Positions 1 through 64,000 of a stretch of 64,000 nucleotides of DNA are shown one piece after another. A program made the position numbers and the translations under genes. How positions within the stretch are numbered: position 1 is the stretch's first letter; every line of letters starts with the position of its first letter. This DNA comes from the human T2T-CHM13v2.0 reference genome, Homo sapiens. The notes beneath the pieces were generated by a model that made no database searches, had not been told where the DNA came from, and saw only the letters and a program-made list of their open reading frames with translations. Location of the stretch: NCBI RefSeq assembly GCF_009914755.1, contig NC_060931.1. One strand, 5' to 3'.

Positions 1-14400: not shown

Positions 14401-16808
14401 TTTTCTTTACTAGTCTGACTAATCTATTTTGTTGATCTTTTCAAAAAGCAGCTCCTGGATTCATTGATTTTTTGAAGGTTTTTTTGTGTCTCTATCTCCT
14501 TCAGTTTTGCTCTGATCTTAGGTATTTCTTTTCTTTTGCTAGCTTTTGAATTTGTCTGCTCTTGCTTCTCTAGTTCTTTTAATTGTGATGTTAGGTTGTC
14601 AATTTTAGATCTTTCCTGCTTTCTCTTGTGGGCATTTAGTGCTATTAATTTCCCTCTACACACTATTTTAAATGTGTCCCAGAGATTCTGGTACATTGTG
14701 TCTTTTTTCTCGGTGGTTTCAAAGAACTTCTTGATTTCTGCTGTCATTTTCTTATTTACCCAGTAGTCATTCAGGAGCAGATTGTTCAGTTTCCATGTAT
14801 TTGTGCAGTTTTGAGTGAGTTTCTTAATCCTGAGTTCTAATTTGATTCCACTGTGGTCGGAGAGACGTTTGTTATGATTTCCTTTTTTTTTTTTTGCATT
14901 TGCTGAGGAGTGTTTTACTTCCAATTATGTGGTCAATTTTAGAATAAATGATGTGGTGCTGAGAAGAATGTATATTCTGTTGATTTGGGGTGGAGAGTTC
15001 TGTAGATGTCTATTAGGTCTGCTTGGTCCAGAGCTGAGTTCACGTCCTGGATATCCTCGTTAATTTTCTGTCTCGTTGATCTGTCTAATATTGACAGTGG
15101 GGTGTTAAAGTCTCCCACTGTTATTGTGTGGGAGTCTAAGTCTCTTTGTAGGTCTCTAAGAACTTGCTCTGTGAATCTGGGTGATCCTGTATTGGGTGCA
15201 TATATATTTAGGATAGTAAGCTCTTCTTGTTACATTGATCCCTTTACCATTATTTAATGCCCTTGTCTGTCTCATTTGATCTTTGTTGGTTTAAAGTCTG
15301 TTTTATCAGAGACTAGGATTGCAACCCCTGCTGTTTTTCTTTTTTTTTTTTTTGCTTTGCATTTGCTTGGTAAATATTCCTCCCTCCCTTTATTTTGAGC
15401 CTATGTGTGTCTTTGCACATGAGATGGGTCTCCTGAATACAGCACACTGATGGATCTTGACTCTTTATCTAATTTGCCAGTCTGTGTCTTTTAATTGGGG
15501 CATTTAGCCCATTTACATTTAAGGTTAATATTGTTATGTGTGAATTTGATCTGGCCATTGTGATGCTAGCTGGTTATTTTGTCCATTAGTTGATGTGATT
15601 TCTTCCTAGTGTTGATGGTCTTTACAATTTGGTATCTTTTTGCAGTGGCTGGTATTGGTTGTTCCTTTCCATGTTTAGTGCTTCCCTCAGGAGCTCTTGT
15701 AGGGCAGTCCTGCTGGTGACAAAAGTCTCCCAGCATTTCCTTGTCTGTAAAGGATTTTATTTCTTCTTCGCTTATGAAGCTTAGTTTGGCTGGATATAAA
15801 ATTCTGGGTTGAAAATTCTTTTCTTTAAGAATCTTGAATATTGGCCCCCACTCTCTTCTGGCTTGTAGGATTTCTGCCAAGAGATCCCCTGTTATTCTGA
15901 TGTGCTTCCTTTTGTGGGTAACCCGACCTTTCTCTCTGGCTGCCCTTAATATTTTTTCCTTCATTTCAACCTTGGTGAATATGATGATTATATGTCTTGG
16001 GGTTGCTCTTCTCGAGGAATATCTTTGTGATGTTCTCTGTATTTCCTGAATTTGAATGTTGGCCTGCCTTGCTAGGCTGGGGAAATTCTCCTGGATAATA
16101 TCCTGAAGAGTGTTTTCTAACTTGGTTCCTTTGTCCCCATCACTTTCAGGTACACCAATCAAACATAGATTTGGTCTTTTCACCTAGTCCCATACTTCTT
16201 TGGGGCTTTGTTCATTTCTTTTCACTCTTTTTTCTCTAATCATATTTTCTCACTTTATTTCATTGAGTTGATCTTCAATGTCTGATATTCTTTCTTTCGC
16301 TTGATCGTTTCGTCTATTGATACTTGTGTATGCTTCACGAAGTTCTCATGCTGTGTTTTTCAGCTCCATCAGGTCATTTATGTTCTTCTCTAAACTGGTT
16401 ATTCTAATTAGCAACTTGTCTAACCTTTTATCGAGGTTCTTAGCTTCCTTGCATTGGGTTAGAACATGCTCCTTTTGCTTGGAGGAGTTTGTTATTACGC
16501 ATGTTCTGAAGCCTACTTCTGTCAATTTGTCAAACTCATTCTCCATCCAGTTTTGTTCCCTTGCTGGTGAGGAGTTGTTATCCTTTGTAGCAGAAGAGGC
16601 TTTCTGGTTTTTGGAATTTTCAGCCTTTTTGCACTGGTTTCTCCCCATCTTCAAGGATTTATCTACCTTTCATCTTTGAAGTCAGTGACCTTTGGATGGG
16701 GTCTCTGAGTGGATATCCTTTTTGTTGATGTTGATACTATTCCTTTCTGATTGTTAGTTTCCCTTCTAACAGGCCTCTCTGCTGCAGGTCTGCTGGAGTT
16801 TGCTGGAG
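11500..16808 (-). mobile_element. L1PA7-like LINE-1 with disrupted ORF1 and ORF2, most of 5'UTR missing
   Basis: ORF-track fragments of ORF1 (15566-16654) and ORF2 (11721-14924); 3'UTR ttctggggtacatgtgcagaag...gccatggtggtttgctgca. Confidence 0.95.
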
Positions 16809-19800
16809 GAGGGACAAGGCCTGAAAGCCCTGCTTGCTTTCTTAGCAGGGAGGCATGTAGCCTGGTTCAAGATCTCAGTCCTGAGCACCAGGGGCCTGGA
16901 TATAAACTTGGCTCTGTTTGCTTTTGGGGGAGCATGGGAGTGAGACTGGCCTTGCTGGCTGTTGGGAAGCTGGGTGAGGCCTGTCACTGCTGGCTTTTTC
17001 TTACTTCCCTGGCAACCTGTACAAAGCAGCATAGGCAGCCATAATCCCCCTTGGAACCAAACTCCATTGGCCTGAGAACCACCCCTCATCCCCCACAGTG
17101 ACCATAGCAAGCCTCGTCTGAGGAGAGTCTGAGCTCAGACATGCCTAACCCTGCCCCCACCTGATGGTTTTTCTCCACCTGCCACAGTAGCCAAAGACAA
17201 AAGACATAAACCCGTGGGAGCTCTACAGCCACATCCATCACCTGAGAGACTTGAATACTTATCCAGGTGACCTTAGGGCAAGCTTGTATCACCCCTATAC
17301 TACCACAACTGATGCCCTCTTGAAAGTGCCACCTTCTGGCTGGAGGCCAACCAACTCGAGCATTTACAAAAACTCATAACAAAACAAACCCTGTTCCAAG
17401 GAAGAAAATAATAGCTAATTCCACCACCTATAACATCCTGGCTAACCAGAGGTCCTGAGTCTGGACACGGGACAACTTCACTGTTAGCATAACCAGCATT
17501 TGAGATAACGAGCATGCTAAACAAAACTACAACCAAGGACTTTCACAGAGTCCACTTCACTCCCCTGCTACCTCCACCAGAACAGGAGCTGGTATCCATG
17601 GATGAGAGACCTGAAGATGGATCACATCACAGGACTCTTTGCAGATACTCCCCAGTACCAGCCTGGAGCCCAGTAGCTCCAATGGGTGGTTAGACCAAGA
17701 AGAGAAGTAACAATCACTGCAGTCCAGCTCTCAGGAAGCCCCATCCTTAGGGGAAGGGGAAGAGCACCATATCAAGGATCATCCTGTGGGACAAAAGAAT
17801 CTGAACAGCAGCCCCTGAGTCCCAGATCTTTCCTCTGACATAGCCTACCCCAATGAGAAGGAACCAGAAAAACAATTCTGGTAATATGACAAAACAAAGT
17901 TCTATAACACCCTCAAAGGTTCACACTTGCTTACCAGCAATGAATCCAAACCAAGACAAAATCTCTGAATTGCCAGAAAAAGAATTTAAAAGGTTAATTA
18001 TTAAGCTACTCAAGGAGGCACCAGAGAAAGGTGAAAACCATCTTAAAGAAATTGTTAAGAATGCAGGATATGGATAACAACTATCCAGAGAAATAGATAG
18101 CATAAATAAAAATCACAATTCCTGCAAATTAAGGACACACTTAGAGAAATATAAAGTGCATGGGGAAGTCTCAGCAATAGAATTGAACAAGTAGAAGAAA
18201 GAACGTCAGAGCTTGAAGACAAGGCTTTCAAATTAACCCAATCTGACAAAGACAAAGAAAAAACTTTTTTTAATGAACAAAGCCTCCAAGAAGTTTGCAA
18301 TTATGTTAAATTATCAAACCTTCCTGTTTCAGAGGAAGAAGAAAAATATCAAAGATTGGAAAACATATTTGAGGGAATAATCAAGGAAAACATCTTTGGC
18401 CTTGCTAGAAAACTACATATCCAAATACAAAGCTTCCCTGGCCTTGCTAGAGAACTAGATATCCAACACCCAGGAAATTCATTACAAAAAAAGTCATCAC
18501 CTAGGCACATAGTTAACAGGTTATATAAAGTCAAGAAGAAGGAAAGAATCTTAAGAGCTGTGAGGCAAAAGCATCAGGTAACCTATAGGGAAAACCTATC
18601 ACATTAAAAGCAGATTTCTCAGCAGAAACCCTACAAGCTAGAAGGCACTGGGGTCCTATCTTTAGCCTCCTTAAACAAAATAATTATCCAGCAAGAATTT
18701 TGTATCCAGCAAAACTAAGCTTCATAAATGAAGGAAAAATAAAGTCTTTTTCAGACAAACAAATGATGAGAGAATTCACCACTGCCAAGCCAGCACTACA
18801 AGAACTGCTAAAAGGAGTTCTAAATCTTAAAACCTCAAAATACACCAAAATAGAATCTCCTTAAAGGATAAATCTCACTGGGCTTATAAAACAATAACAC
18901 AATGGGAAAATAAACCAAGATATTCAAGCAACAATTAGCACAATGGATAGAATAATACCTCGAATCTCAATACTAACATTGAATGCAAATGGCCTGAATG
19001 TTCCACTTAAAAGATACAGAATGGCAGAATGGATAAGAATTCACCAACCAAGTATCTACTGTCTTCAAGAGACTCACCTAACCCATGAGGAATCACATAA
19101 ACTTAAGGTAAAGGTGTGGGAAAAAATTCCATGCAAATGGTTGGAAATGAGCAGGAGTAGCTATTCTTATAGCAGACAAAACAGACTTTAAAGCAGCAAC
19201 AGTTTAAAAAGACAAAGAGGGACATTATATAATGATATATATATATAGTGATATATATGACATTATATAATGATAAAAAGATTAGTCCAACAGGAAAATA
19301 TCACAATCCTAAATATATATGCACCTAACACTGGAGCTCCCAAATTTACAAAACACTAACAAATAAGATAGACAGCAACACAATAATAGTGGGGGCTTCA
19401 GTACTCCACTGACAGCACTAGACAGGTCATCAAGACAGAAAATCAACAAAGAAACAATGGAATTAAACTATACTGTAGAACAAATGGAATTAACAAATAT
19501 TTACAGAATATTCTACCCAACAACTGCAGCATACACATTCTATTCATCGGCACACAGAACGTTTTCCAAGATAGACCATATGATAGGCCATAAAACAAGT
19601 CTCAATAAATTTAAGAAAATTGAAATTATAGCAAGTACTCTCTCAGACCACAGTGGAATAAAATTGGAAATCAACTCTGAAAGGAACCCTCAAAACCATG
19701 CAAATACATGGTAATTAAATAGCCCTGCTCCTGAATAATCTTTGCATCAAAAATGAAATCAAAATGGAAATTAAACAATTCTTTGAACTGAATGATAATA

Positions 19801-20183
19801 GTGATACAACCTATCAAAACCTCTGGGATACAGCAAAAGCAGTAAGTACTAAGAGGAAAGTTCATAGCATTAAATGCCTACATCAAAAAGTTTGAAAGAG
19901 CACAAATAGACAATCTAAGGTCACATTTCAAAGAACTAGAGAAGCAAGAACAAACCAAACCCAAACCCAGCAAAGGAAAAGAAATAACAAAGATCAGAGT
20001 AGAACCAAATGAAATTGAAACAAAAAATACAAAAGATTAATGAAACAAAAAAGTGGTTCTTTGAAAAGATAAACAAATTTGATAGACCATTAGTGAGATT
20101 AACCAAGAAGAGAGAAGATACAAAGAAGCTTGATTAGAAACAAAACTGATACCACAGAAATACACAAGATCATCCAAGGCTAC
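16809..20183 (+). mobile_element. L1PB (L1PBa-type 5'UTR, ORF1, EN part of ORF2), truncated at both ends
   Basis: MRRNQKNNSGNMTKQ ORF1 start at 17853; EN motifs LTLNANGLN and CLQETHL from 18943; stops abruptly at catccaaggctact. Confidence 0.9.
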
Positions 20184-20189
20184 TGCTAC

Positions 20190-20795
20190 TATTCCACCCT
20201 ACTAGCCTACTTTCTATTCCCCATGATCACTAAACCTTTTTTCCTTGTTATGTATCAGGTATGATCTCTCTTCAGGTCTTCATGTCAGACAACTTTCATC
20301 CTCTGTGTCTCCTCAGACTAGCTTTTCCTGACCAATCTGTCTAAAGATGACTCTCCCAGGTATTCTCCATCTTATTAATCCATTTATTTTCTTTGCATAG
20401 GTTTTTAAAAACTATGTTATCTTGCTAGTTCTTTGTGGTCTACTTCAGAATCAGCAAATTTTTTTCATGAAGGATGAAGTAGTGAATCTTTTAGACTCTG
20501 TGGTCCATATGGTCTCTGTCACAACAACTCAAGTCTGCCACTGTTGTGTGAAAGCAGACATAAACAAAACATAAACAATTGGAAATGGCTATGTTATGAT
20601 AAACATCTGTTTACAAAATCAGGCAGCCAGTCAGATTTGGCTCATAAGCTGGAGCTCATCATTCCTGGTCTATTGTATCTCCTACCTCTCTAGCCCATGA
20701 GACGAAGATATCCTGTAGATCTTCCTTACTTTTGTATTTCCAGTGCCTAGCAAATTGGCTGGTCAATAGCAATGGACAGTATTTGCTGAATAGGT
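20190..20795 (+). mobile_element. L2 3' fragment (interrupted by MER58A)
   Basis: ...tgtatttccagtgcctagca...tatttgctgaatag resembles the L2 3' terminus. Confidence 0.6.
20446..20667 (+). mobile_element. MER58A hAT-Charlie MITE
   Basis: cagaatcagcaaatttt...ggtctctgtcacaacaactcaagtctgccactgttgtgtgaaagcag...cctg; 8-bp TSD gtctactt/gtctattg. Confidence 0.85.
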
Positions 20796-21232
20796 AAAAT
20801 TTTACTTTACGATAAGCATAAATTCAATTAGCTATCTTTTTTACTTTTTGAAGAACTTGAGCATCTGTTTTTATAAATGATGGTTTTTATTTATAAATAT
20901 GGATGCTATTAGCAACTTATGGTATTAAAATATTTGGAGAATTTTTTCTTATTCTTCTATACTGTGAATAGTTTGAGTAACAGGATATTCTATTCTTGGG
21001 AAGTTACATAAAATAGATATATAACTATACTGGACTGTCATCTTTTTAATTATAGATGAAAAAATGTTTCTTGATTTGTTCTAAATTTTCCAATTCTTTT
21101 TAAGGCAATAATTAAAATTTTTCTTAGTAGAAAAACCCTCATTTTTACCCCCACTATACCCCCATTTTGGAGTTTGAGATATATTTCTACATAGTTTGGA
21201 AGATATTTCTACAAAGCAGCATATAAAATATT

Positions 21233-21723
21233 TACTATAGATTGCAAAAATGGACAAAATTCTTTGCAACTGTTTCTGTCACCAAGAAAGGAAATCTATT
21301 TCCTCACTGTTTGAACTGGAGATGGCCTTGTGATTTACTTTGGCCAAAGAATGTGGCAGAAATGGTGTTCTATAAATTCAGAACCTGTAACTCAAGAAGA
21401 TATATGGTGTCTGCTCATGACCTCCAATTGAACAAGCCCAGGTATATTAATGGAGGATAAGAGACAAAGCAGGGAGTGGCCCTGCTCAGCTAGTTTATGT
21501 CAGCTGAGGTCTCCATAAACCAGCCAGTCTCAATTGTTCCATGAGCTGACTGCAGGAACCTAAGCCCAGCAGAGATCAGATCTCAGTCTAGAGCAGAAAA
21601 ATCACCCAGCTGGATCCAAGCTCAAGTCATATTGACAGACTGCTGAATTATGAGTTAAGTAAATGTGTTGTTTTAAACACTTACAGTAGAAGATGGTTTG
21701 TTCTCTAACAGAAACTAATATAC
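21233..21723 (+). mobile_element. MLT1 (MaLR) solo LTR
   Basis: tagattgcaaaaatgg...ggccttgtgatttactttggccaaagaatgtggcagaa...gttgttttaaacac. Confidence 0.75.
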
Positions 21724-21854
21724 CCTTTAATTTATTTCAAGCTTTAAGTGTAATAATTTTCTTCTCCTTTTATATTTTCTTTTTGTTACTTCAGTTACTA
21801 TTGTTGTTCTTTTGCCCAGTTTACCAAATTAAATATTTATTTCATTCAATTTAG

Positions 21855-22161
<307 letters not shown>

Positions 22162-24149
22162 TGAAGCATTTTTTAAGCAGAAAATTAGCTGTATTATTTT
22201 AGGTTTTTATTTGATACGTTTTTTCCATTACTGTCTTGGTGATTTTACATTTCATTTTTAAAATCCTATTTCTTCTTGAGATCATTTTAAAGAGTATTTT
22301 CCATTATAAAGCAGCTAAGTTTATATTGTTTTTTATAATTGGTTTTAGTTTTTCACATTTAGTGAAAGAACATAATTGCTCAATCTATTCATTTTAAAGA
22401 TTTCCAACTTTTTATCTGCTCATTTTCAGATTGATTTTTATAATTGTTCTATGTATTAAAAAATAAGAAATATATAGTGATTGATATAGACAGATATAAA
22501 ATATCATATGTATGTAATTCATTTGGTTATTGTTTTGTTCAAGATCTCTATTCTTAGTTATTTCACAAATAAATATTAATACTAGTGATTGTTGTATCAA
22601 TTTTTATTTTACCTTTTATCACTATAAATATCCTTTTTGTTGGATACTTTTGAATTCTACTATATCAATATTAATATCATCGTAATTTTTAAATTTGTGT
22701 TTGCCTAATATTTTTCTTCATCCCTTTATTTTCATCCTTTGTTTGTGCCTTATGGTGAGTATATGGCTAGATTTTATTTCTTAAACAGATGTGAGAGCCT
22801 ATCTTTTCTTGGGGAAATTTAATGAAATCAATTAATGTTTGGTTTTGTTTTACCGAGCTTATTTTATATTTATTCTTTCATATAATTTGCTATAGCTTTC
22901 TTTTCCTGTCCCATGTTTCTTTTATCCATCTCTTTAAAAATTATTTTTCCCTTAGTAATTTATCTATTACGTAGACTTATTTTAATTGATCAGATTTAAA
23001 CCACTAGGTGATAGGCCAAAGGAGATATTAACTTTTGTGTTACTCTGTTTAATTCCCTCTTGGGCCATTCTTAGCTTTCTGATGCTGGGGATTGCTATAC
23101 TCTGACTGATCTAGAAAGCGAAGCTATGGAGGCAAGATATCCACTTTGATAATACTCTGGGTCCTTTAGACATCCTAAATGAATGTAGGAAGAATGAGCT
23201 AATGGGGAAGAGAACTAGAGAGAGAAGAATTTCCTCCCTCAGAAAGTATCTGCAATGAGGAGGTGGTTTCCAGCCGGTTTCCGTGTTGCTGGCCCCCTTC
23301 CTGTCAGAGGGCTGCATCAATTCCCTATTGCACTGTTCAGGGCAAAAGGTCAAGCGTTCATTGGCTATGATTAGAGTTGTTTAAACCTTAACATCTGCTT
23401 GTAATTAGTGTAAATCCTTCCAAGATTTTGATATATGATGAATTCTAATCCTTAGTTTCCAGAGGCATTGCACATGTTTTTCTAATTTATGTTTTCATAG
23501 ATATTTCATAACATGTATTGGGGTTTTTGTTGCCATTGAAAAAGTAACACACAATATTGCCTAACATTTCTAAAATGCAGAAAAGCCCCCCTCAAAAGAA
23601 ACTACCCATAATTTATCTACAGGAGACAATCACTATTATTAGATTTTTTGTGTGTATTGTTTAAATTCTAATTTTATGGCTATTTTTATAAAGCTAGATG
23701 CAATTTGTAAACTGTTCTATATTTTTATATCTATATATCATGAACATTTTCATCCATTTAATATTCTTCAACAGCATAATTTTTGTTGCTACTTAGTATT
23801 CCATCTATAATTCCCAGAAAATTATTTTCAAATTTATCAGTAGATTTGTGCTGGAAGCAAAAGTTAGCATCCATAGACATTAATCCAACTTCTGAAAGGT
23901 AGTGCAATTCTCAGCTAATCAGAATACCAAGGTTAGTAAGGTTACCTTAACCACCAGAATTCATAGCTTAATTCCTTCACTTAGTCAAGGCATAATAATT
24001 ACATAGTTCAATAAGAGAAAAAACTGCTCCTAAATAACACTCCTGGATAAGTTCCCAAATTTCCTATTTGATAATACTGAGTTTGGGCTATTTCCCTAGG
24101 TGTATGAATATTATGTATTACATATTGTACAAAGAAAGAAGGCTTTCTT

Positions 24150-24468
24150 TTCTTTTTCTTTCTTTCTTTCTTTTTTTTTTTTTTTTTTTTTTTTTCCTTT
24201 TTCTCACTCTGTCGCCAGGCTGGAGTGCAGTGGCTGATCTCGGCTCAGTGCAACCTCCATCTCCCGGGTTCAAGCAATTCTCCTGCTTCAGCCTCCCTAG
24301 TAGCTGGGATTACAGGTGCATGCCACCATGCCCAGCTAATATTTGTATTTTTGGTAGAGACGGGGTTTCATCGTGTTGGCCAGGATGGTGTGGATCTCTT
24401 GACTTTGTGATCCGCCCACCTCGGCCTCCCAAAGTGCTGGGATTACAGGCATGAGCCACCGCGCCTGG
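24150..24468 (-). mobile_element. AluS
   Basis: Alu reverse complement with long T tract; TSD aagaaggctttcttt. Confidence 0.93.
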
Positions 24469-25204
24469 CAAGAAGGCTTTCTTTCAACAGCATATCTTAC
24501 TAGGATATAACCTCGATACTGAAAAACACTAGTTGATATGTGAGTAAACTCTCAATGAGAATGCCCCATAGGCATTCATATTTCCTAATGCCACAAGAAG
24601 CAAGAGGATAAGTAAACAAAAAGATATCATGTATCACTCTGGTTACAGGACAGCCAGTTCCTAGATATAGCTTGTAAGACTGAGATTACAGGTTATCCAC
24701 AAAAGACGTTCGTCTAATTTCAACCAGGAGCTAAAATTCACTGTAGTCCACAAACAAAACTTAAAGAGCATGAGTCAACACAAAAAGCATGGGGAGCCCT
24801 CCTAAAACACCGGAGATCTTCGTTGCTTCAGTTTGGGAACCAACGAATCACAGAAAACAGGAACTCATGTGCTGGTATTTTCTCTTCACCTTTTAGTATT
24901 CTCTGGACTGTGCATATATCTACTTTCTCATCCTTAAATTTGTTTATTTGTGCTTACTTTTTTGATTTTGATTAGATTATGTAGAGGATATTACATTTTA
25001 TCTCTATTTTTTAAAAATCATCACTTTAAATGTTTCTTTGCTAAAACTTTATTTCAAATTTATGTTAAAGTTGAATGAATACGATAGGAAACCCATACAT
25101 GTCAATTACCCAAATTCATCATTGTTTATATTTTGCCCCATTTGTTGTATTATTTTTATACATGTATATTATATAGAAAATATGTATCATATATATATAT
25201 ATAT

Positions 25205-25482
25205 TTGAGATGGACTTTTGCTCTTGTCACCCAGGCTGGAGTGCAATGGCGTGATCTTGGCTCACTGCAACCTCAGTGTCCCGAGTTCAAGTGATTCTCC
25301 ACCTCCCAAGTAGCTGGGACTACAGGCATGTGTCACTATGCCTGGCTAATTTTGTATTTTTAGTAGAGATGGGGTTTCACCATGTTGGCCAGGCTAGCCT
25401 CGAACTCCTTACCTCAGATGATCCACCCACCTTGGCCTCCTTAAATGCTGGGCTTACAGGCATGAGCTACCGTGTGCAGCCG
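25205..25482 (-). mobile_element. AluSx-like
   Basis: Alu reverse complement; tail converted to (TA)n. Confidence 0.9.
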
Positions 25483-26484
25483 TATGTGTATTTTTAGTAC
25501 TAGTCTATATTCTGTATTTTTCTGAATTATTTATGAGTAAATTGAAGATACCATGCCTATTTTTCTCTACTTCACTGGTATTTCCTAAGAACAATGATAT
25601 TTTCTTACTTAACCACAGTATAACTATACTGCGATATAAAAATAATTTATGGGTGAAACAAAACACATTGTCACATCTTCTTATTTAGGACATTACACAT
25701 TGGTACACTATTTTTGAATCAGTAGTCCATATTCAAATATATCTATGCCTCAATGATCTCCTTCATAGCAATGGAGCACAGTGGTGTGATCACAGCTCGT
25801 TGCAACCTCCATCTCCCAGGTTCAAACAATCCTTCCACCTAAGATTTCCATCTCTCTGGTTTTTCTTGAGCCTGGAAGAATTTCTCAGCCTTTTTTTTCT
25901 TTTTAAACCTTCCTTGACTTTGCAATTTTAAAGAGAGCAGGGCAGTTACTTTGAAGAATGTCCTTCAAGACAGCTTTGTCTGATCTTTCCTCATTAGATT
26001 TGTGTTATACATTTTGGTATCAATATCATGGAAATGACGTTGTGTCATTATCAGTGCAAAACGTAAGGAGTAACATGATGTTGGTTTGTTCCTAAAACAT
26101 TGATGTTAGTTTTGATCACTCAGTCAGGGCGGTGTTTACAGGTTTCTCTGCTGTAGAGTAATTATTTATCTCTCTGTCAGAAATAAGTAATTTGATAATA
26201 TGAGGCTGTGAAAATATCCTGATTTTCTGCAGCAGGATAATGTTGAATCCCATCAACATTTACTTATTTTAACATCTTGATTTTTAACTCAATCACTCCT
26301 ACTGCATTTATTAATATTCTGTTGTATGAAGGGTATTCATTCTCTCCTTTTTACTTATATCTGTCTGGTCTCATGGATTCTAATTTTATTACCTTGGTTA
26401 TAATTCATTACTATCATTATTTCTTTTGATCTACAACTTATCCCAAAGTTAGCTGGGATAATCCTCTTGAAACTGTCTTCTTCT

Positions 26485-27420
26485 TCTTTTTTTTTTTTAA
26501 TCTTCAAATTGTATTGCATTTTTACTAGCTCTATTAACTGTTTCCTGTTGTTAAATATGTTTTCATGAGTGCCCATTGGTACATTGAATTGTGATGTATA
26601 GGAGATCCCTCATTAAATTTCAACCTTTTGCTCCAAGGTGCCCAATCAGAATTATCTTGACTTGATAAGAAATTTTCTGCAGTAGAAAATAATTTACAGG
26701 TGAAACAGAACACATCGTCACATCTTCTTAAACACACTAACCCTCTCTCTTGCCTTTCACCATTTGTTAGCTTTTACTGGAGTAGTTTGTGCAAAAGTGC
26801 CTATTTTTATCTTTAGGATAACTGTTTTCTACGACATGGGAGGAGGACCTTATTGTATTAATTAATGTTTTAATAGCACAACTCTAGTGTATGGGCCTTG
26901 GGTCTGTGTCATCCATCACAAACTTTTGATTTTCAGTAACTTTTCACTTTCACTCACTGTAAGACTTTGTAGATCTTTATTCTCTATACGTTCTATGTTT
27001 TCATTTCGAAAATATTAACAGGATTTTTTTGGGGTTCATCTATGCATTTGTAAATATCCAAAGATGATATAATTTTCTCCAAGATTTCCATCCCAGATAT
27101 ACTAGAAAAAGTGGAAGAAGAGTCCAGACCTGCTTATATAAATTTGTGATGATAATTTCTCTGTTGCTTTTCATTTTCCTCTTGATGAATTTTTCTAACC
27201 CTTTTTGCATGTATCTGGAATCCTTTTTTCCATAGCCTATATTGTGGCTTTGTCATGGTAGTTGTTTTATTTATTATTTAGATGCATTCTGGAAAAGCCT
27301 GCTGAAGACACCTAAGAACCAGTATTTGTTGGAGACTGTGCTCCCTAGGAAGCCTTTCTCAGCTCCTGTCACTGCTTCTCAGCCTTTCTATTCCTCAGTG
27401 GGGACAAGAGCTGTGGTCCA
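26485..27420 (-). pseudogene. PolyA-tailed retrocopy of a hAT (Tip100-type) transposase N-terminus with TTF zinc finger
   Basis: Minus strand: ~160 nt leader, accATG at 27256, then MTKPQYRLWKKGFQIHAKRVRKIHQEENEKQQRNYHHKF...YPKDKNRHF...KLTNGERQERGLVCLRRCDDVFCFTCKLFS...DW...KRLKFNEGSPIHHNSMYQW, then A tail (T run ~26487-26498); interrupts the L1MC. Confidence 0.7.
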
Positions 27421-28221
27421 TGACTCTACTGAGGCACCTTTTTATTAAACACTTTCTTACTTTCTGGTGGAATGAGGTGTTTCAGACTTATCTTGAACTT
27501 TCTCTATCCCAGGCCTGGAGTCCACCATTTTCCCTAGGAATCCTGGTTTCTTTTAGTGGAGAAGAGTATTTAGATACCAAGATCTACATGTTAAGTGTGT
27601 TCATTACTATACATGTATCGTTGCTGCTAGTGCCTTTTGGCAAAGAGAGCTAGGGAATCTTGACCTGTATATCTTTCTACATCTACATCTATACACTATT
27701 TCTATATCTAAATAAAAAACTATGAGTTCCAATTCCAATTCAATATCATGGGGCACCTTTTTGTTCTCCCATTTCCATAGTTTTATTCCTTTTTCACTCT
27801 TCCAAACAGTGAGAAACCAGAATCCTATTAGCCTTTATATTTTTACTAATTTTTCCAAGTCTAGAACACACATAACTTAGCTTCAGAATTATTAACCTAT
27901 ACCTCTGAGAAAAGCAAACCTACTTGTAAGAACCTTGTTCACAGTTTTATTTGTTTTTAGGTAAAATTTATGTACAGTAAGCTGCATAAAACCTAAGTCT
28001 ACCAATTGATGAGTTTTGACAAATGCAAACATACATGCAATCTGCATCCTAACAAAATAAAGAAGATTTTTATCACTTTCCATCATTTTCTGTCAAGTCC
28101 CCTCAGGCCCTTGTCCAGTCAAGTCTCACACCCAACACATACAGGCAAGTGACATTCTGATTTTTTCCCACCATCTATTAGTTTTGTCTGATATGAAATT
28201 TAGTATGTTTAAATGGAATCA

Positions 28222-28371
<150 letters not shown>

Positions 28372-28689
28372 TCATACAGTATGTATTCTTTTCTGTTCAA
28401 CTTCTTTCAGCCTAATGTCTGTGAGATTCATTCATGTTGTCATATGCATCACTATGAAAGAATAAATTATTGGATTTATTTATAATTTTATTTTTCTTAT
28501 AATTTAAAATTCTTTTACCTTTATTAATTTCTCATTTCTATTGTCTTAGGAATTGATATTTTTTAACTCCTTGAATTTAGCTTATTTTATTTACTTTCAA
28601 TTCTACCCTCTTCCTCCTTACTATGCCAAAAGCATATTTAGAATTATTGATATAAATTTTGTCCCTGGGTCTCCCTAAGGTTATATCTT

Positions 28690-29126
<437 letters not shown>

Positions 29127-32014
29127 TAGATGTTTTTATTGATACTATTTGCAAAATACTTTATTTGTGAAAAAAACTGTAATAGCAGTTGTTCCCTAAT
29201 GTATTTTGTCTATTCCTATAAGGATTTTAAATGACTGCCTACTACCTCCACACACCTCACAATCTAACACTTTCACATCCTTCAAAATTCTAGGTTGGGG
29301 GCTGAGTGAAATTCTTTGGGGATTCTTCTACTTCAGCCCAAAAGCATCACATCCTTTTCTTGGGAGGAGCAATTAAAATTCAGCTCAATATTTACCCTCA
29401 ATATAACCCCATCTTCATTATGTCTAATAGAATTTGTTTTATTTCTGTGACATGAATGTATCATTCTTCCCTAGTTTTCAGTGGTGTGACAGATCACTTC
29501 AATTTTTATGATCCTTTTGTATAAAAGAAAAACAGAGATGCCAAGACACTGGTGTGAGTGATGAGCTGAATTCACTGTTGGACAGGGCAGGGAAAACTGG
29601 ATCCAATACAAAGGAATGAAGCTGTAAATAATAGGGCCTCTTGAATATCAAAGAATAACTCTAAGACAGTTAGTTTAAAATATTGGAGATTCGCTTATAT
29701 ATAGGTGTATAGGAAGGAGAGCAGCTTCTGTGAAAACTGCCTCCTCAACCAAGAGCAAAGATAGGGTTTATAAATGCAAATCTATAAAATTCACCAAAAA
29801 GAGTGACGAGTCAGCTGAAATAAGGACTTGGCTTCTTACTTTAGATTAGGTGATTGTGCTGGAGCTTAGCATACACCAATTTCTGTCACCTAGGTTGAAA
29901 ATCAAATCAATTAAGTTCAGTCAGTATAATACAGTTGAGTCAAAATGTATCAGCCTGTTTTCCTGCTGATTCTGGTCAGTTATGCAAGAAAAAAATGCTA
30001 TAGTTTTTTCCTAAATCCCATCTGCTCTTCTATCTTTCAACCACATGCACACTTCAAGGTCAGGATCATGCAGCAAACAAGTTTGTGTTTGCACACTCAA
30101 AACTCAGCAACAACTTCCTTCATTGCTTTGTCCATATTAGAAAGGATTTAGGAAGAATAAGTTAGATTGTTGGGCTCAAGGACCTATGTCACTATGTCAT
30201 TTTGAATATTTTAGACAAAATTCAAGGAAGGAAAAAACAGCAGATGCTGCCATTATCCTTACTTTATTAGAAATTATTCATCATATTTAAACGATTTAGA
30301 TCTGTCTTCAAAAACATTTATTTGAATTAAAATTACCAATCACAGTACCTGCTATCATAAAATCACAGATTCTAAGTTAACCTCTTACCTAATCCAATGT
30401 TACTTTCCACCAGATACTTGAATCCCTTGAACCAAATCACTTATTAGTGATCTTCAAAAGTGGTGAAAATCCAGCAAAAGAAATAGTATAGATATAGCTT
30501 ATTCTACTTTTGTATGCTTCTGATTTCACCACGGATCCACTGATTATCTGTTTTGTTTGGTTTGCTATGATTTTTCCCACCCTGAAAAAAATTTAATAAA
30601 TGCCTTAATGAGAGAATTAACTTTTTTAGCCCAAGCTGCCTCTTTTGAACTTCTCTTTTTCCTTGTTAAGCACATTAAAAGGGAGAAGTTAATTATTGTA
30701 TCTAGATATTGCCAACCAACAAAATCGTATACCTAGAAAACTAAAAGGTCTCCTGCTTTGATCAACCAAATAATATTAGCCCAGCAATTGTTCAAATGAG
30801 TCTATTATAAGAATTTTTTAAAAAGCAAAACAGATAATGTTAAAATCAAACTCAAAATTGTAGCTTAACGGGGATTTGAATTGCATAACTTCTTTACATT
30901 GAAAAGAATTCCTTTACTTAATAAAAAGTATGTTTTGCGATAAGCATTGGAGACATCAGTATGAACTGATATTTAGCTTCATATAAATACAGATGGTTAC
31001 ATATGGGAATATTTATAGATTTGTATATATGCAGTGGTTATTAAGCACATATATATTTCCTTGCTCTGTCAGCTGAGAGAGCTAGTAACAATAACACCCC
31101 AGTAGCAAAAAGGACACCTAGTATCCAGATCTTGGTTTCTAATAGCATTCTGCAGTAAAAGTAATCAAGGCTCCTAAAAGAAATGACTGGTTCTAGGGCT
31201 AGGACAAAAAATAGACAAGATGATCCTTCAATATTTTGTAGTGTCAGAATGTATGGAAATTCTAAACAAACAAGCAGAATGGATATCTCACATGATGGGG
31301 GCATGTCAAAGGGACACATAGCAAGCTGAAAGATCTCCCTGTGGTCAAAATTCCAATAATTTGAGCAATAGAATTTTAAAATAATACTGGCTTATAACAC
31401 AAAGTTTAAAATAAATATCCATGAGTCCATACCAATAGGACTGAATGATTAAATAAGTAAATGGAGCAGAAAAGACAAATTTTCCCATGGTGAAGTTTTT
31501 AAAATAATTCGTGTAGATACTCTGCCATCAAGAAGGGAGAGTAAAACTCACCACTCCTTTAATGTGGACTGTGTGTAGTAACTTGCTTCAAAAAAATACA
31601 TTATGGAAAAGGAGAGGAAAAAAAAACCAGTGACTTTACAGTGGATAAATCTGTCAAACACTGCATCAGCCTGGTGATCAAGGTTAACATCAACAGTGAT
31701 AAGTAATATTAACACTAAGTATCTTTGATATAAGGTGATGAAAATGGCACTTTACCTCTGTAGTCTTCCTTCCAAAAACTCGTAATCCCAGTCTAATAAT
31801 GAGAAAAATATCACACAAATGCTAATAGAAGAGCATTCTACAGAATTCATGACCAGCATTTCTCAAAACCATCAAAGTCATTAAAAACAAGACTAAGAAA
31901 CAGTCACAGCCAAGAGGAGTATAAGAAGATTGGACAATGAAATGTTTATGGTGTCCTAAATAAAATATAGTAACAGAAAAAAGATATTGGGTTAAAAATA
32001 ATAAAATCAATCTA

Positions 32015-32490
32015 CTAAATAATAGCATTCGTAGCAACCTGGATGGAAGTGGAGACTATTATTCTAAGTTAAATAACTCAGGAATGGAAAACCAAACATC
32101 GTATGTTCTCACTCATAATTGGGAACTAAGCTATGAGGACACAAAGACATAAGAATGATTCAATGGACTTTGGGGAAAGGGTGGGAAGGGGGTGAGGGAT
32201 AAAAGACTACTCATTGGGTACAATGAATACTACTTGAATGAGCTTATTAAATATTCCAAAAGTAGGGAAACAGGACTTGACTGTATGTATGGTGAGCAGG
32301 CCCCAAAATATATTCCTATGCCATATTGAGAAATTCTGAAAAAAGTGAATAGCTGTATTATAAATAATATGTATAATATTTATAAATATTTTCAACCCAT
32401 GATGTTGAAAAATCTCGGAAATCACCACTAAAGAACTTACTCATGTAACTGAATACCCATTCCCCAAAAACCTATTGAAATAAAAGAATT
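32015..32490 (+). mobile_element. L1PB 3' end fragment with a ~165 bp foreign insert
   Basis: gcaacctggatggaagtggagactattattctaagt...aaatcaccactaaagaacttactcatgtaac...ccccaaaaacctattgaaataaaa. Confidence 0.85.
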
Positions 32491-32597
32491 TTAAAAATTC
32501 AGAAAGAATATATATTCAAAGAAATAAAGTCAGGGATTTTCTCTGTTTCTGTAAAGGATGAGGATTACATTTCCATTTCTCAGAAAGACAGAGGGAT

Positions 32598-34895
32598 TGG
32601 TGTGGTTAGGCTGTGTCCCCACCCAAATCTCATGTTGAATTGTAGCTCTCATAATTCCCACGTGTTGTGGGAGGGACCCAGTGGGAGGTAATTGTATCAT
32701 GTGGCGGTTTTCCTCATCATATTCTCATGGCAGTGAATAAGTCTCACGAGATGTGATGGCTTTATAAGGAGTTTCCCCTTATGCTTTGCTTTCATTCTTT
32801 CTTGCCTACTGCCATGTAAGATGTGACTTTCACCTTTTGCTATGATTGTAAGGCCTCCCCAGCCACGTGGCGCTCTGAGTCCATTAAACCTCTTTTTCTT
32901 TATAAATTACTGAGTCTTGGGCATGTCTTTATCAGGAGTGTGAAAATAGACTACTGCCATTAAATTGATACCTGTAGAGTGGGGTCCTACTGTAAAGATA
33001 CCCGAAAATGTGGAAGGGACTTTGGAACTGGGTAACAGGCAGAGGTTGGAACACTTTGGAGGGCTCAGAAGAAGAGAAGAAAATGTGAGAAAACTTGCAA
33101 CTTCCTAGAGACTTGTTGAATAGTTTTGACCAAAATGCTGATAGTGATATGAACAATAAGGTCCAGGCTGAGGTGGTCTCAGATGGAGATAAGGAACTTG
33201 TTGGGAGCTGTAGTAAAGGTGACTCTTGCAATGTTTTAGCAAAGAGACTGGTGGCATTTTGCCCCTGCCCTAGAGATTTATGGAACTTGACTTGAGAGAT
33301 TTGATTTGATTTAGGGTATCTGGCAGAAGACATTTCTAAGCAGCAAAGCATTCAAGAGGTGACTTGGGTGCTGTTAAAAAGATTCCATTTTAAAAGTGAA
33401 ATAGAGCAAAAAAGTTTAGAAAATTTTCAGACTGATGATGTGAGAAAAAAGAAAAAACCATTTTCTGAGGAGAAATTTGAGCCTGCTGCATAAATTTGCA
33501 TAACAGGGAACCAAATGTTAATCGCCAAGATAATGGGGAAAATGTCTCCAGGGCATGTCAGAGACCTTTGTGGCAGCCCCTCCCATTACAGACCTGGAAG
33601 ACTAGGAGGAAAAAATGGCTTTGTGGGCTGGGCCCAGGACCTCTCTGCTGTGTGCAGCCTAGGGACTTGGTGCCCCACATCCCAGCCTCTCTAGCCATGG
33701 CTAAAAGGGGGCAAAGTACAGCTTGGCCCATGGCTTCAAAAGGTGCAAGCCCCAAGCCTTGGCAGCTTCCACATGGTGTTGAGCCTGCAGGTGCACAGAA
33801 GTCAAGAATAGAGGTTTGAGAAACTCCACCTAGGTTTCAGAGGATGTGTGGAAACAACTGGATATCTAGGCAGAAGTTTGCTTAAGGGGCGAGGCCCTCA
33901 TGGAGAACCTCTGCTAGGGCAGTATGAAAGGGAAATGTGGGGTGGGAGCCCCCACACAGAGTCCCCACTGGGGCACTGCCCAGTGGAGCTGTGAGAAAAG
34001 GGCCACTGTCCTCTAGACCCCAGAATGGTTGATCCACTGACAGCTTGCACCATGCACCTGAAAAAGTTGCAGACACTCAACACCAGACACTCAACACTCA
34101 TACTGGGAGGGAGTATGTACCCTGCAAAGCCACAGGGGTGGAACTGCCCAAGACCACGGGAACCTACCATCAGCATGACCTGGTTGTATGACATGGAGTC
34201 AAAGGAGATTGCTTTGGAGCTTTAAGATTTGACTGCCCCACTGGATTTTGGACTTGCATGGGGCCTTTAGCCCCTTCATTTTGGACAATTTTTCCTGTTT
34301 GGAAAATGTGTATTTATCCAATGACTGTACCCCCATTGTATCTAGGGAGTAAACAACTTGCTTTTGATCTTACAGGCTCATAGGTGGAAGGGACTTGCCT
34401 TGTCTCTGATGAGATTTTGAACTGTGGACTTTTGAGTTAATACTGAGATGAGTTAAGACTTTGGGGGACTGTTCAGAAGGCAGGATTGGTTTTGAAATGT
34501 GAGGACCTGATATTTGGGAGGGGCCAGGGGTGGAATTATATAGTTTGGCTGTGTCCCCACCCAAATCTCATCGTGAATTGTAGCTCCCATAATTCCCACA
34601 TGTTGTGTGAGGGACTGAGTGAGGGATAATTGAATCATGTGGGCAGTTTCCCTCATACTGTTTTGTGGTAGTGAATAAGTCTTATGAGATCTGATGGTTT
34701 TATAAGGGGTTTCCCTTTTTGCTTGGCTTTGATTCTGTCTTGCTGCCACCATTTAATATGTGCCTTTCACCTCTTGCCATGATTGTGAGGCCTCCCCAGC
34801 CACACAGAAGTGTGAGTCCATTAAACCTCTTTTTCTTTATAAATTACCCTGTTTCAGGTATGTCTTTATCAGCAGTGTGAAAACAGACAAATACA
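32598..34895 (+). mobile_element. Complete THE1 (THE1C/D-like) MaLR: LTR-internal-LTR
   Basis: LTRs 32598-~32959 and 34536-34895 (ggctgtgtccccacccaaatctcat); ~1.6 kb internal region; perfect 5-bp TSD GGGAT. Confidence 0.95.
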
Positions 34896-34932
34896 GGGAT
34901 GATTCTTGAGGATGGATATGGTTAGGAGTTCA

Positions 34933-35335
<403 letters not shown>

Positions 35336-35611
35336 TTACATGTGGACATTAGCTAATAATAATGTATCAATATTAGTTCATTAATTGTGACAAATGTATC
35401 ATACATTAGTAGGATGTCAATACAGGAAACCGGGTGGGTGGTATAGGGGAACTCTATACTATCGCCTTAATTTTTCTGTAAATCCAAAACTATATTTTAA
35501 AAAGTTAGGGTTTTTTAGAAGTACATGTTAAAGTATAAAATGTTTAGGTGATTTGGGTTCATATGTATAAATTATTAGAAGTCTAAAGTCAATTGTATTA
35601 AATTCTTTGTC

Positions 35612-35779
35612 TATTATTTTTATTGATTTATAATTATGCATATTTATGTGTTACATGTGATATTTTGATGCTTGCATATAACGTGTAACGATAAAATCAG
35701 TATATTTAGGACACCCATCATCTCAAACACATTTATCATTTCTTTTTGTTGTGAACATTTCAAATTTTTATTTCTAGCT
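35612..35779 (-). mobile_element. L1MA 3' end fragment
   Basis: tacatgtgatattttgat...cccatcatctcaaaca...tttatcatttcttt...gaacatttcaaat. Confidence 0.7.
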
Positions 35780-37091
35780 TAACTTCTTATTTTTCTTTCC
35801 TTGTTTTGCAATGGTAACTGCATTCTTTTCATAAAATGAGTTAAAATTATTTACTTTCACTGCCCCGGACTAAAATGTCCACATAAGTTCATATGCTTAA
35901 TATGCTATTCTGAAACCTCTTATTGCAATGTTTTTAATATAAATTCTTTTCAGAAACAATACCTTCTGGAGTTGCGTTTTCAACTTTACTGAGTGAAGGA
36001 CATTAGTTCTTCCCTTTACAGGTTCAAATAAATCTTACATTCAAAATGCAGGTCTCATATATATTACTTTTACTCTGAAAAGGAAAATGTGCCTTGTGAG
36101 ATAAACAAAATACAGTGCAATATGTGAACACAATTATGGATCTTGAGGGCTAAAAGTGACCCTGAAATGAAGAACTCCCAGTACAGAATTGAAAAAATTA
36201 TTCCAACAATGAGTAAATGATGGCAACCAGGGCAAAAAGAAAGTAAATCAAACACAGCAAAATAAAACACTCAAAGCACATCATATGGTAAAAATATTTA
36301 TATATGTTAGAAATAATATTTGTAATAAAGTTCTTCACTTTTTTCAGAATTTCTCCATATAGCATAGGAATATATTTGGAGGCCTGCTAGTCATATTTAT
36401 ATTAACATACAGTCAATTCCTGTTTCCCTGCTTTTGGAATATTTAATAAGATCAAAAGCCCTTTCCTGACATAAAAATTCTACACAACCGTGGAAAAACT
36501 CTGGGAAGAAAGTTGTTTCCTTTAGGCAGGAATGCATATTCTGTGATTTAAAGGGGGGAAATTTAGCTCAAACTGGAGGGCTTTCACTAGAGCATGATAA
36601 TGTTAGAACTACAGAAAGCAGACTTTAGGTATTTGGGAAAGAAAGTAGTTGTGCTAAAAAAATTATGCCAAATTTGAAATAGGACAAAGGAATCACCGTA
36701 TTGCCTTTCAGTGTCAGAACACTGTGTAATAGGACCACCCAAGGATTATCTAATTCTCAAGGGGATGTACCTTTGTTCGATTTACTAGTTACCTTTGATA
36801 AAGGCCCAGGTTCTATGAATTACATGTCAATGGTATAGATTGTTTTGTCCAGTAGAGGTGCAAATTATTTCTCTCAGAAAAGACAACCCAAAAGGTTATA
36901 GTTTTATTGCCCTGTAGGACATTAATCAGTTTTATCTCTTACCGAGTAAACTTTTTTCAGCAAGTCTTCTATTTCTTGGCTGACTATCAATCAACTTCTC
37001 GCTCTCCTTTTCTATTTCTCTCTCTTAATATCTCTCTGTCTCACCCTTTCTATATATAGAGAGATCTCTCTATACACGTATAAATATATAT

Positions 37092-37680
37092 ACTTTTCTG
37101 TCTAGCTAGAGGATTGTAAATGCATCAGTCATTGCTGTGTCTAGCTAAAGGATTGTAAATGCACCAATCAGCACTCCGTAAAAACGCACAAATCAGCACT
37201 CTGTGTCTAGCTAAAGGATTGTAAATGCACTAATCAGCACTCCGTAAAAATGCACAGATCAGCACTCTGTGTCTAGCTAAAGGATTGTAAATGCACCAAT
37301 CAGCACTCTGTAAAAACACACCAATCAGCACTCTGTGTCTAGCTAAAGGATTGTAAATGCACCAATCAGCACTCTGTAAAATGGACCAATCAGCACTCTG
37401 TAAAATGGGCCAATCAGCACTCTATAAAATGGACCAATCAGCAGGACGTGGGCAGGGACAAATAAGGAAATAAAGGTGGCCAGCAGCGGCAACCCGCTCG
37501 GGTCCCCTTCCATGCTGTGAAAGCTTTGTTCTTTCACTCTTTTCAATAAATTTTGCTGCTCCTCACTCTTAGGGTCCACACCACCTTTAAGAGCTGTAAC
37601 ACTCACCATGGAGGTCTGCGGCTTCAGTCTTGAAGTCAGCGAGACCAAGAACCCACTGGAAGGAACCAACTCCAGACACA
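37092..37680 (+). mobile_element. LTR12 (LTR12F-like, HERV9) LTR, first ~50 nt missing
   Basis: Tandem tctagctaaaggattgtaaatgcaccaatcagcactc units; cagcagcggcaacccgctcgggtcccc; ends accaactccagacaca. Confidence 0.92.
37160..37480 (+). promoter_or_regulatory. LTR12 U3 CCAAT (NF-Y) array and TATA-like region
   Basis: Seven intact CCAATCAG motifs counted between ~37163 and ~37441, followed by an ggaaataaag box. Confidence 0.6.
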
Positions 37681-40157
37681 TCTTGACTTTACATTATTTC
37701 ATATCAGGGTTTATTAAAACCTTGTTTTGTGTTTCAGGGTGGAAAGCAGTATTTTCAAGGTTTCACTTCCACAGGAACAGGTTATATGTATATACAGTAA
37801 ATTCTTCATTATTCATGCCAATAAAGAACATTCACATGAAAAATGAAAAAACCGTAACTAGCCTACCACCTGAGATAGAGATAGGTTCCATCTGCAAAGA
37901 AGTAAATGTGTGTTTCCACATCCGTTCATATTTAAGTCTCATGACAAACACCGTATAGTCAACTCCTGATTGTTTCCCACATATTTTCTGTCTAAAATAG
38001 TGGTGCCACCCAGATTGAGGTTTTCCAACACACTCATATTTAGAAAACTTGGAAGTTTATCTTTCTTTTACTGAACTGCTTATCTTTATTACTGAGGCGA
38101 ATTATACATCTGACCAAAAGGCTAATACACGAAGTAAGCCTTTGGGTTTTTCAATCAATTTAAAAGACATTAAAATAGCACCATTTGCACAGTCTTCAGA
38201 TATAAATGTGAGAAATACGAATATTTTAAATAAGTCAGGTGGAAAGGACAACCATACTGGATTAGGGCCTAAGAACCCCAGGTTCCAGTGGAGTTCATGC
38301 TACAGGTTTTACATGAGGAAATTAGCAAATCACCTGGGACTGTTTTTCTCAAATGAAAATTAGAGGACTGAGCTGACATCTAGAGAATATCTCAGTTCTC
38401 TTCCATTCCATAATTCATTGGCTCCTCTAAGTTTTTTCAAACATGAAAATAAATTTCAAATAAAATTCTTGCATTTATGAAAACATAAACATCTAAAATT
38501 TAAATAGGTATTTCTTCTAGGGTTAAGAAAAGAAAATAGTTGTAGTTGTACCTGGTTTTTACACTTACTCAAAAGAGCTAACATAGCCAAGGAAAGCTTC
38601 CATGTAACTGTACCAGTTGAGACAAGATTGTAAGTATCTCTTAATCTTGGACAATCTGCAGTGTTTGTGATGTGTTGACTAAAAATGTAACTATGTCAGT
38701 GCTATGGATTATATAATAACTTTTAAAAATAAACATTTCATAGATTGTCCCACATTTATCTGAGAACACATAAATAAAAACTAACATGAATCATCAGGAC
38801 ATCACGACATTCTCTTTTGAGTATGGCTGATAAAATCAATAGTAAAATCTACATAGCTCAAACGTCCAGCTTTGAAAACTAAAAACCTTATTCTTCAGTG
38901 TGAATTCTATCAGCTTTTGTTTTTCCAACATTACAATTTTTCTTTTCCCTACCAAAAAAAAATTGTCCCCACTTAAGTATTATCTTCAAGATCATTAATG
39001 TCCAAGTAAATGTGGTCTGACCAAATAATTTGGCACCATAGCTAGGACCAAAAAAAAAAAAAAAGTAAATAACTTTCAGAAGAATTAAAACACAGCTCTT
39101 TCTATTGGTGTAGGCATTTCAGTTCTGTTCTGCGACCTCCTCCCATTTAGCTAGAGATAGTTTCCATGGGAACTGAAGACTGTGTTCTACTGAGTCTTGA
39201 AACACACAAATATAAATTTTTGCTTCTTACAAGTGGGCAGCGATTTATCTCTCTAATGCTTAATGGAAGACATTTGAATCTATTTTGGTTTGAGACAAAA
39301 ACTGAAAGAAAGTTATGTCAATTATACTAATATACAATTTCAAAGCCTGAAATTAGAAATTAGTAAAATTGAGGTGAGTACAGCATAGTAATATATGTCC
39401 CAGCTGTTCTAGCTTTTCCAGGGTATTTTTTTTCCAAAGGGAGGAATATATTGCTGTATTAAATACTTGTGCTACCATGAAAAAACTTTAAAATTAATTT
39501 TCTTAATCCAAGCAGATTTTCCATTGTCATTGTTGCTTTTAAATAATCTCTTATGGAATATAGAGTGCAGAGTTGTAACAATATAAAATATCAAAATAGA
39601 TGTTTAATTTTTATGGGGCTTTTTTGGTAGAGAAAAATTTGGGATAGATTAATGGGAATGTTTAAGTCAGCACATGAAGAAATAAAAGAATTTCAAACTA
39701 TTGAGTTGAAAAACAGGTACAGCCTTTCAAAAGTCTAAAAACCCAAAACCCATGACCTTATAAAAAGAAAATTGGTATTACTCAAGAACAAATCCTAACT
39801 TTACTTGAAAATATCTCTGCATAAATATGTACAGCAAAGATAATAAAAACAGCTAAATCTACCCCAAGCTGAAAACAAAATCAACAAAAAGACAGTCAAC
39901 TCCCTGGAGGAATCTGTGTTTCTCTTGGTTGTGACACTGGTTACCAAGGTAGTGGTTATATTTGAGAGGCCCCTGGCTACAAATCCATGATCTTGAAGAC
40001 CTTCGGTAGAATCTGAAGCAAACAGATCATTATAATAGACTAACTTGTGCTTTCCAGTGTTCAAACACCTAGACCTTAACAAACCAAACTTCTCTTATTA
40101 AAAAGGCAAAGCAAGAATCAAGGTAATTATTGAAAATTTGGGGTTAAAACTCTTTTT

Positions 40158-40753
40158 CCTTTTTTTAGAAAATTTTATTATTATTATACTTTAAGTTTTA
40201 GGGTACATGTGCACAACGTGCAGGTTTGTTACATATGTATACATGTGCCATGCTGGTGTGCTGCACCCATTAACTCGTCATTTAGCATTACGTATATCTC
40301 CTAATGGTATCCCTCCCCCCTCCACCCACCCCACAACAGTCCCCGGTGTGTGATGTTCCCCTTCCTGTGTCCATGTGTTCTCATTGTTCAATTCCCACCT
40401 GTGAGTGAGAACATGTGGTGTTTGGTTTTTTGTCCTTGCAATAGTTTGCTGAGAATGATGGTTTCCAGTTTCATCCATGTCCCTACAAAGGACATGAACT
40501 CATCATATTTTATGGCTGCATAGTATTCCATGGTGTATATGTGCCACATTTTCTTAATCCAGACTATCATTGTTGGACATTTAGGTTGGTTGCAAGTCTT
40601 TGCTATTGTGAATAGTGCCGCTATAAACATATGTGTGCATGTGTCTTTATAGCAGCATGATTTATAATCCTTTGGGTATATACCCAGTAGACTGTAAACT
40701 GGTTCAACCATTGTGGAAATCAGTGTGGCGGCGATCCCTCAGGGATCTAGAAC
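40158..40753 (-). mobile_element. L1PA3/4 3' fragment with 5' inversion (twin priming)
   Basis: Minus-strand 3' end to 40689; plus-orientation piece gactgtaaac...tctagaac 40690-40753; TSD taaaactcttttt at 40145-40157 and 40754-40766. Confidence 0.92.
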
Positions 40754-40987
40754 TAAAACTCTTTTTATTTTAACTTTCCAGAGCAAAAAGTTAGAACATG
40801 TCCAACCAGTATTTTTTTAGATCCCATATATTTTAGAATCCTATAACAGGTATTGTAATAGGCAGGATAGAAACTAGCCCACATAATGTCTTCGTACAAT
40901 TTAGAGGACACACTGGTGTTGAGGTTTACAGCAAATAAAGCACAACTGGAATTTAAGCTCCCTCTCACTTCTTCATTCAGACACACT

Positions 40988-41027
40988 TGTGCAGTATATA
41001 AACTGCACAACTGTGCAGGTGGCTCTG
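40988..41027 (-). mobile_element. Possible MER91-like hAT-Tip100 terminal fragment
   Basis: Reverse complement cagagccacctgcacagttgtgcagtttatatactgcacaa resembles the MER91 terminus with its hairpin. Confidence 0.4.
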
Positions 41028-41206
41028 GCACAGGATCTTGAATATGCAGCGATGAATAGAACAGGCCAATCAACACAAGCAGAAAACAATAATTAGGATC
41101 TCATTATTAAAGGACTGTTAGTATTTAAGCAATAAATACTAATTGGATCAACATTCACCGAGAACCTACTATGTTCTTACTGTATAAGAAATACAAAGAT
41201 AGGATC

Positions 41207-41887
41207 TGAGAACTACAAAAGAACTCTTGGCACATAATGACTCCACACAAACCCCTGCACTAAGAGACCTGATCAACCCTAACATGGCTTCTGGCTGCCT
41301 AAGGCTACATCCCTGGAAAGACTCAACCCCTCCTTGAGTTCCTGTCTGAAAAAGCTCAAGCCTGTCGAAAGAATTTATTGTTTGTTCTAGCCAACATTTG
41401 ACAATAGGTCCCTGACTCCCCTTTCTTAGAGAATTTACTAAAAAGAGCTTATAATTGTAAATCCTTCCTCTGTAACTTTGAGATATATATGTATGTATCT
41501 CCTATGCCCCAGGGTATCTTTCTCAAGGACCTAAAAGCCATTCCTCTAAAATATAATAAGCAGGAAAGATAGAACCTCTGTATCTCAGTCTCTGTGGGAA
41601 GATAGAATTCCAACTTCAATAATTGCCAACTAGCATACACAGCTGGCCTAATCACATTTACACTGACCAACCTTCTTATTTACTTCTGGTAATTTTTTAC
41701 TTCCCTGACACTACTTGAGCCCTGCTCACTTTTCCTTCCTACTCCCTTATTCTCCTTTTAAAATGCCCCATCCATCACCTCTGCACAAATTGGAATGGAG
41801 CTTAGGTTGTTCCCTTACTGTCAGTAGTTACTGAATAAAATCTGTTTTTAGCACTTGAACTAATGTCCAGTTTGTTTATCTTTGAGA
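41207..41887 (+). mobile_element. ERV1 MER4-group solo LTR (MER39/MER34/LTR54-like)
   Basis: gaaaagctcaagcctgtcgaaagaatttattgtttgttctagccaaca shared with the 2174 LTR; aataaaatctg...tttatctttgaga end. Confidence 0.7.
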
Positions 41888-42729
41888 GATCTAAAGAAAA
41901 TATTCTAGTATGGAAAACAACCATGTTCAGAAATGACTATAAAATGCAAAATGAAAATTTGATTAATTAAATTGAAAGTACAAAATAAGGCCTGCACATT
42001 GCTACAATAACAATATAATATCTTAGAAGAAGGGAGAGATCCATTGTGCAGAGGTGAAAGGAAATATAGAAGTGGGACTTTAATTAGAAATATAGAAGTG
42101 GGACTTTAATTGTTTAACTTCGAACAAGAAAAATAGAATTGAATGTATATTATCATATGTTCATATTACTCCAAAAGACATAAGCATGGTCATAACCATA
42201 CCAATAAATTCTAATAGCCACAAGGGGAGAGATCTTGTCTGATTTTTTTCATATCTGCATTATCAATGTGTAAAATACAATGGTCTCAAAAATTTATTGA
42301 ATTAACTAATGAGATATCACTTATAAAAGGAAAGAAAGATATGTGATCTGAAAGACAGTTTATGCAAACTTAATTGGTCGCTTTCCCATTTTCTGTTGAA
42401 AGTTTATATACCAAGAAAATTTCAATCCTAACATGAATCTACAGAGGCTTTCCACATGTATATTTGAGGCTCCAAGTTTCATAAAGAATGATACAAGGAG
42501 AACAAAGTAAAGGAGAGCATATAACTTAAATTTATTTAACCCTTAAATAATATTTATTATAAACATTAATTTTATAGAGATTGGAAAAAAATTACAGAAT
42601 AAAATGAGACTAGAGACAAGAGTGAGAAGATGCTAAATATAAAACTTAGACAACAGACTTTCCACATACACAAAATTATTGTTGCAGTGTTTTTTAAAGT
42701 AACAGAAAATTGTAAAGACAAAATTACAG

Positions 42730-43842
42730 GGCAAGTGCGCATGCACTGCCTCCATCAACCCAAGTCAGGAACATGGCCGTGTGGTCGCTGTGGGTGGGCA
42801 GGCACCAGGTGCAGCACCTACTGGCCTCGAGTGCCTTGTAGGAGAGCAAGGGATGGCCGCTTCCATTCTGCACGGCCACCCTGATAACTGCTGGTGTGGA
42901 CTGCTGTTCTGAGGACGCTCCTGATGAGCTTGGGCCCTCTCTTGCCCAACAAGCCTTAAGGGTAAAGCTGTTAAACTGGAGAAGGAAGTCCAGGATTTAA
43001 CCATGAGATAGCACAGAGCTGTAGCTGATTGTGAAAACATAAGGAGGCAAACCGAGAGATGTGTGGAAGATGCCAAGATAGGTGGCTGACATTTTGGAGA
43101 CGACTACACAGTAAATTTCTGAAGAATCAGAGCCTGGGAACCAGAAGCTCACTCTGGAGAAGGTCTTCCGAGGGTTGTCACTTTTAGAAGCAAAGCTGAA
43201 AAATGTGTTTGCCAAGCATGGCCTGGAGAAGCTATCACCCATTGGTGACAAATATGACCCCCAAGAGCATGAACTCATCTGTCATGTGACAGCTGCTGTT
43301 GGGGTGCAGCCTAGCACCGTGACATTAGTAAGACCAGATGGCTACAAACTTCATGGCTGCACCATTAGACTTGCCCGGGTGGAAGTTGCTGTGGAGTCTC
43401 AGAGAAGACTGTGAAGAGGCCATCAGGAACTGGATGTTCTCCCAGAGTCCAGTCACCTATGCTTCTTTTATTTATTAAACTAGGTTTGTATTGTACATGA
43501 GGTACTTCATGTGATATGTTTTGGATTTAGTCATATTGGCTTTATTTCTAAGATATTCTATTGATTTAATGTGACCTGTTTGGTCTCATCAGAAGTCTTA
43601 TCATTCGGCATTTGAACAGTGTGACAAGTGTCCCAATGGACTTTATCAAAACCTGCTTAGGAAAATTAGTACTCTGATGAATTTGAATCCAAAATCCTTT
43701 TAACTATATGTTTTCAGCTACATGTTCCTTCCTAGTGGTCCCTATAACAGAGAGTGTATAATATCTTGTATTTTGTGGAAAAAGGAGATGGCACGGATTG
43801 GTTCAACATTTGGATACTTAGAGGATAAAGCTTCATGGTTGT
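42730..43842 (+). pseudogene. GRPEL2P: GRPEL2 processed pseudogene (CDS 42773-43414 with stops, frameshifts and a ~35 nt deletion; 3'UTR cut at the L1 junction)
   Basis: Intronless; MAVWSLW...KAVKLEKEVQDL...LLEAKLKNVFAKHGLEKLSPIGDKYDPQEHELICHV...GYKLHGCTIRLARVEVAVESQRRL matches mitochondrial GrpE-like 2. Confidence 0.95.
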
Positions 43843-47137
<3,295 letters not shown>

Positions 47138-47549
47138 TTACAGAAAACTTTCCTGAAGTAACAGAAGAAAATTGAAAATTGCACATAAATTTTATAAACT
47201 GAAAAGGAAAAGAATTAACATATAAAGTAAGATGATGCTAGGCATAAAAATCAGACAACAGTGATTCCATCTATTGATATTTCTGTAATTTTAAAACAAT
47301 TTAAGAAAAAGTAGAAGAGAAGATTCCTGGAAGTCTTGAAACGTTATAATAAAAGAAATGATTACTTAGCAAAAAAATACTAGCTGAGCATTAGAACAGA
47401 TGTATTCCAGCATTCAGTAACAAAGAATGTGATAAGTATTCTGACATTAAAAAAGATTGATTATATTTGCCTAGATATTTACCATTCAGATGTTCATTTT
47501 TTATAGAAATTCCAATTTCTATCTAATACCAACATTTTTTGGACTTCAT

Positions 47550-52410
<4,861 letters not shown>

Positions 52411-54325
52411 TCTCAAGGATATAAAATAAGAATGAATACAGACTCCTGGTCATAAATAAAGTCAGTCAGAAAAAAAATGAAGTGACGTATTTAAAATACT
52501 GAAAGAAAAATACAGTCAATCTGAAGTTATCCACCTAGCAAAATTATCTTCAAAAATGAAGAAAAATTTATTAAAAACTTTTTCTAGACAAACAAAAAGC
52601 TATAAGAATTGGTTACCAGAAGAAGTACAGTGTAAGAAATGTTAAGGAAAGTATTTCAAACAAAAAATATATTACCACATGGACCTTGGGTGTACACAAA
52701 AAAATGAAGAGTGCCAGAAATAGTAAACCCAAGTACATGAAACAAAGAAATAACAGGCCTATAAAGTAAAATAAACAAATGCATAATAATAGAGATTTTG
52801 ACATACCCTTCTCAGTAATTGGTAGAACAATTAAAAATAAAATAAGGTATAGAATATAGTAACAAAACATTATAAACCAATTTGACCTGACACAGAACAC
52901 TCCATGTAACAACAGCAGAATACCTGCTTTTTCAAACATAAATGAATCATTCATTAAGACAAAGCATTTACTATACCTATAAAAGTAGTTCCTATAAATT
53001 ACAGATTATGTCCTCTAACTGCAACAGAATTAAATTAGAAATCAATAATAGAAAAATACAAGAATATGCCCAAATATTTGGAAATTAAATAACATAGATC
53101 CAAATAAACATGTATCCAAAACAATCACAATGTAAATTATAAAATGTGAATTAAAAGAAAATTGAAATAAAACATAATAAAATTTGTCAGATGTAACTCA
53201 GTTACTTAGAAAAAAAGTTCTAAAATCTACTGTCTAAGATTCCCCATTAACAAGCTATAAAAATGAAAATTAAACCTAATATGATTGAAAAATCATAACA
53301 GCAGAAATCAATTTTTTAAAACTGAGAAAAATAGAGCAAATTAAACAAAAGGCTGTTCTCTGAAAAGATTAATATATTTAAACGCTAGCTAGATTGAAGA
53401 GTAACAAAAAAGATGAGTCAGATTACATCAGAAATAAGAGAAATGGCTAAAGATACTGGTCATTAAAAGAATAAAACATTATTTTCAAATGCATGTCAAT
53501 AATTTTGATAGCCTAGATGAAGTGAACAAGTTCCTTGAAACACACAAATCACAAAACAGCCCACCCCCCAAAAAAATAGAAAAGCCAAATTGGTTGAGGA
53601 CTTTTCTATTAAAAAGCACAAATTTACAAATAGACTCATGAAGACAAGTAGCCAAAAAGCCCTATATTTATTTTAGAAATTAAGATTCTAATTAAATATT
53701 CTCTCACAAAGAAATACACAGTGCAAAAAGACAAGAAAAAGAAATAAGAACATACAAATTGATCACAAAGAAGTAAATCTTTCTTCATTCATAGATAACA
53801 TGATCATCTATGCAGAAAATTTTAAGGAATCTATAAAGAGATGCTAGGGCTAATAAGTAAAATTAGCAATGTAGTAGGACCCAAATCAAGATAACAACAA
53901 TCAATATTTCTCTATACTAGCAATAAACAATGAAAAATAAAATAAAATTTATAAAACAATACCATTTATTTATAATTGTCATCCCAAAACATGAAATAAT
54001 AATAAATTTAACAAAATAACTGAATTATAGCTAAAAAGTGCTAAACGTTGCTAAGAAAAATCAAATAAATAAATATTTGCTAATGGATAACAAGATTAAA
54101 TGTTTAGATTCAGTTCTCTGCAAATTTATACATAGATTCAGTGTAATTCTAATCAAAACCAGTCTTCTGTAGAAATTGCTAAAATGACTTTGAAGTATAT
54201 CTGAAAAAGCAAAAGATCTATAAAAGTCAGAATAACTTTGTAATTACAGAGTTGGAGAAATGAAACTGCCTAATACCAAGACATATCTGAACGTTGCAGT
54301 ACATAGGCATAAAAAGTTAGACCAT

Positions 54326-60523
<6,198 letters not shown>

Positions 60524-60887
60524 AGTTAGGCTATTAAAACTAAAAGAGAGTCTGAAACTAAACCCATGCATCTATGGTCCTTTGACTATGAAGGTGCCCA
60601 GATAATTCAGTGAGGATAACAATAGTTCTACAATAAATGGTGCTAGAACAAATAGATATTAATATTTTTTAAAAATGCAACTTGACCCGTACTTTAAAAC
60701 ACACACATAAATTAAATTGGAAAGGATCACAGACTTAAACATAAAAGCAAAACTATAAAATTTTAGAAGAAAATCCTAGTGACCTTAAAATATTTTCCTT
60801 TAAAAAACACAAAAAAGCACAAAGTAGAAGATCAAAAATTGACCAAATATACTGCATCAATATTCAACATGTCTACTTGTCAAGAAC

Positions 60888-61369
60888 TGAAGTATTGAGA
60901 TACTTGACTTTATCCAACTTACAAACTAGGAAGTTACCTCTGTCCCGTGAACACTGTCACCCAGACTCCTGAGTCATCACTCATGGCACAGCAAGCAGCA
61001 TGACCATTAGCATTTATCAGTTCCTTTTGCCCCCAAATCCTGCAGAAGCGAAGCAGATGGGCCCAGCTGAATGCCCAAACATGCAGTGAGTTGCATTATT
61101 GAAGAGGACCCCTGAGCTTAGGGAACTCAAATCTTTTACTATGTGCAGTAAGCATAGCTGCCCTTCAGTTCGGAAGGAGACATGCTCTTTATTATACTGG
61201 CAGTCAGCATGCCGTGCTTTGCTATGAAGGAAGACACCTTGTTTTTCTTCTATGGCTGCTTGCTATGCAAACATCCTTTAAATGATATTCCAGAGAAAAG
61301 CTCACAATAGTGTCTTGCTTAAAATAAATGAAGAAACATAACAGGCCCATGAAGAATTGCCTCCTAAAA
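60888..61369 (-). mobile_element. LTR40-like ERVL solo LTR
   Basis: Reverse complement starts ttttaggaggcaattcttcatgggcct...aaggatgtttgcatagcaagcagcc, like LTR40. Confidence 0.7.
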
Positions 61370-61397
61370 CTGTTCTTCCAAAGACCCTAACCAAATT

Positions 61398-61635
61398 GGA
61401 TGTGAGGGTGATCTAGCTGCAACATCTGTCACCTCATTGATTGCCAGTGTTGATTTGGCTGATCTGGCTGGAAAGGCGGGTGTCCCCTTCTTCCTTTATG
61501 GCTCCATGTGCCTCCCTCCTGAAGCTGCAAGCTTGGGTTGAAGAGCATGAGCTTCTCTCACAGAGGAGGACCTTCCTTCCATCAAGAATAAATGAGTAGC
61601 TGTGTTCCCCTGCCAGAACCTCCAAACAAGGTCCA
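61398..61635 (+). pseudogene. 7SK RNA retropseudogene, 3'-truncated and tailless
   Basis: ggatgtgagggtgatctagctgcaacatctgtcacc...agaacctccaaacaaggtcca matches 7SK nt 1 to ~245; TSD aagaccct(aac/gag)caaat. Confidence 0.95.
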
Positions 61636-61817
61636 AAGACCCTGAGCAAATAAAAAGGCACAGACAAAAAATATATATATTTCAACACAAGTATATGACA
61701 CAGAATATAGAAATAACTTTTCCTAATCAATCAAAATACAAGCAACCCAATTTAAAAATACGCAAAAGATTTAAATAGACATTTCACAAAAGAAGATATT
61801 TGAATGGACATGAAATA

Positions 61818-63290
<1,473 letters not shown>

Positions 63291-63555
63291 TAAATGAAAA
63301 GATGTTCCACAACATCCTTATTCATTATAGAAATGCAAATTAAGACCACAATTTGATAACACTACCTATCCACTAGAATGGCTAAAATTGAAAACCTTAA
63401 TATAAAACATTAAAAGTAATGGCAAAAACCAGGATTACTTTTGCACCCACCTAATATTACCAAATATTGATAAGAATGTGGAGCAACTGGAACATTCATA
63501 GATTGTTGGTAGAAGTTTATAATAGTAAAACCATTTTGTAAGCCTTTCTGGCAAT

Positions 63556-63859
63556 TTTTTTTTTTTTTTGAGATGGAGTCTCACTCTGTTGCCCAGGCTA
63601 GAGTGCAGTGGTGTAATCTCAGCTCACTGCAAATCTGGCCCCCTGGTTTAAGCAATTATCCTACCTCAGCCTCCCGAGTAGCCATGATTACAGGCACCCA
63701 CCACCATACCTGGCTAATTTTTTTTTTCTTTGTATTTTTAGTAAAGATGGGTTTTCGCCATGTTGGCCAGGCTGGTCTTGAACTCCTGACCTCAGGTGAT
63801 CTGCCTGCCTCAACTTTCTAAAGTGCTAGGATTACAGGTGTGAGCCGCCATGCCTGGCC
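63556..63859 (-). mobile_element. AluSx-like
   Basis: Alu reverse complement; TSD ccttt(c/t)tggcaattt. Confidence 0.93.
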
Positions 63860-64000
63860 ACCTTTTTGGCAATTTCTAATAACAATAAAAATACATCTAC
63901 CTCATGACTCAGCAATTCTATTGTTAGGTATATATTTAAGAGAAATGACATATCTAATAAAAGACTCACAAAAGAATAGTACTTAAATAAGAATGTGAGT

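What the first reader, a model, noticed from the sequence alone, without database searches (positions are those of the whole stretch)
26485..27420. A DNA-transposase mRNA retrocopy: hAT/Tip100 TTF zinc-finger N-terminus with leader and polyA, inside an L1MC
Seen: a ~930 bp insert interrupts the L1MC. On the minus strand it has a GC-richer ~160 nt leader, a Kozak-like accATG (27256), a basic/acidic N-terminus (GFQIHAKRVRKIHQEENEKQQ..HKF), then GPPP, YPKDKNRHF, KLTNGE..R.LV...DDVFCFTCKLFS...DW...LK..E.S..H.....W, GKTVN, and an A tail shortly after AATACA. No terminal inverted repeats or 8-bp TSD are visible. Established: this motif set is the ZnF_TTF region of Tip100-type hAT transposases and ZMYM1/ZMYM5-like derivatives. 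Inference: L1 copied a transcript of either an active hAT element or a domesticated (possibly since lost) transposase gene, truncated before the DDE domain. I do not recognise it as any human protein-coding gene.
Basis: partly seen in the sequence, partly recalled or inferred. Interest (0 to 1): 0.75.

Follow-up and report, generated by a model that had tools for sequence, protein, structure and literature searches.

The report
Ancient retrocopy of a truncated transposase transcript
A roughly 930-base decayed copy of the front end of a "cut-and-paste" (hAT) transposase message was pasted into an old L1 repeat by the L1 copy-and-paste machinery; it is a tidy example of a known but uncommon kind of event, not a new kind of element.

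Summary
On the minus strand, window 27420..26487 is a discrete insert in an old L1 3' region. Three other L1 copies run straight across the site.

The insert carries:
- a GC-richer leader,
- a decayed reading frame whose 79-codon open stretch (26773..26534) matches the N-terminal zinc-finger region of hAT transposases (46 library proteins at E<=1e-3; full-length hits carry DUF4371 and Dimer_Tnp_hAT),
- AATACA and then a 12-A run.

No catalytic part lies anywhere in the 64 kb, and there are no terminal inverted repeats.

The human genome holds one other detectable copy, on chr3 (69-72% identical). By my reading of the sequences and of the chr3 duplication it starts at the same base. It ends at the same A-rich site, has different flanks, and is bracketed by a 15-bp AAAA-starting target-site duplication (12/15; 22 of 5000 random pairs reach this).

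No parent, spliced or not, was found. The event resembles the published "retro-DNAs" and processed pseudogenes. I rate it a new member of a known kind, of moderate-low interest.

The parts
26487..27420 (-). The whole insert: a retrocopy of an about 0.9-kb RNA (leader, decayed N-terminal hAT-type ORF, A tail)
   Evidence: L1 copies L034-L036 are contiguous across the site. The first base is the one shared with the chr3 copy (tggaccacag against tgggcacaac, my reading). The local alignment runs 24 nt further, to 27444, so the 5' border is uncertain by up to 24 nt.
27257..27420 (-). Non-coding leader (5' UTR-like), GC 0.45
   Evidence: Stops in all three frames. GC. Partly alignable to the chr3 leader, e.g. 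agggagcacagtctc.
27254..27256 (-). First ATG of the decayed ORF in this copy (accATGa)
   Evidence: It aligns with AGG on chr3.
27275..27277 (-). ATA, in frame, aligned with the gccATGg of the chr3 copy: a possible original start codon
   Evidence: inspection.
26503..27256 (-). Decayed ORF (about 250 codons) broken by stops and frameshifts
   Evidence: Three-frame translations. Alignment to chr3.
26534..26773 (-). 79-codon open stretch: Cys/His zinc-finger region typical of the N-terminus of TTF-finger hAT transposases
   Evidence: C23, C26 and H60 are kept; the first His of HE.S..H is N.
26510..26515 (-). AATACA, a possible variant polyadenylation signal 11 nt before the A run; conserved in the chr3 copy
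   Evidence: That AAUACA is a variant signal is recalled, not tested.
26487..26498 (-). 12-A run: the poly(A) remnant, of which the last about 4 A may be the L1 target's AAAA
   Evidence: Counting on from the finger alignment, it sits where P0011 reads KKEKEHW.
27421..27620 (-). 5' flank: old L1 3'-UTR-type repeat
   Evidence: Aligned to L034, L035 and L036 up to 27445. 27444..27421 is assignable only loosely.
26334..26486 (-). 3' flank: the same L1 repeat resumes (aaaagaagaagaagacag, like AAAAGGACATAGAAGTCAG in L034)
25639..25683 (-). Secondary 45-nt copy (41/45) of the finger core, lying in an extra stretch of about 54 nt in the L1

Best explanation
The insert is an ancient L1-mediated retrocopy (processed pseudogene) of one discrete polyadenylated RNA of about 0.9 kb. 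That RNA was the 5' leader plus roughly the first 250 codons of a hAT-superfamily transposase-type gene. It ended just past the N-terminal zinc-finger (DNA-binding) region, at an A-rich spot where full-length relatives go on into the catalytic domain.

Proposed steps, each marked shown or inferred:
1. A coding-competent hAT element or hAT-derived gene was transcribed in the germ line from a fixed start site. This is inferred from my reading that two copies share the same 5' end.
2. The RNA was cut and polyadenylated early, after AAUACA, or L1 reverse transcriptase primed on the internal A-rich KKEKE-coding tract. This is inferred.
3. L1 endonuclease nicked YY|AAAA targets and reverse-transcribed the RNA in place, at least twice: into an L1 3' UTR on chr7 and into chr3. 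The target sites, the A tails and the 15-bp duplication on chr3 are shown.
4. Both copies then decayed neutrally. This is shown by K2P 0.35 between the copies with no codon-position bias.

The copy has no promoter, no catalytic domain and many stops. It most likely does nothing today.
For: **Contiguous L1 flanks.** L034, L035 and L036 (3 of the 4 copies in the alignment) span the site with 63-96 bp where the window has about 1,000 bp.

**No hAT-type ends.** None of the 25 listed inverted pairs (of 39) joins the two ends.

**A second copy on chr3.**
- It is the only other DNA match in two reciprocal genome searches: 3 of 3 and 2 of 2 candidates scored.
- It is colinear from the leader to the A-rich end, and its flanks are unrelated.
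- A 15-bp duplication starting AAAA brackets it. 12 of 15 positions match, 8 of them in an exact run, and only 22 of 5000 random pairs do as well.

**Target sites.** TC|AAAA on chr7, read from the empty L1 copies, and CT|AAAA on chr3.

**The finger region is hAT-type.**
- 46 library hits at E<=1e-3.
- Of 9 hits scanned with Pfam:
  - P0011 carries DUF4371 and Dimer_Tnp_hAT.
  - P0042 carries Dimer_Tnp_hAT.
  - P0008 and P0009 carry DUF4371 over the cut-off, and P0015 carries it under the cut-off.

**No catalytic part.**
- 44 of 46 library proteins hit the window, all only inside 26505-26767.
- 22 of the 46 hit the chr3 locus, all inside L005 5070-5639, i.e. the finger region and the tail.
- The ZMYM1-like ORF gives no DUF4371 match either.

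**The truncation point recurs.** A third copy, the unnamed-contig proteins P0001 and P0003, also runs into the same K-rich site. My reading of its 29-aa tail shows no transposase-like continuation, though it was never compared with the catalytic part.

**Neutral decay.** Differences by codon position are 29/85, 26/85 and 21/84, and 20/69, 25/70 and 16/68.

**Source probably intact.** By inspection, each stop or frameshift I traced is private to one copy.
Against: - The chr7 copy has no detectable target-site duplication: best 9/15, reached by 1995 of 5000 random pairs.
- The A run is short (12, perhaps only 8 of the insert's own). It also coincides with a Lys/Glu-rich coding spot of full-length relatives, so it is not proof of a poly(A) tail by itself.
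- No parent locus was found, so intron loss cannot be shown.
- My formal test for shared lesions had no power. The antisense strand also gave 0, and so did 98 of 200 column shuffles. 'Source was intact' therefore rests on inspection alone.
- Genome searches here use a loose first look and can miss relatives around 65% identity. The search ran with a stricter first look and may miss weak matches.
- No Dfam or Repbase comparison was possible.
- The two ATGs do not align with each other.
- The shared first base rests on my reading. The local alignment runs 24 nt further, into what on chr3 I read as the duplication.
Confidence: 0.72

Rival explanations
1. This is a retro-DNA in the sense of Tang and Liang. 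The RNA was not a transposase message but a passive transcript, for example part of a host-gene intron or a read-through, of an already dead hAT copy. L1 happened to copy it.
For: Such events are documented in primates: 748 unique events lacking TIRs, with polyA, TSDs and the TT/AAAA motif (PMC11195612; abstract and passages read). The retroposition hallmarks are the same here.
Against: By my reading, two copies share the same 5' end at a leader upstream of the start codon, and both share the 3' end. That fits a defined transcript better than a random piece of an intron. I found no lesion shared by both copies (inspection), but the formal test had no power. The published retro-DNAs average 209 bp and are lineage-specific. 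This one is about 930 bp and far older.
Confidence: 0.15
2. This is a DNA-level fragment of a catalogued hAT DNA transposon (a Zaphod/Arthur/ORSL-type consensus), inserted or rearranged as DNA. On this view the A run is simply internal coding sequence.
For: The A run lies exactly where full-length relatives encode KKEKEHW. The chr7 copy has no TSD. No Dfam search could be run. The human genome holds many decayed hAT C-terminal fossils: 48 matches to P0011, mostly to its positions 413-616.
Against: There are no TIRs. Both copies end at the same A-rich site, and by my reading start at the same base, with unrelated flanks. The chr3 copy has a 15-bp duplication, not an 8-bp one. No catalytic remnant lies beside either copy. 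17 hAT fossil loci, each with 1.5 kb either side, show no similarity to the insert (best E 0.081).
Confidence: 0.08
3. One of the two human copies is the parent of the other. For example, the chr3 locus was the transcribed source gene and chr7 is its retrocopy.
For: Only two copies are detectable. The chr3 copy keeps a strong gccATGg, longer open stretches and a GC 0.63 leader.
Against: The chr3 copy itself has an A-rich end followed by a 15-bp duplication of its 5' flank, so it is itself an insertion. A promoterless retrocopy would have to be transcribed from exactly its first base.
Confidence: 0.07

Closest known systems
Retro-DNAs (Tang and Liang, F1000Res 2024, PMC11195612; abstract and passages read)
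   Same: DNA-transposon-derived sequence without TIRs, with an A tail, an L1-type target (YY|AAAA) and, on chr3, a long TSD. It was mobilised by L1 target-primed reverse transcription.
   Different: The published set is primate-lineage-specific, averages 209 bp and is thought to come from passively transcribed dead copies. This unit is about 930 bp and roughly eutherian-age by divergence (K2P 0.35 between copies). By my reading it starts at a fixed 5' end with a leader and start codon, and it seems to derive from a still-open reading frame.
Ordinary processed pseudogenes of host mRNAs
   Same: A discrete cDNA-like unit with an A tail, a TSD and neutral decay. Two independent copies of one transcript.
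   Different: No parent gene exists in the human genome. The coding part is transposase-type and is truncated at about one third of the length of full-length relatives.
hAT-derived terminal exon on chr13 (taken to be ZMYM5) and the chr1 ORF (taken to be ZMYM1). [quoted passage not shown]
   Same: The same N-terminal architecture (EENEKQ, DP..WP, GP, FPKD, NGE, FCF.CKLF, HE.S..H). The chr13 ORF likewise lacks the catalytic part and stops about 7-10 codons past the equivalent of the A run.
   Different: Only 34-36% amino-acid identity and no DNA-level similarity, so the insert is not a retrocopy of that gene. The chr13 exon is open, spliced (cag|ATGATG) and part of a host gene. Its homology to P0011 runs a few residues beyond the retrocopies' end.
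Autonomous TTF-finger hAT transposons (Tip100/Zaphod-type; names recalled, no library on hand)
   Same: Homologous N-terminal zinc-finger region.
   Different: No TIRs, no 8-bp TSD, no DUF4371/catalytic or dimerisation domain. It moved via RNA, not by excision.

Membership tests
L1-mediated retrocopy / processed pseudogene | A tail at the 3' end, directly abutting the target | tested here: met
   12 A at 26498..26487 next to the resumed L1. On chr3, gaaaaaac comes before the TSD. Caveat: the site is A-rich in relatives too.
L1-mediated retrocopy / processed pseudogene | Target-site duplication of about 7-20 bp | tested here: inconclusive
   chr3 copy: 15 bp, 12/15 matching, 22 of 5000 random pairs as good. 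chr7 copy: none (9/15; 1995 of 5000).
L1-mediated retrocopy / processed pseudogene | Insertion at a TT|AAAA-like endonuclease site | tested here: met
   TC|AAAA, read from empty L1 copies L034 and L036. CT|AAAA on chr3. That these variants are accepted by L1 endonuclease is recalled.
L1-mediated retrocopy / processed pseudogene | Intron loss relative to a parent gene | not testable with these tools
   No parent found in this genome. No other eukaryote genomes on hand.
hAT superfamily transposon (as an element) | Terminal inverted repeats and an 8-bp TSD | tested here: not met
   (no pair joins the ends)..
hAT superfamily transposase (as a protein) | Catalytic core (DUF4371 region) and C-terminal hAT dimerisation domain | tested here: not met
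   Absent from the 64-kb window and the 10-kb chr3 locus. Only the N-terminal region is present, so the insert is derived from a hAT-type gene but is not a whole one.
hAT superfamily transposase (as a protein) | N-terminal region homologous to that of proteins carrying hAT domains | tested here: met
   E 4.6e-6 to 9.1e-6 to P0008, P0009 and P0011 in a 1.8-billion library.
TTF-type zinc finger (SMART ZnF_TTF; name recalled) | Match to the family model; C..C...H....H ligands | not testable with these tools
   Pfam holds no such model, and the 79 aa hit no Pfam family. By alignment, C23, C26 and H60 are kept and the first His is N.
hAT-Tip100 / Zaphod, Arthur, ORSL (Dfam/Repbase) | Colinearity with the family consensus | not testable with these tools
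   No Dfam/Repbase library on hand. 17 human hAT C-terminal fossil loci show no similarity to the insert.
Retrocopy of ZMYM5 or ZMYM1 | High identity to the parent mRNA, including UTRs | tested here: not met
   34-36% and 26% amino-acid identity in the finger only. No significant DNA similarity to the chr13 exon and 8.7 kb downstream of it.

The most novel reading that the evidence does not exclude
The source was not a jumping element. It was a now-lost early-eutherian host gene, or a regular short isoform of an active element, that encoded only the N-terminal zinc-finger DNA-binding module of a hAT transposase, made by early polyadenylation at AAUACA. It would then be a DBD-only product (a candidate transposition repressor or domesticated factor) abundant enough in the germ line to be retrocopied at least twice. 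It would parallel the DBD-only hAT exon that the chr13 gene (taken to be ZMYM5) kept.
Probability: 0.15. Interest if true: 0.6.

Novelty: new member of a known kind. Interest (0 to 1): 0.35.

Why it matters
It adds an old, unusually complete example to the short list of DNA-transposon sequences moved by L1. The example carries a leader, a start codon and the DNA-binding region, and by my reading two copies have identical ends.

It also preserves roughly 250 codons of an otherwise unrecorded hAT-type gene from around the eutherian radiation. The shared truncation point hints that such genes produced short, DNA-binding-only transcripts. Nothing suggests a present function. For genome annotation, both this site and the chr3 site should be labelled as processed pseudogenes of a transposase-type transcript rather than as DNA-transposon insertions.

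Tried and rejected
- **Pfam on six translated pieces**. There were no relevant families, only two chance hits under the cut-off. Pfam has no TTF model.
- **Word-indexed protein search, longer lengths**. Nothing at E<=1e-3.
- **Is the insert part of an L1 subfamily consensus?** Rejected. The chr3 flanks are not L1-homologous to the window flanks, and empty L1 copies exist.
- **Is the chr3 locus a full-length element interrupted by insertions?** Rejected. No catalytic homology in the 4.3 kb downstream of it.
- **Does the tail of P0003 beyond the A tract match the L1 flank?** That would have shown an orthologous junction. It is not supported: best E 0.47 and weak. My by-eye back-translation is therefore dropped.
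- **Dynamic-programming test for disabling lesions shared by both copies**. It had no power: the antisense strand also gave 0, and so did 98 of 200 column shuffles. It is not used as evidence.
- **Frames of the chr3 tail.** In some searches my in-script removal of the chr3 Alu was off by 5 nt. This was corrected, so frames of the chr3 tail quoted here come.
- **'ATG conserved in both copies'.** Rejected by the alignment.
- **Alignment of the short tail to library proteins**. Only weak, frame-ambiguous hits. Placing the A run at KKEKEHW rests on counting on from the finger alignment.
- **Profile search of the genome with alignment A1.** Not accepted by the tool.
- **Supplement of PMC9004415.** Only its file list was seen. 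A genome-wide fossil table that might list this site was not available.

Full report
**1. What is there**

The window is T2T chr7:95,976,001-96,040,000. On the minus strand, 27420..26487 reads as follows.
- A leader with stops in all frames. Its GC is 0.45, against 0.33 for the coding part and 0.32-0.36 for the flanks.
- accATG at 27256.
- A decayed reading frame spread over three phases: MTKPQYRLWKKGFQIHAKRVRKIHQEENEKQQ..., NENIERIENKD..., DDTDPRP..., GPPP, YPKDKNRHF.
- A 79-codon open stretch (26773..26534) with FCFTCKLFS...DW...LKFNEGSPIHH...W.
- AATACA (26515..26510) and a 12-A run (26498..26487).

The finger frame reads TTGNS** and the next frame reads QQETVN.

**2. It is an insert in an L1**

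The flanks belong to a multi-copy repeat (957 and 3,244 first-look candidates, many of them Alu pieces).
- I fetched five related loci and put four of them, L033-L036, into a junction alignment.
- In L034, L035 and L036 the two flanks are contiguous: 63-96 bp where the window has about 1,000 bp.
- L033 matches only the 3' flank near the junction.
- L037 was not aligned, and its flank matches are not colinear.
- In L033 the repeat lies 0.7-2.4 kb downstream of homology to L1 ORF2 residues 700-1091, on the same strand. The flanks are therefore an L1 3'-UTR-type sequence.
- The window itself has no ORF2 homology between 20134 and 43845.
- The name L1MC could not be tested.

The L1 resumes right after the A run as aaaagaagaagaagacag, like AAAAGGACATAGAAGTCAG in L034. 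The target was therefore ...GTC|AAAAGG, and up to 4 of the 12 A may be the target's own.

**3. What the coding part is**

- Pfam has no model for this finger, and the 79 aa hit no family.
- A full HMMER scan of 1.8 billion representatives gave 46 proteins at E<=1e-3.
- Nine of them were scanned with Pfam:
  - P0011 (616 aa) carries DUF4371 and Dimer_Tnp_hAT.
  - P0042 carries Dimer_Tnp_hAT.
  - P0008 and P0009 carry DUF4371 over the cut-off; P0015 carries it under the cut-off.
  - P0002 and P0004 are unrelated multi-stretch hits.
  - P0001 and P0003 have no family.
- In the human genome the 79 aa also hit a 260-aa open frame on chr13 (36% identity, E 3.6e-4; 34% identity, E 3.8e-7 locally).
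- They hit a 769-aa frame on chr1 weakly (E 0.014).
- From their positions I take these frames to be the last exons of ZMYM5 and ZMYM1. No tool named them. PMC3212892 (passages read) states that the C-termini of ZMYM1/5/6 are hAT-derived.
- The match to the chr13 frame reaches back to EENEKQ near the start.
- There is no DNA-level similarity to that exon, so the insert is not its retrocopy.

**4. It is truncated**

- 44 of the 46 library proteins hit the 64-kb window, all only within 26505-26767.
- 22 of the 46 hit the 10-kb chr3 locus, all within L005 5070-5639, i.e. the finger region and the tail.
- No catalytic or dimerisation part is present near either copy.
- P0011 residues 57-131 align to 26767-26552. 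Counting on from there, its KKEKEHW (146-152) falls on about 26507-26487, which is on the A run. The unit therefore ends at an A-rich coding spot where full-length proteins continue.

**5. A second copy settles the mechanism**

- Two reciprocal DNA searches of the genome found one other locus, chr3:46,428,416-46,429,637 (L005 4416-5637). All 3 and all 2 first-look candidates were scored.
- It is 69% identical by BLAST and 72.5% over 721 aligned columns, K2P 0.35.
- It is colinear from the leader (tgggcacaac..., agggagcacagtctc) to gaagttgaaaaaac.
- It carries a later Alu with an 11-bp duplication.
- Its flanks are unrelated to the window's.
- It is bracketed by aaaacgggatgccca / aaaataagatgccca: 12 of 15 matching with 8 in an exact run. 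Only 22 of 5000 random pairs from the locus do as well. Its target reads CT|AAAA.
- The chr7 copy has no such duplication (9/15; 1995 of 5000 random pairs).
- Neither end pairs as an inverted repeat.
- By my reading and of the chr3 duplication, both copies start at the same base: tggaccacag at 27420, tgggcacaac at L005 4416.
- The local alignment runs 24 nt further, to 27444, into what on chr3 is the duplication. The window's 24 nt there align only loosely to L1. The 5' border is therefore uncertain by up to 24 nt.

Taken together: identical ends as I read them, A tails, YY|AAAA targets, a 15-bp duplication and no TIRs. That is the signature of L1 target-primed reverse transcription of one discrete RNA, not of hAT transposition.

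**6. Further copies**

- P0001 and P0003 are short 'proteins' predicted on small unnamed contigs. They are 94% identical to each other where they overlap.
- They are decayed copies of the same unit: 68% and 57% identity to the window translation.
- Their best human match is the chr7 locus (54% identity, E 2.3e-14), with no chr3 hit.
- P0003 also runs through the K-rich site. I read no transposase-like continuation in its 29-aa tail, but that tail was compared only with the L1 copies.
- I could not show that its tail is the L1 flank.

**7. State of the source**

- Differences between the two human copies are even across codon positions, so both decayed neutrally from nearly the same sequence.
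- By inspection, each stop or frameshift I traced is private to one copy:
  - The window's TAA after HHKFI aligns with GAA on chr3.
  - The window has three private 1-nt deletions, a private 4-nt deletion and a private 1-nt insertion.
  - chr3 has private TAAs, an 8-nt tandem duplication and 1-nt indels.
- With the Alu removed correctly, chr3 reads ...HLNSVYSWVQMELVLKQETVDILNGKTIQFEVEKTK* in one phase.
- This suggests an open source. However, my formal test had no power, so I hold this at about 55%.
- The two ATGs do not align. The chr3 gccATGg matches window ATA 27277..27275, and window ATG 27256 matches AGG on chr3.

**8. Age**

K2P 0.35 between the copies gives about 0.17 per copy. That points to roughly the eutherian radiation, on the order of 100 Myr. 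This is an inference from general mammalian neutral rates, not a computed date.

**9. No parent, no source family**

- The leader and coding part hit no separate loci.
- P0011 found 48 human matches under a stricter first look that may miss weak hits.
- Its N-terminal part matched only chr13 (residues 10-157, 41% identity, E 1.7e-21), chr1 (residues 73-190, E 4e-4) and this window (residues 51-134, E 6.8e-7). Dozens of decayed loci matched its C-terminus.
- 17 of those loci, each with 1.5 kb either side, show no similarity to the insert (best E 0.081).

**10. Comparison with what is known**

- L1-mobilised DNA-transposon sequences ('retro-DNAs') are published for primates (PMC11195612; abstract and passages read). 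There are 748 unique events, averaging 209 bp, without TIRs, with polyA, TSDs and TT/AAAA, thought to come from passively transcribed dead copies.
- The present unit works the same way. It differs in being much older, about 930 bp, sharing a 5' end with a second copy (my reading), and probably coming from an open frame.
- Three literature searches turned up no description of this locus or of retrocopies of TTF-finger transposase messages. That covers only the held library.

**Verdict**

The insert is a new member of a known kind, and I score interest at 0.35.

Noticed in passing
window 25630-25683 (minus strand): An extra stretch of about 54 nt inside the L1 3' region, absent from 3 of 3 other L1 copies aligned. 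45 nt of it are 41/45 identical to the finger core of the retrocopy 1,047 bp upstream (26730-26686). It looks like a templated repair patch copied from the neighbour after the insertion.
   Followed up: partly
window 25772-25843: A 72-nt internal piece of an Alu, also extra relative to the other L1 copies and about 90 nt from the 45-nt patch. Possibly part of the same filler-DNA event.
   Followed up: no
window 27421-27460 (minus strand): The 24 nt just 5' of the insert (taaaaaggtgcctcagta...) align best to the L1 16-mer that the window already has immediately upstream (gtaagaaagtgtttaa). This suggests a small tandem duplication at the junction. The assignment is loose.
   Followed up: partly
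L005 5251-5576 (chr3:46,429,251-46,429,576): An Alu inserted into the chr3 copy of the unit, with a perfect 11-bp target-site duplication ggaactagttt.
   Followed up: yes
L040 / L007 (chr13:19,020,696-19,021,475, minus strand): The hAT-derived open frame that I take to be the last ZMYM5 exon begins at a splice acceptor placed right on the presumed transposase start (cag|ATGATG). It ends about 7-10 codons past the spot where the two retrocopies end. There is no transposase homology in the 8.7 kb downstream.
   Followed up: partly
proteins P0001 and P0003 (public protein library): Two 'proteins' in the library are chance open frames across decayed copies of this same unit on small unnamed contigs, so they are spurious gene predictions.
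   Followed up: partly
genome-wide, e.g. L050 (chr2:55.12 Mb) and L051 (chr5:73.25 Mb): Dozens of decayed matches to the C-terminal dimerisation region of a TTF-finger hAT transposase. Matches to its N-terminal part were seen only at chr13, chr1 and this window, under a stricter first look.
   Followed up: partly
L005 about 3990-4273 (chr3): Sequence that I recognise from memory as an L1 3' end lies about 125 bp upstream of the chr3 copy and is itself interrupted by an Alu (3676-3981). Not tested with a tool beyond the Alu matches.
   Followed up: no
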